38,453 nucleotides of DNA from a virus. Lineage: Duplodnaviria > Heunggongvirae > Uroviricota > Caudoviricetes. This document shows positions 1-38,453 of the stretch, one piece after another. Location of the stretch: IMG/VR virus record IMGVR_UViG_2541047932_000016; one strand, 5' to 3'. How positions within the stretch are numbered: the stretch's first letter is position 1; each line of letters begins with the position of its first letter. The translations under genes were made by a program, and so were the position numbers. Under the pieces are notes generated by a model. The model was not told the DNA's origin. It did not search any database and saw only the letters and a program-made list of their open reading frames with translations.

Positions 1-1020
1 CTACTTGCTAACCACGAGCGGCAAATCCAGTGTTGGTGTGATTTTTGTTTTACGATCGTAAATCAACACCTGATTTTCTGTTTTATGCCCGCTGAAAATT
101 TGTTTGTCGCGACTGCTGCCTTCGTAATCTGAGATCCCCTTGGCTTTTATGTCGTGAAAATTACACCCGAACGGAACGCCAACTTTTTGCTCGGCTGCGC
201 GTTTAGCCTGATTCCACCAGTTATTCAGCGTTTTAGCTATGACTTTCCCGCCTTTGGTTGTATTGATCACATATTCGCATGTACAGGAAGATACATTTCG
301 GGCTAACTGGATCGCTGTACGTAATCGCGGTGACCATTCCTTGATTTGTTTGGTGCCGGTTTTGTTTTGCTCAATGTAGATCCCTTTATCCATAATATCC
401 TGCCATTTCAACTCAAGCACATCACCGAGTCTTGCCGCACAGAGATAGGAAATCTCCATTGCAATGCGTAACTGTGGAATTGCTTCCGCATATATCGCCG
501 CATACTGTTCATCGGTGATGTAAACAGTGCGGGCTTTAAGAGAGAATTTTCTGACTCCTTTGCATGGGTTATTCTTCACATACCCACGCTCATATCCCCA
601 CCCGTATACTCGACTCAGGCTTGCCAGTTCATGATTTGCCTGGGTCTTGCTCTCAAGCCCTCGTTTATCCATGAAAATTCTTACCTGCTCAGTTTTGACA
701 TTATCAGCAAGCACTTTTCCGAATACCATCAGCAACGCCTTCTGATGTTGTCGATAATCTTTTTGGGTTCGGGGGGCCAGTTCTGTAAATGCAGGGGAGT
801 CCATAAACATGTGCCACAATTTAGCTACGGTCATTATGTTGTGGAGTTTTGCTTTTTCCAGTTCATAATTTTGCCAGACTTTAGCTACGCTGGTTTTCCG
901 CACTCTTCCTAGCCCTATACTTCTTGTACTTCCTTCGGGTTTCCACACGTAACTGTAACCATTCGATCTAACCCGCGGTGGCAGTACATTATCTTTTTTA
1001 TTTTTTCTTGGTCTTCCCAT
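1..1020 (-). CDS. int: Phage integrase, tyrosine recombinase family
   Basis: 339-aa ORF ending at the window edge; translation MGRPRKNKKDNVLPPRVRSNGYSYVWKPEG... looks like a lambdoid prophage integrase; leftmost position next to an xis-like gene is typical. Confidence 0.88.
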   Translation of the reverse strand: MGRPRKNKKDNVLPPRVRSNGYSYVWKPEGSTRSIGLGRVRKTSVAKVWQNYELEKAKLHNIMTVAKLWHMFMDSPAFTELAPRTQKDYRQHQKALLMVFGKVLADNVKTEQVRIFMDKRGLESKTQANHELASLSRVYGWGYERGYVKNNPCKGVRKFSLKARTVYITDEQYAAIYAEAIPQLRIAMEISYLCAARLGDVLELKWQDIMDKGIYIEQNKTGTKQIKEWSPRLRTAIQLARNVSSCTCEYVINTTKGGKVIAKTLNNWWNQAKRAAEQKVGVPFGCNFHDIKAKGISDYEGSSRDKQIFSGHKTENQVLIYDRKTKITPTLDLPLVVSK

Positions 1021-1240
1021 TGTTCAGCGCCTCAAAATCGGGTTCAGCAGAAACCAGTTCAGATGTTTTTGGCATCGTTGTCAGACCGTGTGGAATATCC
1101 CTGCGGAGAACGATGGGTTCGTTTTTAGGGCCGATTACAAATGGGATGCCGTGCAGTCTTAACTGGTGTTGCTGTTTTGTGTATCGCTCGTATTTCGTGA
1201 TCTCTTTAATCTCTGCTGGAGATAGAGTTAATTCGTACAT
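998..1240 (-). CDS. xis: Excisionase, lambda Xis-like
   Basis: 80-aa ORF from an internal ATG at 1238-1240 (MYELTLSPAEIKEITKYERY...NNGKTKKK); begins like lambda Xis (MYLTLQEW...) and ends in a Lys-rich tail; overlaps the int start by 23 nt as in lambda. Confidence 0.55.
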   Translation of the reverse strand: MYELTLSPAEIKEITKYERYTKQQHQLRLHGIPFVIGPKNEPIVLRRDIPHGLTTMPKTSELVSAEPDFEALNNGKTKKK

Positions 1241-1307
1241 GTGGTCACGTGCCTTTACAGCATGACCGCCGCCACTATAGCTGGTGGGCGGCGATATGGG
1301 TTGAACA

Positions 1308-2267
1308 TCAAAAATCAGCCTGACTCGGGAGCAGTTTTTGCCAGATGGCTGAAACGTATTTCGCCTGGTAACGTGCATCGTTCAGAGCGTTATGGCGTTC
1401 ACCTTCGAATGGAATAGTCGTTCTTGCGTCGAAATCCATCACCAGTCCCAGAGCAACCATCGTTCTTACATCGCGATCATTGGTGTAACGCCACGGGCAG
1501 GGGATCCCCTGCCGTTCATATGAACGGCGTAAAATCACGTTGTCGAAAGTTGCACCGTTACCCCAGACCTGAACAAAAAATTCACCGGAGTTTTCGTCGA
1601 TAAATTCCCGTAATTGCAGCAGTGCATCATCTAACGGGATTTCATCGGTAAGAATGGCGGATTGCGCTTCGCGTGACTGTTTCAGCCACCACTTAATGGT
1701 GTCCCGATCAATGACTCCGCCAGCAGTTTCCAGATCGATAGTTTTGCTGAATTCTGGCCCCATCTCTCCGGTTTGCGGATCGAAAAATATTGCACCTATT
1801 GAGATAATCGGGGCATCAGGATTTTTTCCCATGGTTTCAAGGTCGATCATCAGATGAATCCCCGCTCTGCTGGTGGATGTGAGATTATGATGACCGTTCG
1901 CCTTAATTAAGGGATCTGACGCCTCGCCAGTTTCACTATCGCTGGCATGATGCTGATTGCCGCCAGTGTTCTCCTTGTGCTGATGCGCAGTGCCTTCCAT
2001 TTCCTCCGGATCATTTTCCTGAACTTCAGGCTGATTCTCTTCATCGAATATTTCCTGGTATGTTGCGTCACTTATCACCGCACCACAATCAGGGCAGCTA
2101 CCGCCGCCGGTCTGACCGCAGGCGGTGCAGGCTTTTTCCGGCTCCTGTTTCGTTTCTGGCTCGTTTTGTTGCGCATTTGGGCTGTTTTGTTCCGTTTTCT
2201 GGTCGTTCTGTTCCGATTCTTGCTGGTTCTGGTTCACAGAATCGCAGGTTTCAATCCCTTCACCCAT
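1308..2267 (-). CDS. DEDD-type 3'-5' exonuclease (DnaQ-like, exodeoxyribonuclease VIII-like) with N-terminal Cys-rich zinc finger
   Basis: 319 aa; CTACGQTGGGSCPDCG Cys4 motif, then MIDLETMG...VWGNGATFDNVIL...HNALNDARYQAKY matching Exo I/II/III motifs of DEDDh exonucleases. Confidence 0.65.
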   Translation of the reverse strand: MGEGIETCDSVNQNQQESEQNDQKTEQNSPNAQQNEPETKQEPEKACTACGQTGGGSCPDCGAVISDATYQEIFDEENQPEVQENDPEEMEGTAHQHKENTGGNQHHASDSETGEASDPLIKANGHHNLTSTSRAGIHLMIDLETMGKNPDAPIISIGAIFFDPQTGEMGPEFSKTIDLETAGGVIDRDTIKWWLKQSREAQSAILTDEIPLDDALLQLREFIDENSGEFFVQVWGNGATFDNVILRRSYERQGIPCPWRYTNDRDVRTMVALGLVMDFDARTTIPFEGERHNALNDARYQAKYVSAIWQKLLPSQADF

Positions 2268-3757
2268 TTCGGATCATTCGGATCGCTAATCCCTTCAACA
2301 AATTCACCACGTGATGCAGCAAGCAATTTATCGGCGTCAGGCTGGCTGATATTGGCTGCCTGCATAATTTTGTTTACTTCGTCAGCGGTAACTTTTACCG
2401 GCTCCGGTTGTACGGAATCTTCAGCGGTATCCACATTTTGCGGTAAGTCCGTGTATGTTCCGTTTTTGCGGGCAAGATATTCTTCTTTCGTGATTTCAGT
2501 AGCCCCGGCAGCCAGCGCCTTGTCCAGACCAGAAAGTTTGTTTGCGCGACCGTATTTTTCGCCATCCTTGTCGGTGAAGAGGAAGTAGAACGGCCCCTCA
2601 CGCTCTACAGATGGTTCGACTTCCACTTTGCATTCGGTTTTTTCGTTGTCCGGAATTGCCGTTTCCACTGCATCAGTTTCTGGTACTGGCGACGAGAGAG
2701 TATCAGTTGCGCTCTGATTTCTTCCTTCATCTTCAAACACGCCCTTTGTAGTCAGGTATTCAGTAATGTATTTGTTCAGTGCCACAGGGTCTTTGTGAAT
2801 GTCGATCGGACGTTCACGGACAAGGCCAAAAATAGTCTGGCGGCTGTAGCGAAGCGCATCAGGTTGTTTGCGCATTGATGCGGAGATGCGCTTCCAGTCT
2901 TCGCGATCTCTGGCGATAACTTCATTTTTAGCCCAGCGAAGGATGCTGCCGTCAATGTTTCCGGCATCCGCATCACCAGGCCAGAGATAGTAGGCCAGCT
3001 CCCTGTCCAGGGTTTTCCATGTCTGCTTGTATTCGCGATGAATGGCGGCAGTTACAGGAGGGATTTTTTCTGCTGGGTTTTCAGTGTGCTGTCGGTTGGC
3101 TTTGGCGCGGGCAAGATCAACAACAGACGTGTATTTTCCAGTCTCTTTGCGCTCTGCGTCCTGCCGTTTTTTCCAGTTACGTAATTCAGCCTGAATTTCG
3201 GGCCATTTGGCACCCGGATTACATTTGTGTTTAACCCATCCGATAGCGAACAGTTTGCGTTCCGGATACATAGCGTTAATTTCAGGCGTTTTCATCAGTG
3301 CTTCAACGATATGCCCGTCAAAGGTAGCAACGTCTTCCTGCAGTAATTCCTGCGCGTCAATCGCCATATCAACGGTGATGTTTTCACATGTACCGAACTT
3401 AACCAGGACCGCGTTCTGTACTTCAAGGGACAGCTTGTCAAAATTGACGTTCATCGGATCGGATTCTGGTTCGACCGGAATAAAGGAAGCGGATTCCTCA
3501 TCCCAGCGGTTTTCCTGCATATATTCGGTATCCCAGGAGTCGATAGCAGGGCGGGGCATGCCGGGTTTATCTTCGCAGACAAGAAATTTATAAGCGCAGT
3601 CCTGAGCAGCCGGATAATGTTCCAGGAATTGCCAGTGAAATTTTGCGCGGGCGCGACGTTCATCACCGGCTTCAATGGCAGTGGCTACAGCAACTGCGCC
3701 CTCTTCTTTTATTGCCTGTTCGTCCGGAATGGCGGCGCAAATAAAGACTTTACTCAT
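2234..3757 (-). CDS. Hypothetical phage early protein (507 aa), acidic C-terminal half
   Basis: Long ORF with ATG at 3755-3757 and a GAGG-type RBS; co-oriented with the leftward early operon; no family recognised by eye. Confidence 0.6.
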   Translation of the reverse strand: MSKVFICAAIPDEQAIKEEGAVAVATAIEAGDERRARAKFHWQFLEHYPAAQDCAYKFLVCEDKPGMPRPAIDSWDTEYMQENRWDEESASFIPVEPESDPMNVNFDKLSLEVQNAVLVKFGTCENITVDMAIDAQELLQEDVATFDGHIVEALMKTPEINAMYPERKLFAIGWVKHKCNPGAKWPEIQAELRNWKKRQDAERKETGKYTSVVDLARAKANRQHTENPAEKIPPVTAAIHREYKQTWKTLDRELAYYLWPGDADAGNIDGSILRWAKNEVIARDREDWKRISASMRKQPDALRYSRQTIFGLVRERPIDIHKDPVALNKYITEYLTTKGVFEDEGRNQSATDTLSSPVPETDAVETAIPDNEKTECKVEVEPSVEREGPFYFLFTDKDGEKYGRANKLSGLDKALAAGATEITKEEYLARKNGTYTDLPQNVDTAEDSVQPEPVKVTADEVNKIMQAANISQPDADKLLAASRGEFVEGISDPNDPKWVKGLKPAIL

Positions 3758-3850
3758 TTTGTTTTAACCTCATTACAGATTTAAGGGTGAACAAATCCCT
3801 GCCATTGCTGGCATATAAAAATGAAACCGGATATTAATTACGGTGCTGTT

Positions 3851-4042
3851 TTAAAGTCCTGCCGGTATTTCGTTATTATTAGTGTGAGTAGTTTTATCTA
3901 CCGGATAACAGTTACCGGGAATTTTTTGTTCTGCTGCTGCAGCCATGCATTCTTTCATTGAACCGTATAAGCCAGTCACCAGCTCAAGAGATTCGCCGGA
4001 AACAAGATAAACTGTCAGAACGAGTGCAAATGTTGTATTCAT
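3851..4042 (-). CDS. Small membrane protein, YdfD-like (Qin prophage lysis protein family)
   Basis: 63 aa with N-terminal hydrophobic segment (MNTTFALVLTVYLVSG...); start overlaps dicB stop (ATGA); same size and position as ydfD downstream of dicB in Qin. Confidence 0.45.
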   Translation of the reverse strand: MNTTFALVLTVYLVSGESLELVTGLYGSMKECMAAAAEQKIPGNCYPVDKTTHTNNNEIPAGL

Positions 4043-4227
4043 TGTTTATATCCTTTTTGCAGCAGGTCCAGACGAGCCAGCATTGAAGGAATGCATACTT
4101 CATTTAACAGGTCCTGCTCGAGTTTTCTCTGCTTAATGGCGTCTTCAATAAATGTTTTGTCTCCAGTGATAACGCCAATTTCGAAACGAAGTTCAGACGT
4201 GCTGGCATTACATGATAACTTTTCCAT
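4039..4227 (-). CDS. dicB: Cell division inhibitor DicB
   Basis: 62-aa product MEKLSCNASTSELRFEIGVITGDKTFIEDAIKQRKLEQDLLNEVCIPSMLARLDLLQKGYKQ aligns along its length with E. coli DicB (...EIGV...EDAI.KRK.E..LLN..CI.SMLARL...KG..Q); start taken at the internal ATG 4225-4227, not the longer ORF. Confidence 0.85.
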   Translation of the reverse strand: MEKLSCNASTSELRFEIGVITGDKTFIEDAIKQRKLEQDLLNEVCIPSMLARLDLLQKGYKQ

Positions 4228-4403
4228 TATCGCGTCCTCAACAATGAATTTTGTGATGCGGTGCCTGGTGCCTCCAGGTGACGTTAACCAGTTAACAATT
4301 AACGCCGGATACAGAGAATCCACCCATAACACTGTTTTTGGTTTTAACTGTTCCGCGTGCGCTGAGCCGCATTCACCGCATCACAAAATTCACTTTTAAA
4401 AAA

Positions 4404-4456
4404 GGGCGGCAGAGCAGTCACGGAGTAAAACTGATACCGCCAAATGTCACCAGAAT
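4404..4456 (-). ncRNA. dicF: DicF small regulatory RNA (Hfq-dependent sRNA targeting ftsZ and other mRNAs)
   Basis: Minus-strand sequence ATTCTGGTGACATTTGGCGGTATCAGTTTTACTCCGTGACTGCTCTGCCGCCC is near-identical to the 53-nt E. coli DicF as I recall it, followed by a T-run; lies just upstream of dicB as in Qin. Confidence 0.78.
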
Positions 4457-4794
4457 ATTGATAACAGAGGGCGTTGTAGCGGGGTTGTCACTTAAGCGTA
4501 TGGTCAACCTGACAACCCGGTGTCCTCAACTGGGGAAGGAATAACCCCGCCATACTTACCGCCGCGCCATTTCGCGGATTGCCACAACCGGAAGCGCACG
4601 TTCGAAGAAATCTAACGACAAGCCTTCTAAGGGAAAGAGCTTCGCCGTACGCTTTCGCGTTATGCCCTGACTTTTCAGGGAAATATCCTTTCAGTAAACT
4701 GTCAGTACCGGATTCTTATCCGTGTCCGGCGCACGACCACACGTGACAGCGTGTTGGTCTCCATTTTTAACCCAGAACCTCAATGGAGGATAAA

Positions 4795-5004
4795 ATGCCA
4801 AACAAAAAAAGAAATCCGCTTATTGAAAAACAGATTGAATGCCTGGTAAATCAACTCAGGCAATCAGGGTTATTAAAAACTCATTCAGAGTTGAGGCTCA
4901 CAGAATCAGCATTCGACGATAAATTAAATAATGTCCTTTATAATGGCATTATTGATTTTAATCGTTCTGTTGGTCGCCGCGGCCCTGCTGGTGTTTCCTT
5001 ATAA
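4795..5004 (+). CDS. Hypothetical small protein (69 aa)
   Basis: ATG at 4795 preceded by GGAGG at 5-nt spacing; convergent with the 216-aa gene and abutting it stop-to-stop with zero gap; product MPNKKRNPLIEKQIECLVNQLRQSG... not recognised. Confidence 0.35.
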   Translation: MPNKKRNPLIEKQIECLVNQLRQSGLLKTHSELRLTESAFDDKLNNVLYNGIIDFNRSVGRRGPAGVSL

Positions 5005-5655
5005 TTACCAGTCAATCCAGAGTGGACCGTGTTCAGCGTAAATATAACTGTACACATCCAGATTATATTTGTGGTCTGTTAAGAACAGGCCGCAAATACA
5101 TGCCGAAGCTTCCAGTGCAGCGGCTCTGTTACTGAATAACCATGTAGCAACATTCCAGCGTTTTTCTGCATCCCAGTCTTTCTCAAGGCCTGATACCATG
5201 AAGAAACCGTTAGTGTTGCCATCAAATAATTCTGTTTCCAAATTTTTAAGCAATGCCTGATGGACTCTTGCCAGGTATTCCGCCGGAATTTCGCCACGAA
5301 TTCTAATGAGATTGTCATAAACAAACATGTTCCCCGCATATGGCGATTTTTCTTTCTTGTTTTTTAAACCAGCATCATGAGCAAACTGATCAATTTCTTC
5401 TTCCGTTGGTTTCGTATTGATGTTTTGCGCTGTCGTTTCTGCAATTTTATTTGCCATACTCTCTGAGTCGTGTTTATTTATAGACGCACAGAAATACAAT
5501 CCGGTAAACGCATCGCGCACATTACGAGCCATATTATCAGTGTCTTTTTTCGTTACCGATTCCAATTCAAGTTCGTTCAGACGATGACGAAGTGTGTGTG
5601 CTGCAATCTCCTGGATTGAAGGAGGTAAATCTTTAAATTCCATCGTCAATCTCAT
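5005..5655 (-). CDS. Hypothetical protein (216 aa), first large gene of the leftward early operon
   Basis: ORF with ATG at 5653-5655; no hydrophobic segments, no Arg-rich N-like motif; lies downstream of the putative PL/OL region. Confidence 0.65.
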   Translation of the reverse strand: MRLTMEFKDLPPSIQEIAAHTLRHRLNELELESVTKKDTDNMARNVRDAFTGLYFCASINKHDSESMANKIAETTAQNINTKPTEEEIDQFAHDAGLKNKKEKSPYAGNMFVYDNLIRIRGEIPAEYLARVHQALLKNLETELFDGNTNGFFMVSGLEKDWDAEKRWNVATWLFSNRAAALEASACICGLFLTDHKYNLDVYSYIYAEHGPLWIDW

Positions 5656-5807
5656 CAGTCAGAGTTTCTTGCTAACCAGCGACGCGCGCCAGCTTCCGTT
5701 TTAAACGTTTTGCTTCTGGTATACGTCATCGCGGTGAACGTGCCGTCCAGGTTGGGGAATACTCCGCATACCAGAGATTCGTTGTTGCCAAGATTGAGCA
5801 TATCCAT
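5655..5807 (-). CDS. Small ORF (50 aa), translationally coupled to the 216-aa gene
   Basis: ATG at 5805-5807 with GAGG RBS 5-6 nt upstream; product MDMLNLGNNESLVCGVFPNLDGTFTAMTYTRSKTFKTEAGARRWLARNSD; its TGA overlaps the downstream ATG (TGATG). Absent from the ORF track because it is under 60 aa. Confidence 0.4.
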   Translation of the reverse strand: MDMLNLGNNESLVCGVFPNLDGTFTAMTYTRSKTFKTEAGARRWLARNSD

Positions 5808-5984
5808 GTTGACCTCATTTACCCTTAACGCCGGGTCGCGGAACTAAAAACCTGCTGCGCTGTTATACAAAGTGTTCCCGCCGTCATGTTCATACGCCTC
5901 GGGCTGGCTACTTAACCCCTGGCCACTGCCGGGTAACTCGAGGTATTGCCCTGCATTCTGTGGGGTGGGTGGGTGATGAATAAA

Positions 5985-6036
5985 CAATAGCACTGCTATT
6001 TTATTGTGTAAATAGTAATGCTATTGTTTTTTTGGA
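5985..6036 (-). promoter_or_regulatory. Putative leftward early promoter with operators (PL/OL-like)
   Basis: Two copies of the 13-bp palindrome ATAGC-N3-GCTAT (5987-5999 ATAGCACTGCTAT; 6012-6024 ATAGTAATGCTAT) overlapping a minus-strand TTTACA-N17-TATTGT promoter-like element; the same palindrome recurs between the repressor and cro-like genes. Confidence 0.45.
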
Positions 6037-6039
6037 GGT

Positions 6040-6075
6040 AAGAAAAAAAACCACCCGAAGGTGGTTGTTGGTAGG
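6040..6075 (-). terminator. Rho-independent terminator downstream of the repressor-TA operon
   Basis: Minus strand reads ACCACCTTCGGGTGGT followed by a T-run, immediately after the parE2-like stop. Confidence 0.6.
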
Positions 6076-6080
6076 AATGA

Positions 6081-6371
6081 TTAACAGCTTTTGTTTGGAT
6101 ACTGCCTTCGTGAGTGAACTACATTTACGATCTCGATGTTAGATGCTGTTACTCGGTAAAGTATTATGTAGTTAGGATGGGTCACTATCTCACGAAGGCC
6201 TAGAGCTCTTTCGCTTGGTGGATACAGGTAAGGGTGTTCAGAAAGTGACAAAACTGATGTTTCAATGCGTATTTTTAGTCTACGTGCAGCGGGAGGGTTT
6301 TCCTTGGCAATATAGGCCACGATCTGACGCAAATCATCACGCGCAGAAGGTAGCCATAAAATGGGCAGCAT
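6081..6371 (-). CDS. parE2: ParE/RelE-family toxin (ParE2-like)
   Basis: 96 aa; MLPILWLPSARDDLRQIVAYIAKENPPAARRLKIRIETSV... is typical of ParE toxins; start overlaps the upstream antitoxin stop by 1 nt. Confidence 0.8.
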   Translation of the reverse strand: MLPILWLPSARDDLRQIVAYIAKENPPAARRLKIRIETSVLSLSEHPYLYPPSERALGLREIVTHPNYIILYRVTASNIEIVNVVHSRRQYPNKSC

Positions 6372-6562
6372 TACTCACTCCTGTTCGTCGAAGCTATTTG
6401 CGCAATAAGGTTTTCCATTTCAGCCATTACTTCGTCATGCGGAATTGCAGGACGGGGGTCTGCGAGGCTTGCTGCCACTTTGGTGCGTAACCATTCGTTA
6501 TAGCTGTTTTCTTGTTCGATTGTTTCAAATTCTGAAATTATCGGGGAAAGGACTGTACTCAT
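6371..6562 (-). CDS. paaA2: PaaA2-like antitoxin
   Basis: 63 aa; SEFETIEQENSYNEWLR.KVAASLADPRPAIPHDEV matches my recollection of E. coli O157 PaaA2; GGAGG RBS; directly upstream of the ParE-like toxin. Confidence 0.72.
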   Translation of the reverse strand: MSTVLSPIISEFETIEQENSYNEWLRTKVAASLADPRPAIPHDEVMAEMENLIAQIASTNRSE

Positions 6563-6579
6563 GTTCTAACCTCCTCAGA

Positions 6580-7080
6580 TTAGGCGCGACGACCTTTTTG
6601 CGCCTCTAGCCACCGCGCAACGGTTTCTTCAATTGATTCTTTTTTCTCCTTCATTTCCTTAAGCATTTTCTCTTTGTCTTCTTTTGGGAAAGCCCTGAAC
6701 GTCTGGATCAAATCTCGCTCTATAGGTTCTATATTAAACGGAAGTTCGTTTTCCGATTGCTCCATCTCTGCGGGTAAAGCGACAACATTATCCTGCTGCA
6801 GTTCTTGGGGGTACATCCTTACAATTCGTAACAAGTCTGCCATATCTGGTCTAATTGACTCAGGCGGAACTTGTAGCAACCCAGCGAACTTGATAACAGC
6901 CTCTAGATTTAAAGGTGTCTGACCATTTAGATAATGGCTTACTGCCCCTTGTGTCGAAAAACCCAGAATTTCTGCCGCACGCTCTTGGGTTAACCCAAGT
7001 TGAGTTTTTTTCGTCGTCCAGATTTCTTTCAGTCTCTGGGCGGCTTGCAGGTCGATCTCTGACAGGGGTTTTCTTTTCAT
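6580..7080 (-). CDS. Prophage repressor, HTH XRE family (CI-like, no S24 peptidase domain)
   Basis: 166 aa; HTH segment LGLTQERAAEILGFSTQGAVSHYLNG; divergent from a cro-like gene across an operator-bearing intergenic region; C-terminus is Lys/Glu-rich, not LexA-like. Confidence 0.8.
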   Translation of the reverse strand: MKRKPLSEIDLQAAQRLKEIWTTKKTQLGLTQERAAEILGFSTQGAVSHYLNGQTPLNLEAVIKFAGLLQVPPESIRPDMADLLRIVRMYPQELQQDNVVALPAEMEQSENELPFNIEPIERDLIQTFRAFPKEDKEKMLKEMKEKKESIEETVARWLEAQKGRRA

Positions 7081-7187
7081 ACCTTCAATTCTAATAAGAT
7101 TATTAATCTCTTTGAAATAGCGATGCTATTTACTTTCAAAAATAACAATGCTATTAATGCTCATGGTCACATAACATGAGGTGAACA
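7081..7187. promoter_or_regulatory. Divergent immunity promoter/operator region (OR/PR/PRM-like)
   Basis: 107-bp AT-rich intergenic region between divergent repressor and cro-like genes; contains palindromes AGATTATTAATCT (7097-7109) and ATAGCGATGCTAT (7117-7129). Confidence 0.55.
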
Positions 7188-7451
7188 ATGAATCTTGGAG
7201 AATATTTGCATCATTCCCGTATAACCCAGAAAGATTTTGCTGAAATTGTTGGGGTAACCCAAGGGATGGTAAGCCATGTTATTACTGGACGGGCGAAACT
7301 TACGGGGGGGAAAGTTTTACGCTGGTGTGAAGCAACAGGGTGGGTAGTGACCCCGCACGAGATTGATAGCAGTACTTACCCCAACCCAACCGATGGCATA
7401 CCTGTTGACTATCAGGCTAACACACAACCCGCGCTGGGAGTTGATTCATGA
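7188..7451 (+). CDS. Cro/YdaS-like HTH regulator
   Basis: 87 aa; HTH ITQKDFAEIVGVTQGMVSHVITG; GAGGTG RBS; first rightward gene opposite the repressor. Confidence 0.7.
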   Translation: MNLGEYLHHSRITQKDFAEIVGVTQGMVSHVITGRAKLTGGKVLRWCEATGWVVTPHEIDSSTYPNPTDGIPVDYQANTQPALGVDS

Positions 7452-7873
7452 AAATCAAGCATGAACACATCCGCATGGCGATGAATGCCTGGGCGCGTCC
7501 TGATGGCGAAAAAGTTCCAGCAGCTGGAATAACCCAGGCTTATTTTGAGTTGGGTATGACGTTCCCAGAACTGTATGACGACAGCCATCCGGAAGCCCTG
7601 GCTCGCAATACCCAGAAAATTTTCCGCTGGGTAAAGAAAGATACTCCTGATGCCGTTGAAAAAATGCAGGCTCTGTTACCAGCTATCGAAAAAGCAATGC
7701 CGCCTCTGCTGGTGGCCCGAATGCGCAGCCACAGTTCCGCTTATTTTCGGGAGTTGGTAGAGACGAAGGAACGGCTGGTGAAAGATATTGATGATTTCGT
7801 TGCATCAGCGATCGTTCTGTTCGATCAGATGAATCGTGGTGGCCCGGCAGGAAACACTCTGGCTGTGCATTAA
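7448..7873 (+). CDS. YdaT-like protein (Rac-type early protein)
   Basis: 141 aa; N-terminus MKIKHEHI... as I recall for YdaT-family proteins; overlaps the cro-like stop by 4 nt. Confidence 0.55.
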   Translation: MKIKHEHIRMAMNAWARPDGEKVPAAGITQAYFELGMTFPELYDDSHPEALARNTQKIFRWVKKDTPDAVEKMQALLPAIEKAMPPLLVARMRSHSSAYFRELVETKERLVKDIDDFVASAIVLFDQMNRGGPAGNTLAVH

Positions 7874-7886
7874 TTGGGTAATAAAT

Positions 7887-8396
7887 ATGAGTAATGACAA
7901 AAAATTGACACTGAGCGTTTACGAAAACAGTCCGCACATCTGGCGTGGCGGTTTATCTGATGTGGAGCTGGCAGAGTGGTTGATACATAAAGCTAATGCG
8001 CTGCTCTGGCGTTTGTCAGCCAGAGAACAGCGCAAGGAAACCAGAATAAAGCTGGCTGATGCAGAAGCGTGTGCCGGGCTTATTGAGGATTATACAAATC
8101 TTGGTATTTCTTCAGCAGAGAGTGATCCCATTCAGCCTCTGAGCAGGGAGTCAATCCAGCACGCTGGTTGTATGGCACATCTTGTAACTGCTCGTCAACA
8201 TGAGGTGGGTATTGGATCACTTCCGGTGGGATATTCGCTGATTCCAGAGCTGGTTGAAGCAAGAAAATCAGTTCAGAAAAAGAGAGATGACGCACTTCAA
8301 TTATTGAGAGAGCACTATGGCGCGATACCAGAATGCGAACAGCGTCGATACCCTGAAGGTTATGAATGGATGCAGTCTCTTTTTGAAGTTCGCTAA
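7887..8396 (+). CDS. Hypothetical protein (169 aa)
   Basis: ORF in the rightward early operon; start at internal ATG 7887 (MSNDKKLTLSVYENSPHIW...) chosen because the longer ORF overlaps the YdaT-like gene; unrecognised. Confidence 0.45.
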   Translation: MSNDKKLTLSVYENSPHIWRGGLSDVELAEWLIHKANALLWRLSAREQRKETRIKLADAEACAGLIEDYTNLGISSAESDPIQPLSRESIQHAGCMAHLVTARQHEVGIGSLPVGYSLIPELVEARKSVQKKRDDALQLLREHYGAIPECEQRRYPEGYEWMQSLFEVR

Positions 8397-8613
8397 TCAA
8401 TATGTCGAGACGAAGGTATGTTTCGGCGCGCAGCCAGGCTCTGTAATCCGGGAGCATTTCGGGGCTGTTACACCAGCGGTTTGTTGCTGCAACATTTAAT
8501 ACATGAGCCTGATAAAGGCTTTTCAAAAAATACATGTCGAACCTCCTCTGGTTCTGTCGATTGGGAACCACAGATTATATCCGGAGGAAGGTTCGGCACC
8601 AGATGAGGTAGCC

Positions 8614-9729
8614 ATGCGTGATTACGCAAAAGTTTCTCCGCGATTCTGGCTGGGAGAAACGGGGAGAGAACTTAGAAAGGCGGGTGCAGAAGCGCAAGTT
8701 GTTGCTTTTTACCTGATGACATCCCCTCACGCAAATATGCTGGGTTTGTATTACCTGCCAGTTTTATACCTTGCTCATGAAACCGGGCTTGGTCTGGAAG
8801 GGGCTTCAAAGGGGCTTAAAAGGGCTGTTGAAGCTGGTTTTTGTAGCTATGACCATGATGCAGAGATGGTCTGGGTCCATGAAATGGCAGCCTGGCAGGT
8901 TGGGGAAACGTTGAAGCCTGGCGATAACCGTTGTGCAGGTGTCAGGAATGAGTATGCATCATTACCTGAAAACGCTTTTCTGTCAGTGTTTTACGACAGA
9001 TATAAAACGGATTTCCATCTGGATGTGAGGCGGAATAATAGCCGAAATTCGGTAAGGGGCTTCGAAGGGGCTTTTAAGGGGCTTCGAAGCCAAGAACAGG
9101 GACAGGAGCAGGAGAAAGAACAGGAACAGGACAAAAACACTATGGTTCATGGCAAAAAAAACACCACGAACCAGGCAGGGGATGTTCAGACCGTCAATCC
9201 TGGTCAGCCAGCAGGCACGACACCGGAAGCCGATTCAGCGTATGCGCTGAAAGCCGATTCGGGCGCTGTGCAGCAGGTGATGACCGCAGGGTCGGAGCAA
9301 TCACACCAACTGCAGCAGCCTGAAGCCGATTCCGCCATTCAGCGGGAAGCCGATCGGGTAGTCCCGGAAAACACCGGGCAGTCTGTGGGACGAGTGGATT
9401 ATCCGGATGTGTTCGAACAGGTCTGGCGGGAGTACCCGTTGCGTGCCGGAGCAAACCCGAAGAAATCCGCATTCAGTGCCTGGAAGGCCAGATTGCGCGA
9501 GGGGGTGCCACCAGAGACCATGCTGGATGGTGTGAGGCGTTACGCGAGATACCTGGCGGCGACCGGGAAAGCGGGAACGGAATTTGTTCAGCGAGCGACG
9601 ACGTTTTTTGGGCCGGACCGGAATTTTGAAAACCCCTGGTTGCTCCCGGTAAGCGGCACGAACAACCAGCGTTGTGTGAATCATATTTCTGAACCGGATA
9701 CCGAAATTCCGCCGGGATTCAGGGGGTGA
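8614..9729 (+). CDS. Replication initiation protein (YdaU/DUF1376-like, lambda O analogue)
   Basis: 371 aa from ATG 8614 (MRDYAKVSPRFWLGETGRELRK...); contains internal iteron arrays; followed by a DnaC-like loader. An upstream in-frame ATG at 8503 is possible. Confidence 0.65.
   Translation: MRDYAKVSPRFWLGETGRELRKAGAEAQVVAFYLMTSPHANMLGLYYLPVLYLAHETGLGLEGASKGLKRAVEAGFCSYDHDAEMVWVHEMAAWQVGETLKPGDNRCAGVRNEYASLPENAFLSVFYDRYKTDFHLDVRRNNSRNSVRGFEGAFKGLRSQEQGQEQEKEQEQDKNTMVHGKKNTTNQAGDVQTVNPGQPAGTTPEADSAYALKADSGAVQQVMTAGSEQSHQLQQPEADSAIQREADRVVPENTGQSVGRVDYPDVFEQVWREYPLRAGANPKKSAFSAWKARLREGVPPETMLDGVRRYARYLAATGKAGTEFVQRATTFFGPDRNFENPWLLPVSGTNNQRCVNHISEPDTEIPPGFRG
8797..8827 (+). repeat. Iteron-like direct repeats (AAGGGGCTT x3) inside the replication gene
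   Basis: GAAGGGGCTTCAAAGGGGCTTAAAAGGGCTG read directly. Confidence 0.45.
9054..9089 (+). repeat. Iteron-like direct repeats (AAGGGGCTT x3, ~11-bp period), putative origin core
   Basis: AAGGGGCTTCGAAGGGGCTTTTAAGGGGCTTCGAAG, then a purine-rich ACAGG-repeat tract and an A-rich stretch; resembles ori-lambda organisation inside O. Confidence 0.5.
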
Positions 9730-9735
9730 TGTGGC

Positions 9736-10482
9736 ATGAAAAACATTGCGGCAGCCGGGGTTCTTGAACGTATTCGCAGACTTGCACCACAGGCGTCGGT
9801 TCCACCGTACCGGACGGTGGAGGAGTGGCGGGAATGGCAACTTGCTGAAGGACGAAAACGCAGCGAGGAGATTAACCGCCAGAATCGCCAGTTGCGGGTG
9901 GAAAAAATCCTGAATCGTTCGGGCATCCAGCCTCTGCACAGCAAATGCTCGTTTGCAAATTATCAGGTGCAGAACGACGGGCAAAAATACGCGCTGAGCC
10001 AGGCCAAATCCATAGCTGACGAACTGATGACCGGGTGCACGAATTTTGTGTTCAGCGGTAAGCCGGGTACCGGAAAGAATCATCTGGCAGCAGCCATTGG
10101 CAACCATCTTCTGGCGAAAGGTCGCAGCGTGATTGTGGTGACGGTGGCGGATGTGATGCTGGCGTTACACGGCAACTACGACAACAAAAACTCGGGCGAA
10201 AAGTTTTTGCAGGGGTTGTGTGAAGTTGACCTGCTTATCCTGGATGAAATCGGTATGCAGCGGGATACGCGTAACGAACAGGTCACACTGAACCAGATAG
10301 TCGATCGCAGAACGGCCTCGATGCACAGCGTCGGGATGCTGACGAACCTGAACCATGCGGCGATGAATACGCTGCTTGGTGAGCGCGTGATGGACCGCAT
10401 GACCATGAACGGTGGTCGCTGGGTGAATTTTAACTGGGAGAGCTGGCGTTCAAATGTCAGTCATTTAAGGGTTGCGAAGTAA
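9736..10482 (+). CDS. DnaC-like helicase loader (IstB-like AAA+ ATPase)
   Basis: 248 aa; Walker A GKPGTGKNHLAAAIG and Walker B LLILDEIG; position after the O-like gene. Confidence 0.85.
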   Translation: MKNIAAAGVLERIRRLAPQASVPPYRTVEEWREWQLAEGRKRSEEINRQNRQLRVEKILNRSGIQPLHSKCSFANYQVQNDGQKYALSQAKSIADELMTGCTNFVFSGKPGTGKNHLAAAIGNHLLAKGRSVIVVTVADVMLALHGNYDNKNSGEKFLQGLCEVDLLILDEIGMQRDTRNEQVTLNQIVDRRTASMHSVGMLTNLNHAAMNTLLGERVMDRMTMNGGRWVNFNWESWRSNVSHLRVAK

Positions 10483-10496
10483 TTTCAGGAGGACTC

Positions 10497-10889
10497 ATGG
10501 CAAGCGTTTTTACACCTGAACAGCGGGAAGAACTGAAGGCACGAATTATCGGGCTGGTACACAGGAACAAACGCATGACGATGTCGCAACTGGAGAGGGC
10601 AACGGGGGCGGGCTGGCATACGGTCAGACGTTGTCTTGTGGATGTGGTTGCTTGTGGTGATTTGTACATATCCGGTAAATACGGTGTTTTTGTATCAGAA
10701 CAGGCGTATCAGGCGTGGTGTAAAACTCCGAAGAAAGCTGCCCCGGCACTGGTCCGGAAGTTACCTGATGGTGAAATCCGTCGCTACGACAGAGACATGA
10801 ACATAATTTGCCGGGAATGCCGTAACAGCGAATCAATGCAACGTGTACTGGCGTTCTATCGGGGTAATTTTCAGGAGGTGATGGAGTGA
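10497..10889 (+). CDS. Hypothetical protein, possible HTH
   Basis: 130 aa with GGAGG RBS; segment MTMSQLERATGAGWHTVRRCL looks HTH-like. Confidence 0.55.
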   Translation: MASVFTPEQREELKARIIGLVHRNKRMTMSQLERATGAGWHTVRRCLVDVVACGDLYISGKYGVFVSEQAYQAWCKTPKKAAPALVRKLPDGEIRRYDRDMNIICRECRNSESMQRVLAFYRGNFQEVME

Positions 10890-11185
10890 GGGTGAGGGTT
10901 TATATCGCCGGTCCGATGACCGGGTATAAAAATTTCAACCGTGAGGCGTTCCACAAGGCGGAAGAGGAACTGAAACGGGAAGGGCATACAGTCTTAAACC
11001 CGGCAGTACTTCCGGACGGGCTGACACAGCCGCACTACATGGATATTTGCATGTCAATGATACGCTGCGTGGATGCGATTTACATGCTGAAAGGCTGGCA
11101 GCGGTCGGCAGGCGCTAAGGCAGAACTGGCACTGGCGGAGAAGCTGGGGCATGCAGTTATTTTCCAGGAGGCAAACAGTGAGTAA
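10886..11185 (+). CDS. DUF4406-family protein (nucleoside 2-deoxyribosyltransferase-like)
   Basis: 99 aa; MRVRVYIAGPMTGYKNFNREAF... is the characteristic N-terminus; GTG start with GGAGG RBS overlapping the upstream stop. Confidence 0.65.
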   Translation: MRVRVYIAGPMTGYKNFNREAFHKAEEELKREGHTVLNPAVLPDGLTQPHYMDICMSMIRCVDAIYMLKGWQRSAGAKAELALAEKLGHAVIFQEANSE

Positions 11186-11642
11186 CCAATGGCGACCAGA
11201 TATTTGCCCAATAACCGGACGTGCATTTTTCATGTGGATTGAGCATCCGAAATTGGGAAATGTACCGACGTATGGTGGCCCATTAGACAGTTACACCATT
11301 CCAACAAAGGACAGCGATGGTGAGTTTTCGTGTGAGCGTTACGATCATGATTTCGGTGGCTGGGTAGAAAGCGAATGTCTAGGGTTATATCTGATTGATG
11401 ATGAAGAACAATGCAGAGTCTACGAACTCGAGGAGCGCGTTAAAGAGCTGGAAGCGCGGGAAGTTCATTTACCGACTCGCTACGGCCTTCGATATGGACA
11501 TCCGATAAATGCTGATGAGCGCCACGTCATGATACCTAAAGAAAATGGCTGCTGGATTTATCTGGCTGATTTAGAGCACGTACTACGTGTTGCTGGTATT
11601 CGCATCAAAGGAGAGGAGCATGGAAATAAAACCAGAAGATGA
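11178..11642 (+). CDS. Hypothetical phage protein
   Basis: In-frame GTG at 11178 preceded by GGAGG; alternative ATG at 11232 (MWIEHPK...). Confidence 0.5.
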   Translation: MSNQWRPDICPITGRAFFMWIEHPKLGNVPTYGGPLDSYTIPTKDSDGEFSCERYDHDFGGWVESECLGLYLIDDEEQCRVYELEERVKELEAREVHLPTRYGLRYGHPINADERHVMIPKENGCWIYLADLEHVLRVAGIRIKGEEHGNKTRR

Positions 11643-11976
11643 GTTAAGTAATATTGTTTTATTTCCGGTAAAAGAGGATGACCCACGTAATCAGGTTAAT
11701 TTTCTTTATGAGCCATCGGAAAGACCATATTGTCATCACGCCTCTGTCCGGGTTGACGAAAAAGAGCGTCAGGTCCGTTGTAAAATCTGCGGTGCAGTTG
11801 TGGAGCCGTTTGACTGGATGCTCTCTGTGGCGAAAAGAGAAACCAGACTGGCAGATGATGTAAGGCTATTGCGCCAGGAGGAACAGGAAAGGCGGAAAAA
11901 TATAGAAAAGTTAATTCAGATTGAACGTAACGCGAAAGCGCGGATACGCAGGGCGACAAAATCCAGAACTGAATAA
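11620..11976 (+). CDS. Hypothetical protein with putative zinc ribbon
   Basis: ATG 11620 with GGAGAGGAG RBS; CHH...CKIC cysteine/histidine cluster; basic C-terminus. Confidence 0.55.
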   Translation: MEIKPEDELSNIVLFPVKEDDPRNQVNFLYEPSERPYCHHASVRVDEKERQVRCKICGAVVEPFDWMLSVAKRETRLADDVRLLRQEEQERRKNIEKLIQIERNAKARIRRATKSRTE

Positions 11977-12071
11977 ATAAATTTAGTGCTGTAAATAAAA
12001 ATTTAATCCTTAACCGGAGGGATTTCTGCACCCTCAAAACATCAGGAGGCCGCCTGAAAGGGCGGTAAGAA

Positions 12072-12290
12072 ATGACTACATTATTCAGAAAAGAATATCC
12101 GAGAAAAAGTAGAGCGACAGAATTTTTGTTTCTCATTATATTTATCGTGTTGATGATACCGATACCCCCGCTATTACTGGTCTGGTTTATCGTGAAAATA
12201 ATTGAGCCAGTTATTGAATTGTATAACGACGTGGTGTGGGCGTCGTTCAGCACACTGCACAATAAAATTAATCCGTATAAGGAAAGCTGA
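12072..12290 (+). CDS. Small hydrophobic (membrane) protein, 72 aa
   Basis: LFLIIFIVLMIPIPPLLLVWFIVKII indicates a transmembrane segment; weak RBS; AT-rich. Confidence 0.35.
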   Translation: MTTLFRKEYPRKSRATEFLFLIIFIVLMIPIPPLLLVWFIVKIIEPVIELYNDVVWASFSTLHNKINPYKES

Positions 12291-12291
12291 T

Positions 12292-12657
12292 ATGGCACTG
12301 ACGAAAAAACAACGTGCAGAGCTGCGCATGAAGTTCGGCGGTCGCTGTGCTTATTGCGGCTGCGAACTTGGCGAAAAGTGGCATGCAGACCATGTAAAAC
12401 CGGTCATTCGTTTTGATGGAAATATGCTTCACCAGGAACGTGACGATATATCCAATATGGTTCCGGCATGCCACCCATGCAATCTGCACAAGCATTGCAG
12501 TAGTCTGGAAGATTATCGGCGAATTATCAGTGATGGTCGTCGTGAATTCCTTGCGTCCGGGAAAGGCAAAGCGCTGGTTCGTATGGGATTGGTTGAAATG
12601 AAATCTGACCCAGTTGTGTTCTGGTTTGAAAAATATCAAGAAGGGGCTACGGCATGA
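12292..12657 (+). CDS. HNH endonuclease
   Basis: 121 aa from ATG 12292; [19 protein letters not shown]...[11 protein letters not shown] matches the HNH Cys/His motif. Confidence 0.8.
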
Positions 12658-12998
12658 CGACTTTTACCAGAGAGCAGTTAATAGCTCACGCAGAGGAGAC
12701 TATTGAAGCACAGAGACTGTGCATACCGGGCACAATCGACCATGACATCATCCGCACATATAAGATGGATATTGCTGTTCTGGAAATCGCACTGGTATCG
12801 CTGGCAGCAGAGCCAGCCGGTAAATTGCATGAATACAAACCAGTGGGATATCAGCGTCTGGTCGATGAGTTAACCATGCTGGTAAAGCAGTTAACCTGGC
12901 AACTGAGGAAAGCGAAGCCAGACTGCAAATTACCGGATAAGGCGATGAGTTATCTGGAGCGGAACGGACTGATAAGCGTGGAGGATATTTTACGATGA
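12654..12998 (+). CDS. Hypothetical phage protein
   Basis: 114-aa ORF overlapping the HNH stop (ATGA). Confidence 0.55.
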
Positions 12999-13078
12999 CC
13001 TGGCCTGAAGCATTCACAACGGTAGGAATTGCGATGGCGGTGGCGCTGGTGGTGTATTCGATTTGCCGCTGGGGATAA
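12995..13078 (+). CDS. Small hydrophobic peptide (27 aa)
   Basis: ATG overlaps the upstream TGA (ATGA); [27 protein letters not shown] is a single TM-like helix; followed by a terminator hairpin. Confidence 0.3.
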
Positions 13079-13091
13079 ATCGCCGAAAAAA

Positions 13092-13125
13092 GATCCCGAC
13101 ATAAACATGAGCCGGGATCTTTGAT
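13092..13125. terminator. Bidirectional rho-independent terminator
   Basis: A-run, GATCCCG...CGGGATC stem, then TTTGATTT; sits between convergent genes. Confidence 0.45.
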
Positions 13126-13203
13126 TTATATAGCCTACGAATCCGCCAGTAAGAGAGGGGGGCGGACGGTTAATTCTAACACCGGAATGATGTGGGTAAA
13201 AGT

Positions 13204-13503
13204 TTATAAGAAATCGGTTTCATAACTTTGCCCACCATGATAGATACCGACAATAAAGACTTTTCTGCTATCAACGGCAAAAGCAATAATCGTTCTGTGG
13301 CGGAAATGAGTTACCCGCATCCCCTGGCGAATATCATCGCGTTTATTGCCCCGATGCGGGAATGTAGAAAACCCATCAAGATAATCAAGAAGCGCATTGG
13401 CATAATTGTCAGCAATGACGTTCCCTGCTTTCTCCGTTATATACCTGTGCAGGTTGATTATTTGTTGTTCGGCCTCAGGAGTAATGATGACTTCATATGT
13501 CAT
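13204..13503 (-). CDS. parE: ParE-family toxin
   Basis: 99 aa; MTYEVIITPEAEQQIINLHRYITEKAGNVIADNYANALL... is ParE/RelE-like; 5 nt downstream of a ParD-like antitoxin. Confidence 0.8.
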   Translation of the reverse strand: MTYEVIITPEAEQQIINLHRYITEKAGNVIADNYANALLDYLDGFSTFPHRGNKRDDIRQGMRVTHFRHRTIIAFAVDSRKVFIVGIYHGGQSYETDFL

Positions 13504-13508
13504 GCAGA

Positions 13509-13766
13509 TTACTTCCCGGATCGAATCGCGGCGCGAACCTGTGAAATGGAGCGTCCGTTGTTTGGGTTTTCGCGGATAGAATCAAGAGAGGGGGCGGCTG
13601 AATGCGTTAACCACGCTTCGATTGCTTTATCGCGCTCATTCAGTGCGCGAAGCCCTTCACGAATGACCTCGCTTTCTGAAGCATAGGCACCGGAAGCCAC
13701 ACGGGCGCGCACCATGTCAGCCATTTCGTTAGTTAATGTAATGCTGAATTGTTGGGTTGTACGCAT
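13509..13766 (-). CDS. parD: ParD-family antitoxin (ribbon-helix-helix)
   Basis: 85 aa from internal ATG 13764-13766 (MRTTQQFSITLTNEMADMVRARVASGAYASESEVIREGLRAL...). Confidence 0.75.
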   Translation of the reverse strand: MRTTQQFSITLTNEMADMVRARVASGAYASESEVIREGLRALNERDKAIEAWLTHSAAPSLDSIRENPNNGRSISQVRAAIRSGK

Positions 13767-13901
13767 GGTAAACCTCACGGAGTAGGATAGAACACCATTC
13801 GATGATAGCACGTTGCCTGTTGACGACAACAGAAATCAGAGACAATATTGCCGCACGCCAGCTTGAACAACTGGCACCTGCTGCGCCAGCAGAGAAAACC
13901 G

Positions 13902-14174
13902 ATGGCGCACAATACCAAACATCACAATTCTGATATCGCCCCTGCCAGCAGGCAAGGGCGGTGTTCTCACACATTCAAATATGACTGGTATCAGCACGAT
14001 CCCTGCACTGAAGAACAGGCCGAATGGCTGATTCATAACTACCGCAGACGTGGGTATGAGTTTAAGAAAGCCCTTAGCCTCGACTACCGTCACTGGATAA
14101 TCTACGTCAGGCTCCTTTATTCCGAACGCCCGCCGCGTCCGTCCCGCACATTCCAGCAACGCATCTGGAGGTAA
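13902..14174 (+). CDS. Hypothetical protein (90 aa)
   Basis: ORF just upstream of the DUF968 gene; start uncertain (ATG 13902 or TTG 13848). Confidence 0.35.
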   Translation: MAHNTKHHNSDIAPASRQGRCSHTFKYDWYQHDPCTEEQAEWLIHNYRRRGYEFKKALSLDYRHWIIYVRLLYSERPPRPSRTFQQRIWR

Positions 14175-14175
14175 C

Positions 14176-15225
14176 GTGCGGGTATTACTTCGACCTGTTC
14201 TGGTACCGGAACTCGGGCTGGTGATCGTTAAGCCGGGCCGTGAATCCATGCCGGTATTCCACAATACCCGGGTACTGGTGGAGCCGGAACCGAAAAGCAT
14301 GCGTAATCTGCCGTCCGGGGTTGTTCCTGCCGTTCGCCAGCCGCTAGTGGAAGACAAAACATTGCTGCCGTTTTTCAGTAACGCACGGGTGATTCGTGCT
14401 GCTGGTGGTGCTGGTGCATTGTCTGACTGGCTGTTGCGCCATATTAAATCCTGCCAGTGGCCACACGGCGATTATCATCACAGCGAAACCGTCATTCACC
14501 GTTATGGTACCGGCGCAATGGTGTTGTGCTGGCACTGCGACAACCAGCTGCGCGACCAGACATCCGAATCACTCGGGCAGCTTGCTCAACAAAATCTGAC
14601 AGCCTGGATGATTGACGTCATCGGTCACGCAATAAGCGGTACGCAGGAGCGTGAATTATCTCTGGCTGAATTATCCTGGTGGGCGGTCCGCAATCAGGTG
14701 GCGGACGCGCTACCGGAAGCGGTATTACGTCGTTCGCTGGGGTTGCGTGCGGAAAAAATCCGCTCAATGTACCGTGAAAGCGACATCGTGCCGGGAGAGC
14801 AGACCGCCACCAGCATACTGAAACAGCGCACAAAAAATCTTGCGCCTCTGCCTCACGCCCACCAGCAACAGAACCCACCACAGGAAAAGACGGTGGTCAG
14901 CATTGCCGTTGATCCTGAGTCTCCGGAATCTTTCATGAAACGACCTAAACGTCGCCGCTGGGTTAACGAGAAATACACGCGCTGGGTAAAGACACAGCCG
15001 TGTGCGTGTTGTGGTAAGCCTGCTGACGATCCGCATCACCTGATTGGTCATGGTCAGGGGGGAATGGGGACAAAGGCCCACGATATTTTCACGTTACCGT
15101 TGTGCCGGGAGCACCACAACGAACTTCATGCAGACCCGCTGGAGTTTGAGAAAAAGTACGGCTCTCAGATTGAGTTAATTTTTCGTTTTCTTGATCACGC
15201 CTTTGCGACTGGCGTGCTCGGGTAA
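14176..15225 (+). CDS. DUF968-domain protein (YdfU-like)
   Basis: 349 aa; GTG start after GGAGG; C-terminal Cys/His cluster CACCGKPADDPHHLIGHGQGGMGTKAHD...LCREHHNELH typical of DUF968 proteins in nin regions. Confidence 0.7.
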   Translation: MRVLLRPVLVPELGLVIVKPGRESMPVFHNTRVLVEPEPKSMRNLPSGVVPAVRQPLVEDKTLLPFFSNARVIRAAGGAGALSDWLLRHIKSCQWPHGDYHHSETVIHRYGTGAMVLCWHCDNQLRDQTSESLGQLAQQNLTAWMIDVIGHAISGTQERELSLAELSWWAVRNQVADALPEAVLRRSLGLRAEKIRSMYRESDIVPGEQTATSILKQRTKNLAPLPHAHQQQNPPQEKTVVSIAVDPESPESFMKRPKRRRWVNEKYTRWVKTQPCACCGKPADDPHHLIGHGQGGMGTKAHDIFTLPLCREHHNELHADPLEFEKKYGSQIELIFRFLDHAFATGVLG

Positions 15226-15237
15226 AAGAGGTGACTG

Positions 15238-15597
15238 ATGCTCATAGATTTGGTTTTACCTTACCCGCCGACGGTGAACACCTACTGGCGACGCCGTGGC
15301 AGCACATATTTTGTATCAAAAGCCGGGGAGCGTTATCGCCGGGCAGTGGCGCTTATTGTTCGCCAGCAGCGACTGAAATTAAGCCTGTCCGGACGGCTGG
15401 CAATAAAAATTATTGCAGAGCCACCGGATAAGCGTCGTCGTGACCTGGACAATATTCTGAAAGCACCGCTGGATGCGCTGACGCATGCGGGAGTGCTCAT
15501 TGATGACGAGCAGTTTGATGAAATCAATATTGTACGTGGTCAGCCAGTATCTGGTGGACGGCTGGGTGTGAAGATTTACAAAATTGAGAGTGAGTGA
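15238..15597 (+). CDS. rusA: Holliday junction resolvase RusA
   Basis: 119 aa; MLIDLVLPYPPTVNTYWRRRG...DLDNILKAPLDAL... is RusA-like. Confidence 0.88.
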   Translation: MLIDLVLPYPPTVNTYWRRRGSTYFVSKAGERYRRAVALIVRQQRLKLSLSGRLAIKIIAEPPDKRRRDLDNILKAPLDALTHAGVLIDDEQFDEINIVRGQPVSGGRLGVKIYKIESE

Positions 15598-16136
15598 GCG
15601 TAAATATGATATATCCGGAAATTACAGGCAAAAGCGGCGAACATTTACGCCTGAACACGCTGGAAGCAGTCTGGATCCAGGGGAAATTACGGATGTGGGG
15701 GCGGTGGTCGTATATCGGTGGGGGTAAATCCGGAAATATGTTTAACCGGTTACTGGTTTCGAAAAGGCTGACGAAAACAGCAGTTAATGAGGTTTTACGC
15801 AGCATGAAGAAATCCGGGCTGGAAAAACCGGAACTTGAGGCATTTTTTCGGGATATGACCAGAGGGAAGCAGAAGAGCTGGTTGTCACATTGTACAGACA
15901 CAGAGGCGTTGATTATTGATCGCGTTATCAGTGAGGTGCTTGGGGAATATCCCGGGCTAATCAATATTCTCCGGCAAAGGTACGAAGGACGGGGAATGAG
16001 TAAGAGAAAAATGGCAGAATGTTTAAATCGTACTCACCCGGAATGGTGTTTCAGCACATGTGAGAAACGTATTGCAGGTTGGTTAGCCGTGGCTGAACAC
16101 ATGCTTTATGTACCTATGCACGATTCATTTCGATAA
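15594..16136 (+). CDS. Q: Late gene antiterminator Q
   Basis: 180 aa immediately before the late-leader terminator and lysis/moron region; GTG 15594 overlaps rusA stop; alternative ATG 15606. Confidence 0.7.
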   Translation: MSVNMIYPEITGKSGEHLRLNTLEAVWIQGKLRMWGRWSYIGGGKSGNMFNRLLVSKRLTKTAVNEVLRSMKKSGLEKPELEAFFRDMTRGKQKSWLSHCTDTEALIIDRVISEVLGEYPGLINILRQRYEGRGMSKRKMAECLNRTHPEWCFSTCEKRIAGWLAVAEHMLYVPMHDSFR

Positions 16137-16260
16137 AAAAAGCTTGCTTTTTTACGCAGAAACAGCTTGAATTCCTGTAAGCTTCGCAAAGCTGTATCGC
16201 GAGGCGAAATGCAAGTTTTTTCGCACAAGGAAGCCACCGGAAGGTGGTTTTTTTGTGTCC
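16137..16260 (+). promoter_or_regulatory. Late promoter leader (PR-prime/qut-like) ending in tR-prime-like terminator
   Basis: Intergenic region after Q with a strong hairpin CCACCGGAAGGTGG plus T7 at 16234-16254. Confidence 0.5.
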
Positions 16261-16376
16261 GTAATATACAGCAGCGCAATAAATTCGCTGGTGGTTATTA
16301 ATACCGTTCTTTCAGCTTGCTGGCTTTTTCGACAAGAGTTATTGGTGTGTCACGTTAACCGGAAAAGGGAAAAGGC

Positions 16377-16574
16377 ATGCTAAAACAGCAGGATATGACC
16401 GAAACCGCCAGAGTGGTGTTTAATGAATTAAGCGTCACCGAACCGGCGACCGTCGAGGAAATTGCGCAGAACACTTATCTTTCACGCGAACGCTGCCAGT
16501 TAATACTGACCCAGCTTGTTATGGCGGGTCTGGCAGATTATCAGTTCGGTTGTTACAGACGCCTTCAGTCCTGA
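16377..16574 (+). CDS. Small putative DNA-binding protein (winged-helix-like, 65 aa)
   Basis: Segment ATVEEIAQNTYLSRERCQLILTQLVMAGLAD resembles small winged-helix regulators; own terminator at the 3' end. Confidence 0.5.
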   Translation: MLKQQDMTETARVVFNELSVTEPATVEEIAQNTYLSRERCQLILTQLVMAGLADYQFGCYRRLQS

Positions 16575-16586
16575 AGGCTTTTTTAT
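16558..16586 (+). terminator. Rho-independent terminator
   Basis: GCCTTCAG-TCC-TGAAGGC followed by TTTTTTA; stop codon lies inside the hairpin. Confidence 0.55.
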
Positions 16587-16711
16587 TTGTGGTAAATGGG
16601 CGGCTGGTGGGTGTTAGCGGCACCTGTCAGTCCTTTGCTTATGTGTTGATGATAATTTACCTTTTGGGGCTATAATTGAACTAACCAATTGCTAATGAAA
16701 GTAAAATTATA

Positions 16712-17425
16712 ATGGTTGTTGTCTGTTCAGTTATCATGGTTTGCTCCCCAATTAATATTTTTCTTGAAAAGGATACGTTGTCACTTAAGCCCGGCTCAGT
16801 CGTTCTGGCCACCAAATGCATCAGGGCGCTTTTCCTTATGCATTATGGCAAAGTTAAAATTTTCGATATAAACCATTCCATAGTAAGTCAATATCTGGAA
16901 ATTCAGCATAAGCTGACAAGAACTCATCTGACTGACGTTCCGCTTTATCTGTCACTGGAACCCAACAACCCTGCGTTGGCTGAGGCTTTAATTACCAGCC
17001 AGAGATTTTCCGGAGATACCACGGATATGTTTCTTATGATGGCATGCCTGTCGCTGTTTGAATCAGATGAACGGATATTATTATTTTTAAGTGGATGTTT
17101 ATCCAGTATAAGTGCCAAAGTCAGGGCGATAATTCAGACAGATATATCAGCAAGCTGGACGCTTGGTGCGATTGCGTTACGCCTGCATATGAGTGAGAGT
17201 TTGTTAAAGATAAAACTGAAAAATGAAGGGCACATGTTCAGTCGCTTGTTGCTGGAAGAGCGGATGCGTGTTGCTGTCAATATGTTATGTTCCCGGCATG
17301 GATATGGACAGGCTGTAGCAGAAAAATGCGGTTATTCAAGCTGGTCCTACTTTATTTCTGTATTTCACCGCTATTATGGCTTCCCGCCAGACAGATATGT
17401 ATCCAGGCAAGGGCTTGATTATTGA
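16712..17425 (+). CDS. AraC-family transcriptional regulator
   Basis: 237 aa; C-terminal AraC-type HTH (WTLGAIALRLHMSESLLKIKLKNEGHMFSRLL...GYSSWSYFISVFHRYYGFPP); markedly AT-rich gene. Confidence 0.75.
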   Translation: MVVVCSVIMVCSPINIFLEKDTLSLKPGSVVLATKCIRALFLMHYGKVKIFDINHSIVSQYLEIQHKLTRTHLTDVPLYLSLEPNNPALAEALITSQRFSGDTTDMFLMMACLSLFESDERILLFLSGCLSSISAKVRAIIQTDISASWTLGAIALRLHMSESLLKIKLKNEGHMFSRLLLEERMRVAVNMLCSRHGYGQAVAEKCGYSSWSYFISVFHRYYGFPPDRYVSRQGLDY

Positions 17426-17453
17426 TTTTCATCTGATTATTATTTTTTGACCC

Positions 17454-17529
17454 GGCCCTTTAGCTCAGTGGTGAGAGCGAGCGACTCATAATCGCCAGGT
17501 CGCTGGTTCAAATCCAGCAAGGGCCACCA
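17454..17529 (+). tRNA. tRNA with CAT anticodon (Ile2/Met type; ileX/ileZ-like)
   Basis: Hand-folded 76-nt cloverleaf: acceptor GGCCCTT/AAGGGCC, anticodon loop CTCATAA, T-loop TTCAAAT, 3' CCA. Confidence 0.8.
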
Positions 17530-17536
17530 TCACATA

Positions 17537-17613
17537 CCGCCATTAGCTCATCAGGAAAGAGCGCCAGCTTTCGAAGCTGGTTGCGCGGAGTTCGGGTCCC
17601 CGAAGGCGGTCCA
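17537..17613 (+). tRNA. tRNA-Arg-like (anticodon TCG by hand folding), possibly degenerate
   Basis: 77 nt: acceptor CCGCCAT/AAGGCGG (one A-A mismatch), anticodon loop TTTCGAA, T-stem with one mismatch, T-loop TTCGGGT (non-canonical G at position 58), CCA. Confidence 0.5.
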
Positions 17614-17626
17614 TTATCTGTATCCT

Positions 17627-17703
17627 GCGTTGTTAGCTCAGCCGGACAGAGCAATTGCCTTCTAAGCAATCGGTCACTGGTTCGAATCCAGTACAACGCG
17701 CCA
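17627..17703 (+). tRNA. tRNA-Arg (anticodon TCT)
   Basis: 77 nt: acceptor GCGTTGT/ACAACGC, anticodon stem ATTGC/GCAAT, loop CTTCTAA, T-loop TTCGAAT, discriminator G, CCA. Confidence 0.8.
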
Positions 17704-18192
17704 CACTTATTTTCCCTGGCTCGCTTTTGCGGGCCTTTTTTTTAAATGTCTCACAATTCAGGCGGTTGACTGTTGTCTGGTTTGCGGGGAGTTTGTTAAA
17801 AGAAACTGGCATGGTGAATCCCCCTGTGCGGAGGGGCAATCAGCGAGTAGGTATATGGGATAATCGCGGATTCAGGTGCTGGTACTGAATTCACCGGGAG
17901 GCACCCGGCACCATGCAATGGCACATAGCGCCACTCTCCAGCCCCTCTCCGGAGGGGCTTTCTTATGGACAAAAAAAGCCCGCGCAGGGAGACGCGGGCG
18001 GCAAGGAATAAACAACAAAACGTGAAGTAATATTTCAGCTGGCGAATAATATCCGACAGTAATCACTCTGCGCAATAGCGCGGCCTTTTTCGTATTGCGG
18101 GCTGTTGTCTCTCTTCTGCCATTGTCCTGTAACTTCCGGACTTCAGCCCGCTCCTCATTTTACTCACAATATTATCCCGGCCGGGAGGATTC

Positions 18193-20043
18193 ATGGCATT
18201 TAAACACTATGATGTTGTCAGGGCGGCGTCGCCGTCAGACCTTGCGGAAAAGCTGACACACAAACTGAAAGAGGGCTGGCAGCCATACGGCGGACCGGTT
18301 GCCATTACGCCGTACACACTGATGCAGGCGGTGGCTATTGAAGGAGATCCACAGGTCGGCCCTTCATCTAAGCCGGACTGGTTCTACGTGGTTGTGCTTG
18401 CCGGACAGTCCAACGGCATGGCCTACGGTGAAGGGCTTCCGTTACCGGATTCTTACGATGCTCCGGATCCGCGCATTAAACAGCTGGCGCGCCGCAGCAC
18501 GGTAACTCCGGGTGGAGAGAGTTGTACGTATAACGACATCATTCCGGCTGACCACTGCCTGCATGATGTGCAGGATATGAGTACGCTGAATCATCCGAAG
18601 GCAGACCTGAGCAAAGGGCAGTACGGCTGTGTCGGCCAGGGCTTACATATTGCCAAAAAACTGCTTCCGTATATCCCGAATAACGCGGGGATCCTGCTGG
18701 TACCATGCTGTCGTGGTGGTTCTGCATTCACCCAGGGCGCTGAGGGGACATTCAGTGCGGACACGGGGGCCAGCCAGGATTCGGCACGCTGGGGTGTGGG
18801 TAAACCGTTATATCAGGACCTGATTGCGCGCACTAAAGCTGCATTACAGAAGAACCCGAAAAATGTGTTGCTGGCGGTGTGCTGGATGCAGGGAGAGTTT
18901 GACATGAGCGCCGCCACCCACGCACAGCAACCTGCGCTGTTTACAGCCATGCTGACACAGTTTCGTGCTGACCTCTCCGTGTTTAACGCGCAGTGCCATG
19001 GTGGCAGTGCTGCAGATGTGCCGTGGATTTGTGGTGACACGACGTATTACTGGAAAAATACCTACGGCACCCAGTACAACACCATTTACGGGGCGTACAA
19101 AAACAGGGAGAGTGAGGGCGTTTATTTTGTGCCCTTCATGACAGACGGTAACGGCGTCAATACCGCCACTAACGCGCCGGCAGAAGATCCGGATATTCCG
19201 GCATCAGGATATTACGGTGCGGCATCGAGAACGAATGGAAACCAGGTATCATCAAACCGCCCGACACATTTCAGTTCATGGGCGCGCAGGAGCATTATTC
19301 CGGATCGTCTGGCAACCGCTATTCTGAACGCAGCCGGGCGCACCTCCGCCTTCATCAGTGGTAAGGCACCGGAAATCAAACCCTCGCCCGGCGGCAACAC
19401 GCCATCGGGTCCGTCTGCAGATACGTCCGTTCGCACAATCTCCCTGCTGCCGGCAGCCGGAGAGGCTGCTGCGCAGGGCTGGAGCATTAAGGATGGCGGA
19501 ATTCAGTTGTCAGATGGTGTATTTAAGATCACCAAGCAGAGCAATAAAACCTGGTCCCTGACGCATCCGGTGGATGACGCAATTACCCTGCTGACACAGG
19601 GCGGCAGACTGAACTGTAAGTTCCGCCTGTCAGGCGCACTGACCAACAATCAGTTCGGGCTGGGGATTTATCTGTATACGGATGCTCCCGTTCCTGATGG
19701 TGTGGCGATGACGGGTACCGGTAATCCGTTCCTGATGTCGTACTTCACTCAGACCACTGACGGCAGAGTGAATCTGATGCATCACAGGAAAGCCGGAAAC
19801 ACGAAGCTGGGAGAGTTCGGCGATTACGGTAACGACTGGCAGACGCTGGAGCTGGTGTTCACCGCCGGCAGTGCCACGGTTACTCCGAAACTGAATGGAG
19901 TGGCTGGCCCGGCATTCCAGGTTATAAAAGACAGTCTGACACTGGGACTGAATGCGCTGACGCTGACGGATGTTACAAAAAATGCAGCGTATGGCGTTGA
20001 GATAGAAAGTCTGGTGCTGGAGATAAATGCACCGGCAGCATAA
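18193..20043 (+). CDS. nanS-p: NanS-p-like sialate O-acetylesterase (DUF1737 N-domain plus SGNH/DUF303 esterase)
   Basis: 616 aa; N-terminus MAFKHYDVVRAASPSDLAEKLTHKLKEGWQPYGGP...; VVLAGQSNGMAYGEG esterase motif; GGGAGG RBS; same position as nanS-p in Stx-type phages. Confidence 0.8.
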   Translation: MAFKHYDVVRAASPSDLAEKLTHKLKEGWQPYGGPVAITPYTLMQAVAIEGDPQVGPSSKPDWFYVVVLAGQSNGMAYGEGLPLPDSYDAPDPRIKQLARRSTVTPGGESCTYNDIIPADHCLHDVQDMSTLNHPKADLSKGQYGCVGQGLHIAKKLLPYIPNNAGILLVPCCRGGSAFTQGAEGTFSADTGASQDSARWGVGKPLYQDLIARTKAALQKNPKNVLLAVCWMQGEFDMSAATHAQQPALFTAMLTQFRADLSVFNAQCHGGSAADVPWICGDTTYYWKNTYGTQYNTIYGAYKNRESEGVYFVPFMTDGNGVNTATNAPAEDPDIPASGYYGAASRTNGNQVSSNRPTHFSSWARRSIIPDRLATAILNAAGRTSAFISGKAPEIKPSPGGNTPSGPSADTSVRTISLLPAAGEAAAQGWSIKDGGIQLSDGVFKITKQSNKTWSLTHPVDDAITLLTQGGRLNCKFRLSGALTNNQFGLGIYLYTDAPVPDGVAMTGTGNPFLMSYFTQTTDGRVNLMHHRKAGNTKLGEFGDYGNDWQTLELVFTAGSATVTPKLNGVAGPAFQVIKDSLTLGLNALTLTDVTKNAAYGVEIESLVLEINAPAA

Positions 20044-20045
20044 TA

Positions 20046-20340
20046 AAAAAAGAGCCAGCGACTGACCTGAAAGAAGACGCTGGCTAAAAGGCCTTATATG
20101 TTTGTAGAGACTTATTTTTCACAGACAGCAATGATGCCTGTCAATATATTATCAATATGCGGATTGTTTCAGTTACAGATGCTTTATTAAGGAAAAAAAC
20201 AGCCAGCACTGACTTTCGGTGGAGAGGTGCTGGCTCAGAAGGATAGTTGGATTTCACATGATACTTATGCCTGGCGGTATATTTTCTGACAGACAGTGAC
20301 GGGTGTTGTCAAGATATTGTGTCATTTATAACCTGAATCA
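20046..20340 (+). repeat. Degenerate tandem duplication (~147 bp x2) between nanS-p and holin
   Basis: Unit 1 (20046-20190) and unit 2 (20194-20340) each start AAAAAAA-[G/C]AGCCAGC..GCTGGCT hairpin, then TTTTC-ACAGACAG-..TGTCAA-ATATT; roughly 65% identity by eye. Confidence 0.4.
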
Positions 20341-20490
20341 GGGGAGGCCGGAATGTTATCTGGCATTTTTAGCAGAGCCTGAATGCCATAATCACGGCTC
20401 CCGGAGTTGGCCGTCAGTGGGTGACACTGGCGGCTTTTTTGTTTTTCTTTACTTTCATTTTCTGTCGGCGGTGACGGAGACATACATCAG

Positions 20491-20697
20491 ATGGAAAAAA
20501 TCACAACAGGTGTGTCATACACCACGTCAGCGGTGGGGACGGGATACTGGTTACTGCAGCTGCTGGACAAAGTCTCTCCGTCCCAGTGGGTGGCAATAGG
20601 TGTGCTGGGAAGTCTGCTGTTTGGCCTGCTGACGTATCTGACTAACCTGTATTTCAAAATCAGGGAGGACCGCCGTAAGACGGCGCGGGGAGACTAA
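20491..20697 (+). CDS. S: Holin (class II, phage 21 S-like pinholin family)
   Basis: 68 aa; two TM segments ([38 protein letters not shown]) and charged C-terminus [13 protein letters not shown], closely resembling S21. Confidence 0.8.
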
Positions 20698-20701
20698 AGC
20701 G

Positions 20702-21691
20702 ATGAAGAAAAAATACGAACAGGTTGTTAAAGAGATAAATAATTACCCGGATAAGATTGCTGTTACTGTGGCACTTGAAATTGGCGGGCATCCGTCGTTG
20801 TTGTTGCCACATGTGGCGATTAGTCTTGACCGTACTGAAGGTGCCACGCTGGAGTTCTACGAAGCTGAGGCGAAAAAACAGGCGAAGCAGTTTTTCATGG
20901 ATATTGTTGCCGGGTTATGCGAAGGGGATGAACCGTCACCGGAAAAGCGCCCCGTAATTTTAGATGCGCAGGATGTATTGATAACCTACAAAGGAAAGCT
21001 ACCGGGAAGAATTACTTGTTCTCTGAAGATGCCGCCGTCAACACTGCGGTCAGAAAAAGATGATGTTGAATCGCGTATTGAAAAACTGGAGTGCTATATC
21101 GCTGAATTGAAAAAAAGCACCCCAACAAAAAATGAGGTGCTTGCAGCAGACGAAATGAAAGAAGCTATTCCTGATCGCGCGGCGAATCTAAGCTGCGCTT
21201 CATGGTTGAAAGAGCATCTTCAGCAGCCTGAAAAAAAACGCCGCGATGAGCAGTTTGCTGCGTTTTACGATTATTGCCGGAAAGTGATGAGCAGAAATCT
21301 CGCAGAGTGTTTCAGTATTCATAATGATAATTTCAGTGAGCTGGAATGGGAGTGTAACCGGCCATCCTTTGTTGTATCCGGTGATGCCGGGAAAATAACC
21401 ATCTCAGAAAATGGGAAAGTAACACCTCCATCGCACCAGCACAGTGAGGAGCTCATTGAATTTGCCATTGATTACCTGAAGAACAATAAAAAGCAGGGGC
21501 TGATGAAGCGCGTGGGCCGTTGCATGGGATATCTTCAGGTAGCCGCTGAGATTGAAGCGCTGGCCAGTGGTGCTGATAAGGATGCAATTGTGCGGGAGGC
21601 TCTTCTTCGTGATTTTAATACTCCCCCTTTTAAAAAAGTGCCGGCTTACTGGCTTCATCCGGGGCTGACTTATCTTAAAGTGCGTATTTAG
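20702..21691 (+). CDS. Hypothetical protein (329 aa) inserted between holin and endolysin
   Basis: ATG 4 nt after holin stop with GGGGAG RBS; soluble, no family recognised. Confidence 0.7.
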   Translation: MKKKYEQVVKEINNYPDKIAVTVALEIGGHPSLLLPHVAISLDRTEGATLEFYEAEAKKQAKQFFMDIVAGLCEGDEPSPEKRPVILDAQDVLITYKGKLPGRITCSLKMPPSTLRSEKDDVESRIEKLECYIAELKKSTPTKNEVLAADEMKEAIPDRAANLSCASWLKEHLQQPEKKRRDEQFAAFYDYCRKVMSRNLAECFSIHNDNFSELEWECNRPSFVVSGDAGKITISENGKVTPPSHQHSEELIEFAIDYLKNNKKQGLMKRVGRCMGYLQVAAEIEALASGADKDAIVREALLRDFNTPPFKKVPAYWLHPGLTYLKVRI

Positions 21692-21727
21692 TGGGCCAGG
21701 GACAGCGGCTGAATATTTAATATATCC

Positions 21728-22261
21728 ATGAACACCAAAATCAAATACGGCCTGTCGGCTGCCGTTCTGGCGCTGATTGCAGCTGGTGCGCCTGCGCCTG
21801 ACATTCTCGACCAGTTTCTGGATGAAAAGGAAGGTAACCACACCACGGCATACCGTGATGGCGCGGGTATCTGGACCATCTGTCGCGGTGCCATTCTGGT
21901 GGATGGTAAACCTGTCGTCCCGGGCATGAAGTTGTCGAAGGAGAAATGCGACCAGGTTAACGCCATCGAACGTGATAAGGCGCTGGCATGGGTGGAGAAA
22001 AACATCAAAGTGCCATTGACCGAACCCCAGAAAGCGGGGATCGCGTCATTCTGTCCGTACAACATTGGTCCCGGTAAGTGTTTCCCGTCGACGTTTTACA
22101 GACGAATTAATGCTGGTGATCGCAGGGGAGCATGTGAGGCGATTCGCTGGTGGATTAAGGACGGTGGCAGAGACTGCCGTATTCGCTCAAATAACTGTTA
22201 CGGTCAGGTATCCCGTCGTGACCAGGAGAGCGCGCTGGCGTGCTGGGGAATCGACAGATAA
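21728..22261 (+). CDS. R: SAR endolysin (lysozyme, phage 21 R-like)
   Basis: 177 aa; N-terminal Gly/Ala-rich signal-anchor-release segment YGLSAAVLALIAAGAPA, then lysozyme body (...EGNHTTAYRDGAGIWTICRG...). Confidence 0.85.
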   Translation: MNTKIKYGLSAAVLALIAAGAPAPDILDQFLDEKEGNHTTAYRDGAGIWTICRGAILVDGKPVVPGMKLSKEKCDQVNAIERDKALAWVEKNIKVPLTEPQKAGIASFCPYNIGPGKCFPSTFYRRINAGDRRGACEAIRWWIKDGGRDCRIRSNNCYGQVSRRDQESALACWGIDR

Positions 22262-22354
22262 GCAGAATATTTTGCTAATAAATGACGTTGGCCAAGGCGG
22301 ACGGATAACACGAAATCCTGCGAACTGGCGAAACGTAAGTGAATAAAAGTAAAA

Positions 22355-22391
22355 ACCCCGTTTGTTGGCAGCAAGCGGGGTTTTGTTTTTA
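22355..22391 (+). terminator. Rho-independent terminator after the endolysin gene
   Basis: ACCCCGTTTG...CAAGCGGGGT stem followed by TTTTGTTTTT. Confidence 0.6.
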
Positions 22392-22455
22392 TGGCAGTAA
22401 GCTATGGGAGGCTGCCTTGATTGATTTTAGCAAACTGATTAGGGAGTTGCGACTC

Positions 22456-22551
22456 ATGATTAGTCAATTACCAAACTGGAAATTTTTGCTGGTCTGGAGC
22501 ATCCCTTTTTTATGGGTAGTATCCCAGTTAATTGTGGCAATTAAGGGGTAG
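22456..22551 (+). CDS. Small hydrophobic peptide (31 aa)
   Basis: ATG 22456 with AGGGAG RBS; MISQLPNWKFLLVWSIPFLWVVSQLIVAIKG. Confidence 0.35.
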   Translation: MISQLPNWKFLLVWSIPFLWVVSQLIVAIKG

Positions 22552-22553
22552 CT

Positions 22554-22685
22554 ATGTCAGACAAACTCATAACGCCGGCAAAGGTCCTGTGTGTGATTGT
22601 CGGTATTTCATTTTCACTAATGCTGGTTGCTCTTTTTCTGTCCCTCGCCTGGGTGATGTTGTCTTCGTCGGGGCTGCTGGGGTGA
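22554..22685 (+). CDS. Small hydrophobic peptide (43 aa)
   Basis: ATG 22554 with AAGGGG RBS; MSDKLITPAKVLCVIVGISFSLMLVALFLSLAWVMLSSSGLLG. Confidence 0.4.
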   Translation: MSDKLITPAKVLCVIVGISFSLMLVALFLSLAWVMLSSSGLLG

Positions 22686-22804
22686 CAGTGACTGATGACA
22701 TCAGCAGAGCGCTGGCTTTTGCTATTAAGTGGGTGGCTGTTGGTATTGCTGTGTCTCCGATGCTGTATGGGCTGGCAAAACTGGTCATTGCGCTGAAATC
22801 GTGA
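22682..22804 (+). CDS. Small hydrophobic peptide (40 aa), paralogue of the next ORF
   Basis: GTG overlapping the previous stop (GTGA); VTVTDDISRALAFAIKWVAVGIAVSPMLYGLAKLVIALKS; ~11/19 identity with the following peptide over the core. Confidence 0.4.
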   Translation: MTVTDDISRALAFAIKWVAVGIAVSPMLYGLAKLVIALKS

Positions 22805-22815
22805 ACTTTAAAAAG

Positions 22816-22902
22816 ATGAGTGCTGAACTTATTCGGGCAATGGCATTTGCTATTCGTATTGTGGCCATTGCTGTTCTGGTCTGGGCAATCCGTTGGTGGT
22901 GA
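22816..22902 (+). CDS. Small hydrophobic peptide (28 aa), paralogue of the previous ORF
   Basis: [28 protein letters not shown]; stop 1 nt before the Rz ATG. Confidence 0.4.
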
Positions 22903-22903
22903 T

Positions 22904-23398
22904 ATGAACCGTGTTCTGTGTGTGGTGATTATTGTCCTGCTGGTAGCCTGTGGTGTGCTTAGTCTGGGGCTGAATCATTACCGTGATAACGCCATAACCT
23001 ACAAAGAGCAGCGCGATAAAAAAGTCAGTGAGCTGGAGCAGGCAAATGCAACCATTACTGATATGCAGCAGCGCCAGCGTGATGTTGCTGCACTTGATGC
23101 CAGATACACGAAGGAATTAGCCGATGCGAGAGCTGAAAATGAAACTCTGCGCGCTGATGTTGCCGCTGGTCGTAAGCGCCTGCGGATCAACGCCACCTGC
23201 TCCGGTACCGTGCGTGAAGCCACCGGCACCTCCAGCGTGGATAATGCAACCGGCCCCCGACTGGCAGACACCGCTGAACGGGATTATTTCATCCTCAGAG
23301 AACGGTTGATGACAATGCAGAAGCAGCTGGAAGGGGCGCAGGAATATATCCGCACTCAGTGCACTAAGCTGGCTTTTTATTATCCGGAGGATACATGA
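22904..23398 (+). CDS. Rz: Rz i-spanin
   Basis: 164 aa from ATG 22904; N-terminal TM anchor ([20 protein letters not shown]), coiled-coil periplasmic domain, embedded Rz1. Confidence 0.8.
23139..23309 (+). CDS. Rz1: Rz1 o-spanin (outer-membrane lipoprotein) embedded in Rz in the +1 frame
   Basis: [15 protein letters not shown] lipobox signal, then Pro-rich mature peptide ([30 protein letters not shown]...). Confidence 0.7.
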
Positions 23399-23619
23399 AG
23401 AAATTACGGGTAACCGTAGAACCTTTTCAGGGAACAATTCCGTTCCGTATTTTGCAGCGTGGTCGTGTTCTTGTTGAAGGTTCGTTCAGTGGTAAATGTA
23501 CGCAATTACACTCCCGGACCTTTCAGGTGAATGCCACGAATGAAGAGCTAACCGTGGAGTGTACGATGAATGCCGCTAAATGCCGCATGGTATCCGCTGC
23601 ATTACAGCCAGTGTGTTGA
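23395..23619 (+). CDS. Hypothetical protein (74 aa) coupled to the Rz stop
   Basis: ATG overlaps Rz TGA (ATGA); Cys-containing soluble product; unrecognised. Confidence 0.4.
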
Positions 23620-24248
23620 GCGACCTTATTATCCATGCGCGGTATTGTCGCCGTATTCCTGCATTAACAGAGACCGCAGCCCGACAGGGAGACTCCTCTG
23701 CGCGAGTGTGCGGGGATAATCAAAAACGATACACACCGGGGTTTACCGCGTTAACGGAGCGCGGCGTTGTCCCCTCATAGTCGCCTGTCCGGTGCGATGG
23801 TGGAAGAAGCCGGATGTTTATCACTATTAATTGATGACACAGAAATGGATTCATTGAATTTCAGCACGTTTTTGTATTCGTGTTATTGAACATCTGTTTA
23901 TTTTACTTTTAACATATTGATAATAAAAAGAGCTGTAAATCTTTAGATGAGTCGATTTTGTCCGGGGAAGTTCAAATGGATTTTATGCTGACGGTTTCTG
24001 GTGTGGTTATCCTGTCCATTGCTTATACTGCAGATAAATATGGCTGCCATTTGTTATCACGTATTGGCGCTTATTGTTCGTTGATGCTGATTTTCTCGTC
24101 GCTTTTTTTTGAGTAAGTTATATTAATTATAACAAATAATTTTCTGTGTTATTTTTTCAGGCTATCCCGTCAGAGGGGAAGCCTGTACTGCCGGGGAGCG
24201 AATGGAAAACTGATGTGTCCGGTAACTGCGTGTTCTGTGAACACCATG

Positions 24249-24434
24249 TTACTTAATTATGTAATTCATACCCGAACTCTCTGTTGACAGCCTTCTTCTG
24301 CAGGCTTCAATAACCCACGCTGAAAAATTACCTGAACCTTTCTGATCAAGAGCGATGTTAATTTGTTCAATCATTTGGTTAGGAAAGCGGATGTTGCGGG
24401 TTGTTGTTCTGCGGGTTCTGTTCTTCGTTGACAT
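24249..24434 (-). CDS. Small DNA-binding protein, Arc/MetJ-like (ribbon-helix-helix)
   Basis: 61 aa; basic N-terminus MSTKNRTRRTTTRNIRFPNQMIEQINIALDQKG is RHH-like; lies just upstream of cos. Confidence 0.5.
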   Translation of the reverse strand: MSTKNRTRRTTTRNIRFPNQMIEQINIALDQKGSGNFSAWVIEACRRRLSTESSGMNYIIK

Positions 24435-24640
24435 GAGGTTGCCCCGTATTCAGTGTCGCTGATTTGTATTGTCTGAAGTTGTTTTTACGTTAAGTTGACG
24501 CAGATCAATTAATACGATACCTGCGTCATAATTGATTATTTGACGTGGTTTGATGGCGTACACACATGTTGTGATAAACCTTATATAGATGATAATCATT
24601 ATCATTTCGTGGGTCCTTTCCGGCGATCCGGGCCGTTACG

Positions 24641-24652
24641 GGGCGGCGACCT
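24641..24652 (+). other. cos: cosN cohesive-end site (lambda-type 12-nt overhang GGGCGGCGACCT)
   Basis: GGGCGGCGACCTCGCGGGTTTTCGCTATTTATGAAAATTTTCCGG matches the left end of the lambda genome; directly upstream of the terminase small subunit gene. Confidence 0.85.
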
Positions 24653-24679
24653 CGCGGGTTTTCGCTATTTATGAAAATT

Positions 24680-24795
24680 TTCCGGGATCCATGTCCGGTT
24701 TCTCTTCAAGTTAACTATATGAAAAATATAAAAACAGGTCTTCTGTGAACCGGACATGAACAAAAAACAGACATGTAAACCGGACATGACCGGTT
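24680..24795 (+). promoter_or_regulatory. cosB-like terminase small-subunit binding region
   Basis: Three copies of CCGGACATG (24690-24698 inverted; 24750-24758 and 24780-24788 direct) separated by an A-rich tract, analogous to lambda R3-I1-R2-R1. Confidence 0.55.
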
Positions 24796-24835
24796 TTGTT
24801 GTGATTGTGAGGTGAGAGTTTTTGCGAGGTGAGGA

Positions 24836-25345
24836 GTGGCTACGCAGACTGAAGTTGCCAGGCATTTAAGTCTGACCGATCGCCAGCTTCGCAGATTGCA
24901 GAAATTACCGGGTGCCCCGATATCGAATAAGCGAGGGCAACTGGATCTGGATGCCTGGCGCGATTTTTACATATCGTATCTGAGGAGAAGTAAAAACGAT
25001 GTGCCTGATGGCGATAGCGAAGACGACTATGAGGAGAAATTGCTTATCGCCAGATGGGAACTGACAGCAGAACAGGCTGTTACACAGCAGTTAAAAAATG
25101 AGGTGTCAAAAGGAAAACTTATTGACACCGGGTTCTGTATTTTTGCCCTCAGTAAGCTGGCAATGGCGTTATCCAGTACGCTTGATTCCATCCCTTTATC
25201 CATGCAGCGACAGTTTCCTGATTTAACACCGCGCCATCTTGACCATCTGAAAACCCTTATTGCGAAGGGGGCAAATCAGTGTGCGCGGGCAGGGGATAAA
25301 TTACCGGATTTACTCGATGAATATATCAGAGCAACAACTGAATAA
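24836..25345 (+). CDS. nu1: Terminase small subunit (Nu1-like)
   Basis: 169 aa, GTG start with GAGGTGAGGAG RBS just downstream of cosB; N-terminal HTH-like ATQTEVARHLSLTDRQLRRL. Confidence 0.75.
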   Translation: MATQTEVARHLSLTDRQLRRLQKLPGAPISNKRGQLDLDAWRDFYISYLRRSKNDVPDGDSEDDYEEKLLIARWELTAEQAVTQQLKNEVSKGKLIDTGFCIFALSKLAMALSSTLDSIPLSMQRQFPDLTPRHLDHLKTLIAKGANQCARAGDKLPDLLDEYIRATTE

Positions 25346-27245
25346 TATGATGGCTGCCGTTTCGGTTGCGCTGCAGCCTCTGGTCAGGGTTGTACCAATG
25401 ACGCCAGTTGAATGGGCTGATCAAAATTATTATCTGCCGAAAGAATCTTCATATGGTGAGGGAGAATGGAAAACGCTGCCATTCCAGATCGCCATTATGA
25501 ACTGTATGGGTAACGACCAGGTTCGCACGGTTAACCTGATTAAATCTGCTCGTGTTGGCTATACAAAGATGTTGCTGGGGGTGGTCGGGTATTTTATTGA
25601 GCATAAATCCCGAAACAGTCTGCTTTTTCAGCCCACGGATTCTGCCGCTGAAGATTTTATGAAGTCTCACGTGGAGGCGACGATTCGGAACGTGCCATGC
25701 CTGAAAGACCTTTCCCCATGGCTGGGTCGTAAACATCGTGACAATACTCTCACGCTGAAACGCTTTTCATCGGGCGTCGGTTTCTGGTGCCTGGGCGGCG
25801 CTGCCGCCAAAAACTACCGTGAAAAATCCGTGGACGTGGTCTGCTATGACGAACTTTCCTCGTTCGAGCCGGATGTCGAAAAAGAGGGCTCGCCAACCCT
25901 GCTGGGGGATAAGCGTATTGAGGGGTCGGTGTGGCCAAAATCCATTCGCGGCTCGACGCCTAAAATCAAAGGCACCTGCCAGATCGAAAAAGCCGCTAAC
26001 GAGTCGGCGCATTTTATGCGTTTTTATGTGCCCTGCCCGCACTGTGGGGAGGAGCAGTATCTGAAATTTGGCGATGAGTCCACGCCTTTTGGGCTTAAAT
26101 GGGAGAAGGACAGCCCTGAAAGTGTTTTCTACCTCTGTGAACATCATGGCTGCGTGATCCATCAGTCTGAACTGGACCAGAGCAACGGGCGGTGGATCTG
26201 TGAAAACACGGGCATGTGGACCCGTGACGGTCTGACGTTTTTCAGCGCCCGGGGTGATGAAATTCCGCCGCCGCGCTCCATCACATTCCATATCTGGACG
26301 GCGTACAGTCCGTTCACCACCTGGGTACAGATTGTCTATGACTGGCTGGATGCACTGAAAGATCCCAACGGCCTGAAAACCTTTGTGAACACCACGCTGG
26401 GCGAGACCTGGGAAGAGGCCGTGGGCGAAAAACTCGATCACCAGGTACTGATGGATAAGGTTGTGCGTTACACGGCTGCGGTGCCTTCCCGGGTGGTTTA
26501 TCTGACGGCGGGCATTGACTCGCAGCGAAACCGTTTTGAGATGTATGTATGGGGATGGGCACCGGGAGAGGAAGCCTTTCTGGTGGATAAAATCATCATT
26601 ATGGGGCGTCCCGATGAGGAAGAGACGCTGTTACGTGTGGATGCTGCGATCAACAAAAAATACCGCCATGCGGATGGCACCGAAATGACCATTTCCCGTG
26701 TCTGCTGGGACACCGGGGGAATCGATGGTGAAATTGTTTATCAGAGATCAAAAAAACACGGTGTTTTCCGGGTGCTGCCGGTAAAAGGCGCATCTGTCTA
26801 TGGCAAGCCGGTGATCACCATGCCAAAAACCCGCAATCAGCGGGGCGTGTATCTGTGTGAAGTGGGAACGGACACCGCAAAAGAAATTCTCTATGCCCGT
26901 ATGAAAGCCGATCCCACGCCTGCGGATGAAGCCACGTCGTATGCCATCCGTTTTCCTGATGATCCGGAGATTTTTTCGCAGACAGAGGCGCAGCAACTGG
27001 TGGCGGAAGAGCTGGTGGAGAAGTGGGAAAAAGGAAAGATGCGTCTGCTGTGGGATAACAAAAAGCGGCGTAACGAAGCGCTGGACTGCCTGGTGTATGC
27101 CTACGCGGCATTACGTGTGTCCGTGCAACGCTGGCAGCTTGATCTGGCTGTACTGGCAAAATCCCGGGAAGAAGAGACGACCCGGCCAACCCTGAAAGAA
27201 CTGGCAGCGAAGCTGTCCGGAGGAGTGAATGGTTACAGTCGCTGA
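25317..27245 (+). CDS. A: Terminase large subunit (gpA-like)
   Basis: 642 aa from ATG 25317 (the ORF continues upstream to a TTG at 25260); length and position match lambda A. Confidence 0.8.
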   Translation: MNISEQQLNNMMAAVSVALQPLVRVVPMTPVEWADQNYYLPKESSYGEGEWKTLPFQIAIMNCMGNDQVRTVNLIKSARVGYTKMLLGVVGYFIEHKSRNSLLFQPTDSAAEDFMKSHVEATIRNVPCLKDLSPWLGRKHRDNTLTLKRFSSGVGFWCLGGAAAKNYREKSVDVVCYDELSSFEPDVEKEGSPTLLGDKRIEGSVWPKSIRGSTPKIKGTCQIEKAANESAHFMRFYVPCPHCGEEQYLKFGDESTPFGLKWEKDSPESVFYLCEHHGCVIHQSELDQSNGRWICENTGMWTRDGLTFFSARGDEIPPPRSITFHIWTAYSPFTTWVQIVYDWLDALKDPNGLKTFVNTTLGETWEEAVGEKLDHQVLMDKVVRYTAAVPSRVVYLTAGIDSQRNRFEMYVWGWAPGEEAFLVDKIIIMGRPDEEETLLRVDAAINKKYRHADGTEMTISRVCWDTGGIDGEIVYQRSKKHGVFRVLPVKGASVYGKPVITMPKTRNQRGVYLCEVGTDTAKEILYARMKADPTPADEATSYAIRFPDDPEIFSQTEAQQLVAEELVEKWEKGKMRLLWDNKKRRNEALDCLVYAYAALRVSVQRWQLDLAVLAKSREEETTRPTLKELAAKLSGGVNGYSR

Positions 27246-27435
27246 ACTGCAGGCGCTGCGTCAGGCGCGCCTTGATTTATTAACCGGTAAACGGGTGGTG
27301 TCTGTCCAGAAAGATGGTCGCAGAATTGAATATACGGCGGCTTCTCTGGATGAGCTTAACCGGGCGATCAATGATGCGGAGTCGGTACTGGGGACAACCC
27401 GCCGTCGCCGTCGTCCGCTGGGAGTGAGGTTATGA
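27229..27435 (+). CDS. W: Head-tail joining protein gpW
   Basis: 68 aa; ...LLTGKRVVSVQKDGRRIEYTAASLDELNRAI... aligns with lambda W ([31 protein letters not shown]). Confidence 0.85.
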   Translation: MVTVAELQALRQARLDLLTGKRVVSVQKDGRRIEYTAASLDELNRAINDAESVLGTTRRRRRPLGVRL

Positions 27436-29024
27436 AACGAACGCCTGTCCTGATTGATGTGAACGGCGTTCCGCTTCGGGAGAGCCTCAGCTACAACGGG
27501 GGCGGCGCAGGATTTGGCGGGCAAATGGCGGAGTGGTTGCCACCGGCGCAGAGTGCCGATGCAGCTCTGTTGCCCGCGTTGCGTCTGGGGAATGCCCGTG
27601 CAGATGATCTGGTACGCAATAACGGGATAGCGGCCAATGCGGTGGCACTGCATAAGGATCACATTGTCGGGCATATGTTTCTGATCAGCTACCGTCCGAA
27701 CTGGCGCTGGCTGGGGATGCGGGAGACCGCAGCAAAAAGCTTTGTCGATGAGGTGGAGGCGGCCTGGTCGGAATACGCCGAAGGGATGTCTGGCGAGATC
27801 GACGTGGAAGGAAAACGCACGTTCACGGAATTTATCCGTGAAGGTGTGGGCGTTCATGCGTTTAACGGCGAAATCTTTGTGCAGCCGGTCTGGGATACGG
27901 AAACCACGCAGTTATTCCGTACGCGTTTTAAAGCCGTGAGTCCGAAACGGGTGGACACGCCAGGACACGGTATGGGGAACCGTTTTCTGCGGGCCGGGGT
28001 GGAGGTCGATCGATATGGCCGTGCCGTTGCGTACCATATCTGTGAGGATGATTTTCCTCGCTCCGGGAGTGGACGATGGGAACGGATCCCGCGTGAACTT
28101 GCCACCGGGCGTCCGGCCATGCTGCATATTTTCGAGCCGGTGGAGGACGGGCAGACCCGTGGGGCTAATCAGTTTTACAGCGTCATGGAACGGCTGAAGA
28201 TGCTCGATTCCCTGCAGGCAACACAGCTTCAGTCGGCCATAGTGAAGGCGATGTATGCAGCGACGATTGAAAGTGAACTTGATACCGAAAAGGCCTTTGA
28301 ATATATCGCCGGCGCGCCACAGGAGCAGAAGGATAATCCGCTTATTAATATTCTGGAGAAGTTCTCCAGCTGGTATGACACGAATAACGTGACACTGGGC
28401 GGTGTCAAAATTCCGCACCTTTTCCCTGGTGATGATCTGAAACTACAGACTGCGCAGGATTCAGACAATGGATTTTCTGCGCTTGAACAGGCGCTGCTGC
28501 GGTATATCGCCGCCGGTCTTGGCGTTTCCTACGAACAGTTGTCCCGTGATTACTCGAAGGTCAGTTACTCAAGTGCCCGCGCCTCCGCCAATGAGTCGTG
28601 GCGCTATTTTATGGGGCGGCGAAAATTTATTGCGGCCCGGCTGGCCACGCAGATGTTTTCCTGCTGGCTGGAAGAGGCACTTCTTCGGGGGATTATCCGT
28701 CCGCCACGGGCACGTTTTGATTTTTATCAGGCGCGATCAGCCTGGTCACGGGCAGAGTGGATTGGTGCCGGAAGAATGGCCATTGACGGGCTCAAGGAAG
28801 TCCAGGAATCAGTGATGCGCATTGAGGCCGGACTGAGCACGTATGAGAAAGAGCTGGCGCTGATGGGCGAGGATTATCAGGACATTTTCCGCCAGCAGGT
28901 CAGGGAATCTGCAGAGCGGCAAAAAGCCGGACTCTCACGTCCGGTGTGGATAGCGCAGGCGTATCAGCAGCAGATAGCGGAGAGTCGCAGGCCGGAAGAG
29001 GAGACAACACCACGTGAGACGTAA
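27432..29024 (+). CDS. B: Portal protein gpB
   Basis: 530 aa, position and size as lambda B (533 aa). Confidence 0.85.
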   Translation: MKRTPVLIDVNGVPLRESLSYNGGGAGFGGQMAEWLPPAQSADAALLPALRLGNARADDLVRNNGIAANAVALHKDHIVGHMFLISYRPNWRWLGMRETAAKSFVDEVEAAWSEYAEGMSGEIDVEGKRTFTEFIREGVGVHAFNGEIFVQPVWDTETTQLFRTRFKAVSPKRVDTPGHGMGNRFLRAGVEVDRYGRAVAYHICEDDFPRSGSGRWERIPRELATGRPAMLHIFEPVEDGQTRGANQFYSVMERLKMLDSLQATQLQSAIVKAMYAATIESELDTEKAFEYIAGAPQEQKDNPLINILEKFSSWYDTNNVTLGGVKIPHLFPGDDLKLQTAQDSDNGFSALEQALLRYIAAGLGVSYEQLSRDYSKVSYSSARASANESWRYFMGRRKFIAARLATQMFSCWLEEALLRGIIRPPRARFDFYQARSAWSRAEWIGAGRMAIDGLKEVQESVMRIEAGLSTYEKELALMGEDYQDIFRQQVRESAERQKAGLSRPVWIAQAYQQQIAESRRPEEETTPRET

Positions 29025-30519
29025 TCTTTCACACATTATTGCCGCAGCATTCAATGAACCGCTGCTTCTGGAGCCCGCCTATGCGCGGGTTTTCTTTTGC
29101 GCGCTCGGGCGCGAGATGGGGGCAGCAAGTCTTTCGGTACCACAGCAGCAGGTACAGCTTGATGCTCCCGGAATGCTGGCTGAAACGGACGAGTACATGG
29201 CCGGAGGTAAACGACCGGCCCGTGTTTACCGGGTGGTGAACGGTATTGCTGTACTGCCGGTGACCGGCACGCTGGTGCACCGGCTGGGGGGGATGCGGCC
29301 ATTTTCCGGAATGACAGGCTATGACGGCATTGTCGCCTGTCTTCAGCAGGCAATGGCGGATAGCCAGGTGCGGGGCGTACTGCTGGACATTGACAGTCCG
29401 GGCGGGCAGGCCGCCGGCGCGTTTGACTGCGCTGACATGATTTACCGCCTCCGTCAGCAGAAGCCGGTCTGGGCACTGTGCAATGACACGGCCTGTTCTG
29501 CAGCCATGCTGCTGGCGTCGGCCTGCTCCCGACGGCTGGTTACCCAGACATCCCGTATCGGCTCCATTGGCGTGATGATGAGCCATGTCAGCTATGCCGG
29601 TCATCTGGCGCAGGCCGGTGTGGATATCACGCTGATTTACTCAGGGGCGCACAAGGTGGATGGCAATCAGTTTGAAGCCTTACCGGCAGAGGTTCGCCAG
29701 GACATGCAGCAGCGCATTGATGCGGCGCGCCGGATGTTTGCCGAAAAAGTGGCCATGTTTACCGGTCTGTCTGTTGATGCCGTCACGGGAACAGAGGCCG
29801 CCGTTTTTGAAGGTCAGTCCGGCATTGATGCCGGGCTGGCGGATGAATTAGTCAATGCGTCGGATGCCATCAGTGTGATGGCCACGGCGCTGAACAGTAA
29901 TGTCAGAGGAGGCACTATGCCGCAATTAACTGCAACGGAAGCCGCCGCGCAGGAGAACCAGCGAGTGATGGGGATCCTGACATGCCAGGAAGCGAAAGGA
30001 CGTGAACAGCTTGCCACGATGCTGGCAGGACAACAGGGCATGAGCGTTGAACAGGCCCGGGCGATTCTGGCCGCGGCGGCACCGCAGCAGCCGGTGGCAT
30101 CCACGCAGAGTGAAGCCGATCGCATTATGGCGTGTGAAGAAGCTAACGGTCGTGAACAACTGGCGGCAACGCTGGCGGCGATGCCGGAGATGACGGTGGA
30201 AAAAGCCCGCCCGATCCTGGCTGCTTCACCGCAGGCGGATGCCGGACCCTCACTCCGTGATCAGATCATGGCACTGGATGAGGCAAAAGGGGCTGAGGCG
30301 CAGGCTGAACAGCTGGCTGCCTGCCCGGGAATGACTGTGGAGAGCGCCCGGGCTGTGCTGGCTGCGGGATCAGGTAAGGCAGAACCGGTCTCTGCATCCA
30401 CAACCGCCCTGTTTGAACGCATCATGGCGAACCATTCACCGGCAGCGGTACAGGGTGGCGTGCCACAGACGTCAGCAGACGGTGATGCGGACGTGAAAAT
30501 GCTCATGGCTATGCCATGA
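29014..30519 (+). CDS. C: Head maturation protease/scaffold (gpC-like, S49/ClpP-type) with repeat-containing C-terminal scaffold region
   Basis: 501 aa; S49-type region (...LLDIDSPGGQAAGAFDCADMIYRL...SIGVMMSHV...), then three tandem ~45-aa repeats. Confidence 0.8.
   Translation: MRRNLSHIIAAAFNEPLLLEPAYARVFFCALGREMGAASLSVPQQQVQLDAPGMLAETDEYMAGGKRPARVYRVVNGIAVLPVTGTLVHRLGGMRPFSGMTGYDGIVACLQQAMADSQVRGVLLDIDSPGGQAAGAFDCADMIYRLRQQKPVWALCNDTACSAAMLLASACSRRLVTQTSRIGSIGVMMSHVSYAGHLAQAGVDITLIYSGAHKVDGNQFEALPAEVRQDMQQRIDAARRMFAEKVAMFTGLSVDAVTGTEAAVFEGQSGIDAGLADELVNASDAISVMATALNSNVRGGTMPQLTATEAAAQENQRVMGILTCQEAKGREQLATMLAGQQGMSVEQARAILAAAAPQQPVASTQSEADRIMACEEANGREQLAATLAAMPEMTVEKARPILAASPQADAGPSLRDQIMALDEAKGAEAQAEQLAACPGMTVESARAVLAAGSGKAEPVSASTTALFERIMANHSPAAVQGGVPQTSADGDADVKMLMAMP
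29940..30440 (+). repeat. Three in-frame tandem ~135-bp coding repeats in the C-terminal part of gpC
   Basis: Units RVMGILTCQEAKGREQLATMLAGQQGMSVEQARAILAAA / RIMACEEANGREQLAATLAAMPEMTVEKARPILAAS / QIMALDEAKGAEAQAEQLAACPGMTVESARAVLAAG. Confidence 0.6.
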
Positions 30520-30555
30520 AGTCAGTGCTGACCATCAACAGGAGGTTTTTACAAT

Positions 30556-30903
30556 ATGGTAACGAAAACCATCACTGAACAGCGTGCGGAAGTACGTATT
30601 TTTGCCGGTAATGATCCGGCTCATACCGCCACAGGCAGCAGCGGGATTTCCTCGGCAACACCGGCACTGACGCCCCTGATGCTGGATGAAGCCAGCGGGA
30701 AACTGGTGGTCTGGGACGGACAGAAAGCCGGTAGTGCGGTTGGCATACTGGTACTGCCGCTTGAAGGCACAGAGACGGTACTGACGTATTACAAGTCGGG
30801 GACCTTTGCGACGGAGGCAATCCGCTGGCCTGACAGTGTGGATGAACACAAAAAGGCAAATGCCTTTGCCGGCAGTGCCCTGAGTCACGCGGCGCTGCCG
30901 TAA
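30556..30903 (+). CDS. D: Head decoration protein gpD
   Basis: 115 aa; DPAHTATG...TPLMLDEASGKLVVWDG...AVGIL...LTYYKSGTF aligns with lambda D. Confidence 0.88.
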   Translation: MVTKTITEQRAEVRIFAGNDPAHTATGSSGISSATPALTPLMLDEASGKLVVWDGQKAGSAVGILVLPLEGTETVLTYYKSGTFATEAIRWPDSVDEHKKANAFAGSALSHAALP

Positions 30904-30960
30904 CACGTTATCAGGCCACCGCGGTGGCCTGACTGATTTCTGAATGAAAGGAACTGATTT

Positions 30961-31989
30961 ATGGGATTGTTTACGACCCGCCAGTTACTCGGTTATACCG
31001 AACAAAAAGTGAAATTTCGTGCGCTGTTTCTGGAGCTGTTTTTCCGCCGTACGGTGAATTTCCATACCGAAGAGGTGATGCTGGACAAAATTACCGGAAA
31101 AACGCCGGTGGCGGCCTATGTCTCCCCGGTTGTTGAAGGAAAAGTGCTGCGTCATCGCGGTGGTGAAACCCGCGTGTTACGTCCGGGCTACGTCAAGCCG
31201 AAACACGAATTTAATTACCAGCAGGCGGTTGAGCGTCTTCCCGGTGAAGATCCGGCTCAACTGAACGACCCGGCCTACCGTCGTCTGCGTATCATCACCG
31301 ATAACCTCAAACAGGAAGAGCATGCCATTGTCCAGGTGGAAGAAATGCAGGCGGTGAATGCCGTGCTGTATGGCAAATACACCATGGAAGGGGATCAGTT
31401 TGATACTGTCGAGGTGGATTTTGGACGCTCTGAAGGAAATAACATTGAGCAGGCCGACGGTAAAAAATGGTCTGAGCAGGACCGTGATACGTTTGATCCG
31501 ACGCATGATATTGACCTCTACTGCGATCAGGCCAGCGGTCTTGTGAATATTGCCATTATGGACGGTACTGTCTGGCGTCTGCTGAATGGTTTTAAGCTGT
31601 TCCGCGAAAAACTGGATACCCGTCGCGGCTCAAATTCACAACTCGAAACGGCAGTGAAAGACCTGGGGGCGGTGGTGTCTTTCAAAGGGTATTACGGCGA
31701 TCTGGCCATTGTGGTGGCGAAAACGTCTTATGTGACAGAGGACGGTACCGAAAAACGTTATCTGCCGGAGGGCACGCTGGTCCTGGGAAATACGGCTGCA
31801 GAGGGGATCCGTTGTTACGGTGCCATTCAGGATGCGCAGGCGTTGTCCGAAGGTGTGGTGGCTTCTTCCCGTTACCCGAAACACTGGCTGACCGTGGGCG
31901 ATCCGGCCCGTGAATTTACCATGACGCAGTCCGCACCGCTGATGGTGCTGCCGGATCCGGATGAGTTTGTGGTGGTGCAGGTGAAATAA
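30961..31989 (+). CDS. E: Major capsid protein gpE
   Basis: 342 aa; high similarity to lambda E along its length (PGYVKPKHE...KLDTRRGSNS.LETAVKDLG...GDPAREFTM.QSAPLM.L.DPDEFV.VQ). Confidence 0.92.
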   Translation: MGLFTTRQLLGYTEQKVKFRALFLELFFRRTVNFHTEEVMLDKITGKTPVAAYVSPVVEGKVLRHRGGETRVLRPGYVKPKHEFNYQQAVERLPGEDPAQLNDPAYRRLRIITDNLKQEEHAIVQVEEMQAVNAVLYGKYTMEGDQFDTVEVDFGRSEGNNIEQADGKKWSEQDRDTFDPTHDIDLYCDQASGLVNIAIMDGTVWRLLNGFKLFREKLDTRRGSNSQLETAVKDLGAVVSFKGYYGDLAIVVAKTSYVTEDGTEKRYLPEGTLVLGNTAAEGIRCYGAIQDAQALSEGVVASSRYPKHWLTVGDPAREFTMTQSAPLMVLPDPDEFVVVQVK

Positions 31990-31996
31990 TCCGTGA

Positions 31997-32026
31997 GCGG
32001 GGGCGAAATGCCCCCGTGTCTTTTTT
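31997..32026 (+). terminator. Rho-independent terminator-like hairpin after the capsid gene
   Basis: GCGGGGGC-GAAAT-GCCCCCG followed by TGTCTTTTTT. Confidence 0.5.
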
Positions 32027-32040
32027 CACAGGGGGCTGAT

Positions 32041-32424
32041 ATGGCAACAAAAGAAGAAAATCAGAAACGTCTTCGTCAACTGGCTGGCCTGCTGGGGCGC
32101 GAGGCGGATATGTCGGGGAGTGCTGCGGATATTGCGCAACGTGTGTCTGAGTGGGAAGAGGAGCTTGCTGCTTCCCGGGAGGGCATTATGCCTGGTGATG
32201 AGAGCGGGCCTGAGCAAAATCACACAGACGATGGTGAGCAGTTGCACAACACTGATGCTACGGATGATGTTAAAGCGGTCCGTGTGCGGAAATGCCTGCA
32301 TGTGATGGGGTATTGCCCGGAGACAGGCCGTCCCGTTGAACTGACGTACCGGGGCATGCGTGTTCTGGTGCCATCACCACTGGCGACAGCCATGATACAG
32401 CACGGAACGGCTGAGCATGCGTGA
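32041..32424 (+). CDS. FI: DNA packaging protein gpFI
   Basis: 127 aa from ATG 32041 (AGGGGG RBS; upstream in-frame region is occupied by the terminator hairpin); position as lambda FI. Confidence 0.7.
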   Translation: MATKEENQKRLRQLAGLLGREADMSGSAADIAQRVSEWEEELAASREGIMPGDESGPEQNHTDDGEQLHNTDATDDVKAVRVRKCLHVMGYCPETGRPVELTYRGMRVLVPSPLATAMIQHGTAEHA

Positions 32425-32769
32425 TTTTCAGAATGCCTTTGATGCTGCCCTCGCCGGGGTGGACAGTACGATTGTTGAAGTGATGGGCTCTGTGCACAGT
32501 TCACCTCGGGGGCACAGTGTGGCGGAGAAGTTCAGGGGGTTTTTGACGATCCGGAGTCGCTGGGATTTGCCGGTAGCGGGGTCCGTATTGAAGGAAGCAG
32601 CCCGTCATTATTTGTGCGGACGGATACGGTTCGTGCTGTGCGGCGTGGTGACACGCTGACCATTAATGGTGAGACGTTCTGGGTGGATCGTGTTTCTCCG
32701 GATGACGGGGGCAGCTGTTATCTCTGGCTCAACCGTGGGCAACCACCCGCTGTTAACCGGCGACGATAA
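32417..32769 (+). pseudogene. FII: Head-tail connector gpFII homolog interrupted by a 1-nt frameshift
   Basis: First 25 codons (MRDFQNAFDAALAGVDSTIVEVMGS) match lambda FII in one frame; the rest (...FTSGAQCGGEVQGVFDDPESLGFAGSGVRIEGSSPSLFVRTD...SPDDGGSCYLWLNRGQPPAVNRRR*) matches in the -1 frame; junction near 32486-32492. Confidence 0.6.
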
Positions 32770-32784
32770 ACGCAGGGTGAAATT

Positions 32785-33318
32785 ATGGCGATAAAAGGGC
32801 TTGAGCAGGCGATTGATAATCTGAGCCGGGTTCGTAAAAACGCCATTCCGGCGGCTTCTGCAATGACCATTAACCGCGTGGCCACAACGGCGATTAATCA
32901 GTCTTCATCACAGGTTGCCCGGGAAACCAGGGTGAGACGGAAACTGGTTAAGGAACGGTCCAGACTGAAACGGGCCACGGTCAGAAATCCGAATGCCAGA
33001 ATTATCGTTAACCGCGGTGATCTCCCGGTGATTAAGCTGGGGATCAGGATGCCGGGGCGTCGTCCGGACAGCATACTCAAAGCCGGTCAGCATCGTTATC
33101 AGCGGGCATTTATTCAGCGATTAAAAAATGGTCGCTGGCATGTCATGCAGCGTGTGGTCGGGAAAAACCGTTACCCCATTGATGTGGTGAAAATCCCGAT
33201 GGCGGCCCCACTGAAACAGGCGTTTGATGAGAATGTTGACCGTATCCGGCGTGAACGTCTGCCCGGAGAACTGGCATACGCGCTGAAACAACAACTGAGG
33301 ATTGCGATAAAACGATGA
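32785..33318 (+). CDS. Z: Tail completion protein gpZ
   Basis: 177 aa; MAIKGLEQAIDNLSR...FIQRLKNGRWHVMQRVVGKNRYPIDVVKIPMA... aligns with lambda Z. Confidence 0.88.
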   Translation: MAIKGLEQAIDNLSRVRKNAIPAASAMTINRVATTAINQSSSQVARETRVRRKLVKERSRLKRATVRNPNARIIVNRGDLPVIKLGIRMPGRRPDSILKAGQHRYQRAFIQRLKNGRWHVMQRVVGKNRYPIDVVKIPMAAPLKQAFDENVDRIRRERLPGELAYALKQQLRIAIKR

Positions 33319-33710
33319 AACATACTGACATTCGTGCCGCAGTGCTGGATGCACTGGAGCTGCATGAACACGGGGCGACGCTGTTTGATGGTCGCCCCGT
33401 TGTTTTTGACGAAGAGGATTTTCCCGCGGTCGCGGTTTATCTGACGGATGCAGAGTATACCGGTGAAGAGCTGGATGCAGATACCTGGCGGGCCACACTG
33501 CATATTGAGGTGTTTTTACCAGCACAGGTACCGGATTCGGAGCTGGATTCGTGGATGGAAAGCCGGATTTATCCGGCGATGACTGCGATCCCGGCACTGG
33601 CAGACCTGATTACCACGATGGTTACGCAGGGCTATGAGTATCGTCGTGATGACGATATGGCGTTATGGAGTTCTGCGGATCTGACTTATTCCATTACATA
33701 CGAGATGTGA
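33315..33710 (+). CDS. U: Tail terminator protein gpU
   Basis: 131 aa, same length and position as lambda U. Confidence 0.85.
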
Positions 33711-33717
33711 GGACGAT

Positions 33718-34470
33718 ATGTCAACACCAAATCCCCTTGAGCCGGTAAAAGGTGCCGGTACCACCCTGTGGGTTTATAACGGTCAGGGTGACGCCTATGC
33801 AAACCCGTTGTCAGACGATGACTGGCTGCGACTGGCTAAGGTGAAGGATCTGACGCCGGGCGAGATGACGGCAGAACCCTACGATGATAACTACCTGGAT
33901 GATGAAGACGCGGACTGGACCGCGACCGGGCAGGGGCAGAAGTCTGCAGGTGATACCAGTTTTACGCTGGCCTGGAAACCGGGAGAAGAAGGTCAGAAAG
34001 GGCTTATAGGCTGGTTTGAAAGCGGCGATGTCCGGGCCTATAAAATCCGTTTTCCGAATGGCACGGTGGATGTGTTTCGTGGCTGGGTCAGCAGTATCGG
34101 TAAGGCCGTGACGGCGAAAGAAGTGATCACCCGCACGGTGAAAGTCACTAACGTGGGTAAACCTTCTGTAGCGGAAGAACGCAGCAAAATTACGCCGGTC
34201 AGTGCGATTAAGGTGACGCCGACATCCGGTACGGTGGCAAAAGGGAAAACAACCACCCTGACGGTTTCTTTTGAGCCGGAAAGTGCAACAGACAAGACGT
34301 TCAGAGCGGTTTCCGCCGATCCGTCGAAAGCCACCATTAGTGTGAAAGATATGACAATTACGGTAAACGGCGTGGCGACAGGTAAGGTGCAGATCCCTGT
34401 GGTGAGCGGAAATGGTCAGTTCGCCGCAGTGGCTGAAGTCACCGTTACTGAAGCGGGCGCTGCAGGGTAA
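33718..34470 (+). CDS. V: Major tail protein gpV with C-terminal Ig-like domain
   Basis: 250 aa; position and size as lambda V; C-terminal ...[27 protein letters not shown]... resembles a Big_2-type Ig domain. Confidence 0.88.
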
Positions 34471-34483
34471 ACGGAGGTCATAC

Positions 34484-34915
34484 ATGTTTCTGAAAACAGA
34501 ACAATTTGAATATAACGGTGTGTCCGTCACGCTTTCCGAATTGTCTGCGCTGCAGCGTATCGAGCATCTTGCCCTCCTGAAACGGCGTGCAGAACAGGCA
34601 GAATCCAGCGGCAACCTGCAGGTAAGCGTGGAAGATCTCGTCAGAACCGGCGCGTTTCTGGTGGCGATGTCCCTGTGGCATAACCATCCACAGAAAACGC
34701 CATCACCGTCAATGAATGAGGCCGTGATGAAGATAGAGCAGGAAGTGCTCACCACCTGGCCTGCCGATGCCATTGCCCGGGCGGAAGACGTGGTGTTGTG
34801 CCTGTCCGGGATGATCGAAGCTGTTCGTCCGGATACTGATATTACTGAAGTGGCGAAAAATAACGCGCTGACTGATGATGATTTTTCTGCGGGAAAGTCT
34901 TCGACGGCGAGCTGA
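34484..34915 (+). CDS. G: Tail assembly chaperone gpG
   Basis: 143 aa from ATG 34484 (GGAGG RBS); MFLKTEQFEYNGVSVTLSELSALQRIEHLALLKRRAEQAES... aligns with lambda G. Confidence 0.88.
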   Translation: MFLKTEQFEYNGVSVTLSELSALQRIEHLALLKRRAEQAESSGNLQVSVEDLVRTGAFLVAMSLWHNHPQKTPSPSMNEAVMKIEQEVLTTWPADAIARAEDVVLCLSGMIEAVRPDTDITEVAKNNALTDDDFSAGKSSTAS

Positions 34916-35355
34916 ATTTTGCCCTCAGACTGGCGCGTGAGATGGGGAGGCCTGACTGGCGCGCCATGCTTGCCGGGATGACATCCACCGAATATGCCGA
35001 CTGGCGACATTTTTACCGTACGCATTATTTTCTCGATACCCAACTGGATATGCATTTTTCCGGGCTGACGTACGCCGTACTCAGCCTGTTTTTTTGCGAT
35101 CCGGATATGCATCCCTCTGATTTCAGTCTGCTTGCCCCCCGGCGTGAGGAAGCGCAGACGGAGATGCCGGATGAGGAAAAAATGCTGATGCAGAAAGCGG
35201 CAGGACTTGCCGGAGGCGTCCGGTTTGGTGGGGACGGAGGGCGTGAGATTTTATCGTCTGCGGATGTGGCGGATGTCAGCGAGGATGATGTCGCATTAAT
35301 GATGGCTTCAGCGGGGATTTCCGGAGGTGTGAGATATGTCCCAGCCGGTTGGTGA
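34484..35355 (+). CDS. GT: Tail assembly chaperone gpGT produced by -1 programmed ribosomal frameshift
   Basis: Slippery heptamer G GGA AAG at 34891-34897 in the G frame; -1 frame continues into the T ORF (...MGRPDWRAMLAGMTSTEYADWRHFY...) to stop at 35355. Confidence 0.8.
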
Positions 35356-37915
35356 TCTTGTTATTGACCTGAGTCTGGATGCGGTCCGTTTCGATGAGCA
35401 GATGAGCCGGGTAAGGCGTCATTTTTCCGGACTGGAGACTGACGCCAGAAAAACCGCCAGTGCTGTTGAACAGGGCCTGAGTCGTCAGGCGCTGGCTGCA
35501 CAAAAAGCCGGGATTTCCGTCGGGCAGTATAAAGCGGCCATGCGAACCCTGCCCGCACAGTTTACGGATATCGCCACGCAGCTTGCCGGTGGTCAGAATC
35601 CCTGGCTGATCCTGCTGCAACAGGGCGGTCAGGTGAAGGACTCCTTCGGCGGGATGATCCCCATGTTCAGGGGGCTTGCCGGTGCGATCACCCTGCCGAT
35701 GGTCGGGGTCACCTCGCTGGCGGTGGCGACAGGTGCGCTGGCGTACGCCTGGTACCAGGGGGATTCCACGCTTTCAGCGTTTAATAAAACCCTGGTTCTT
35801 TCCGGTAATCAGTCCGGACTGACTGCCGATCGCATGCTGACGCTCTCCAGAGCCGGACAGGCCGCAGGGCTGACGTTTAACCAGGCGAGTGAGTCACTGG
35901 CAGCCCTGGTGAATGCCGGTGTGCGTGGTGGTGAACAGTTTGATGCCATCAACCAGAGTGTCGCGCGTTTTGCTTCTGCATCCGGTGTGGAGGTGGACAA
36001 GGTTGCAGAGGCTTTCGGAAAACTGACCACCGACCCTACGTCGGGGCTGATTGCGATGGCGCGCCAGTTCCGTAACGTGACGGCAGAGCAGATTGCGTAT
36101 GTTGCGCAGCTGCAGCGTTCCGGTGATGAGGCCGGGGCCTTACAGGCGGCGAACGATATCGCCACGAAAGGCTTTGATGAGCAGACCCGTCGCCTGAAAG
36201 AAAACATGGGGACACTGGAGACCTGGGCGGATAAAACCGGGAAGGCATTCAAATCGATGTGGGATGCCATTCTGGATATCGGTCGTCCTGAGTCCTCAGC
36301 GGATATGCTCGCCAGTGCGCAGAAGGCATTTGATGAGGCGGATAAAAAATGGCAGTGGTACCAGAGCCGGAGCCAGCGCCGCGGTAAAACCTCCTCTTTC
36401 CGGGCCAACCTTCAGGGCGCATGGAATGACCGGGAAAATGCCCGTCTGGGGCTGGCAGCGGTCACGCTGCAGTCGGATATGGAAAAAGCCGGTGAACTGG
36501 CCGCCAGGGACCGGGCCGAACGGGACGCATCACAGCTGAAGTATACCGGAGAGGCGCAGAAGGCGTATGAGCGTCTGCTGACGCCGCTGGAGAAATATAC
36601 CGCCCGTCAGGAAGAACTGAATAAGGCACTGAAAGACGGGAAAATCCTGCAGGCAGATTACAACACGCTGATGGCGGCGGCGAAAAAGGACTATGAAGCG
36701 ACGCTGAAAAAGCCGAAACAGTCCGGCGTGAAGGTGTCTGCGGGCGATCGTCAGGAAGACAGTGCTCATGCTGCCCTGCTGACGCTTCAGGCAGAACTCC
36801 GGATGCTGGAGAAGCATGCCGGAGCGAATGAGAAAATCAGCCAGCAGCGTCGCGATTTATGGAAAGCGGAAAATCAGTATGCGGTCCTGAAAGAGGCAAC
36901 CACGAAACGGCAGTTATCTGAGCAGGAAAAATCCCTGCTGACCCATGAGAAAGAGACGCTGGAGTACAAACGCCAGCTGGCTGAGCTGGGAGACAAAGTT
37001 GAACACCAGAAACGGCTGAATGAGCTGGCACAGCAGGCTGCGCGGTTTGAGCAGCAGCAGGGCGCGAAGCAGGCGGCCATCAGCGCAAAAGCCCGCGGCC
37101 TCACCGACCGTCAGGCGCAGCGGGAGTCGGAAGAGCAGCGCCTTCGTGACGTGTACGGTGATAATCCGGATGCGCTGGCGAAGGCCACATCTGCACTGAA
37201 GAACACCTGGTCTGCGGAGGAGCAGCTTCGTGGAAGCTGGATGGCCGGTCTGAAGTCCGGCTGGGGCGAGTGGGCAGAAAGTGCGACGGACAGTTTTTCG
37301 CAGGTTAAAAGCGTGGCCACGCAGACCTTTGACGGTATTGCACAGAATATGGCAGCGATGCTGACCGGCAGCGAACAGAACTGGCGTGGTTTCACCCGTT
37401 CTGTGCTCTCCATGCTGACAGAGATTTTTCTGAAGCAGGCAATGGTGGGGATTGTCGGGAGTATCGGCAGCGCCATTGGCGGTGCTTTCGGTGGTGGTGC
37501 GTCTGCCTCCACGGGGACGGCCATTCAGGCTGCGGCGGCGAACTTCCATTTCGCGACCGGGGGATTTACGGGGACGGGGGGTAAATATGAACCTGCGGGA
37601 ATTGTTCATCGCGGGGAGTTTGTCTTCACGAAGGAGGCAACCAGCCGGATTGGCGTCGGCAACCTGTATCGTCTGATGCGCGGGTATGCGGAAGGTGGTT
37701 ATGTGGGCGGTGCCGGAAGTCCGGCGCAGATGCGGCGGACGGAAGGCATTAATTTTAATCAGAACAATCACGTGGTGATTCAGAACGACGGCTCCAACGG
37801 ACAGGCGGGGCCGCAGCTGATGAAGGCGGTGTATGACATGGCCCGCAAGGGGGCGCAGGATGAGATTCAGGCGCAGATGCGTGATGGCGGCGTCTTTTCC
37901 GGAGGCAGGCGATGA
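35336..37915 (+). CDS. H: Tail tape measure protein gpH
   Basis: 859 aa; long stretches near-identical to lambda H (GISVGQYKAAMR.LPAQFTD.ATQLAGGQ.PWLILLQQGGQVKDSFGGMIPMFRGLAGAITLPMVG...). Confidence 0.92.
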   Translation: MSQPVGDLVIDLSLDAVRFDEQMSRVRRHFSGLETDARKTASAVEQGLSRQALAAQKAGISVGQYKAAMRTLPAQFTDIATQLAGGQNPWLILLQQGGQVKDSFGGMIPMFRGLAGAITLPMVGVTSLAVATGALAYAWYQGDSTLSAFNKTLVLSGNQSGLTADRMLTLSRAGQAAGLTFNQASESLAALVNAGVRGGEQFDAINQSVARFASASGVEVDKVAEAFGKLTTDPTSGLIAMARQFRNVTAEQIAYVAQLQRSGDEAGALQAANDIATKGFDEQTRRLKENMGTLETWADKTGKAFKSMWDAILDIGRPESSADMLASAQKAFDEADKKWQWYQSRSQRRGKTSSFRANLQGAWNDRENARLGLAAVTLQSDMEKAGELAARDRAERDASQLKYTGEAQKAYERLLTPLEKYTARQEELNKALKDGKILQADYNTLMAAAKKDYEATLKKPKQSGVKVSAGDRQEDSAHAALLTLQAELRMLEKHAGANEKISQQRRDLWKAENQYAVLKEATTKRQLSEQEKSLLTHEKETLEYKRQLAELGDKVEHQKRLNELAQQAARFEQQQGAKQAAISAKARGLTDRQAQRESEEQRLRDVYGDNPDALAKATSALKNTWSAEEQLRGSWMAGLKSGWGEWAESATDSFSQVKSVATQTFDGIAQNMAAMLTGSEQNWRGFTRSVLSMLTEIFLKQAMVGIVGSIGSAIGGAFGGGASASTGTAIQAAAANFHFATGGFTGTGGKYEPAGIVHRGEFVFTKEATSRIGVGNLYRLMRGYAEGGYVGGAGSPAQMRRTEGINFNQNNHVVIQNDGSNGQAGPQLMKAVYDMARKGAQDEIQAQMRDGGVFSGGRR

Positions 37916-38241
37916 AAACCTTTCGCTGGAAAGTGAAGCCGGATATGGAGGTGAACTCGCAGCCATCGGTGCGTGAAGTGCGTTTTGGTGACGGGTATTC
38001 GCAGCGTATGGCGGCGGGGCTGAATGCTGACCTGAAAACATACCGTGTGACGCTTTCCGTGACCCGGGAGGAGGCCCGGCATCTGGAAGCGTTCCTGGCA
38101 GAGCACGGAGGCTGGAAGGCATTTTTGTGGAAGCCACCCTATGCATACCGGCAGATAAAGGTGACCTGTGCCGGGTGGTCTGCGCGGGTCGGGATGTTGC
38201 GCGTTGAGTTCAGCGCGGAGTTTAAGCAGGTGGTGAACTGA
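37912..38241 (+). CDS. M: Minor tail protein gpM
   Basis: 109 aa, same size and position as lambda M. Confidence 0.85.
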   Translation: MKTFRWKVKPDMEVNSQPSVREVRFGDGYSQRMAAGLNADLKTYRVTLSVTREEARHLEAFLAEHGGWKAFLWKPPYAYRQIKVTCAGWSARVGMLRVEFSAEFKQVVN

Positions 38242-38453
38242 TGCAGGATATTCACGAAGAAAGCCTGAACGAGTCGGTTAAATCAGAGCAGTCACCGCGG
38301 GTGGTGCTCTGGGAAATTGACCTGACGGTGCAGGGTGGTGAGCGGTATTTTTTCTGCAATGCGCTGAATGAAAAAGGGGAGGCGGTTACCTGGCAGGGGC
38401 GGCAATATCAGGCATACCCGATTGACGGCAGTGGCTTTGAGATGAACGGGAAG
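38241..38453 (+). CDS. L: Minor tail protein gpL (3' truncated by window end)
   Basis: MQDIHEESLNESVKSEQSPRVVLWEIDLTVQGGERYFFCNALNEKGEAVTWQGRQYQAYPIDGSGFEMNGK aligns with the lambda L N-terminus; ATG overlaps M stop. Confidence 0.88.
   Translation, partial: MQDIHEESLNESVKSEQSPRVVLWEIDLTVQGGERYFFCNALNEKGEAVTWQGRQYQAYPIDGSGFEMNGK

What the first reader, a model, noticed from the sequence alone, without database searches (positions are those of the whole stretch)
3851..4456. DicF sRNA, dicB and a ydfD-like gene embedded in an otherwise lambda-like prophage
A near-exact copy of the 53-nt DicF sRNA (not detectable from an ORF track), then a DicB homolog and a 63-aa membrane protein of YdfD size and position. 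DicB and DicF are known to inhibit cell division and to modulate phage susceptibility through ManYZ and manX. Here they sit in the PL-driven operon of a prophage that otherwise looks structurally intact, so prophage induction could couple to host division arrest. The ydfABC genes that precede dicF in Qin are absent.
Basis: partly seen in the sequence, partly recalled or inferred. Interest (0 to 1): 0.45.

Follow-up and report, generated by a model that had tools for sequence, protein, structure and literature searches.

The report
Known dicF-dicB-ydfD prophage division-inhibitor cassette
This is a correctly spotted but ordinary copy of the well-studied dicF small RNA, DicB and YdfD cell-division and lysis cassette, which most E. 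coli genomes carry in the early-left operon of lambda-like prophages.

Summary
On the minus strand, dicF (4404-4456) scores 77 bits against Rfam DicF (cutoff 48) and matches K-12 dicF at 51 of 53 bases. DicB (4039-4227; Pfam 131.8 bits) and a YdfD/DUF1482 protein (3851-4042) follow, overlapping by 4 nt as in K-12. The cassette lies downstream of a PL-type promoter. Two 15-bp palindromic operators at 5986-6025 repeat the pair between the repressor and cro genes (7116-7155); that is 4 matches against 0.13 expected by chance.

Two side claims fail. A YdfA homolog (84% identical) is present upstream, so only ydfB and ydfC are replaced. The prophage is not fully intact, because the exonuclease gene carries a private 1-nt frameshift.

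The arrangement is already known. At least 80% of the cassette is present in 3,769 of 5,426 complete E. coli genomes, and it also occurs in isolated temperate phages. The literature describes several dicF copies in EHEC lambdoid prophages.

One addition is modestly new. The most conserved part of the cassette is non-coding: the leader hairpin, dicF, and a 150-nt structured dicF-dicB spacer. The spacer's closing helix coincides with the published RNase III site and resembles the core of the STnc100 sRNA. The same unit precedes kilR in other phages.

The parts
5984..6025 (-). PL-type early-left promoter with two 15-bp palindromic operators (AATAGCACTGCTATT at 5986-6000, AATAGTAATGCTATT at 6011-6025). 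The operators overlap the -10 (5989-5984, TATTGT with an upstream TG) and the -35 (6012-6007, TTTACA).
   Evidence: The same 40-nt two-operator module occurs between the repressor and cro genes. There are 4 matches in the window against 0.13 expected.
7116..7155 (.). OR-type operator pair between the HTH repressor gene (6580-7080, minus strand) and the cro-like gene (7188-7451, plus strand).
6049..6066 (-). Intrinsic terminator-like hairpin plus T-run. It would end the repressor and PaaA2/ParE transcript just upstream of the PL-type promoter.
5655..5807 (-). ydfA homolog (50 aa, DUF1391), the first gene of the early-left operon.
   Evidence: 83.7% identical to K-12 YdfA. Pfam DUF1391 at 98.5 bits. 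phrog_751.
5005..5655 (-). 216-aa ORF of unknown function, occupying the position of ydfB and ydfC.
   Evidence: No Pfam or NCBIfam match. phrog_2151 at 488 bits. No similarity to YdfB or YdfC.
4583..4664 (-). Conserved long leader hairpin upstream of dicF. The position corresponding to the 5' end of the published 190-nt RNase III product (-137, about 4593) lies in its 3' arm.
   Evidence: 19 consensus pairs, 99.3% of cells paired in 57 distinct variants; controls with slid partners. Processing data from bioRxiv 10.1101/2023.04.14.536235, read.
4404..4456 (-). dicF sRNA gene (53 nt) with its terminator hairpin. The U-run follows at 4398-4403.
   Evidence: Rfam RF00039 at 77 bits. 51 of 53 identical to K-12. 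nt 13-53 identical to K-12.
4245..4395 (-). Structured dicF-dicB spacer: a multi-branch fold closed by a helix of about 20 bp (5' arm about 4374-4392). The helix contains the position of the published RNase III cut that gives the 72-nt DicF. The fold resembles the STnc100 core at sub-threshold level.
   Evidence: RF02076 at 37.4 bits, below the cutoff of 47, E 6.6e-7, model positions 21-154; folding z = -6.6; conservation and pairing. PMC9438474 for the 72-nt species.
4039..4227 (-). dicB (62 aa), with a GAGGA Shine-Dalgarno sequence at 4235-4239.
   Evidence: Sequence read.
3851..4042 (-). ydfD-like gene (63 aa, DUF1482, hydrophobic N-terminus). Its start overlaps the dicB stop by 4 nt.
1308..3757 (-). 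Exonuclease gene downstream in the same operon (equivalent to K-12 ydfE). It is split into two ORFs by a 1-nt deletion near 2255.
1..1240 (-). DUF4224 (Xis-position) gene and tyrosine integrase, at the end of the early-left arm.

Best explanation
This is a standard dicBF-type module in the early-left (PL-equivalent) operon of a lambdoid E. coli prophage. It is orthologous to the ydfA...dicF-dicB-ydfD-ydfE segment of K-12 Qin.

In the lysogen, the HTH repressor (6580-7080) is expected to bind the two palindromic operators that overlap the promoter at 5984-6025 and keep the operon silent. This step is inferred from the operator duplication.

On derepression, transcription would run through ydfA, orf216, the leader, dicF, dicB, ydfD, the exonuclease, the xis-position gene and int.

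DicF would be released in two ways. Termination at its own hairpin and U-run plus RNase E trimming gives the 53-nt form. RNase III cuts in the conserved upstream hairpin and in the closing helix of the downstream structure give the 190-nt and 72-nt forms. These steps are shown for K-12 in the literature and inferred here from 96-97% sequence conservation.

DicF would then repress ftsZ translation through its 3' region, which is unchanged here. Transcripts that read through the dicF terminator would give DicB, which with MinC blocks septation and inhibits ManYZ. They would also give the translationally coupled YdfD, a lysis protein that targets IspG in K-12.

The net effect is a block of host division, with altered sugar uptake and phage entry, whenever the prophage's early-left operon is on.
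For: - Identities of the three genes.
- Colinear DNA homology to Qin from 280 nt upstream of dicF into ydfE (85.6% over 1,753 nt).
- Same gene order in O26:H11 prophages, in phage Tritos (where dicF is annotated) and in K-12.
- Operator pair duplicated at the OR-type and PL-type positions (4 matches against 0.13 expected), overlapping a promoter-like site and preceded by a terminator.
- DicB follows dicF at a fixed 175-188 nt in 102 of 106 loci.
- Leader hairpin and spacer helix are conserved and coincide with the published RNase III products; papers read.
- DicF nt 13-53 are identical to K-12, and the 3' region is the ftsZ-pairing part; PMC5069750.
- Functions of DicB and YdfD: PMC6832061 and PMC8835842.
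Against: - There is no expression data for this element.
- DicB is only 55% and YdfD only 63% identical to the K-12 proteins that were tested, so MinC, ManYZ and IspG activities are assumed rather than shown.
- The dicF terminator looks efficient, and no N-like antiterminator was found in the early-left arm. How much transcription reaches dicB, ydfD, the exonuclease and int is therefore unknown. In K-12 no full-length ydfABC-dicFB-ydfDE species was detected.
- The repressor has no S24 peptidase domain, and no Rem homolog was found in the window, so the inducing signal is unknown.
- A plus-strand ORF (4783-5004) lies convergent within the operon.
Confidence: 0.85

Rival explanations
1. The cassette mainly benefits the lysogen rather than serving the lytic cycle. 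Low-level or stochastic expression from the resident prophage would give DicF-mediated regulation of host metabolism and virulence genes, and DicB-mediated exclusion of phages that use ManYZ. Division arrest on induction would then be a side effect.
For: - The cassette is retained in 3,769 of 5,426 complete genomes, often in several copies per genome (median 2 places), including clearly defective prophages such as Qin.
- The literature shows DicF accumulating in stationary phase, spontaneous derepression in subpopulations, protection against lambda through ManYZ, and virulence regulation in EHEC.
- The G12A variant of the 5' seed would weaken the predicted xylR pairing by about 6 kcal/mol, which hints at allele-specific host targets.
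Against: - The cassette is also kept in isolated, functional temperate phages (Tritos, mEp460_ev081, PhiR42_1, HannyBb).
- In other phages the same slot holds a different FtsZ inhibitor, KilR. This points to selection for division inhibition within the phage early programme itself.
- The two readings are not mutually exclusive.
Confidence: 0.35
2. The cassette is a silent, decaying remnant in a prophage that is becoming cryptic, with no current function in this strain.
For: - The adjacent exonuclease gene carries a frameshift that no complete E. coli genome shares.
- The best-known copy, in Qin, sits in a defective prophage.
Against: - dicF, dicB, ydfD, ydfA, the promoter and operators, the repressor, cro, and the lysis and head genes are all uninterrupted.
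- The non-coding block is 96-98% conserved across 96 distinct loci.
- The single-base deletion could be a sequencing error.
Confidence: 0.1
3. dicB and ydfD are driven by their own promoter inside the dicF-dicB spacer and are independent of the PL-type promoter.
For: - An older study cited in the 2023 paper proposed a promoter upstream of dicB.
- A weak promoter-like match lies at 4241-4212 on the minus strand (9 of 12).
Against: - The promoter scan found no more sites than shuffled sequence gives (7 found against 7.0 expected), and that match overlaps the dicB start codon.
- Primer extension in K-12 found no additional promoter within the operon.
- The spacer's conservation is better explained by its RNA structure and the RNase III site.
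Confidence: 0.07

Closest known systems
dicBF operon (ydfABC-dicF-dicB-ydfDE) of the cryptic prophage Qin, E. coli K-12
   Same: - Same order and spacing of ydfA, dicF, dicB, ydfD and the exonuclease (ydfE).
- Colinear DNA homology: 85.6% over 1,753 nt. By feature: dicF 96%, spacer 97%, leader 90%.
- The operon lies downstream of a cI-type repressor gene and its operators, like the dicA/dicBp layout.
   Different: - ydfB and ydfC are replaced by a 216-aa ORF.
- DicB and YdfD are divergent alleles (55% and 63% protein identity).
- The repressor is not a DicA ortholog: there is only a weak C-terminal similarity (NCBIfam 28.7 bits against a cutoff of 101), and its operators are its own.
- A PaaA2/ParE toxin-antitoxin pair sits between the repressor gene and the promoter.
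- The surrounding prophage keeps its lysis, head and tail genes.
dicF-dicB copies in the lambdoid prophages of EHEC and STEC (O157:H7 CP-933M/O/P and Sp prophages; O26:H11 strain 11368)
   Same: - Essentially the same element. The 1.1-kb cassette is 99.9% identical to a prophage next to yccA in O26:H11 strain 11368, with the same flanking int, DUF4224, exonuclease, ydfA-like, ParE/RelB and HTH repressor genes.
- The literature records 4 dicF copies in EHEC (PMC5069750).
   Different: - The window as a whole is a mosaic not found full-length in any complete genome (best match covers 76% at 96%).
- It carries a private exonuclease frameshift.
Functional temperate phages carrying dicF-dicB-ydfD (mEp460_ev081, Tritos, PhiR42_1, HannyBb)
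   Same: Same cassette between the exonuclease and the immunity region, 86% DNA identity over 88-94% of the query. dicF is annotated in Tritos. mEp460_ev081 is discussed in the 2023 Vanderpool paper.
   Different: Those phages carry K-12-type DicB and YdfD alleles and ydfB/ydfC-like small ORFs. Their immunity regions differ.
Lambda Kil and Rac KilR, FtsZ inhibitors of the PL operon
   Same: - Small division inhibitors expressed from the early-left operon on induction.
- In some dicF loci, and in Rac-SA53 and Stx phage 75/02, a KilR-type gene occupies exactly the dicB slot behind the same structured RNA.
   Different: The proteins are unrelated and use different mechanisms. Kil and KilR act on FtsZ, whereas DicB acts through MinC. 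Lambda has N antitermination, which is not seen here.
STnc100 (RF02076) and PasD prophage sRNAs
   Same: The dicF-dicB spacer aligns to the STnc100 core (model positions 21-154). The closing helix and two hairpins are kept through compensatory differences, and the CACCnGGAGGCACCnGGCACC motif is shared.
   Different: - The score is below the gathering threshold (37.4 against 47).
- The spacer lacks the 5' 20 nt and the 3' terminator hairpin of the sRNA.
- Naive pairwise identity to the window's own STnc100 is only 48%.
- It lies inside an mRNA, upstream of a coding gene, rather than being a terminated sRNA.

Membership tests
DicF RNA (Rfam RF00039) | Covariance-model score at or above the curated gathering score, over the full model. 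| tested here: met
   77.0 bits against 48, model 1-52 of 52, no non-canonical pairs.
DicF RNA (Rfam RF00039) | Unpaired 5' region, then a terminator hairpin followed by a U-run. | tested here: met
   CM structure line. Six U at 4398-4403 on the minus strand.
DicF RNA (Rfam RF00039) | The 3'-region sequence that pairs with the ftsZ ribosome-binding site. | tested here: met
   nt 13-53 are identical to K-12 DicF. The 3' region is the ftsZ-pairing part (PMC5069750). My own duplex energies were not discriminating.
DicF RNA (Rfam RF00039) | Produced as a species of about 53 nt by termination plus RNase E and RNase III processing; binds Hfq. | not testable with these tools
   Only the conserved processing hairpins could be shown.
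DicB (Pfam PF05358, NCBIfam NF049927) | Full-length match above the curated cutoffs, in a protein of about 62 aa. | tested here: met
   Pfam 131.8 bits against 27, residues 1-62 of 62. NCBIfam 123.7 bits against 100.
DicB (Pfam PF05358, NCBIfam NF049927) | MinC-dependent block of septation and inhibition of ManYZ. | not testable with these tools
   This allele is 55% identical to the K-12 protein that was tested.
YdfD / DUF1482 (PF07358) | Match above the cutoff, about 63 aa, hydrophobic N-terminus, translationally coupled to dicB. | tested here: met
   69.2 bits against 25. 63.5% identical to K-12 YdfD. 4-nt overlap with dicB.
YdfD / DUF1482 (PF07358) | Lysis through IspG inhibition. | not testable with these tools
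   Known only for K-12 YdfD (PMC8835842).
Qin-type dicBF operon | ydfA, ydfB and ydfC upstream of dicF. | tested here: inconclusive
   ydfA is present at 84% identity. ydfB and ydfC are absent and replaced by orf216. The literature already notes variants lacking ydfB.
Qin-type dicBF operon | DicA repressor with a Rem antirepressor. | tested here: not met
   The repressor shows only a weak C-terminal DicA similarity (28.7 bits against 101; 25% identity over 51 aa). tblastn found no Rem in the window. The window lacks the right end of the prophage.
Lambda-type PL operon | Repressor operators duplicated at the PL and PR positions and overlapping the promoters. | tested here: met
Lambda-type PL operon | N antiterminator as the first PL gene. 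| tested here: not met
   The first gene is ydfA (DUF1391). No ORF between the promoter and int matched an N family in Pfam, NCBIfam or PHROGs. nut sites were not searched for.
STnc100 (Rfam RF02076), for the dicF-dicB spacer | Score at or above the gathering score, and a full-length model match including the terminator. | tested here: not met
   37.4 bits against 47, model positions 21-154 only. K-12 scores 34.4, Tritos 33.5 and Rac-SA53 43.8 bits. It is related to the family but not a member.

The most novel reading that the evidence does not exclude
The unit under selection is not dicF alone but a three-part RNA module:
1. A processing hairpin.
2. dicF, or in Rac a diverged dicF-like hairpin.
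3. A 150-nt multi-branch structure, cut by RNase III, that directly precedes whichever division inhibitor the phage carries (dicB-ydfD or kilR).

The structure shares ancestry with the core of the STnc100 and PasD prophage sRNAs found in the late region. It would act as a cis leader that gates translation or stability of the toxic inhibitor mRNA after read-through of the dicF terminator. I found no paper in the searchable library that links the dicF-dicB spacer to STnc100.
Probability: 0.3. Interest if true: 0.35.

Novelty: already known. Interest (0 to 1): 0.12.

Why it matters
It matters little as a discovery. The cassette, its location in lambdoid prophages, its multiple copies in pathogenic E. 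coli and its presence in functional phages are all published.

It is useful for annotation, because dicF and the processing structures are invisible to ORF-based pipelines. RefSeq leaves the 560 nt between dicB and the next gene unannotated in the O26 relative.

The side observation could guide experiments on how these toxic genes are held in check. The non-coding block, including an STnc100-like structure, is better conserved than DicB or YdfD, and it is shared with kilR loci.

Tried and rejected
- **Source of the window:** I searched the first 25 kb against complete E. coli genomes. There was no full-length match (best 76% coverage at 96% identity), so the window is a mosaic.
- **YdfB/YdfC inside the 216-aa ORF:** no similarity.
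- **Rem, HokD, YdfV and FlxA homologs in the window:** none found by tblastn.
- **RNAduplex of DicF against the ftsZ, xylR and manX leaders:** energies for the real sRNA fall within the range of shuffled DicF, because full-length duplexes ignore intramolecular structure. I used only the local effect of G12A on the xylR duplex, and otherwise relied on sequence identity of nt 13-53.
- **Covariation in the spacer and leader hairpin:** pairing is kept in 99% of cells, against 17-56% with slid partners. However, the loci are 96-98% identical, and only one pair in each element shows a true double change. Covariation alone therefore does not prove the folds. The structures were also derived from the same alignments.
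- **Conservation statistics:** the loci were collected with an exact 20-base dicF seed, so the dicF value is biased upward.
- **Promoter scan:** overall it is no better than shuffled sequence. The PL assignment rests on the operator duplication and not on the hexamers.
- a regular-expression error of mine produced no usable result. It was redone.
Full report

Yes. A covariance-model scan of the whole window against Rfam places DicF (RF00039) at 4404-4455 on the minus strand. It scores 77.0 bits against a gathering score of 48, covers the full model, and has no non-canonical pairs. Against the 53-nt K-12 dicF, the window sequence 4404-4456 has 51 of 53 identities, differing at nt 1 (U to A) and nt 12 (G to A). 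The A12 form is also the Rfam consensus. It occurs in 16 of the 124 dicF loci examined.

Downstream on the same strand lie two genes:
- A 62-aa ORF at 4039-4227. It matches Pfam DicB at 131.8 bits (cutoff 27) and NCBIfam CellDivInhibDicB at 123.7 bits (cutoff 100). It is 54.8% identical to K-12 DicB end to end.
- A 63-aa ORF at 3851-4042. It matches DUF1482 at 69.2 bits and is 63.5% identical to K-12 YdfD.

The two ORFs overlap by 4 nt, exactly as in K-12.

**2. Context: what kind of element is this?**

The window begins at the stop codon of a tyrosine integrase. On the minus strand, reading from high to low coordinates, the order is:
- HTH repressor, 6580-7080
- PaaA2/ParE toxin-antitoxin pair, 6081-6562
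- Terminator-like hairpin, 6049-6066
- Promoter and operators, 5984-6025
- ydfA homolog, 5655-5807
- 216-aa ORF, 5005-5655
- About 550 nt of non-coding leader
- dicF, structured spacer, dicB, ydfD
- Exonuclease, 1308-3757
- DUF4224 gene
- int

To the right, on the plus strand, are cro-like and YdaT-like genes, replication genes (DnaD-like loader, DnaC-like ATPase), a nin-type region with RusA, and a Q-like antiterminator. Then come an AraC-family regulator, three tRNAs, a full STnc100 sRNA and a SASA esterase. After these lie a P21-type holin, lysozyme, Rz, Nu1, gpA, lambda-family portal, gpC protease, gpE capsid and the tail genes up to the window end. So the late half is lambda-type, while the early-left arm is Qin/Rac-type.

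**3. Is the cassette in a PL-type operon?**

The sequence supports this. A 40-nt module with two 15-bp palindromes (consensus AATAGCAnTGCTATT) lies between the repressor and cro genes at 7116-7155. It is repeated at 5986-6025. With up to 2 mismatches, these four are the only matches in 38 kb, against 0.13 expected by chance.

The left-hand pair overlaps a minus-strand promoter-like site: TTTACA, 17 nt, TATTGT with an upstream TG, at 6012-5984. It lies 23 nt downstream of a strong terminator-like hairpin that would end the repressor and toxin-antitoxin transcript. This mirrors lambda's cI-rexAB, then OL/PL. It also mirrors the published dicA, then dicBp layout.

The promoter hexamers alone are not significant, since the scan found 7 sites against 7.0 expected in shuffles. 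The case therefore rests on the operators.

No N-like gene was found between this promoter and int. The repressor lacks a self-cleaving peptidase domain, and no Rem antirepressor homolog was found in the window. The inducing signal, and the way transcription passes the dicF terminator, both remain open.

**4.

- 'The ydfABC genes are absent' is only partly true. A YdfA homolog is present (83.7% identical; DUF1391 at 98.5 bits). ydfB and ydfC are replaced by a conserved phage ORF of unknown function, phrog_2151.
- 'Otherwise structurally intact' is overstated. Compared with the intact 816-aa allele of O26:H11 strain 11368, the exonuclease gene has a 1-nt deletion near 2255, which splits it into ORFs of 507 and 319 aa. 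None of the 5,426 complete genomes shares the deletion; the best matches are 99.5% identical and 212 nt long against 211. It is either a recent mutation or a sequencing error.
- The window also stops inside the tail region, so the right end cannot be judged.

**5. How common and how well known is this?**

The 1.1-kb cassette (3700-4800) finds a match in 4,748 of 5,426 complete E. coli genomes. In 3,769 of them the match covers at least 80% of the query. The median is 2 places per genome and the maximum is 10. It is 99.9-100% identical to prophages of O26:H11 and other strains. In O26 strain 11368 the same gene neighbourhood sits next to yccA.

It also occurs in 61 phage records. These include isolated temperate phages, among them Tritos (where dicF, dicB and ydfD are annotated), mEp460_ev081, PhiR42_1 and HannyBb.

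The literature already covers the ground:
- dicBF lies in many E. coli prophages, with several copies in the O157:H7 lambdoid prophages CP-933M/O/P (PMC5069750).
- EHEC strains carry four dicF copies (PMC7873438).
- The functional phage mEp460_ev081 carries dicB, dicF, dicAC and rem.
- DicB inhibits ManYZ (PMC6832061).
- YdfD is a lysis protein that targets IspG (PMC8835842).

**6. Anatomy of the non-coding part**

Against K-12, the coding genes are the least conserved part of the cassette:

| Feature | Identity to K-12 |
|---|---|
| dicB | 72.5% |
| ydfD | 75.5% |
| Leader | 90% |
| dicF | 96% |
| dicF-dicB spacer | 97% |

The same pattern holds across 96 distinct loci collected from IMG/VR with a dicF seed:

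| Feature | Mean pairwise identity |
|---|---|
| Leader, -150 to -1 | 96.4% |
| dicF (biased upward by the seed) | 98.3% |
| Spacer | 96.8% |
| dicB | 83.3% |
| ydfD | 78.4% |
| Leader, further upstream | 70.7% |

Two structures explain most of this.

First, there is a long hairpin at 4583-4664. It has 19 consensus pairs, with 99.3% of cells paired in 57 variants. Its 3' arm contains the position (-137, about 4593) that corresponds to the 5' end of the published 190-nt RNase III product.

Second, the spacer (about 4245-4395) folds into a multi-branch structure closed by a helix of about 20 bp. Its folding z-score is -6.6 against dinucleotide shuffles. It has 40 consensus pairs, with 99.1% of cells paired. 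At variable pairs the figure is 97.6%, against 17-56% when partners are slid. A review citing Faubladier et al. 1990 states that RNase III processing of read-through RNA gives a 72-nt DicF (PMC9438474). That cut, 19 nt past the 53-nt end, falls at about 4383-4385, inside the 5' arm of this closing helix. This part of the structure is therefore, in effect, already known.

Covariation is weak because the copies are nearly identical. There is one C-G, U-G, U-A series in the helix, and everything else is wobble changes.

**7. The STnc100 resemblance**

A permissive Rfam scan aligns the spacer (4250-4390) to the core of STnc100 (RF02076, model positions 21-154). The score is 37.4 bits, below the gathering score of 47, with E 6.6e-7 for the 281-nt search and 6.1e-6 for 2.6 kb. 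The closing helix and two hairpins are kept through compensatory differences from the model consensus, and the motif CACCnGGAGGCACCnGGCACC is shared.

The same sub-threshold match recurs elsewhere:
- K-12: 34.4 bits
- Tritos: 33.5 bits
- Rac-SA53: 43.8 bits
- Shigella Stx phage 75/02: 32.9 bits

The spacer fails the family's membership test on two counts, the score and the missing terminator. I therefore call it related, not a member. The one recent preprint on STnc100 and PasD evolution that I could read does not mention DicF.

**8. The module precedes different inhibitors**

DicB follows dicF at 175-188 nt in 102 of 106 loci. In the four exceptions, homology ends exactly at the 3' end of the closing helix. 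In two of these, the next gene is a KilR-type FtsZ inhibitor (NCBIfam NF008465 at 139.7 bits against a cutoff of 92; phrog_294).

In the functional phage Rac-SA53, kilR is preceded by a diverged DicF-like hairpin (41.1 bits, below the cutoff) and then the STnc100-like structure. So the layout of hairpin or sRNA, then structured RNA, then division inhibitor is shared between Qin-type and Rac-type early-left operons.

This is the most novel reading the data allow. It is a modest extension of known biology.

**9. DicF target regions**

Published mutational work shows that the 3' region of DicF pairs with the ftsZ ribosome-binding site, and the 5' end pairs with xylR and pykA. Here nt 13-53 are unchanged, so ftsZ repression should be retained; this is inference from identity. 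The G12A change removes a central G-C pair in the predicted xylR duplex, changing -33.7 to -27.9 kcal/mol. Whole-molecule duplex energies were not better than shuffled controls, so I do not rely on them.

**10. Verdict**

The core interpretation is correct, and two side claims are wrong. The feature is a routine, already-described prophage module. Interest is low. The only mildly new point is the conserved structured spacer and its link to STnc100 and to kilR loci.

Noticed in passing
window 17454-20043: Three tRNA genes lie at 17454-17703: Met-CAT, Arg-TCG and Arg-TCT. A full-length STnc100 sRNA (138 bits) follows 77 nt later at 17780-17970, and then a DUF1737/SASA esterase gene. In Stx2 phages, STnc100 lies 75 nt downstream of the stx2 operon (PMC12370729), so this looks like a late region of that type without toxin genes.
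   Followed up: partly
window 16712-17425 (+): An AraC-family regulator lies between the Q-like antiterminator gene and the tRNAs. Its best matches are YdeO and GadX, both below the NCBIfam cutoffs. It is a candidate prophage-encoded regulator of host genes.
   Followed up: no
window 1308-3757 (-), around 2255: A 1-nt deletion relative to the O26:H11 allele splits the 816-aa exonuclease into two ORFs. No complete E. coli genome shares it, so it is either a recent mutation or a sequencing error.
   Followed up: yes
window 6081-6562 (-) and 13204-13829 (-): There are two ParE-family toxin-antitoxin pairs in one prophage. The first (PaaA2/ParE) sits between the repressor gene and the PL-type promoter, in the position of lambda rexAB.
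   Followed up: partly
window 4783-5041 (+): A conserved phage ORF of unknown function (phrog_4274, 173 bits) is oriented against the early-left operon, between orf216 and the dicF leader. An overlapping 36-aa, strongly hydrophobic ORF (4931-5041) matches no family.
   Followed up: partly
L127 (Escherichia phage Rac-SA53) 975-1208; L128 (Shigella phage 75/02 Stx) 1467-1665: Upstream of kilR in Rac-SA53 there is a diverged DicF-like hairpin (41.1 bits, cutoff 48), followed by an STnc100-like structure (43.8 bits). The Stx phage has the STnc100-like structure upstream of kil. Neither is annotated.
   Followed up: partly
window 7080-7116 (-): The longest repressor ORF starts at an ATG at 7080, only about 8 nt after a promoter-like -10 (7093-7088). 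The mRNA could therefore be leaderless, as for lambda cI from PRM. RefSeq annotates a shorter 133-aa version in the O26 relative.
   Followed up: no
phage records MT713136.1 (Aeromonas phage AP1) and PP818812.1 (Actinobacillus phage vB_Apl-pPE4): The Aeromonas jumbo-phage record contains a 96.8% match to the E. coli dicF and spacer. The Actinobacillus phage record encodes an E. coli-type KilR (82% identical). These could reflect contamination or chimeric assemblies in those records.
   Followed up: no
window 4039-4227 (-): The DicB allele here is a minority type. It is found in 5 of 106 dicF loci sampled, a count that includes the window itself and its O26 relative, and it is always paired with the same YdfD allele. 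K-12-type DicB occurs with either YdfD type, so the two small genes recombine as separate alleles between conserved non-coding flanks.
   Followed up: partly

What the first reader, a model, noticed from the sequence alone, without database searches (positions are those of the whole stretch)
5005..5807. Coupled 50-aa plus 216-aa gene pair at the lambda N/sieB position, immediately downstream of a putative PL-like promoter
The first translated genes of the leftward early transcript are a 50-aa ORF with a good RBS whose stop overlaps the start of a 216-aa ORF (TGATG). Neither has an Arg-rich N-like motif, membrane segments or any family I recognise. In lambdoid phages this slot holds N and superinfection-exclusion or defence morons (rexAB, sieB, ral), so a two-gene abortive-infection, exclusion or antitermination-substitute module is plausible. 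A third strong-RBS small gene (4795-5004) is convergent and abuts stop-to-stop. No recognisable N homolog exists elsewhere in the window.
Basis: partly seen in the sequence, partly recalled or inferred. Interest (0 to 1): 0.65.

Follow-up and report, generated by a model that had tools for sequence, protein, structure and literature searches.

The report
ydfA plus swappable early-operon cassette
The two genes are the first genes of the known dicBF early operon of an E. coli prophage (ydfA plus an uncharacterised modular protein in a swappable slot), and the larger gene's real partner appears to be the small gene facing it, a pairing whose function is still unknown.

Summary
The ORFs exist as described: 50 aa at 5655-5807(-), 216 aa at 5005-5655(-), TGATG overlap, downstream of a promoter flanked by the same operators as the repressor/cro region.

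They are not an unknown pair at an "N slot". The 50-aa protein is YdfA (Pfam DUF1391, 84% identical to K-12 YdfA). It is the first gene of a Qin-type dicBF operon: DicF, DicB and YdfD follow.

The 216-aa protein (212 aa as annotated by PGAP) fills the variable ydfB/ydfC slot. It has a ~50-aa helical N-module shared with many unrelated C-termini, a linker, and a ~115-aa alpha/beta C-domain with no convincing relative.

ydfA occurs without this gene, and this gene occurs without ydfA.

The C-domain does travel with the convergent 69-aa gene (4795-5004): 80 of 83 loci, including Salmonella versions with a different N-terminus at about 30% identity. Both genes are under purifying selection.

My best reading is a cognate protein pair with opposite expression phases, wired as an antisense "non-contiguous operon". 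That part is inference. There is no support for an N substitute or for any catalogued defence system. Function remains unknown; interest is moderate.

The parts
5984..6025 (-). Repressor-controlled early-left promoter, the dicBp / PL equivalent. The -35 TTTACA (6012-6007) and -10 TATTGT (5989-5984) are overlapped by two operator palindromes AATAGCAnnnCTATT at 5986-6000 and 6011-6025.
   Evidence: Promoter scan. Operator pattern also found at 7116-7130 and 7141-7155 in the repressor/cro intergenic region, with the same 25-bp spacing; 0 of 100 shuffles reach the observed count.
5808..5983 (-). 5' leader of about 170 nt, between the promoter and ydfA.
   Evidence: Highly conserved among loci whose promoters and operators differ. 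No significant fold (z = +0.7), no Rfam match, no boxA.
5655..5807 (-). ydfA homologue (DUF1391), 50 aa, first gene of the operon. GAGG Shine-Dalgarno at 5813-5816.
   Evidence: Pfam PF07151, E 1.6e-28, 98.5 bits against a cut-off of 27.3. 84% identical to K-12 YdfA over 49 aa by BLASTP. PGAP: 'DUF1391 family protein'.
5005..5655 (-). Modular accessory protein: 216 aa from the overlapping ATG, 212 aa from the ATG at 5643. Also called 'Ybl81' / phrog_2151.
   Evidence: phrog_2151, E 5e-147. 151 homologues, almost all from Escherichia or Salmonella. Only 49 representatives among 1.84 billion. dN/dS 0.26-0.52.
5485..5643 (-). N-module, aa 5-57: MEFKDLPxxIQEIAA...NVRDAFTGLY, predicted to be two helices.
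   Evidence: Shared with phrog_1363/9419/6937/33007. Shared with more than 30 proteins that have unrelated C-termini. Present in Stx phage PA2 gp25. Occurs as the C-terminal module of Salmonella MFNVKRNG proteins.
5008..5355 (-). C-domain, aa about 101-216: an alpha/beta sandwich (bb-a-bb-a-b) with a conserved FDGxxNG loop.
4795..5004 (+). Convergent 69-aa gene ('s69'): basic, probably helical (inferred from the sequence, not modelled), with conserved tail GRRGPAGVxL. GGAGG Shine-Dalgarno at 4785-4789. Its stop codon abuts the stop of the 216-aa gene.
   Evidence: phrog_4274, E 1e-51. PGAP CDS. Present next to the C-domain in 80 of 83 loci, including three distant Salmonella contexts at 41-52% identity. 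dN/dS 0.07-0.38. pI 9.7.
4404..4455 (-). DicF sRNA with its terminator, downstream in the same operon.
   Evidence: Rfam RF00039, 77 bits against a gathering score of 48.
4039..4227 (-). dicB, cell-division inhibitor, 62 aa.
   Evidence: Pfam PF05358, E 3.6e-38, on aa 36-97 of the longer ORF. PGAP dicB.
3851..4042 (-). ydfD homologue (DUF1482).
   Evidence: Pfam PF07358, E 2.8e-19. The K-12 ydfD product is annotated 'lysis protein'.

Best explanation
SHOWN. The region is the promoter-proximal part of a dicBF-type early-left operon of a Qin/Rac-like lambdoid E. coli prophage. The order is: repressor-controlled promoter, conserved leader, ydfA (DUF1391), a variable slot, DicF, dicB, ydfD, then a recE-like gene.

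The 216/212-aa ORF occupies the slot that holds ydfB and ydfC in K-12. It has three parts: a ~50-aa helical N-module found on many unrelated proteins, an acidic linker, and a ~115-aa alpha/beta C-domain.

The ydfA-to-N-module junction (stop/start overlap, plus a second ATG behind a GAGG) is conserved in E. coli, so the two genes are probably translationally coupled. They are nevertheless separable in evolution.

The unit that is inherited together is the C-domain plus the convergent 69-aa gene.

INFERRED (about 0.3 on its own). The acidic 216-aa protein and the basic 69-aa protein form a cognate antagonist pair with opposite expression phases. The 69-aa protein would be made from its own weak promoter while the early promoter is repressed in the lysogen. 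The 216-aa protein would be made when the early promoter fires on induction or infection. One would bind and neutralise the other.

Because the two genes meet stop-to-stop with no terminator between them, firing of the strong early promoter would also silence the small gene by head-on transcription. This is the logic of the Tha/Ith non-contiguous operon.

Which partner is the effector and which the inhibitor is not decided by the data. The architecture (shared N-module, swappable C-terminus, small adjacent cognate gene) leans toward the large protein being the effector and the small one its safety catch.

The pair is not an N-type antiterminator.
For: Operon identity:
- DUF1391, DicB and DUF1482 by Pfam; DicF by Rfam.
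- Gene order matches K-12 Qin.
- Literature states that ydfA is the first gene of the dicBp transcript repressed by DicA (10.1101/2023.04.14.536235; PMC5069750).
- Shared operators at the promoter and at the repressor/cro region.

Variable slot:
- Among 80 ydfA loci, at least 6 alternative contents follow ydfA.
- 53 carry the N-module fused to 216-, 137-, 128-, 126-, 123- or 105-aa variants. All but one pair of loci (a single substitution) share the junction TGATGAGGTTGACGATGG.

Modularity.

C-domain and s69 linkage:
- 80 of 83 loci.
- The linkage holds in E. coli with ydfA adjacent, in E. coli with 141-400 nt inserted, in Salmonella with the N-module but no ydfA, and in Salmonella with a different N-domain, with or without HTH, at about 30% / 41-52% identity.
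- Both genes are under purifying selection.

Other slot variants also have their own convergent ORF overlapping the 3' end: 137 aa with 105 aa, 126 aa with 104 aa, and Salmonella P0212 with 96 aa.

Charges are complementary: -8.9 against +3.6.

Precedent for antisense-wired cognate pairs in prophages: Tha/Ith (PMC11087260). Self-immunity precedents: BstA/aba (PMC8585504, abstract; named as a parallel in PMC11087260) and RemI (PMC13043305).
Against: - No interaction, expression or phenotype data exist for any of the three proteins.
- No convincing sigma-70 promoter was found upstream of the 69-aa gene. The only consensus match overlaps its start codon.
- The 69-aa gene is truncated in 8 loci and internally deleted in 2 more, while the large gene stays intact. 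It is therefore dispensable at least in repressed prophages.
- Many of the 83 loci are near-identical, so the number of independent observations of linkage is small: about 4 contexts.
- Adjacent or overlapping genes are co-inherited by linkage alone.
- There are no hits in PADLOC, Pfam, NCBIfam or PDB.
Confidence: 0.45

Rival explanations
1. Linkage only. The 216-aa protein is a stand-alone early accessory protein (host take-over or anti-defence, like other non-essential PL-operon genes). The 69-aa gene is an independent reverse-oriented moron. They travel together only because they abut or overlap and lie between the same recombination boundaries.
For: - The slot is a mosaic hot spot with conserved flanks: the N-module on one side, and on the other the MEDKM/GGAGG start region and the conserved block upstream of DicF.
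- Other slot types hold only a reverse gene, with no N-module gene: a 148-aa hydrophobic protein (probably membrane; judged from the sequence only), or a 185-249-aa Zn-ribbon protein.
- N-module proteins exist without any convergent gene, for example PA2 gp25.
- s69 decays while the large gene stays intact.
Against: - The association survives replacement of the whole N-terminal half and of the genomic context in Salmonella, at about 30% identity. This is long after linkage to the E. coli flanks was lost.
- The stop-to-stop or overlapping geometry is preserved in every context.
Confidence: 0.3
2. One reading: ydfA and the 216-aa gene together form a two-gene abortive-infection or superinfection-exclusion module.
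For: - Tight translational coupling, conserved in E. coli.
- Prophage immunity regions often carry defence genes (PMC12724215; PMC13043305).
- DicB, in the same operon, excludes some phages (PMC6832061; title and abstract).
Against: - Both genes sit behind the repressor-controlled lytic promoter, so they should be off in the lysogen.
- ydfA occurs without the gene, and the gene occurs without ydfA.
- No PADLOC hit.
- No membrane segment or enzymatic motif.
Confidence: 0.1
3. A regulatory module. The C-domain is a partner- or ligand-binding domain of a regulator, and the small protein is its modulator (antirepressor-like, in the manner of TF-smORF modules). The module would tune the lysis-lysogeny decision or read-through into DicF/dicB.
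For: - In Salmonella the same C-domain is fused behind an HTH_3 DNA-binding domain.
- The location is next to the immunity switch.
- TF-smORF precedent: PMC10432266.
Against: - The E. coli protein has no recognisable DNA-binding domain.
- TF-smORF pairs are divergent, not convergent.
- The structural matches are weak.
Confidence: 0.1
4. YdfA, alone or with the conserved leader, replaces lambda N as the antitermination factor that lets the early-left transcript pass the DicF terminator.
For: - YdfA holds the first-gene position after the PL-like promoter.
- No N homologue was seen among the nine ORFs flanking the promoter that were scanned; the rest of the window was not scanned for one.
- The leader is conserved across immunity types.
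- The DicF terminator must be read through for dicB and recE to be expressed (PMC5069750).
Against: - No Arg-rich motif.
- No boxA.
- The leader has no significant structure and no Rfam match.
- No similarity to any solved protein.
- This is purely a positional argument.
Confidence: 0.05

Closest known systems
dicBF operon of the E. coli K-12 Qin cryptic prophage (ydfA-ydfB-ydfC-dicF-dicB-ydfD-ydfE, promoter dicBp repressed by DicA)
   Same: - Same order and orientation: repressor, promoter with operators, ydfA first, then DicF, dicB and ydfD.
- YdfA is 84% identical.
- In K-12 too, ydfA is followed after a 1-nt gap by the next ORF.
   Different: - ydfB and ydfC are replaced by the 216-aa modular gene plus a convergent 69-aa gene, with no BLASTP similarity.
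- A ParE/PaaA2 toxin-antitoxin pair and a terminator sit between the repressor and the promoter.
- The repressor/operator specificity differs.
Tha/Ith non-contiguous (antisense) operon of Staphylococcus aureus prophages (PMC11087260)
   Same: - A small gene with its own start signals lies antisense inside a phage operon.
- The proposed logic is the same: mutually exclusive expression in lysogeny and lysis, with a cognate protein pair.
   Different: - No sequence or fold relationship.
- Here the operon that contains the antisense gene is the lytic early operon, not the cI operon.
- Neither partner has a HEPN or any other recognisable effector domain.
- Expression and inhibition are untested.
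Polymorphic toxin / immunity cassettes (conserved N-terminal part, swappable C-terminal domain, adjacent small cognate gene)
   Same: - A conserved N-module is fused to many unrelated C-termini.
- At least three C-terminal types each have their own adjacent small ORF.
- The partner co-varies with the C-domain.
   Different: - No secretion or trafficking domain.
- The partner is convergent rather than co-directional.
- No known toxin fold.
- Toxicity is not shown.
Lambda PL-operon accessory genes (N, ral, sieB, kil, ea genes)
   Same: Position downstream of the repressor-controlled leftward promoter. The N-module family also occurs among delayed-early genes of Stx phages.
   Different: No homology to N, Ral, SieB or Kil. 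No nut elements.

Membership tests
YdfA / DUF1391 (Pfam PF07151) | Sequence match above the Pfam gathering score over the whole ~48-residue model | tested here: met
   98.5 bits against a cut-off of 27.3; model positions 2-48 of 48. 84% identity to K-12 YdfA over 49 aa.
YdfA / DUF1391 (Pfam PF07151) | First gene after the DicA-type repressor-controlled promoter, upstream of DicF and dicB | tested here: met
dicBF operon (Qin type) | DicF sRNA, then dicB and ydfD, downstream on the same strand | tested here: met
   Rfam 77 bits. Pfam DicB E 3.6e-38 and DUF1482 E 2.8e-19.
dicBF operon (Qin type) | ydfB and ydfC between ydfA and DicF | tested here: not met
   BLASTP of K-12 YdfB and YdfC against all ORFs of the region gave no hit in the window. 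The slot holds other genes.
dicBF operon (Qin type) | One polycistronic transcript from the repressed promoter | not testable with these tools
   Shown for K-12 only. Here only the promoter and operator sequences are seen.
Lambda N-type antiterminator | N-terminal arginine-rich motif and Pfam/PHROG N family match | tested here: not met
   No Pfam or PHROG N hit. At most 3 Arg in any 15 residues.
Lambda N-type antiterminator | nut site (boxA plus a boxB hairpin) in the leader | tested here: not met
   No boxA-like match between 5808 and 5983. Leader fold is not better than shuffles.
Catalogued anti-phage defence systems (PADLOC-DB 2.0) | Profile match of any component | tested here: not met
   No families for the three proteins at E <= 1. 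Only noise-level hits (E 0.018-0.049, 11-12 bits) for the other slot genes.
Type II toxin-antitoxin | Co-directional bicistron, with a recognisable toxin or antitoxin family | tested here: not met
   The large gene and s69 are convergent. There are no Pfam, NCBIfam or PDB family hits.
Non-contiguous antisense operon with a cognate pair (Tha/Ith-like logic) | A gene encoded antisense inside an operon, with overlapping or abutting transcripts and no terminator between | tested here: met
   The stops abut at 5004/5005. No terminator-like site was found there. The genes overlap by 11-53 nt in Salmonella.
Non-contiguous antisense operon with a cognate pair (Tha/Ith-like logic) | Own promoter for the antisense gene | tested here: inconclusive
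   Strong Shine-Dalgarno (GGAGG), but no convincing sigma-70 consensus upstream.
Non-contiguous antisense operon with a cognate pair (Tha/Ith-like logic) | Mutually exclusive expression, and protein-protein inhibition | not testable with these tools
   Needs RNA-seq and interaction assays.
Polymorphic effector/immunity architecture | Conserved N-terminal module with many unrelated C-terminal domains | tested here: met
Polymorphic effector/immunity architecture | A cognate small neighbour that changes with the C-terminal domain | tested here: met
   216 aa with 69 aa, 137 aa with 105 aa, 126 aa with 104 aa. The C-domain/s69 pairing is kept across genera.
Polymorphic effector/immunity architecture | Toxic activity of the C-terminal domain, neutralised by the neighbour | not testable with these tools
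   No recognisable toxin fold.

The most novel reading that the evidence does not exclude
The ydfA-to-DicF interval of dicBF-type operons, and its Salmonella counterpart, would be a hot spot for a previously undescribed class of combinatorial cassettes. Each cassette would be an early-operon protein built from shuffled small modules, whose variable C-terminal domain is matched to a small protein encoded antisense at its 3' end. Together they would form effector/immunity (or defence/anti-defence) pairs whose activity is switched by the lysis-lysogeny state through head-on transcription.
Probability: 0.25. Interest if true: 0.7.

Novelty: new variant of a known kind. Interest (0 to 1): 0.45.

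Why it matters
The dicBF operon is present in most E. coli genomes. Part of the 3800-6100 query, which spans the ydfD homologue, dicB, DicF, the slot genes, ydfA and the promoter region, matched 4740 of 5426 complete genomes. The operon is studied for DicF and DicB, but its promoter-proximal genes are still listed as 'function unknown' (PMC5069750, PMC11430063).

This work shows that the ydfB/ydfC position is a swappable slot. One common cassette, found in 600 of 5426 genomes including O157, O145 and O26 STEC, consists of a modular early protein and a cognate antisense small gene. That gives a concrete, testable handle on what these genes do.

If the pair is an effector/immunity or defence/self-immunity switch, it would extend the 'non-contiguous operon' principle from staphylococcal phages to enterobacterial lambdoid prophages. 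It would also add a new small-protein family to prophage biology.

If the association is only linkage, the finding is ordinary prophage mosaicism.

Tried and rejected
- Homology searches for the 216-aa protein found nothing informative: Pfam, NCBIfam, PADLOC and PDB sequence search. An exhaustive profile search of 1.84 billion representatives gave only 49 hits, all within the same modular family.
- PDB profile searches with the 69-aa family, the N-module and YdfA found nothing.
- I considered whether YdfA is a shortened homologue of the Salmonella MFNVKRNG domain, which would make ydfA + N-module a split gene. hhalign gave a probability of 4.7%, so this is unsupported. The idea came from a 19-codon remnant of that domain sitting exactly where ydfA sits in E. 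coli.
- I considered whether the N-module or the MFNVKRNG domain is a ribbon-helix-helix. There is no Pfam support even at E <= 10.
- I considered RemAIN (RemN is also 220 aa, in a Gifsy immunity region). RemN is a HEPN nuclease, and by inspection the 216-aa protein has no Rx4-6H motif. Rejected.
- Leader as put-like or nut-like RNA: no Rfam match, fold z = +0.7, no boxA.
- A scan of GTDB species representatives for the C-domain found nothing.
- No sequenced phage in INPHARED carries the cassette; only the N-module is found there.
- No literature was found for 'Ybl81', and none on DUF1391 function.
Full report
OBSERVATION

A 50-aa ORF lies at 5655..5807(-) and a 216-aa ORF at 5005..5655(-). 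On the coding strand the junction reads CTGACTGATGAGATTGACGATGG, so the TGA stop and the ATG share one base. The 50-aa ORF has a GAGG 5 nt before its ATG.

A third ORF, 4795..5004(+), converges on the 216-aa ORF, and the two TAA stops are adjacent.

A sigma-70-like promoter, TTTACA-17-TATTGT, lies at 6012..5984(-). Two palindromes AATAGCAnnnCTATT overlap it, at 5986-6000 and 6011-6025. The same palindrome with the same 25-bp spacing occurs at 7116-7130 and 7141-7155, between the HTH repressor gene (6580..7080, -) and the cro-like gene (7188..7451, +). None of 100 shuffles reaches the observed count. The 'PL-like promoter' is therefore well supported at the sequence level.

There is one correction. 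A second in-frame ATG at 5643 is the start used by PGAP, by the PHROG profile and by nearly all database homologues, giving 212 aa. In the other loci surveyed it is preceded by GAGG at the right distance; the window and two other loci (L005, L049) have GAGA. Either start leaves the genes tightly coupled.

WHAT THE REGION IS

The 50-aa protein is a full-length member of Pfam DUF1391 (98.5 bits against a cut-off of 27.3). It is 84% identical to YdfA of the K-12 Qin prophage.

Downstream on the same strand lie:
- DicF sRNA at 4404-4455 (Rfam 77 bits)
- dicB at 4039..4227
- a DUF1482/ydfD homologue at 3851..4042
- a recE-like gene

This is the dicBF operon. In K-12 it is ydfA-ydfB-ydfC-dicF-dicB-ydfD-ydfE, transcribed from dicBp and repressed by DicA, with ydfA as first gene of the polycistronic RNA (PMC5069750; 10.1101/2023.04.14.536235). 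The literature states that ydfABC have no known function (PMC11430063).

Upstream, between the repressor and the promoter, the window also carries a PaaA2/ParE toxin-antitoxin pair and an intrinsic terminator.

Part of the 3800-6100 query matches 4740 of 5426 complete E. coli genomes, but only 267 genomes match it over at least 80% of its length. The stretch holding the 69-aa gene and the C-domain occurs in 600 genomes, up to four copies each, including O157:H7, O145 and O26 strains. Everywhere it is annotated 'hypothetical protein' or 'Ybl81'.

ANATOMY OF THE 216-AA PROTEIN

It matches phrog_2151 end to end. Its first ~75 residues also match four other PHROGs.

A word-indexed search found 151 homologues, almost all from Escherichia or Salmonella, at 65-99% identity. 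An exhaustive profile search of 1.84 billion cluster representatives found only 49 proteins. Most of these share only the first ~50 residues (MEFKDLPxxIQEIAA...NVRDAFTGLY, two predicted helices) and then diverge into unrelated C-termini.

The C-terminal ~115 residues recur in only two other representatives. Both are Salmonella proteins with a different N-terminal domain (MFNVKRNG...), with or without an HTH_3 domain, at 28-32% identity.

The modules shuffle further. The E. coli N-module is 40-46% identical to the C-terminal module of other Salmonella MFNVKRNG proteins. It also heads a 147-aa delayed-early protein of Stx2 phages such as PA2.

The protein has no hit in Pfam, NCBIfam, PADLOC or PDB. 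It has no membrane segment and no Arg-rich motif, and it is acidic (pI 5.3).

WHICH GENES BELONG TOGETHER

I surveyed 80 IMG/VR loci that encode YdfA at 88-100% identity.

- In 53 of them the next ORF carries the N-module, in all but one pair of loci (a single substitution) behind the same junction TGATGAGGTTGACGATGG. Its length is 216, 137, 128, 126, 123 or 105 aa, according to the C-terminus.
- In the other 27 (5 of which end at a contig edge just after ydfA), and in K-12 Qin (L002), the N-module gene is absent. The interval then holds ydfB/ydfC (K-12 type), a reverse-strand 148-aa hydrophobic protein (probably membrane; judged from the sequence only), a reverse-strand 185-249-aa Zn-ribbon coiled-coil protein, or almost nothing.

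Conversely, the Salmonella orthologue of the 216-aa protein (P0105, 70% identity) is not preceded by ydfA. ydfA and the 216-aa gene are therefore coupled by synteny in E. coli but are separable.

The convergent 69-aa gene behaves differently. Among the ydfA loci it occurs only with the 216-aa type.

In a second survey of loci encoding the C-domain, 80 of 83 loci with sequence downstream carry a homologue of the 69-aa gene. It is always convergent, and always abuts or overlaps the 3' end. This holds in four contexts:
- E. coli with ydfA adjacent
- E. coli with 141-400 nt inserted after ydfA
- Salmonella with the N-module but no ydfA
- Salmonella with the MFNVKRNG domain, with or without HTH, next to an int/repressor/Cox switch

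In the last context the C-domain has diverged to about 30% identity and the small protein to 41-52%. The small protein still keeps its SGLLK core and its ...PAGVxL tail.

Both genes evolve under purifying selection: dN/dS 0.07-0.38 and 0.26-0.52.

Two other E. coli slot variants, and one Salmonella variant, also have their own, different convergent ORF overlapping the 3' end of the variable C-terminus.

There are exceptions. The small gene is truncated to 37 codons in 8 near-identical loci. It is reduced to a start-plus-tail remnant in 2, and absent beside a truncated C-domain in 1.

MECHANISM

The following is shown: operon identity, the repressor-controlled promoter, modular architecture, the variable slot, co-inheritance of the C-domain with the 69-aa gene, and coding constraint on both.

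The following is inferred. The acidic early protein and the basic 69-aa protein (pI 9.7) are a cognate binding pair expressed in opposite phases. The small gene would be expressed while the early promoter is repressed, and the large one when it fires. With no terminator between the abutting stops, early transcription would run head-on through the small gene.

This is the logic shown experimentally for Tha/Ith in staphylococcal prophages (PMC11087260). It fits the broader theme of prophage-encoded functions with cognate self-immunity: BstA/aba (PMC8585504) and RemI in RemAIN (PMC13043305).

The combination of a shared N-module, a swappable C-terminus and a small adjacent cognate gene also resembles polymorphic effector/immunity cassettes. 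That slightly favours the large protein as effector and the small one as a safety catch in the lysogen. The data do not decide the direction.

The weak points are these:
- No convincing promoter for the small gene.
- Few truly independent observations of the linkage.
- Adjacent genes are co-inherited anyway.
- The small gene is dispensable in some prophages.

I put about 0.9 on the identity and anatomy, and about 0.3 on the cognate-pair mechanism.

RIVALS

- Linkage only (0.3). This is the main alternative.
It is weakened by the genes' separability, by their position behind the lytic promoter, and by the absence of any defence-family hit.
- A regulatory module (0.1). It is suggested by the HTH fusion in Salmonella and the weak ACT/ArgR-C-like fold matches.
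- An N-substitute role for YdfA or the leader (0.05). It rests on position alone. There is no Arg-rich motif, no boxA, no significant leader structure and no Rfam match.

COMPARISON WITH KNOWN SYSTEMS, AND NOVELTY

The 50-aa gene is an ordinary member of a catalogued family of unknown function. The operon is a known one.

The 216-aa and 69-aa proteins belong to narrow, uncharacterised enterobacterial prophage families. No paper in the searchable library mentions them.

Three points I did not find described in the papers read or in the term searches run:
- the ydfB/ydfC position is a swappable slot
- its early-strand gene is assembled from shuffled modules
- the C-domain has a conserved antisense partner

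I classify this as a new variant of a known kind: a prophage accessory cassette in an immunity-proximal hot spot, with non-contiguous-operon geometry. Interest is moderate (0.45). There is a testable handle on long-unexplained genes of a well-studied operon, but no function yet.

Noticed in passing
window 6049-6562: A PaaA2-family antitoxin (6371..6562, -) and a ParE toxin (6081..6371, -) lie directly downstream of the repressor gene on the same strand. An intrinsic terminator follows at 6066..6049. The toxin-antitoxin pair is therefore probably co-transcribed with the repressor in the lysogen, just upstream of the early-left promoter.
   Followed up: partly
window 5808-5983; L007, L016 and L039 about 3330-3500: The ~170-nt leader between the early-left promoter and ydfA is nearly identical in prophages whose promoters and operators differ. 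It shows no significant RNA fold, no Rfam match and no boxA. What constrains it is unexplained.
   Followed up: partly
window 4708-4729, and the equivalent positions in L021, L016, L083, L086, L087 and L089: A conserved block, CCGGATTCTTATCCGTGTCCGG, containing a CGGAT-TCTT-ATCCG hairpin. It lies 60-90 nt upstream of the convergent small gene in both E. coli and Salmonella, inside the long untranslated region 5' of DicF. It could belong to DicF processing or to control of the antisense gene.
   Followed up: no
L007 3752-4198(-); L008 3767-4324(-); L016 4026-4343(-); L021 3957-4271(-): Other contents of the ydfA-to-DicF slot: a reverse-strand 148-aa protein with hydrophobic stretches (probably membrane; judged from the sequence only), a 185-249-aa coiled-coil protein with a CxxC...CxxC ribbon, and 105-aa and 104-aa convergent ORFs paired with the 137-aa and 126-aa N-module variants. 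The 104-aa ORF shares the MEDKM/GGAGG start region with the 69-aa gene. None gives a significant PADLOC hit, and the two reverse-strand proteins scanned against Pfam give none either.
   Followed up: partly
L083 4934-5003: In Salmonella, a 19-codon remnant of the MFNVKRNG domain ORF (MFNVKRNDFSVEIVGYINE*) ends in ATGA, which overlaps an in-frame M-S-L-T-MEFKDLP start. This mirrors the ydfA/MRLT-MEFKDLP junction of E. coli. It suggests that the split and fused forms of these modular genes interconvert.
   Followed up: partly
window 17454-17970: Three tRNA genes (17454-17526, 17537-17610, 17627-17700) followed by an STnc100 sRNA match (17780-17970, 138 bits), from the Rfam scan.
   Followed up: no
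window 2234-3757: The recE-like ORF (507 aa) covers only positions 1-503 of the 823-position exonuclease profile phrog_2082. The corresponding gene in a 99.5%-identical prophage is 816 aa. The window copy may be truncated or frameshifted.
   Followed up: no
window 7448-7873: The gene in the cII position after the cro-like gene is annotated 'toxin YdaT family protein' in the near-identical RefSeq prophage. This places the immunity region in the Rac/Qin class rather than the lambda class.
   Followed up: no

What the first reader, a model, noticed from the sequence alone, without database searches (positions are those of the whole stretch)
5985..7187. Immunity region: peptidase-less repressor, shared ATAGC-N3-GCTAT operators at both promoters, and a TA module in the rex position
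The 13-bp palindrome ATAGC-N3-GCTAT occurs twice at 5987-6024 (putative OL) and once at 7117-7129 (putative OR), consistent with one repressor controlling both early promoters. The repressor lacks a LexA-like cleavage domain, so induction is probably not by RecA-mediated autocleavage. A PaaA2-ParE2-like toxin-antitoxin pair lies between the repressor gene and OL and is likely co-transcribed with it, where lambda carries rexAB.
Basis: partly seen in the sequence, partly recalled or inferred. Interest (0 to 1): 0.45.

Follow-up and report, generated by a model that had tools for sequence, protein, structure and literature searches.

The report
Prophage immunity switch carrying toxin-antitoxin cargo
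This is the on/off control region of a lambda-like E. coli prophage: a non-self-cleaving repressor, its paired DNA binding sites at two promoters, and a ParE-type toxin-antitoxin pair riding in the repressor operon. This layout has already been characterised experimentally in E. coli O157:H7 prophage CP-933P, and the copy here is a new DNA-binding-specificity variant of it.

Summary
The operator is a 15-bp palindrome, AATAGCAnTGCTATT. It occurs four times, not three: 5986-6000, 6011-6025, 7116-7130 and 7141-7155. That compares with 0.02 sites expected by chance, and there are no other sites in the 38 kb window. The sites form two pairs, each 25 bp centre to centre, and each pair overlaps the -35 and -10 of a PL-like or PR-like promoter.

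The 166-aa repressor has a lambda-CI-type N-terminal domain (38% identity, RMSD about 2 A), a disordered linker and a roughly 50-residue all-helical C-terminal module. It has no S24 peptidase domain. That C-terminal module is 50% identical to the one in PaaR2 of prophage CP-933P and is related to the DicA C-terminus.

The downstream genes are PaaA2- and ParE2-family (64-65% identical). They are tightly packed in one operon that ends at a terminator just before OL. The opposite strand carries a Cro/YdaS-like gene and ydaT, with a perfect YdaT site at their junction.

What is new is a heteroimmune cassette. The repressor head, the Cro recognition helix and the operators are swapped together, while the C-terminal module and the TA pair are kept. 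Verdict: interpretation supported, ordinary, a new member of a known kind.

The parts
5986..6000 (.). OL1: perfect operator AATAGCACTGCTATT, overlapping the -10 of the PL-like promoter
   Evidence: PL -10 TATTGT at 5989-5984
6011..6025 (.). OL2: operator AATAGTAATGCTATT (1 mismatch), abutting or overlapping the PL -35
   Evidence: PL -35 TTTACA at 6012-6007
5984..6012 (-). PL-like promoter (TTTACA-17-TATTGT with extended TG) driving the leftward ydfA(DUF1391)...dicF-dicB operon
   Evidence: consensus scan only; downstream genes
6040..6066 (-). Intrinsic terminator (AACCACCTTCGGGTGGTT plus T-run) ending the repressor-paaA-parE operon before OL
   Evidence: terminators of different sequence sit at the same position in L002, L005 and L006
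6081..6371 (-). parE-family toxin, 96 aa (65% identical to ParE2, 86% to the L002 allele)
6371..6562 (-). paaA-family antitoxin, 63 aa, no DNA-binding domain (64% identical to PaaA2)
6580..7080 (-). Repressor, 166 aa: lambda-CI-like N-terminal domain (residues 1-89), disordered linker (90-112), DicA/PaaR2-type helical C-terminal module (about 115-166)
7088..7116 (-). PRM-like promoter (TTCAAA-17-TAGAAT). The -10 ends 7 nt before the repressor ATG, implying a leaderless mRNA
   Evidence: leaderless PaaR2 shown experimentally in CP-933P
7116..7130 (.). OR2: operator AATAGCGATGCTATT (1 mismatch), between the PRM -35 and the PR -35; its centre lies about 42-43 bp upstream of the predicted PRM start
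7141..7155 (.).
7129..7158 (+). PR-like promoter (TTTACT, 17-18 nt spacer, TGcTATTAAT), read by eye by analogy with PL; the consensus scanner did not call it
   Evidence: alignment of the PL and PR regions; inference
7188..7451 (+). Cro/YdaS-like HTH protein, 87 aa; recognition helix TQGMVSH matches the repressor's TQGAVSH
7441..7458 (.). Perfect YdaT operator OM (TTGATTCATGAAAATCAA) at the cro/ydaT junction, marking the PRE-type region
   Evidence: consensus from PMC9986795
7448..7873 (+). ydaT (CII analogue), 141 aa, 86.5% identical to CP-933P YdaT (PDB 8BT1)
4404..5807 (-). Start of the PL-controlled operon: DUF1391/ydfA-like gene (5655-5807), 216-aa phrog_2151 protein (5005-5655), DicF sRNA (4404-4455); dicB-like ORF just beyond (4039-4332)

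Best explanation
This is the immunity (lysogeny-maintenance) switch of a CP-933P/Qin-like lambdoid E. coli prophage, built on the same plan as the published paaR2-paaA2-parE2 / ydaS-ydaT region but with a different DNA-binding specificity.

Shown from sequence:
- A 166-aa repressor joins a lambda-CI-type HTH head to a short helical DicA/PaaR2-type tail and has no peptidase domain.
- Four 15-bp palindromes form two 25-bp-spaced pairs, one on a PL-like and one on a PR-like promoter.
- The operon repressor-paaA-parE ends at a terminator just before OL.
- The divergent strand carries cro(ydaS-like)-ydaT with a perfect YdaT site.

Inferred mechanism:
- Repressor dimers occupy OR1/OR2 and OL1/OL2, blocking PR and PL. 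PL drives a ydfA...dicF-dicB division-inhibitor operon.
- The dimer on OR2, centred about -42 from a leaderless PRM start, activates PRM through the conserved acidic patch E33/E37 (lambda E34/D38).
- The helical tails mediate dimer-dimer contacts. Four dimers on 2+2 sites about 1.13 kb apart would match the octamer reported for PaaR2 and allow an OL-OR loop.
- Cro carries the same recognition-helix motif and competes for the same sites.
- YdaT acts as the CII analogue from a PRE-type promoter at the cro/ydaT junction.
- The PaaA/ParE pair is passenger cargo expressed from PRM in the lysogen, acting as an addiction module for the immunity cassette.
- Because there is no S24 domain, derepression cannot occur by RecA-stimulated self-cleavage.
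For: Operators:
- 4 sites at <=1 mismatch against 0.02 expected, none elsewhere in the window, placed on the -35 and -10 of the PL- and PR-like promoters.
- Cassette swap: the window and L002 are 99% identical up to 5975, about 80% over parE-paaA-repressor tail (6125-6681), unalignable over 6682-7369 (repressor head, OR, Cro HTH), and 95% identical from 7370. L002 has different palindromes at both OL and OR.
- Covariation across three immunity types: repressor and Cro share a recognition-helix motif that changes with the operator (TQGAVSH/TQGMVSH; TQQTVQQW/AQQTVWQW; SYLSQLMSG/SYLSQMASG).
- The motif is conserved at OR and OL in L005 and L006/7, whose repressors are about 46-50% identical but have an invariant recognition helix. 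It is identical in L001, which sits on a different prophage backbone.

Repressor:
- N-terminal domain matches lambda CI (phmmer 1.6e-9; Foldseek TM 0.81-0.93, 38% identity).
- The model shows a helical tail and no beta structure.
- Tail is 50% identical to PaaR2 (E 1e-14) and 58% identical to the L002 repressor tail. It matches the DicA model (E 9e-7) and hhalign gives 96% probability.

TA pair and YdaT.

Leaderless design: a -10 hexamer lies 6-7 nt before the ATG in five loci, including the experimentally leaderless paaR2.

Published experiments on the homologous system (EMSA, footprints, gfp fusions, octamer, no mitomycin C response): PMC8630535 and PMC9986795.
Against: - No binding, transcription-start or induction data exist for this immunity type. 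All promoter assignments are consensus matches, and the scanner found no more promoter-like sites than shuffles give (3 against 3.2).
- PR was read by eye and fails the scanner's -10 rule.
- Only two operators per side were found and there is no OR3-like site at <=3 mismatches. How PRM is shut off by Cro, or negatively autoregulated, is therefore unclear and may differ from lambda and from CP-933P, which has 3-4 sites.
- The Salmonella relatives L003/L004 keep both recognition helices but lack the palindrome. They carry the half-sites in everted order, which is unexplained.
- Oligomerisation through the tail is inferred from PaaR2. The monomer model has pTM 0.47.
- TA activity was not tested.
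Confidence: 0.85

Rival explanations
1. Three-component toxin-antitoxin view: the 166-aa protein is mainly the dedicated transcriptional regulator of paaA-parE (a split antitoxin) rather than the prophage master repressor, and the sites at 5986-6025 have nothing to do with it.
For: paaR2-paaA2-parE2 was first described as a three-component TA (Hallez 2010, as summarised in PMC4803016). PaaA has no DNA-binding domain.
Against: The same operator pair sits on a PL-like promoter for the dicF/dicB operon. Relatives with the same head and operators have no TA at all (L005, L006) or a different TA, higBA (L003), so the repressor-operator system exists independently of the cargo. mBio 2021 reached the same conclusion for PaaR2.
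Confidence: 0.05
2. The prophage is still SOS-inducible, indirectly. A LexA-controlled antirepressor (Gifsy, 186 Tum or N15 AntC style), encoded outside this window or unrecognised within it, binds and inactivates the non-cleavable repressor.
For: This is the known solution for peptidase-less repressors in Salmonella Gifsy prophages (my recollection of Lemire et al. 2011, not checked here). The window ends inside the late genes, so part of the prophage was not examined. Several early ORFs have no known function. L003 relatives encode a TumE-family protein nearby.
Against: No LexA box was found. One CTGT-N8-ACAG at 13817 is at chance level, and there is no match to the 20-bp consensus at <=3 mismatches. 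No Ant/Rha/KilA/Bro family appears among early genes. The homologous CP-933P/Sp12 region is reported not to react to mitomycin C.
Confidence: 0.2
3. The palindromes are chance AT-rich promoter sequence, or are bound only by the Cro-like protein and not by the 166-aa repressor.
For: The regions are AT-rich promoter DNA. Binding was not measured. The Cro and repressor heads are swapped together, so comparative data cannot separate them.
Against: 4 sites against 0.02 expected. The motif is conserved in diverged loci at both OR and OL. Repressor and Cro share the TQGxVSH recognition helix, which predicts shared sites as in lambda and CP-933P.
Confidence: 0.03
4. The repressor is a degenerate or truncated LexA-like autocleaving CI.
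For: The N-terminal domain is a true lambda CI homologue. A distant relative, P0033, pairs a related head with a genuine S24 domain.
Against: There is no S24 hit. Only about 50 ordered C-terminal residues exist and all are helical. The tail is conserved as its own family with PaaR2 and DicA, so it is not a remnant.
Confidence: 0.01

Closest known systems
paaR2-paaA2-parE2 / ydaS-ydaT immunity region of cryptic prophage CP-933P (Sp12) in E. coli O157:H7 (Jurenas et al. 2021, PMC8630535; Prolic-Kalinsek et al. 2023, PMC9986795)
   Same: Gene order and orientation. A non-cleavable repressor with the same C-terminal module (50% identity over 44 residues). PaaA- and ParE-family cargo (64% and 65% identical). 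YdaT 86.5% identical, with an identical OM site. OR plus OL/PL operators. A -10 hexamer 6-7 nt before the repressor ATG (leaderless design). A conserved PL leader and a dicB-type leftward operon.
   Different: The repressor N-terminal domain is unrelated (lambda-CI-like here) and the protein is longer (166 against 123 aa). Cro is only 31% identical. The operator is AATAGCAnTGCTATT instead of the GTTTAGTAA-type repeats. There are two sites per side instead of 3-4. The TA alleles are diverged enough that cross-neutralisation is uncertain.
Lambda immunity region (cI-rexA-rexB, OR/OL, cro, cII)
   Same: Overall switch topology. The repressor N-terminal domain is homologous (38% identity, RMSD about 2 A), including the N-terminal arm and the acidic patch corresponding to E34/D38. 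The operator next to the PRM -35 is centred near -42. The repressor mRNA is leaderless. A passenger module lies between the repressor gene and OL.
   Different: No S24 peptidase or RecA-cleavage domain. A short helical tail instead. 2+2 rather than 3+3 operators. The cargo is a type II TA pair rather than RexAB. The CII analogue is the structurally unrelated YdaT.
DicA-DicC switch of the Qin prophage (E. coli K-12)
   Same: The repressor tail matches the DicA model (E 9e-7; hhalign 96%). The repressed leftward operon contains ydfA-like, DicF and dicB genes.
   Different: The match is below the NCBIfam full-length cut-off because the head domain differs. Qin has no TA cargo after dicA.
L002-type immunity cassette (E. 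coli EH2252 and O157 strains; possibly the paralogous paaR1-paaA1-parE1, not verified)
   Same: The prophage backbone is 95-99% identical. The TA pair is 86% identical and the repressor tail 58% identical.
   Different: Different HTH heads on both repressor and Cro, and different operators (AAAAACTGTT / AACAGTTTTT-type palindromes).

Membership tests
PaaR-PaaA-ParE three-component module / CP-933P-type immunity region | Operon order regulator-antitoxin-toxin, tightly spaced, with a terminator after the toxin gene | tested here: met
   17-bp gap with a GAGGAGG Shine-Dalgarno sequence, overlapping paaA stop and parE start, and a terminator at 6049-6066
PaaR-PaaA-ParE three-component module / CP-933P-type immunity region | Antitoxin of the PaaA2 family without a DNA-binding domain | tested here: met
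   PF21217 E 2.9e-22; PDB 3ZBE E 1.7e-22; 63.5% identity
PaaR-PaaA-ParE three-component module / CP-933P-type immunity region | ParE-fold toxin related to ParE2 | tested here: met
   PF05016 E 3.8e-18; PDB 5CW7 E 2.2e-35; 65.2% identity
PaaR-PaaA-ParE three-component module / CP-933P-type immunity region | Regulator homologous to PaaR2: C-terminal module | tested here: met
   50% identity, 84% positives over residues 123-166, E 1e-14; family alignment A3
PaaR-PaaA-ParE three-component module / CP-933P-type immunity region | Regulator homologous to PaaR2: N-terminal DNA-binding domain and operator sequence | tested here: not met
   No N-terminal similarity by BLASTP. No AATAGCAnTGCTATT site in the CP-933P-type locus L008; the published operators there are GTTTAGTAA-type.
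PaaR-PaaA-ParE three-component module / CP-933P-type immunity region | Divergent ydaS-ydaT pair with a YdaT TTGATT-N6-AATCAA site at their junction | tested here: met
   YdaT matches 8BT1 at E 5.5e-82; perfect site at 7441-7458
PaaR-PaaA-ParE three-component module / CP-933P-type immunity region | Leaderless repressor mRNA | tested here: inconclusive
   A -10 TAGAAT lies 7 nt before the ATG, and the same layout occurs in 5 loci, but the transcription start was not measured
PaaR-PaaA-ParE three-component module / CP-933P-type immunity region | Repressor binds OR and OL, forms octamers, toxin is neutralised by antitoxin | not testable with these tools
   Needs EMSA or footprinting, SEC-MALS or native MS, and toxicity-rescue assays
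Lambda CI / LexA-like autocleaving repressors | Lambda-type five-helix HTH N-terminal domain with N-terminal arm | tested here: met
   phmmer 1LMB 1.6e-9; Foldseek 1RIO/1LMB/3KZ3 TM 0.81-0.93
Lambda CI / LexA-like autocleaving repressors | C-terminal S24 peptidase domain with Ser/Lys dyad and cleavage site | tested here: not met
   No PF00717 hit; helical 50-residue tail; no structural match beyond residue 98
Lambda CI / LexA-like autocleaving repressors | Tripartite OR and OL | tested here: not met
   Only two sites per side; no third site at <=3 mismatches
DicA-type prophage repressors (Qin) | DicA-like C-terminal domain | tested here: met
   NF007257 positions 75-130, E 9.2e-7, tail only and below the full-length cut-off; hhalign A3 against A4 probability 96.2%, E 2.6e-9
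DicA-type prophage repressors (Qin) | Controls a ydfA...dicF-dicB operon | tested here: inconclusive
   The operon content is present downstream of the PL-like promoter; regulation was not measured
Antirepressor-controlled non-cleavable repressors (Gifsy type) | LexA-boxed antirepressor gene in the prophage | tested here: not met
   No credible LexA box and no antirepressor family in early genes. The prophage extends beyond the window, so this applies to the window only.

The most novel reading that the evidence does not exclude
DicA/PaaR-tailed repressors may form a minimal lambdoid switch: four dimers on exactly 2+2 operators forming one octameric OL-OR loop, with no OR3. Their turnover might be set by proteolysis rather than by RecA. 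The extreme C-terminus is conserved as ...QK(G/C/S)RRA across immunity types and resembles the MuA-type ClpX recognition tail (my recollection of Flynn et al. 2003, not tested here). Induction would then respond to ClpXP load, the same protease reported to degrade PaaA2, which would couple release of the TA toxin to loss of immunity. In addition, the TA alleles co-diverge with the immunity cassette, which would fit a role in policing cassette replacement.
Probability: 0.12. Interest if true: 0.55.

Novelty: new member of a known kind. Interest (0 to 1): 0.27.

Why it matters
Little changes for the field. The architecture (peptidase-less CI analogue, shared OR/OL operators, PaaA-ParE in the rex slot, YdaS/YdaT as Cro/CII) is already documented experimentally for CP-933P.

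The modest added value is comparative:
- At least three heteroimmune versions exist in E. coli prophages. In each, the repressor head, the Cro recognition helix and the operators co-vary, while the helical tail and the TA cargo persist.
- This version has an unusually clean, predictable operator (AATAGCAnTGCTATT, 2+2 sites) and a lambda-like head. That makes it a convenient system for asking how a DicA/PaaR-type tail substitutes for the lambda C-terminal domain in cooperativity and looping, and how such prophages are induced.
- The slot after the repressor gene is a general cargo site holding paaA-parE, higBA or nothing.

Tried and rejected
1. S24 peptidase in the repressor C-terminus: not found by Pfam, the AlphaFold model, Foldseek or a PDB sequence search.
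2. A third operator (OR3/OL3): none at <=3 mismatches.
3. LexA boxes: a single chance-level CTGT-N8-ACAG at 13817, and no 20-mer consensus match.
4. An antirepressor among early genes: none recognised by PHROGs.
5. Defence-system models for the cassette proteins: no PADLOC hits.
6. A structured or known RNA in the conserved PL leader or elsewhere in the switch: fold z-score +0.63 and no credible Rfam hit.
7. Word-indexed search with the tail alignment returned mostly fragments. The exhaustive phmmer search found only 10 cluster representatives. This understates the family, because the DicA-like branch shows up only with profile methods.
8. A PDB structure for PaaR2 or the tail: none is deposited that sequence search can detect.
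9. Whether the L002 cassette is the published paaR1-paaA1-parE1 system could not be verified, because Hallez 2010 is not in the library.
10. The operator prediction failed in L003/L004 at <=2 mismatches. Only everted half-sites are present, so this is left unexplained.
Full report
**What is in the sequence.** The interval 5985-7187 and its flanks contain the following on the minus strand:
- a ParE-family toxin gene (6081-6371);
- a PaaA2-family antitoxin gene whose stop overlaps the toxin start (6371-6562);
- 17 bp upstream, a 166-aa helix-turn-helix protein (6580-7080).

On the plus strand are an 87-aa Cro/YdaS-like HTH protein (7188-7451) and a 141-aa YdaT (7448-7873). An intrinsic terminator on the minus strand (6049-6066 plus a T-run) closes the three-gene operon. 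Leftward of it lie a DUF1391/ydfA-like gene, a 216-aa phage protein, the DicF sRNA (4404-4455) and a dicB-like ORF. This is a Qin-type division-inhibitor operon.

**Checking the observation.**
- ATAGC-N3-GCTAT is exact at 5987-5999 and 7117-7129.
- The copy at 6012-6024 has one mismatch (ATAGT).
- All eight half-sites read (A/C/T)AATAGCA, so the true element is the 15-bp 7-1-7 palindrome AATAGCAnTGCTATT.
- At <=1 mismatch it occurs four times against 0.02 expected, and 0 of 100 shuffles reach four.
- Nothing else in the 38 kb matches at <=2 mismatches, and no third site exists near either pair at <=3 mismatches.
- Both pairs are 25 bp centre to centre.

At the left pair, a consensus scan finds a minus-strand promoter: TTTACA (6012-6007), 17 nt, TATTGT (5989-5984), with an extended TG. 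One operator covers the -10 and the other abuts the -35. The right pair shows the same arrangement on the plus strand (TTTACT 7129-7134, then TGcTATTAAT 7150-7158) when the two regions are laid side by side. This PR was read by eye, and the scanner did not call it.

A third promoter, TTCAAA (7116-7111), 17 nt, TAGAAT (7093-7088), points into the repressor gene. Its -10 ends 7 nt before the ATG. That implies a leaderless or nearly leaderless mRNA.

**The repressor.**
- Pfam finds only HTH_3 (residues 27-74) and no Peptidase_S24.
- phmmer against the PDB matches residues 2-82 to the lambda CI N-terminal domain (E 1.6e-9). The match includes the N-terminal arm (MKRKPLSE against STKKKPLTQ) and acidic residues E33/E37 aligned to lambda E34/D38. 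That these two lambda residues form the sigma-contact patch is my own knowledge.
- An AlphaFold2 model (mean pLDDT 75) has five helices in residues 8-89, a disordered stretch at 90-112, and two helices at 119-130 and 133-165, with no beta structure.
- Foldseek matches only the N-terminal domain. The best hits are lambda cI-NTD entries 1RIO, 1LMB and 3KZ3 (38% identity, RMSD 1.1-2.2 A, TM 0.81-0.93).
- The C-terminus has no solved relative.

**What the tail is.** Strain EH2252 (locus L002) carries a prophage 96% identical to the first 20 kb of the window. Its 133-aa repressor, in the same position, shares 58% identity with residues 103-166 of the window protein and nothing at the N-terminus.

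I retrieved a genuine CP-933P-type locus (L008, O157:H7 PV15-279) using a primer sequence from the mBio 2021 supplement. It encodes PaaR2 (MQKKEIRRL...ARWIAAQKCRRA, 123 aa). Its last 44 residues are 50% identical and 84% similar to the window repressor (E 1e-14), again with unrelated heads.

The motif xLLxxFxAFPEEDxxxMLxExKxKKExxExxxARWLxAQKxRRA defines a narrow family. An exhaustive phmmer search found 10 cluster representatives among 1.84 billion (alignment A3). It is, however, a branch of something wider:
- The NCBIfam DicA model matches the window protein only over residues 107-162 (model positions 75-130, E 9e-7, below the full-length cut-off).
- A profile-profile comparison with the DicA-like tails of more distant relatives gives 96% probability and E 2.6e-9.

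PaaR2 is reported to octamerise (PMC8630535). I infer that the tail is the oligomerisation module.

**Evidence that the palindromes are the operators of this repressor/Cro pair.**

First, mosaic boundaries. Comparing window with L002:

| Window interval | Content | Identity to L002 |
|---|---|---|
| 1-5975 | up to 11 bp left of OL1 | 99% |
| 6125-6681 | parE, paaA, repressor tail | about 80% |
| 6682-7369 | repressor head, OR, Cro HTH | unalignable |
| from 7370 | rest of cro, ydaT onward | 95% |

L002 carries different palindromes (AAAAACTGTT / AACAGTTTTT type) at both OL and OR.

Second, locus L001 has the same cassette (repressor 99.4%, PaaA 100%, ParE 99%, Cro 100%, four operators) on a different backbone, with ydaT only 85% identical. 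The block from OL to cro therefore moves as a unit.

Third, covariation. In all three immunity types the repressor and its Cro share a recognition-helix motif, and that motif changes together with the operator (published operators):

| Immunity type | Repressor helix | Cro helix |
|---|---|---|
| Window | TQGAVSHYLNG | TQGMVSHVITG |
| L002 | TQQTVQQWVSG | AQQTVWQWFSF |
| CP-933P | KSYLSQLMSG | PSYLSQMASG |

Fourth, a prediction test. The recognition helix is invariant in relatives only 45-50% identical overall. In L005 and L006/L007 the same palindrome recurs in pairs in the repressor-cro intergenic region and directly after the repressor's terminator. L005 has 4 sites and L006 has 3 at <=2 mismatches; by my own calculation about 0.02 are expected in a locus of this size.

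The Salmonella relatives L003/L004 are an exception. They lack the palindrome but carry ATAG/CTAT half-sites in everted order at both OR and the presumed OL: 5 hits against 0.67 in shuffles. I could not explain this.

**The cargo.**
- The antitoxin is PaaA2-family (PF21217; PDB 3ZBE, E 1.7e-22; 63.5% identity).
- The toxin is ParE2-like (PDB 5CW7, E 2.2e-35; 65.2% identity).
- Both are about 86% identical to the L002 alleles.
- PaaA/ParE-like DNA occurs in 841 of 5,426 complete E. coli genomes. This particular immunity cassette occurs in 72.

In relatives with the same repressor head, the slot between the repressor gene and OL holds higB-higA (L003/4) or nothing (L005, L006/7). The TA is therefore passenger cargo of the PRM operon and not part of the switch. 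No PADLOC defence model matches it.

**The rightward arm.** YdaT is 86.5% identical to the crystallised CP-933P protein (8BT1, E 5.5e-82). A perfect copy of its published operator, TTGATT-N6-AATCAA, lies at 7441-7458 across the cro stop and the ydaT start. This is exactly where OM and PRE lie in CP-933P.

**Mechanism.**

Shown from sequence:
- the parts, their order and their homologies;
- the four operators and their positions relative to consensus promoters;
- the co-inheritance of operators with the two HTH heads;
- the absence of a peptidase domain.

Inferred by analogy with lambda and with the experiments on CP-933P (EMSA, footprints, gfp fusions, 5' RACE):
- Repressor dimers on OR1/OR2 and OL1/OL2 shut PR and PL.
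- The OR2-bound dimer, centred about 42-43 bp upstream of the predicted PRM start, activates PRM through E33/E37.
- The helical tails link dimers. Four dimers on 2+2 sites 1.13 kb apart equal one octamer and could form a loop.
- Cro competes for the same sites.
- YdaT provides establishment transcription.
- paaA-parE is expressed with the repressor in the lysogen.
- Induction cannot proceed by RecA-stimulated self-cleavage.

How induction does proceed is unknown. I found no LexA box and no recognisable antirepressor among the early genes. The window stops inside the late region, and the homologous Sp12/CP-933P is reported not to respond to mitomycin C.

**Comparison with what is known.**
- PaaR2 and YdaS bind OR and regulate a PL with matching OL operators.
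- paaA2-parE2 "replace rexA and rexB" (PMC9986795).

The window is therefore a new member of a known kind: a heteroimmune variant with a lambda-CI-like head, a distinct 15-bp operator and only two sites per side. It fails membership of the lambda CI/LexA-like family on the defining peptidase domain. It fails strict orthology with PaaR2 on the DNA-binding domain. It meets the architectural and tail criteria of the PaaR/DicA-type switch.

**Verdict.** Novelty is low and the interest score is 0.27. The residual interest lies in the clean modular head swap, the minimal 2+2 operator design, and the open question of how DicA/PaaR-tailed repressors are inactivated.

Noticed in passing
Proteins P0013-P0023 (Logan/ENA assemblies); compare window 6580-7080: Relatives of about 244 aa are tandem double-HTH repressors. 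They have a head 65-77% identical to the window repressor's N-terminal domain, then a second HTH resembling the L002-type head, then the same PaaR-type tail. The window protein's disordered linker (residues 90-112) sits where the second HTH would be. This could mean dual operator specificity, or a recombination intermediate between immunity types.
   Followed up: partly
L003/L004 3612-4339 (Salmonella enterica subsp. diarizonae and a Logan contig): In relatives with the same repressor head, the slot between the repressor gene and OL carries a HigB/HigA toxin-antitoxin pair instead of PaaA/ParE. In L005 and L006/7 the slot is empty. The position behaves as a general cargo site.
   Followed up: partly
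L003 2936, 2985, 4455: These loci keep both recognition helices but have the ATAG/CTAT half-sites in everted order (CTATT-N3-5-AATAG) at OR and the presumed OL, in place of the inverted palindrome. There are 5 hits against 0.67 in shuffles. Unexplained.
   Followed up: partly
window 4404-4455 (-): DicF antisense sRNA (Rfam RF00039, 77 bits), followed by a dicB-like ORF at 4039-4332. The PL operon is a Qin-type cell-division-inhibitor operon.
   Followed up: partly
window 17454-17970 (+): Three tRNA genes (17454-17700), followed by the sRNA STnc100 (RF02076, 138 bits), downstream of the Q antiterminator gene. This is typical of the Q-to-late-gene region of EHEC lambdoid prophages.
   Followed up: no
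window 7836-8571: Two long ORFs overlap antisense to each other, and both have family support. The plus-strand ORF (169 aa from 7887) hits phrog_8304 at E 5.5e-120. The minus-strand ORF (8080-8571, 163 aa) hits the NCBIfam ECs1072 family at E 2.7e-30. PGAP annotates only the minus-strand gene in L002. Which one is real, or whether both are, was not resolved.
   Followed up: no
window 7160-7181 (+): An inverted repeat, CTCATG-N9-CATGAG, lies in the predicted cro 5' leader and overlaps the GAGG ribosome-binding site. Two AT-rich palindromes (TAATAAGATTATTA and AGATTATTAATCT, 7091-7109) lie inside the PRM spacer. Neither recurs at OL. Their function, if any, is unknown (read).
   Followed up: no
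window 6580-6600 (repressor C-terminus); alignment A3: The extreme C-terminus ...QK(G/C/S)RRA is conserved across all three immunity types, including PaaR2. It resembles a basic MuA-type ClpX recognition tail (my recollection, untested) and could bear on repressor turnover.
   Followed up: no
window 13817-13832: The only CTGT-N8-ACAG in the window (CTGTTGACGACAACAG) sits at a mosaic junction just upstream of a small ORF (phrog_1212) and the DUF968/HNH-RusA-Q block. It is at chance level and has a GC-rich centre, so it is probably not a LexA box.
   Followed up: partly

What the first reader, a model, noticed from the sequence alone, without database searches (positions are those of the whole stretch)
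22456..22902. Chain of four small hydrophobic peptide ORFs between endolysin and Rz, two clearly paralogous
After the endolysin terminator, four consecutive ORFs (31, 43, 40 and 28 aa) each encode a single TM-like helix. Three have RBS-like sequences or overlapping start/stop coupling, and the last ends 1 nt before the Rz start. Peptides 3 and 4 share a conserved core (ISRALAFAIKWVAVGIAV vs [18 protein letters not shown]), which argues they are under protein-level selection. This slot holds an antirepressor-like gene in some lambdoid phages; small membrane peptides here could be antiholin-like lysis modulators or membrane-acting toxins. None is in the ORF track because all are under 60 aa.
Basis: seen in the sequence. 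Interest (0 to 1): 0.55.

Follow-up and report, generated by a model that had tools for sequence, protein, structure and literature searches.

The report
Four small membrane-protein genes before Rz
Between the endolysin gene and the Rz spanin gene of this E. coli prophage sit four real, conserved genes for tiny single-helix membrane proteins; their function is untested, they are common in E. coli prophages including Shiga-toxin phages, and they probably act in the inner membrane around the time of lysis.

Summary
After a strong terminator hairpin (22352-22392), four tightly packed + strand ORFs run up to 1 nt before the Rz start, and each has one hydrophobic helix. Chance does not explain this (0 of 2000 shuffles). 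All four frames are under purifying selection: synonymous changes are in excess only in the called frame (P from 0.007 to 1e-9).

They fall into three families. F1 is ORF1, more likely 44 aa from TTG 22417, and is unannotated in RefSeq. F2 is ORF2. F3/F4 are ORF3 and ORF4, which are true paralogs. RefSeq and PHROGs already list ORF2-4 as proteins of unknown function.

The endolysin-spanin slot is a recombination mosaic holding different combinations of these cassettes. The window's stack is an [F1][F2] pair fused to a 5'-truncated [F3][F4]. No promoter is predicted, so expression should depend on Q-antiterminated late transcription plus stop-start coupling.

F2, F3 and F4 were seen only downstream of endolysins, next to four or five unrelated endolysin types and three holin types. 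F1 relatives also occur in tail and baseplate modules. A lysis-timing role is the most likely reading (about 45%) but is unproven, and a specific antiholin role is not supported. These are real genes, already catalogued but uncharacterised, and of moderate interest.

The parts
20491..20697 (+). Class II (phage 21 S-type) pinholin gene; context only
   Evidence: Pfam PF04971, E = 1.4e-32. PGAP calls it a 'class II holin family protein'.
21728..22261 (+). Endolysin (R21-like lysozyme with a hydrophobic N-terminus); upstream border of the slot
   Evidence: Pfam PF00959, E = 1.4e-24. N-terminal sequence MNTKIKYGLSAAVLALIAAGAPAP.
22262..22393 (+). Conserved post-endolysin segment ending in an intrinsic-terminator hairpin (stem-loop 22352-22384, T-run to about 22392)
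   Evidence: Terminator scan. Folding energy -24.2 kcal/mol, z = -5.6. The first 129 nt of the slot query, which is this segment, is the part matched in the weakest-matching E. coli genomes. An equivalent hairpin precedes the small ORF in 8 contexts, with 6 of 14 pairs showing compensatory change.
22417..22551 (+). ORF1 = family F1, long form: 44 aa from TTG 22417 (MIDFSKLIRELRLMISQLPNWKFLLVWSIPFLWVVSQLIVAIKG).
   Evidence: GGGAGG at 22406-22411 lies 5 nt before the TTG. Homologues of 44-45 aa begin at the same MIDFSK in Salmonella, Citrobacter, Enterobacter and Klebsiella. Synonymous excess P = 0.002 (N-terminus) and 3e-6 (F1b/c full length). Weak hit to phrog_6632, 6e-5. Unannotated in RefSeq.
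22554..22685 (+). ORF2 = family F2, 43 aa single-TM peptide
   Evidence: phrog_4906, E = 4.5e-21. RefSeq WP_001280935.1. 221 protein clusters in the database search. 19 DNA alleles with no stop codons; pN/pS 0.51 against 0.80 and 1.19 in the other frames; synonymous excess P = 0.007.
22682..22804 (+). ORF3 = 5'-truncated member of family F3 (40 aa from GTG 22682). Alternative starts: GTG 22688, or PGAP's 22649.
   Evidence: phrog_1115, 3246 and 4493, E = 6e-25 to 5e-17. From 22686 onward the sequence is 98% identical to an [F3 60 aa][F4][Rz] cassette, with the junction exactly at the ORF2 stop. pN/pS 0.14 against 1.2 and 2.2; synonymous excess P = 1e-9.
22816..22902 (+). ORF4 = short form of family F4, paralog of F3 (28 aa from ATG 22816, or 33 aa from GTG 22801)
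   Evidence: phrog_4493, 3246 and 1115. RefSeq WP_032140280.1. The long 50-aa form shares its N-terminus with long F3. pN/pS 0.34 against 0.76 and 1.30; synonymous excess P = 9e-4.
22904..23398 (+). Rz i-spanin gene, with Rz1 embedded at 23124-23309; downstream border of the slot
   Evidence: Pfam PF03245, E = 3.4e-51. The embedded 61-aa ORF contains the sequence LVVSAC, read here as a lipoprotein signal (lipobox).

Best explanation
The four ORFs are real genes for bitopic (single-pass, probably N-in/C-out) inner-membrane microproteins of three families: F1, F2 and the paralogous F3/F4. They are promoter-less accessory cassettes of the phage late operon that collect in the endolysin-spanin junction of enterobacterial lambdoid prophages.

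The window's stack arose by recombination. An [F1][F2] pair was joined, exactly at the F2 stop codon, to an [F3][F4][Rz] cassette that lost the first 22 codons of F3.

Inferred expression: RNA polymerase modified by Q at pR' reads through the strong terminator after the endolysin gene. ORF1 and ORF2 use their own Shine-Dalgarno sites. ORF3, ORF4 and Rz are translated by stop-start coupling (GTGA overlap, then gaps of 11 nt and 1 nt).

Inferred action: the peptides insert into the inner membrane late in infection and tune the membrane step of lysis. That could mean the timing of holin triggering or SAR-endolysin release, or membrane energisation. They would be accessory, not essential, lysis components.

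Shown: coding status, family membership, paralogy, mosaic origin, genomic association, and the absence of a predicted promoter.
Inferred: transcription mode, coupling, topology, and the lysis-modulating role.
For: Real genes:
- Synonymous changes are in excess only in the called frame for every family, and codon position 2 varies least. pN/pS is lowest in that frame.
- The chain of TM-like ORFs is not reached in 2000 shuffles.
- The genes are widespread among 5426 complete E. coli genomes: F1 in 703, F2 in 1532, F3 in 1536, F4 in 1143, and the whole stack in 587.
- Cross-genus homologues keep length and motif.

Late-operon cassettes:
- No + strand sigma-70-like promoter lies between the terminator and the ORFs, here or in three other contexts.
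- Spacing is tight, with overlapping stops and starts.

Mosaic origin: breakpoints were mapped by blastn, and 57 distinct slot sequences with many different architectures were seen among 78 loci.

Lysis association: F2, F3 and F4 homologues were found only directly after endolysin genes, although the neighbours are non-homologous.
- R21-type lysozyme with S21 holin (window).
- Phage_lysozyme with HP1-type holin and Rz in Salmonella.
- GH108 endolysin with holin_8 plus holin_3_7 in Cronobacter, Citrobacter and E. coli.
- Peptidase M15 endolysin.
- F1 also follows a GH19 endolysin and precedes an overlapped spanin pair in Enterobacter. It precedes Rz in Salmonella phage SPN3UB and in H-19B.

Precedents for small accessory membrane proteins near endolysin genes: the Mu releasin gp25 (PMC9239132) and BSPM4 ORF52 (PMC11657625).
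Against: - No experimental data on these peptides were found.
- F1 relatives lie between baseplate or tail genes in SEN34, Rac-SA53 (89% identical to the F1b form), Klebsiella grimontii, Citrobacter and a Pseudomonas phage. So at least F1 is not tied to lysis.
- The slot is empty in some relatives and in K-12 Qin, so the genes are dispensable.
- There are no Pfam, NCBIfam or PADLOC matches.
- F2 is only mildly constrained (pN/pS 0.51).
- ORF3 lacks its family's N-terminal 22 residues and its own ribosome-binding site.
- The selection statistics are pairwise or column counts on recombining alleles from few lineages. They are not tree-corrected.
- Association with the post-endolysin position could reflect recombination at the shared terminator-leader junction rather than function.
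Confidence: 0.45

Rival explanations
1. Late-operon cargo unrelated to lysis. The peptides would be moron-like membrane proteins that act on a host envelope component. Examples are blocking DNA entry or receptors of competing or progeny phages (superinfection exclusion, 'anti-Kronos'). They would merely lodge at permissive junctions such as R/Rz, baseplate V/W or tail I/J.
For: - They are extra genes between genes that abut in relatives.
- Nearly identical F1 genes occur in tail and baseplate modules.
- They are independent of holin, endolysin and spanin type.
- Exclusion genes are known at late-operon junctions, including one pair between endolysin and tail spike genes in phage JBD44 (bioRxiv 10.1101/2024.03.05.583538).
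Against: - No promoter is predicted, and a terminator lies upstream rather than downstream. Expression from a repressed prophage is therefore unlikely.
- There are no PADLOC hits.
- F2, F3 and F4 were never seen outside the post-endolysin slot.
Confidence: 0.28
2. Generic membrane-depolarising toxic peptides (type-I-toxin-like). They would be kept silent by the upstream terminator. When made late, they would collapse the proton-motive force, and so trigger any holin or release any SAR endolysin.
For: - Size and hydrophobicity resemble small membrane toxins.
- A strong, structurally conserved terminator always sits about 30 nt upstream.
- Independence from holin type is what a generic depolariser would show.
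Against: - There is no antisense RNA or own promoter.
- Up to seven copies per genome are tolerated.
- No toxicity data exist.
- This overlaps the main explanation and is a sub-case of it.
Confidence: 0.12
3. Recombination scars or translational couplers. The ORFs, especially the truncated ORF3 and ORF4, would persist because ribosomes must traverse them to reach Rz. The peptide sequences themselves would not matter.
For: - ORF3 is a 5'-truncated copy joined at the ORF2 stop.
- The shared C-terminal IRWW codons overlap the Rz initiation region.
- F2 pN/pS is only 0.51.
Against: - A frame-specific synonymous excess is seen in all four families.
- The short ATG-initiated form of F4 is conserved in diverged alleles.
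- Homologues are retained in other genera and next to different downstream genes.
Confidence: 0.1

Closest known systems
PHROG families phrog_4906 (ORF2), phrog_1115/3246/4493 (ORF3, ORF4) and phrog_6632 (ORF1); RefSeq hypothetical proteins WP_001280935.1, WP_042004856.1, WP_032140280.1
   Same: Direct HMM or identity matches. These are the same proteins, already catalogued.
   Different: All are labelled 'unknown function'. ORF1 matches only weakly and is not annotated in RefSeq E. coli genomes. Some catalogue entries use over-long starts, for example a 90-aa profile that matches the 90-aa TTG ORF overlapping ORF2.
Dual-start holin/antiholin pairs (lambda S105/S107; phage 21 S68/S71); comparison from my own knowledge of the lysis literature
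   Same: They are small membrane proteins encoded in the lysis cassette. F1, long F3 and long F4 each have a first start plus a conserved internal Met 12-13 codons later, preceded by GGAG or GAGG. Two nested products are therefore possible.
   Different: They have one TMD, not two or three. There is no Pfam holin hit. A bona fide S21 holin is already present. The families are not tied to one holin type. The two starts are unproven.
Phage Mu releasin gp25 (DUF2730), PMC9239132
   Same: It is a single-TMD accessory lysis protein encoded a few genes downstream of the endolysin. It is found with several endolysin classes and is not itself a holin.
   Different: gp25 is 99 aa, N-out/C-in, with a 73-aa cytoplasmic domain. 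The peptides here are 28-60 aa, probably N-in, with almost no soluble domain. There is no DUF2730 match.
Morons and superinfection-exclusion membrane proteins of temperate phages (for example HK97 gp15, from my own knowledge; Pseudomonas Zip and JBD44 genes)
   Same: They are extra genes inserted between genes that are adjacent in relatives. They encode membrane proteins, and F1 copies sit in tail modules.
   Different: Classical morons carry their own promoter and a downstream terminator. Here no promoter is predicted and the terminator is upstream.
Type I toxin peptides (Hok, TisB, Ldr and similar; from my own knowledge)
   Same: They are hydrophobic single-helix peptides of 30-50 aa.
   Different: There is no antisense RNA, no own promoter and no Rfam hit. 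The genes are embedded in a phage late operon.

Membership tests
PHROG small-protein families (4906; 1115/3246/4493; 6632) | Significant match to the family HMM | tested here: met
   ORF2 4.5e-21; ORF3 6.4e-25; ORF4 4.4e-07; ORF1 6e-05, which is weak.
Holin | Small membrane protein with at least one TMD, encoded next to the endolysin | tested here: met
   One hydrophobic helix each. All lie within 650 nt downstream of the endolysin.
Holin | Match to a described holin family | tested here: not met
   No Pfam holin family at E <= 1 to 10.
Holin | Lethal, timed hole formation when expressed | not testable with these tools
   Needs induction experiments.
Antiholin of the S21 pinholin | Sequence relation to, or specific pairing with, the cognate holin | tested here: not met
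   F3 against S21 TMD2: BLASTP 7/16 identities, E = 0.001. Shuffle P = 0.0045 before correction for 24 tests. hhalign probability is only 5%. The families also occur with HP1-type and holin_8/holin_3_7 holins.
Antiholin / dual-start motif | Two in-frame starts giving nested products | tested here: inconclusive
   A conserved internal Met is preceded by GGAG or GAGG in F1, long F3 and long F4. Some alleles encode only the short form. No translation data are available.
Moron (Hendrix sense) | Extra gene between two genes that are adjacent in related phages | tested here: met
   R abuts Rz in K-12 Qin and in L081, L083 and L085.
Moron (Hendrix sense) | Own promoter and downstream terminator | tested here: not met
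   No + strand promoter was found. The terminator is upstream, and the next gene follows within 1-20 nt.
i-spanin | N-terminal TMD plus a periplasmic domain long enough to reach the o-spanin | tested here: not met
   Only 1-8 residues follow the TM helix. Rz/Rz1 are present separately.
Mu releasin (DUF2730) | DUF2730 domain; N-out TMD plus an acidic cytoplasmic domain of about 70 aa | tested here: not met
   No Pfam hit. The peptides are 28-60 aa. gp25 features are taken.
Known anti-phage defence proteins | Match to a PADLOC model | tested here: not met
   No hits for seven slot peptides.
Type I toxin-antitoxin | Antisense or overlapping regulatory RNA and own promoter | tested here: inconclusive
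   No Rfam family. The only promoter-like site is a weak one (9 of 12 matches) on the - strand at 22560-22531. No transcript data are available.

The most novel reading that the evidence does not exclude
F1, F3 and F4 (and perhaps F2) could be an unrecognised class of lysis regulators that do not depend on holin type. They would be bitopic microproteins of about 45 aa, guarded by an upstream terminator, and made in long and short forms from dual starts. They would set lysis time, and hence phage and Shiga-toxin release, by acting on membrane energisation or on the transmembrane segments of the pinholin, the SAR endolysin or the i-spanin. If so, they have been overlooked in the paradigm phage-21/H-19B/933W-type lysis cassette.
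Probability: 0.15. Interest if true: 0.75.

Novelty: new member of a known kind. Interest (0 to 1): 0.45.

Why it matters
The phage-21-type cassette (pinholin, SAR endolysin, Rz/Rz1) is a textbook lysis system. It is also the release route for Shiga toxin.

At least one of these small genes lies inside that cassette in roughly a quarter of complete E. coli genomes, and in phages such as H-19B, P27 and Sakai Sp5. None has a known function. One family (F1) is not annotated in RefSeq E. coli genomes and in most phage records.

If they tune lysis timing, they affect burst size and toxin release. If they do not, they are a compact, highly mobile set of late-expressed membrane microproteins whose targets are worth finding. 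Either way the question can be tested directly with knockouts in inducible lysogens.

Tried and rejected
- Pfam, NCBIfam and PADLOC scans of all peptides gave no meaningful hits.
- Rfam on 22200-22950 gave only a sub-threshold chance hit.
- The genome-contig scan with the F3/F4 alignment matched 36 patterns but none was confirmed. One genome per species is a poor sample for a prophage gene.
- The viral-contig scan with the F2 alignment returned only 100%-identical copies, which was of little use for divergence.
- Seven literature searches, covering lysis-cassette, small-protein and Ribo-seq terms plus RefSeq and Sakai accessions, found nothing on these peptides. The Stx-phage genomics paper PMC8136144 does not mention them in the passages searched.
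- Idea rejected: the F3 helix mimics the pinholin TMD2. It was prompted by the chimera P0062 and a BLASTP hit (E = 0.001). It did not survive multiple-test correction or hhalign (probability 5%).
- Idea rejected: F1 and F3/F4 are homologous. hhalign probability was 10%, although they share an N-terminal architecture.
- Idea rejected: an own promoter lies in the conserved leader. None was found in four contexts.
- The HMM search of 1.84 billion representatives with the F1 profile found 38 clusters at E <= 0.001 and no relative carrying a recognisable larger domain.
- No K-12 homologue exists in the Qin lysis region, where rrrQ overlaps rzpQ.
Full report
**Where the window comes from.** The slot 22262-22903 is 100% identical to a prophage of E. 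coli O39:NM strain F8704-2 and 98.4% identical to one in EPEC E2348/69. The surrounding genes form a phage-21-type lysis cassette:
- class II S21-like holin, 20491-20697;
- a 329-aa protein with a DUF1327/YdfR N-terminal domain, 20702-21691;
- a lysozyme with a hydrophobic N-terminus, 21728-22261;
- Rz, 22904-23398, with Rz1 embedded at 23124-23309.

**Checking the observation.**
- ORF1: ATG 22456 to TAG 22551, 31 aa, with GGGAG 9 nt upstream.
- ORF2: ATG 22554 to TGA 22685, 43 aa, with AAGGGG 5 nt upstream. It starts 2 nt after the ORF1 stop.
- ORF3: GTG 22682 to TGA 22804, 40 aa. Its GTG overlaps the ORF2 stop as GTGA.
- ORF4: ATG 22816 to TGA 22902, 28 aa. A GTG at 22801 overlapping the ORF3 stop would give 33 aa.
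- Rz: ATG 22904, 1 nt after the ORF4 stop.

A strong intrinsic-terminator hairpin lies at 22352-22384 with a T-run. Its folding energy is -24.2 kcal/mol, z = -5.6 against shuffles.

Each peptide has a 17-residue window of mean hydropathy 1.9-2.8, and the net charge of the N-terminal flank is zero or positive. Four TM-like ORFs in 511 nt were never reached in 2000 dinucleotide shuffles; only 4 shuffles reached three. No other 511-nt stretch of the 38-kb window, on either strand, reaches four.

**Are they genes?** I collected 190 related loci, mainly by searching for Rz relatives with upstream flanks and by exact-protein look-ups. For every family, changes among unique DNA alleles concentrate at codon position 3 of the called frame, and position 2 varies least. 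Synonymous changes are in significant excess only in that frame:

| Family | Binomial P, called frame | P, other two frames |
|---|---|---|
| F1, N-terminal 27 codons | 0.002 | 0.17-0.97 |
| F1b/c, full length | 3e-6 | 0.29-0.93 |
| F2 | 0.007 | 0.27-0.87 |
| F3, C-terminal 37 codons | 1e-9 | 0.96-1 |
| F4 core | 9e-4 | 0.32-0.86 |

Pairwise pN/pS:

| Family | Called frame | Shifted frames |
|---|---|---|
| F2 | 0.51 | 0.80 and 1.19 |
| F3 | 0.14 | 1.20 and 2.22 |
| F4 | 0.34 | 0.76 and 1.30 |
| F1b | 0.25 | 0.64 and 1.43 |

These are simple counts on recombining alleles, not tree-based estimates, but the frame specificity is clear. The hydrophobic alternative-frame ORF inside ORF3 (22695-22796) is not the selected frame.

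**Families and annotation status.**
- PHROG matches: ORF2 to phrog_4906 (4.5e-21); ORF3 to phrog_1115, 3246 and 4493; ORF4 to the same three; ORF1 weakly to phrog_6632. All are of unknown function. Pfam, NCBIfam and PADLOC give nothing.
- RefSeq already annotates ORF2, ORF3 (from a doubtful start at 22649) and ORF4 as hypothetical proteins, but not ORF1.
- Megablast-level homologues among 5426 complete E. coli genomes: F1 in 703 (no feature annotated in any of the hits listed), F2 in 1532, F3 in 1536 (up to 7 copies per genome), F4 in 1143. The complete four-ORF stack is in 587.

**ORF3 and ORF4 are paralogs.** Besides the shared PHROG hits, the long forms seen elsewhere share an N-terminus:
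- F3, 60 aa: MEKYKRILLRLTMKNGLELKAPVTDDISRALAFAIKWVAVGIAVSPMLYGLAKLVIALKS
- F4, 50 aa: [50 protein letters not shown]

In the window, the shared core differs at synonymous sites (AGA/CGG for Arg; GCG/GCA and GCT/GCC for Ala).

**ORF1 is probably longer than called.** Homologues from Salmonella, Citrobacter, the Enterobacter cloacae complex and Klebsiella grimontii are mostly 42-45 aa. They begin at the same MIDFSKLIRELRxM, from a GTG with a strong Shine-Dalgarno site. A Providencia homologue contains the same motif but is called 6 residues longer. In the window the equivalent start is TTG 22417, with GGGAGG 5 nt upstream, giving 44 aa.

It is preceded by GGAG 9 nt upstream, and codon 9 ends in GG in all but one of the 17 alleles. 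Some alleles encode only the short form. Long F3 and long F4 show the same layout, with an internal Met at codon 13 or 14 preceded by GAGG. Nested long and short products are possible but unproven.

A profile search of 1.84 billion cluster representatives found 38 F1 clusters at E <= 0.001, nearly all 24-86 aa. None carries a recognisable larger domain.

**The slot is a mosaic.** Among 78 loci that contain both the endolysin and Rz there are 57 distinct slot sequences. The architectures include:
- nothing (R abuts Rz, as in K-12 Qin);
- F1b alone (298 nt; H-19B type, unannotated there);
- long F4 alone;
- [F3 long][F2];
- [F3 long][F4];
- [ant][F2] (Stx phages P27 and Sakai Sp5 gene ECs_5707);
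- [ant-like][short F1][F2];
- [new 50 aa][F3][new 49 aa][F4];
- the window's [F1][F2][F3'][F4].

Breakpoints in the window, mapped by blastn:
- 22262-22393 is the common post-endolysin segment.
- 22418-22685 is an [F1][F2] pair. The same pair is found 76% identical in Cronobacter (with a frameshifted F1), and 22475-22685 is 83% identical to L071.
- 22686-22960 is 98% identical to an [F3 long][F4][Rz] cassette.

The junction lies exactly at the ORF2 stop. ORF3 is therefore an F3 gene that lost its first 22 codons and its own ribosome-binding site. A GTA-to-GTG difference creates a second possible start at 22688.

**Regulatory anatomy.** No + strand sigma-70-like promoter is predicted between the terminator and the ORFs. 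The same holds upstream of F1 in three other contexts. Instead, a GC-rich hairpin with a T-run lies about 30 nt upstream of the small ORF in eight independent contexts. Six of its 14 pairs show compensatory change. A related leader that ends in a strong Shine-Dalgarno sequence (AGGGAGAAC in several contexts) precedes F1, long F3 and long F4.

I infer that the genes are read only by late, terminator-resistant transcription (Q-modified polymerase in lambdoid phages), and that ORF3, ORF4 and Rz depend on translational coupling. Why a terminator is tied to the 5' side of the cassette is unexplained. Insulation of a potentially toxic peptide and protection of a processed 5' end are two possibilities.

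**Genomic association and what it says about function.**

F2, F3 and F4 relatives were found only directly downstream of endolysin genes, although the neighbours are non-homologous:
- R21-type lysozyme with S21 holin (window);
- Phage_lysozyme with HP1-type holin and Rz in Salmonella;
- GH108 endolysin with holin_8 plus holin_3_7 in Cronobacter, Citrobacter and E. coli, where stacks such as [65 aa][F3 short 38 aa][F2][60-aa lipoprotein] occur;
- Peptidase_M15 endolysin followed by [F1][F2].

One F3-like chimera lies in what appears to be a Salmonella prophage remnant without lysis genes.

F1 follows a GH19 endolysin and precedes an overlapped i-/o-spanin pair in Enterobacter. It also precedes Rz in Salmonella phage SPN3UB.

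F1 relatives also sit elsewhere:
- between baseplate spike and wedge genes in Salmonella phage SEN34, in E. coli phage Rac-SA53 (89% identical to F1b) and in Klebsiella grimontii;
- just upstream of the gpJ-like tail-tip gene, downstream of a Lambda_tail_I-like gene, in Citrobacter;
- among tail genes in Pseudomonas phage YMC11/02/R656.

So the families are independent of holin, endolysin and spanin type. That argues against a specific antiholin. F1 at least is a mobile late-operon cassette rather than a dedicated lysis gene.

**Most likely mechanism, and how sure.**
- Real late-expressed inner-membrane microproteins: about 0.85.
- Accessory modulators of the membrane step of lysis, acting on timing through membrane energisation or through contacts with the TM segments of lysis proteins: about 0.45. 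This rests on the exclusive post-endolysin placement of F2, F3 and F4 across unrelated cassettes, the coupling to Rz, and precedents such as the Mu releasin and BSPM4 ORF52.
- Rivals: lysis-unrelated late cargo such as exclusion proteins (0.28), a generic depolarising-toxin sub-case (0.12), and scars or couplers whose sequence is irrelevant (0.10).

**Leads that failed.**
- The F3 helix resembles the S21 pinholin TMD2 (KWVAVGIAVSPMLYGL against [15 protein letters not shown]; BLASTP E = 0.001). A database chimera, P0062, joins the S21 N-terminus to the F3 C-terminus. But the shuffle P of 0.0045 does not survive 24 tests, and hhalign gives 5% probability.
- F1 against F3/F4 gives 10% probability.
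- Rfam and seven literature searches found nothing on these peptides.

**Verdict.** The finding is real and its coding interpretation is right. The functional guess is plausible but untested, and in its specific antiholin form it is not supported. The genes are already catalogued as hypothetical proteins (except ORF1), so this is a new, uncharacterised member of a known kind: small accessory membrane proteins of phage late operons. Their position inside the Stx-phage lysis cassette, their high prevalence, the terminator-led cassette structure and the possible dual starts make them a reasonable experimental target. Interest 0.45.

Noticed in passing
window 20702-21691 (+): A 329-aa ORF lies between the holin and the endolysin. 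It has an N-terminal DUF1327/YdfR domain (residues 1-100) and a long extension. PGAP marks only the first 336 nt as a partial pseudogene, yet phrog_1085 matches the full length (E = 1.7e-179). It is probably an intact gene that is under-annotated.
   Followed up: partly
window 23395-23619 (+): A 74-aa ORF has a start that overlaps the Rz stop (ATGA). It matches only positions 100-172 of the 291-position phrog_2571 profile and is annotated as hypothetical. It could be a fragment of a longer gene or a separate coupled gene.
   Followed up: no
L170-L172 (Cronobacter prophages), 1-860: Genes for an LT-II-like enterotoxin A subunit (Enterotoxin_a/Scabin-like) and B subunit (LT-IIB) lie immediately upstream of the holin genes. 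This is the position that stx occupies in Stx phages.
   Followed up: no
L171 2640-2822; L185 2640-2822; L187 2779-2961: In GH108-type cassettes, the F2 homologue is followed within about 5 nt by a lipoprotein of about 60 aa with a lipobox and three Cys. No Rz-like i-spanin is called nearby. How these prophages breach the outer membrane is unclear.
   Followed up: partly
window 22352-22392; L168, L173, L174, L176, L177, L178, L012: A terminator-like hairpin always lies about 30 nt upstream of F1 or long F3, whether the cassette sits in a lysis, baseplate or tail module. Compensatory changes are seen in the stem. Why a promoter-less cassette carries a terminator on its 5' side is unexplained.
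   Followed up: partly
F1 family, codons 3-7 (window 22423-22437): GAT TTT AGC AAA CTG is invariant at the DNA level in 14 of the 17 alleles compared, from E. coli, Salmonella, Cronobacter, Enterobacter, Klebsiella and Citrobacter, with no synonymous change. The two alleles that differ here do so by one nonsynonymous change each. Later codons vary. This suggests an extra nucleotide-level constraint or a recombination junction.
   Followed up: no
protein P0062 (ENA contig, 554 nt): A chimeric ORF joins the S21 holin N-terminus (including TMD1) to the C-terminal half of F3 at the shared WVA-GV motif. It is either a natural recombinant or an assembly artefact.
   Followed up: partly
window 22695-22796 (+), frame +1 within ORF3: A second hydrophobic ORF of 33 aa overlaps ORF3. 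Frameshift alleles in databases (P0056, P0067) switch into it. It is not the selected frame.
   Followed up: yes
L072, L075-L077, slot positions 154-306 and 471-620: Two further small single-TM ORF families (50 and 49 aa) occupy the same slot in another four-ORF stack. The N-terminus of the 49-aa family recombines with the F3 helix in a Salmonella protein, P0050.
   Followed up: partly

What the first reader, a model, noticed from the sequence alone, without database searches (positions are those of the whole stretch)
32417..32769. Frameshift in the gpFII head-tail connector gene
The N-terminal 25 residues match lambda FII in one frame and the remaining ~92 residues match in the -1 frame, with the junction around 32486-32492 (apparent loss of one T in ...GGCTCT[T]GTGCACAG...). 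The downstream frame has no plausible start codon. Either FII is inactivated, which would make this otherwise intact-looking prophage defective for head-tail joining, or it is a sequencing/assembly error, or an unusual recoding event. All other structural genes look intact.
Basis: seen in the sequence. Interest (0 to 1): 0.45.

Follow-up and report, generated by a model that had tools for sequence, protein, structure and literature searches.

The report
One-base deletion inactivates prophage FII gene
A lambda-like prophage of E. coli has lost one G from a run of four in its head-tail joining gene (FII), a real but ordinary knockout mutation of the kind that slowly disables resident prophages.

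Summary
The frameshift is real. The FII homologue starts at 32417 and keeps the FII frame for 24 codons. The other 93 codons (32488-32769) lie in the -1 frame. Adding the G back gives a 117-aa protein that aligns without gaps to lambda gpFII and is identical to intact alleles in other E. coli prophages.

The window matches E. coli UMEA 3292-1 (GCA_000461135.1). The same deletion is in two other assemblies that differ from the window by SNPs, so a random read or assembly error is unlikely. It is absent from 5,426 complete E. coli genomes, from deposited phages and from IMG/VR, where the intact version is common.

There is no slippery heptamer, no stimulatory RNA structure and no conservation of the shifted arrangement, so programmed recoding is unsupported. 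The 80-aa product keeps only the N-terminal helix that docks on gpW. It lacks the beta-sandwich and the hairpin that binds gpU.

This is ordinary prophage decay.

The parts
32417..32659 (+). Frame-0 ORF as encoded: 80 aa, made of FII residues 1-24 followed by 56 out-of-frame residues and a premature TGA
   Evidence: No Pfam hit. Deposited as ERB38895.1 and CTW93366.1.
32485..32487 (+). GGG run, the site of the single-G deletion. All eight aligned relatives have GGGG here.
   Evidence: Alignment A1. The 50-mer spanning it has no match in complete E. coli genomes or deposited phages, while the intact 51-mer hits 362 genomes.
32488..32769 (+). Remainder of FII (codons 25-117 plus TAA) in the -1 frame, with no usable start codon
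   Evidence: It is 100% identical at protein level to residues 24-117 of intact UTAK-1 FII.
32041..32424 (+). FI (DNA-packaging protein, 127 aa). Its stop overlaps the FII start (ATGCGTGA).
   Evidence: 100% identical to the UTAK-1 FI.
32785..33318 (+). Z (tail completion protein, 177 aa). It now begins 125 nt after the premature FII stop, instead of 15 nt after the normal stop.
1308..3757 (-). Second frameshifted gene of the same prophage. The 816-aa exonuclease of relatives is split into 507-aa and 319-aa ORFs by C4 to C3 at 2256-2258 (+ strand).
   Evidence: The same split is present in GCA_001285965.1.

Best explanation
This is a genuine, recent loss-of-function mutation. One G was lost from a four-G run at codons 24/25 of the lambda-type FII gene, most simply by replication slippage. 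The gene lies in a lambdoid prophage integrated next to yccA in E. coli UMEA 3292-1 and close relatives.

Translation from the normal ATG makes an 80-aa polypeptide. It keeps only the N-terminal segment, which in lambda forms the helix ring that seats on the gpW adaptor. It lacks the beta-sandwich, the beta-hairpin that inserts into the gpU tail terminator, and the C-terminal loop.

Inferred consequence: on induction, DNA-filled heads and tails would form but could not join. The prophage could not make infectious particles from its own genes. It could do so only if another lambdoid prophage supplies FII in trans, or if recombination repairs the gene.

Shown here: the deletion, its presence in three assemblies, its absence from all intact relatives, and the identity of the rest of the gene to functional alleles. 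Inferred: slippage as the origin, and the head-tail joining phenotype.
For: - **Cause:** Alignment A1 shows a single gap, GGGG to GGG. The tblastn of intact UTAK-1 FII splits into two frames exactly there, with residues 24-117 100% identical.
- **Identity of the gene:** The repaired ORF is 117 aa and a PF05354 member (67.4 bits). It is colinear with lambda gpFII 1K0H. It is identical to the allele found in 8 IMG/VR prophage contigs.
- **Seen more than once:** The exact 80-aa product is encoded in GCA_000461135.1 (identical to the window), in GCA_001285965.1 (2 SNPs in 4,331 nt, no gaps) and in metagenome contig QZMB01007012.1 (6 SNPs in 1,627 nt, no gaps).
- **Shared second frameshift:** GCA_001285965.1 also carries the exonuclease frameshift and the same insertion site.
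- **Rarity:** The deleted allele has 0 hits in 5,426 complete E. coli genomes, deposited phages, IMG/VR and GTDB species representatives. The intact allele is in 362 genomes (536 places) and at least 120 IMG/VR contigs.
- **Functional relatives:** Phages propagated on K-12 or E. coli C (PhiR12_1, PhiR5_1) have the intact 354-nt gene.
- **Structure:** The lambda cryo-EM paper gives the gpFII domains as helix 4-24, sandwich 25-41 and 63-107, hairpin 46-62 binding gpU, in a hexameric ring (PMC10721106).
- **Role of FII:** W is required for FII binding, and FII connects head to tail (PMC3224144).
Against: - No raw reads were available, so the base call itself was not re-examined.
- The three assemblies could come from one clone. 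In that case they confirm the base call but amount to a single mutational event.
- The phenotype is inferred from lambda genetics and was not tested in this phage.
- The rest of the UMEA 3292-1 genome could not be searched for a second, intact FII. E. coli genomes carry up to 5 FII homologues, and defective O157 prophages are known to be complemented by co-resident ones (PMC2669165).
Confidence: 0.88

Rival explanations
1. Sequencing or assembly artefact: the true sequence has four Gs and FII is intact.
For: The change is a one-base contraction of a homopolymer, the classic form of read error. The window holds a second such contraction, C4 to C3 at 2256. Three of 114 FII copies in IMG/VR relatives show other G-run frameshifts, and one of those (L038) has several indels, which looks like read error.
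Against: The same GGG is called in three assemblies with different accession series and different SNPs. Both contractions are shared by UMEA 3292-1 and GCA_001285965.1. A run of 3 versus 4 is short for homopolymer miscalling. The sequencing platforms and the origin of the assemblies were not checked. No other gene in the window is split relative to intact relatives.
Confidence: 0.05
2. Programmed -1 recoding: ribosomes shift back one base to make full-length FII from the shifted gene, as for lambda G-T.
For: The needed shift is -1. A slip of the P-site tRNA-Gly from GGC (32486-88) back to GGG (32485-87) would regenerate exactly the wild-type sequence M-G-L-C-A (read from the sequence). The same prophage uses a true -1 site, GGGAAAG at 34891-97.
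Against: There is no X XXY YYZ heptamer in the zero frame anywhere in the overlap. The only heptamer, GGGTTTT at 32537, is in the wrong frame. The RNA at 32480-32580 folds worse than 195 of 200 shuffles, z = +1.97. Every relative examined encodes FII in one frame, and the shifted form is confined to three near-identical sequences. There has been no selection for a recoding signal.
Confidence: 0.02
3. The mutation is real but has no phenotype in its host. An intact FII from a co-resident lambdoid prophage assembles onto these heads, so the prophage can still be packaged and transferred.
For: FII alleles of E. coli lambdoid prophages are very similar: 27 distinct intact proteins among 111 copies, mostly differing at a few sites. 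Genomes carry up to 5 copies. In O157 Sakai, prophages with morphogenesis defects were still packaged and transferred, which the authors attributed to complementation (PMC2669165).
Against: Whether UMEA 3292-1 has another FII copy was not testable here, since only this window and exact-protein look-ups were available. Particles made this way would still carry the defective gene and could not propagate lytically alone.
Confidence: 0.3

Closest known systems
Bacteriophage lambda gpFII (head-tail joining or 'stopper' protein; PDB 1K0H, 8K37; Pfam PF05354)
   Same: The repaired ORF is 117 aa and aligns without gaps over the full length, E = 5.7e-52. It occupies the same position between FI and Z in a lambda-order head-tail module Nu1-A-W-B-C-D-E-FI-FII-Z-U-V-G-T-H-M-L.
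   Different: As encoded, the reading frame breaks after Gly24. The product has no Pfam match and lacks all gpU-contacting parts.
Lambda FII-defective mutants (Casjens 1974; Casjens, Hohn and Kaiser 1972, as cited in PMC3224144)
   Same: Loss of FII in a lambda-type assembly pathway. The expected outcome is filled heads and free tails that do not join.
   Different: Those are laboratory mutants of a free phage. This is a natural frameshift carried in a resident prophage, and its phenotype was not tested.
Defective lambdoid prophages of E. coli (the O157 Sakai Sp prophage pool, PMC2669165)
   Same: A lambdoid prophage of the same mosaic type: yccA-side integrase, DicB, tRNA trio, SASA esterase, lambda-like late genes. 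It has small lesions in individual genes, one of them a morphogenesis gene.
   Different: It is a different strain and a different lesion. Only two frameshifts were detected in the 38 kb available, so decay appears to be at an early stage.
Lambda G / G-T programmed -1 frameshift
   Same: Both need a -1 shift inside a late structural gene. The true G-T site is present in this window (GGGAAAG, 34891-34897).
   Different: FII has no slippery heptamer in frame, no conserved shifted arrangement and no structured RNA downstream.

Membership tests
gpFII / Phage_attach (PF05354) head-tail joining protein | Sequence match to the family profile above the curated cut-off | tested here: met
   The repaired 117-aa ORF scores 67.4 bits against a cut-off of 26, covering residues 7-105. 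The C-terminal 51 aa alone score 31.9 bits. The 80-aa ORF as encoded has no hit.
gpFII / Phage_attach (PF05354) head-tail joining protein | Full-length colinearity with lambda gpFII | tested here: met
   Residues 1-117 align to 1-117 of 1K0H without gaps, E = 5.7e-52.
gpFII / Phage_attach (PF05354) head-tail joining protein | Position between FI and Z in a lambda-type late operon | tested here: met
   Packaging_FI lies upstream and Minor_tail_Z downstream, confirmed by tblastn of the relatives' proteins.
gpFII / Phage_attach (PF05354) head-tail joining protein | Uninterrupted reading frame of about 117 codons, that is, a functional gene | tested here: not met
   The frame breaks at 32485-32487 and a premature stop follows at 32657. 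It is a pseudogene of the family, not a functional member.
Programmed -1 ribosomal frameshift site | Slippery heptamer X XXY YYZ in the zero frame within the overlap | tested here: not met
   There is none in frame 0 between 32440 and 32659. The only heptamer (32537) is in the third frame.
Programmed -1 ribosomal frameshift site | Stable RNA structure shortly downstream | tested here: not met
   The minimum free energy is -27.5 kcal/mol against a shuffle mean of -33.2, z = +1.97. Pseudoknots were not modelled.
Programmed -1 ribosomal frameshift site | The two-frame arrangement is conserved among relatives | tested here: not met
   All 8 aligned relatives and 111 of 114 IMG/VR copies are in a single frame. 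The shifted 22-mer is absent from four collections.
Sequencing or assembly artefact | Confined to one assembly and not reproduced independently | tested here: not met
   Present in three assemblies that differ by SNPs. Raw reads could not be examined.

The most novel reading that the evidence does not exclude
The lesion could be leaky by design of its position. A -1 slip of the P-site tRNA-Gly from GGC (32486-88) onto the overlapping GGG (32485-87) would regenerate exactly wild-type FII. The prophage would then make a trickle of functional stopper protein, and few infectious particles, rather than none. Alternatively, the retained 24-residue gpW-docking helix could act as a decoy that caps the heads of co-induced or superinfecting lambdoid phages.
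Probability: 0.03. Interest if true: 0.4.

Novelty: already known. Interest (0 to 1): 0.08.

Why it matters
It matters little beyond annotation. The gene should be labelled as a frameshifted FII pseudogene. In GenBank its 80-aa product is named a 'phage head-tail joining protein' and a 'Tail attachment protein (Minor capsid protein FII)'. The prophage of UMEA 3292-1 next to yccA should be scored as probably defective for autonomous particle formation. It is a clean example of early prophage decay: two homopolymer frameshifts in an otherwise well-preserved 38 kb. It also shows that 'intact' calls from prophage predictors can hide single-base knockouts in essential neck genes.

Tried and rejected
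Rejected. Alignment A1 shows the gap in the G run.
- **Internal restart.** Rejected. The first ATG, GTG or TTG in the FII frame is GTG 32614, inside the sandwich domain, and I saw no purine-rich ribosome-binding site upstream of it.
- **Canonical -1 frameshift signal and stimulatory RNA.** None found.
- **Searches for the deleted allele.** It was absent from IMG/VR, GTDB species representatives, deposited phages and complete E. coli genomes. The metagenome scan returned only the contig already known. A positive control with the intact 51-mer showed that the short-query test works.
- **Ordering the two frameshifts.** The tool counted a third contig carrying the 319-aa exonuclease fragment but did not list it, so I could not use it.
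- **A second FII copy in UMEA 3292-1.** I could not look for one, because no tool gives access to a named assembly.

Full report
**Observation**

The window encodes a lambda-type FII gene that is broken by a frameshift.
- From ATG 32417, frame 0 reads MRDFQNAFDAALAGVDSTIVEVMG, then 56 unrelated residues, and stops at TGA 32657-32659 (80 aa).
- The frame one base back reads LCAQFTSGAQCGGEVQGVFDDPESLGFAGSGVRIEGSSPSLFVRTDTVRAVRRGDTLTINGETFWVDRVSPDDGGSCYLWLNRGQPPAVNRRR and ends at TAA 32767-32769.
- That frame is closed by TGA at 32476. It has no ATG, GTG or TTG before GTG 32614.

**Cause**

Megablast of 32300-32900 found 1,877 E. coli chromosome or plasmid records and 18 phage records. The best match was 99.3% identical (strain UTAK-1). 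The top-ranked hits (H19-H53) were one base longer than the query across the whole span. Further down the list some were the same length, because they lack a base in the FII-Z spacer.

Alignment A1 covers the window and eight relatives in which FII is annotated as an intact 354-nt 'head-tail joining protein'. It shows one gap inside the gene. Every relative has GTGATGGGGCTCTG where the window has GTGATGGGCTCTG. The lesion is the loss of one G from a four-G run, leaving GGG at 32485-32487. It is not the loss of a T. Codon 24 stays Gly, so 24 residues rather than 25 are preserved.

Re-inserting the G gives a 117-aa protein with these properties:
- It scores 67.4 bits on Pfam PF05354 against a cut-off of 26.
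- It aligns 1-117 to 1-117 without gaps to lambda gpFII (1K0H and the cryo-EM entries), E = 5.7e-52.
- It is identical to the allele carried by 8 IMG/VR prophage contigs.
- Residues 24-117 are 100% identical to the intact UTAK-1 FII protein.

Nothing else in the gene has degenerated. The lesion looks recent.

**Real mutation or error**

An exact-sequence look-up of the 80-aa product returned three contigs:
- KE702261.1 of GCA_000461135.1 is identical to the window over 16,037 nt, so the window corresponds to that scaffold. It is E. coli UMEA 3292-1, protein ERB38895.1.
- CYDF01000070.1 of GCA_001285965.1 (protein CTW93366.1) has 2 mismatches in 4,331 nt, both in gene V, and no gaps.
- QZMB01007012.1 of GCA_003604815.1 has 6 mismatches in 1,627 nt, all in gene E, and no gaps. 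The same contig was the only hit in the metagenome collection.

Three assemblies with different accession series and different SNPs all call GGG.

The same prophage has a second one-base contraction. C4 has become C3 at 2256-2258. This splits an exonuclease gene that is 816 aa in relatives into ORFs of 507 and 319 aa. GCA_001285965.1 carries this too. Its contig CYDF01000004.1 is 100% identical to window 1-2648, with the same integrase next to the yccA-type gene.

Two shared frameshifts at the same chromosomal site indicate an inherited, defective prophage rather than miscalls. Raw reads could not be inspected, so a small residual doubt remains.

**Distribution**

- A 50-mer centred on the deletion has no match in 5,426 complete E. 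coli genomes or in 50,697 phage records.
- The 22-mer has no match in IMG/VR or in the GTDB species representatives.
- As a control, the intact 51-mer matches 362 genomes at 536 places. The intact 23-mer matches at least 120 IMG/VR contigs.
- Of 114 full-length FII copies in those contigs, 111 are intact. Three carry other frameshifts at other G runs.
- Phages propagated on K-12 or E. coli C (PhiR12_1, PhiR5_1) have the intact gene.

The shifted form is rare and confined to near-identical sequences.

**Recoding**

A -1 shift would be needed to restore the frame. No X XXY YYZ heptamer lies in the zero frame anywhere between 32440 and the premature stop. The only heptamer (GGGTTTT, 32537) is in the third frame. 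The RNA from 32480 to 32580 folds less well than 195 of 200 shuffles, z = +1.97. No relative conserves the two-frame layout.

By contrast, the genuine lambda-type G/G-T slippery site GGGAAAG is present at 34891-34897, just before the stop of G.

One point from the sequence is worth recording. A spontaneous slip of tRNA-Gly from GGC back onto GGG would recreate exactly wild-type FII. Nothing suggests this happens above background.

**Consequence (inferred)**

In the lambda virion, gpFII forms a hexameric ring (PMC10721106). Its parts are:
- residues 4-24, a helix ring that receives the gpW adaptor;
- residues 25-41 and 63-107, the beta-sandwich;
- residues 46-62, a hairpin that inserts into the gpU terminator ring;
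- residues 108-117, a loop that contacts gpU.

W is required for FII binding, and FII connects head to tail (PMC3224144).

The break falls exactly at the helix/sandwich boundary. The 80-aa product retains at most the gpW-docking segment and nothing that can bind a tail. The expected phenotype is that of lambda FII mutants: filled heads and free tails that do not join.

Late transcription in lambdoid phages is Q-antiterminated. From general knowledge, I therefore do not expect strong transcriptional polarity on Z to L.

Complementation by another lambdoid prophage is plausible in principle. E. coli genomes hold up to five FII homologues. Defective O157 prophages are packaged with help from co-resident ones (PMC2669165). 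It could not be tested for this strain.

**State of the prophage**

The window runs from the stop of an intact 339-aa integrase to one base before the scaffold end, inside gene L.
- All late genes present have the expected lengths and single-frame matches: Nu1, A, W, B, C, D, E, FI, Z, U, V, G, T, H and M.
- The regulatory, replication and lysis genes look ordinary for an EHEC-type lambdoid prophage.
- Only FII and the exonuclease are split.
- Genes K, I, J and the fibre genes are on other contigs and cannot be assessed.

**Verdict**

This is a real, rare, recent single-base deletion that turns FII into a pseudogene in a resident lambdoid prophage already carrying another frameshift. It is ordinary prophage decay. 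It is neither an artefact nor recoding, and it is not novel.

Noticed in passing
window 1308-3757 (- strand); lesion at 2256-2258: A second frameshift in the same prophage. The YdfE/Rv2179c-like exonuclease gene, 816 aa in relatives, is split into 507-aa and 319-aa ORFs by C4 to C3. The same split is in GCA_001285965.1, and the allele is absent from complete E. coli genomes.
   Followed up: yes
window 34891-34897: The lambda-type G/G-T programmed -1 slippery heptamer GGGAAAG lies 18 nt before the stop of gene G (34915), with T (34942-35355) downstream. The classical recoding site is retained.
   Followed up: partly
window 38453 (end) and window 1: The window starts exactly at the stop codon of the integrase gene and ends one base before the end of scaffold KE702261.1, inside gene L. 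The tail-tip and fibre genes are therefore missing from view.
   Followed up: yes
L038, L109, L097 (IMG/VR relatives): Three of 114 full-length FII copies carry other frameshifts. In two (L038, L109) the frame breaks at the conserved G5 run of codons 32-33; in L097 it breaks near codon 55. L038 has several indels that sum to -3. These could be independent decay or homopolymer read errors.
   Followed up: partly
L002 (phage 204576, CP025907.1), alignment A1 columns 348-349: This deposited 'complete' phage record has a 2-nt deletion near the 3' end of FII (CAACCA--CGC). The record has no annotation and may itself be defective or error-prone.
   Followed up: no
window 17454-17703 and 18193-20043: A tRNA trio, Met-type CAT (annotated tRNA-Ile in a relative), Arg-TCG and Arg-TCT, lies downstream of the Q-like gene (15594-16136). 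A 616-aa SASA-family esterase follows. This is the arrangement typical of Stx-phage-like prophages, but there is no room for stx genes.
   Followed up: partly
window 6081-6562 (- strand) and 4042-4227 (- strand): A ParE/RelE-type toxin with a PaaA2/RelB-type antitoxin, and a DicB cell-division inhibitor, sit in the early-left region of the prophage.
   Followed up: no
L012 1001-2019 (E. coli 2014C-3061): In this relative the integrase is the frameshifted gene (G6 to G5), while the window's integrase is intact. Different copies of this prophage type lose different genes through homopolymer indels.
   Followed up: partly
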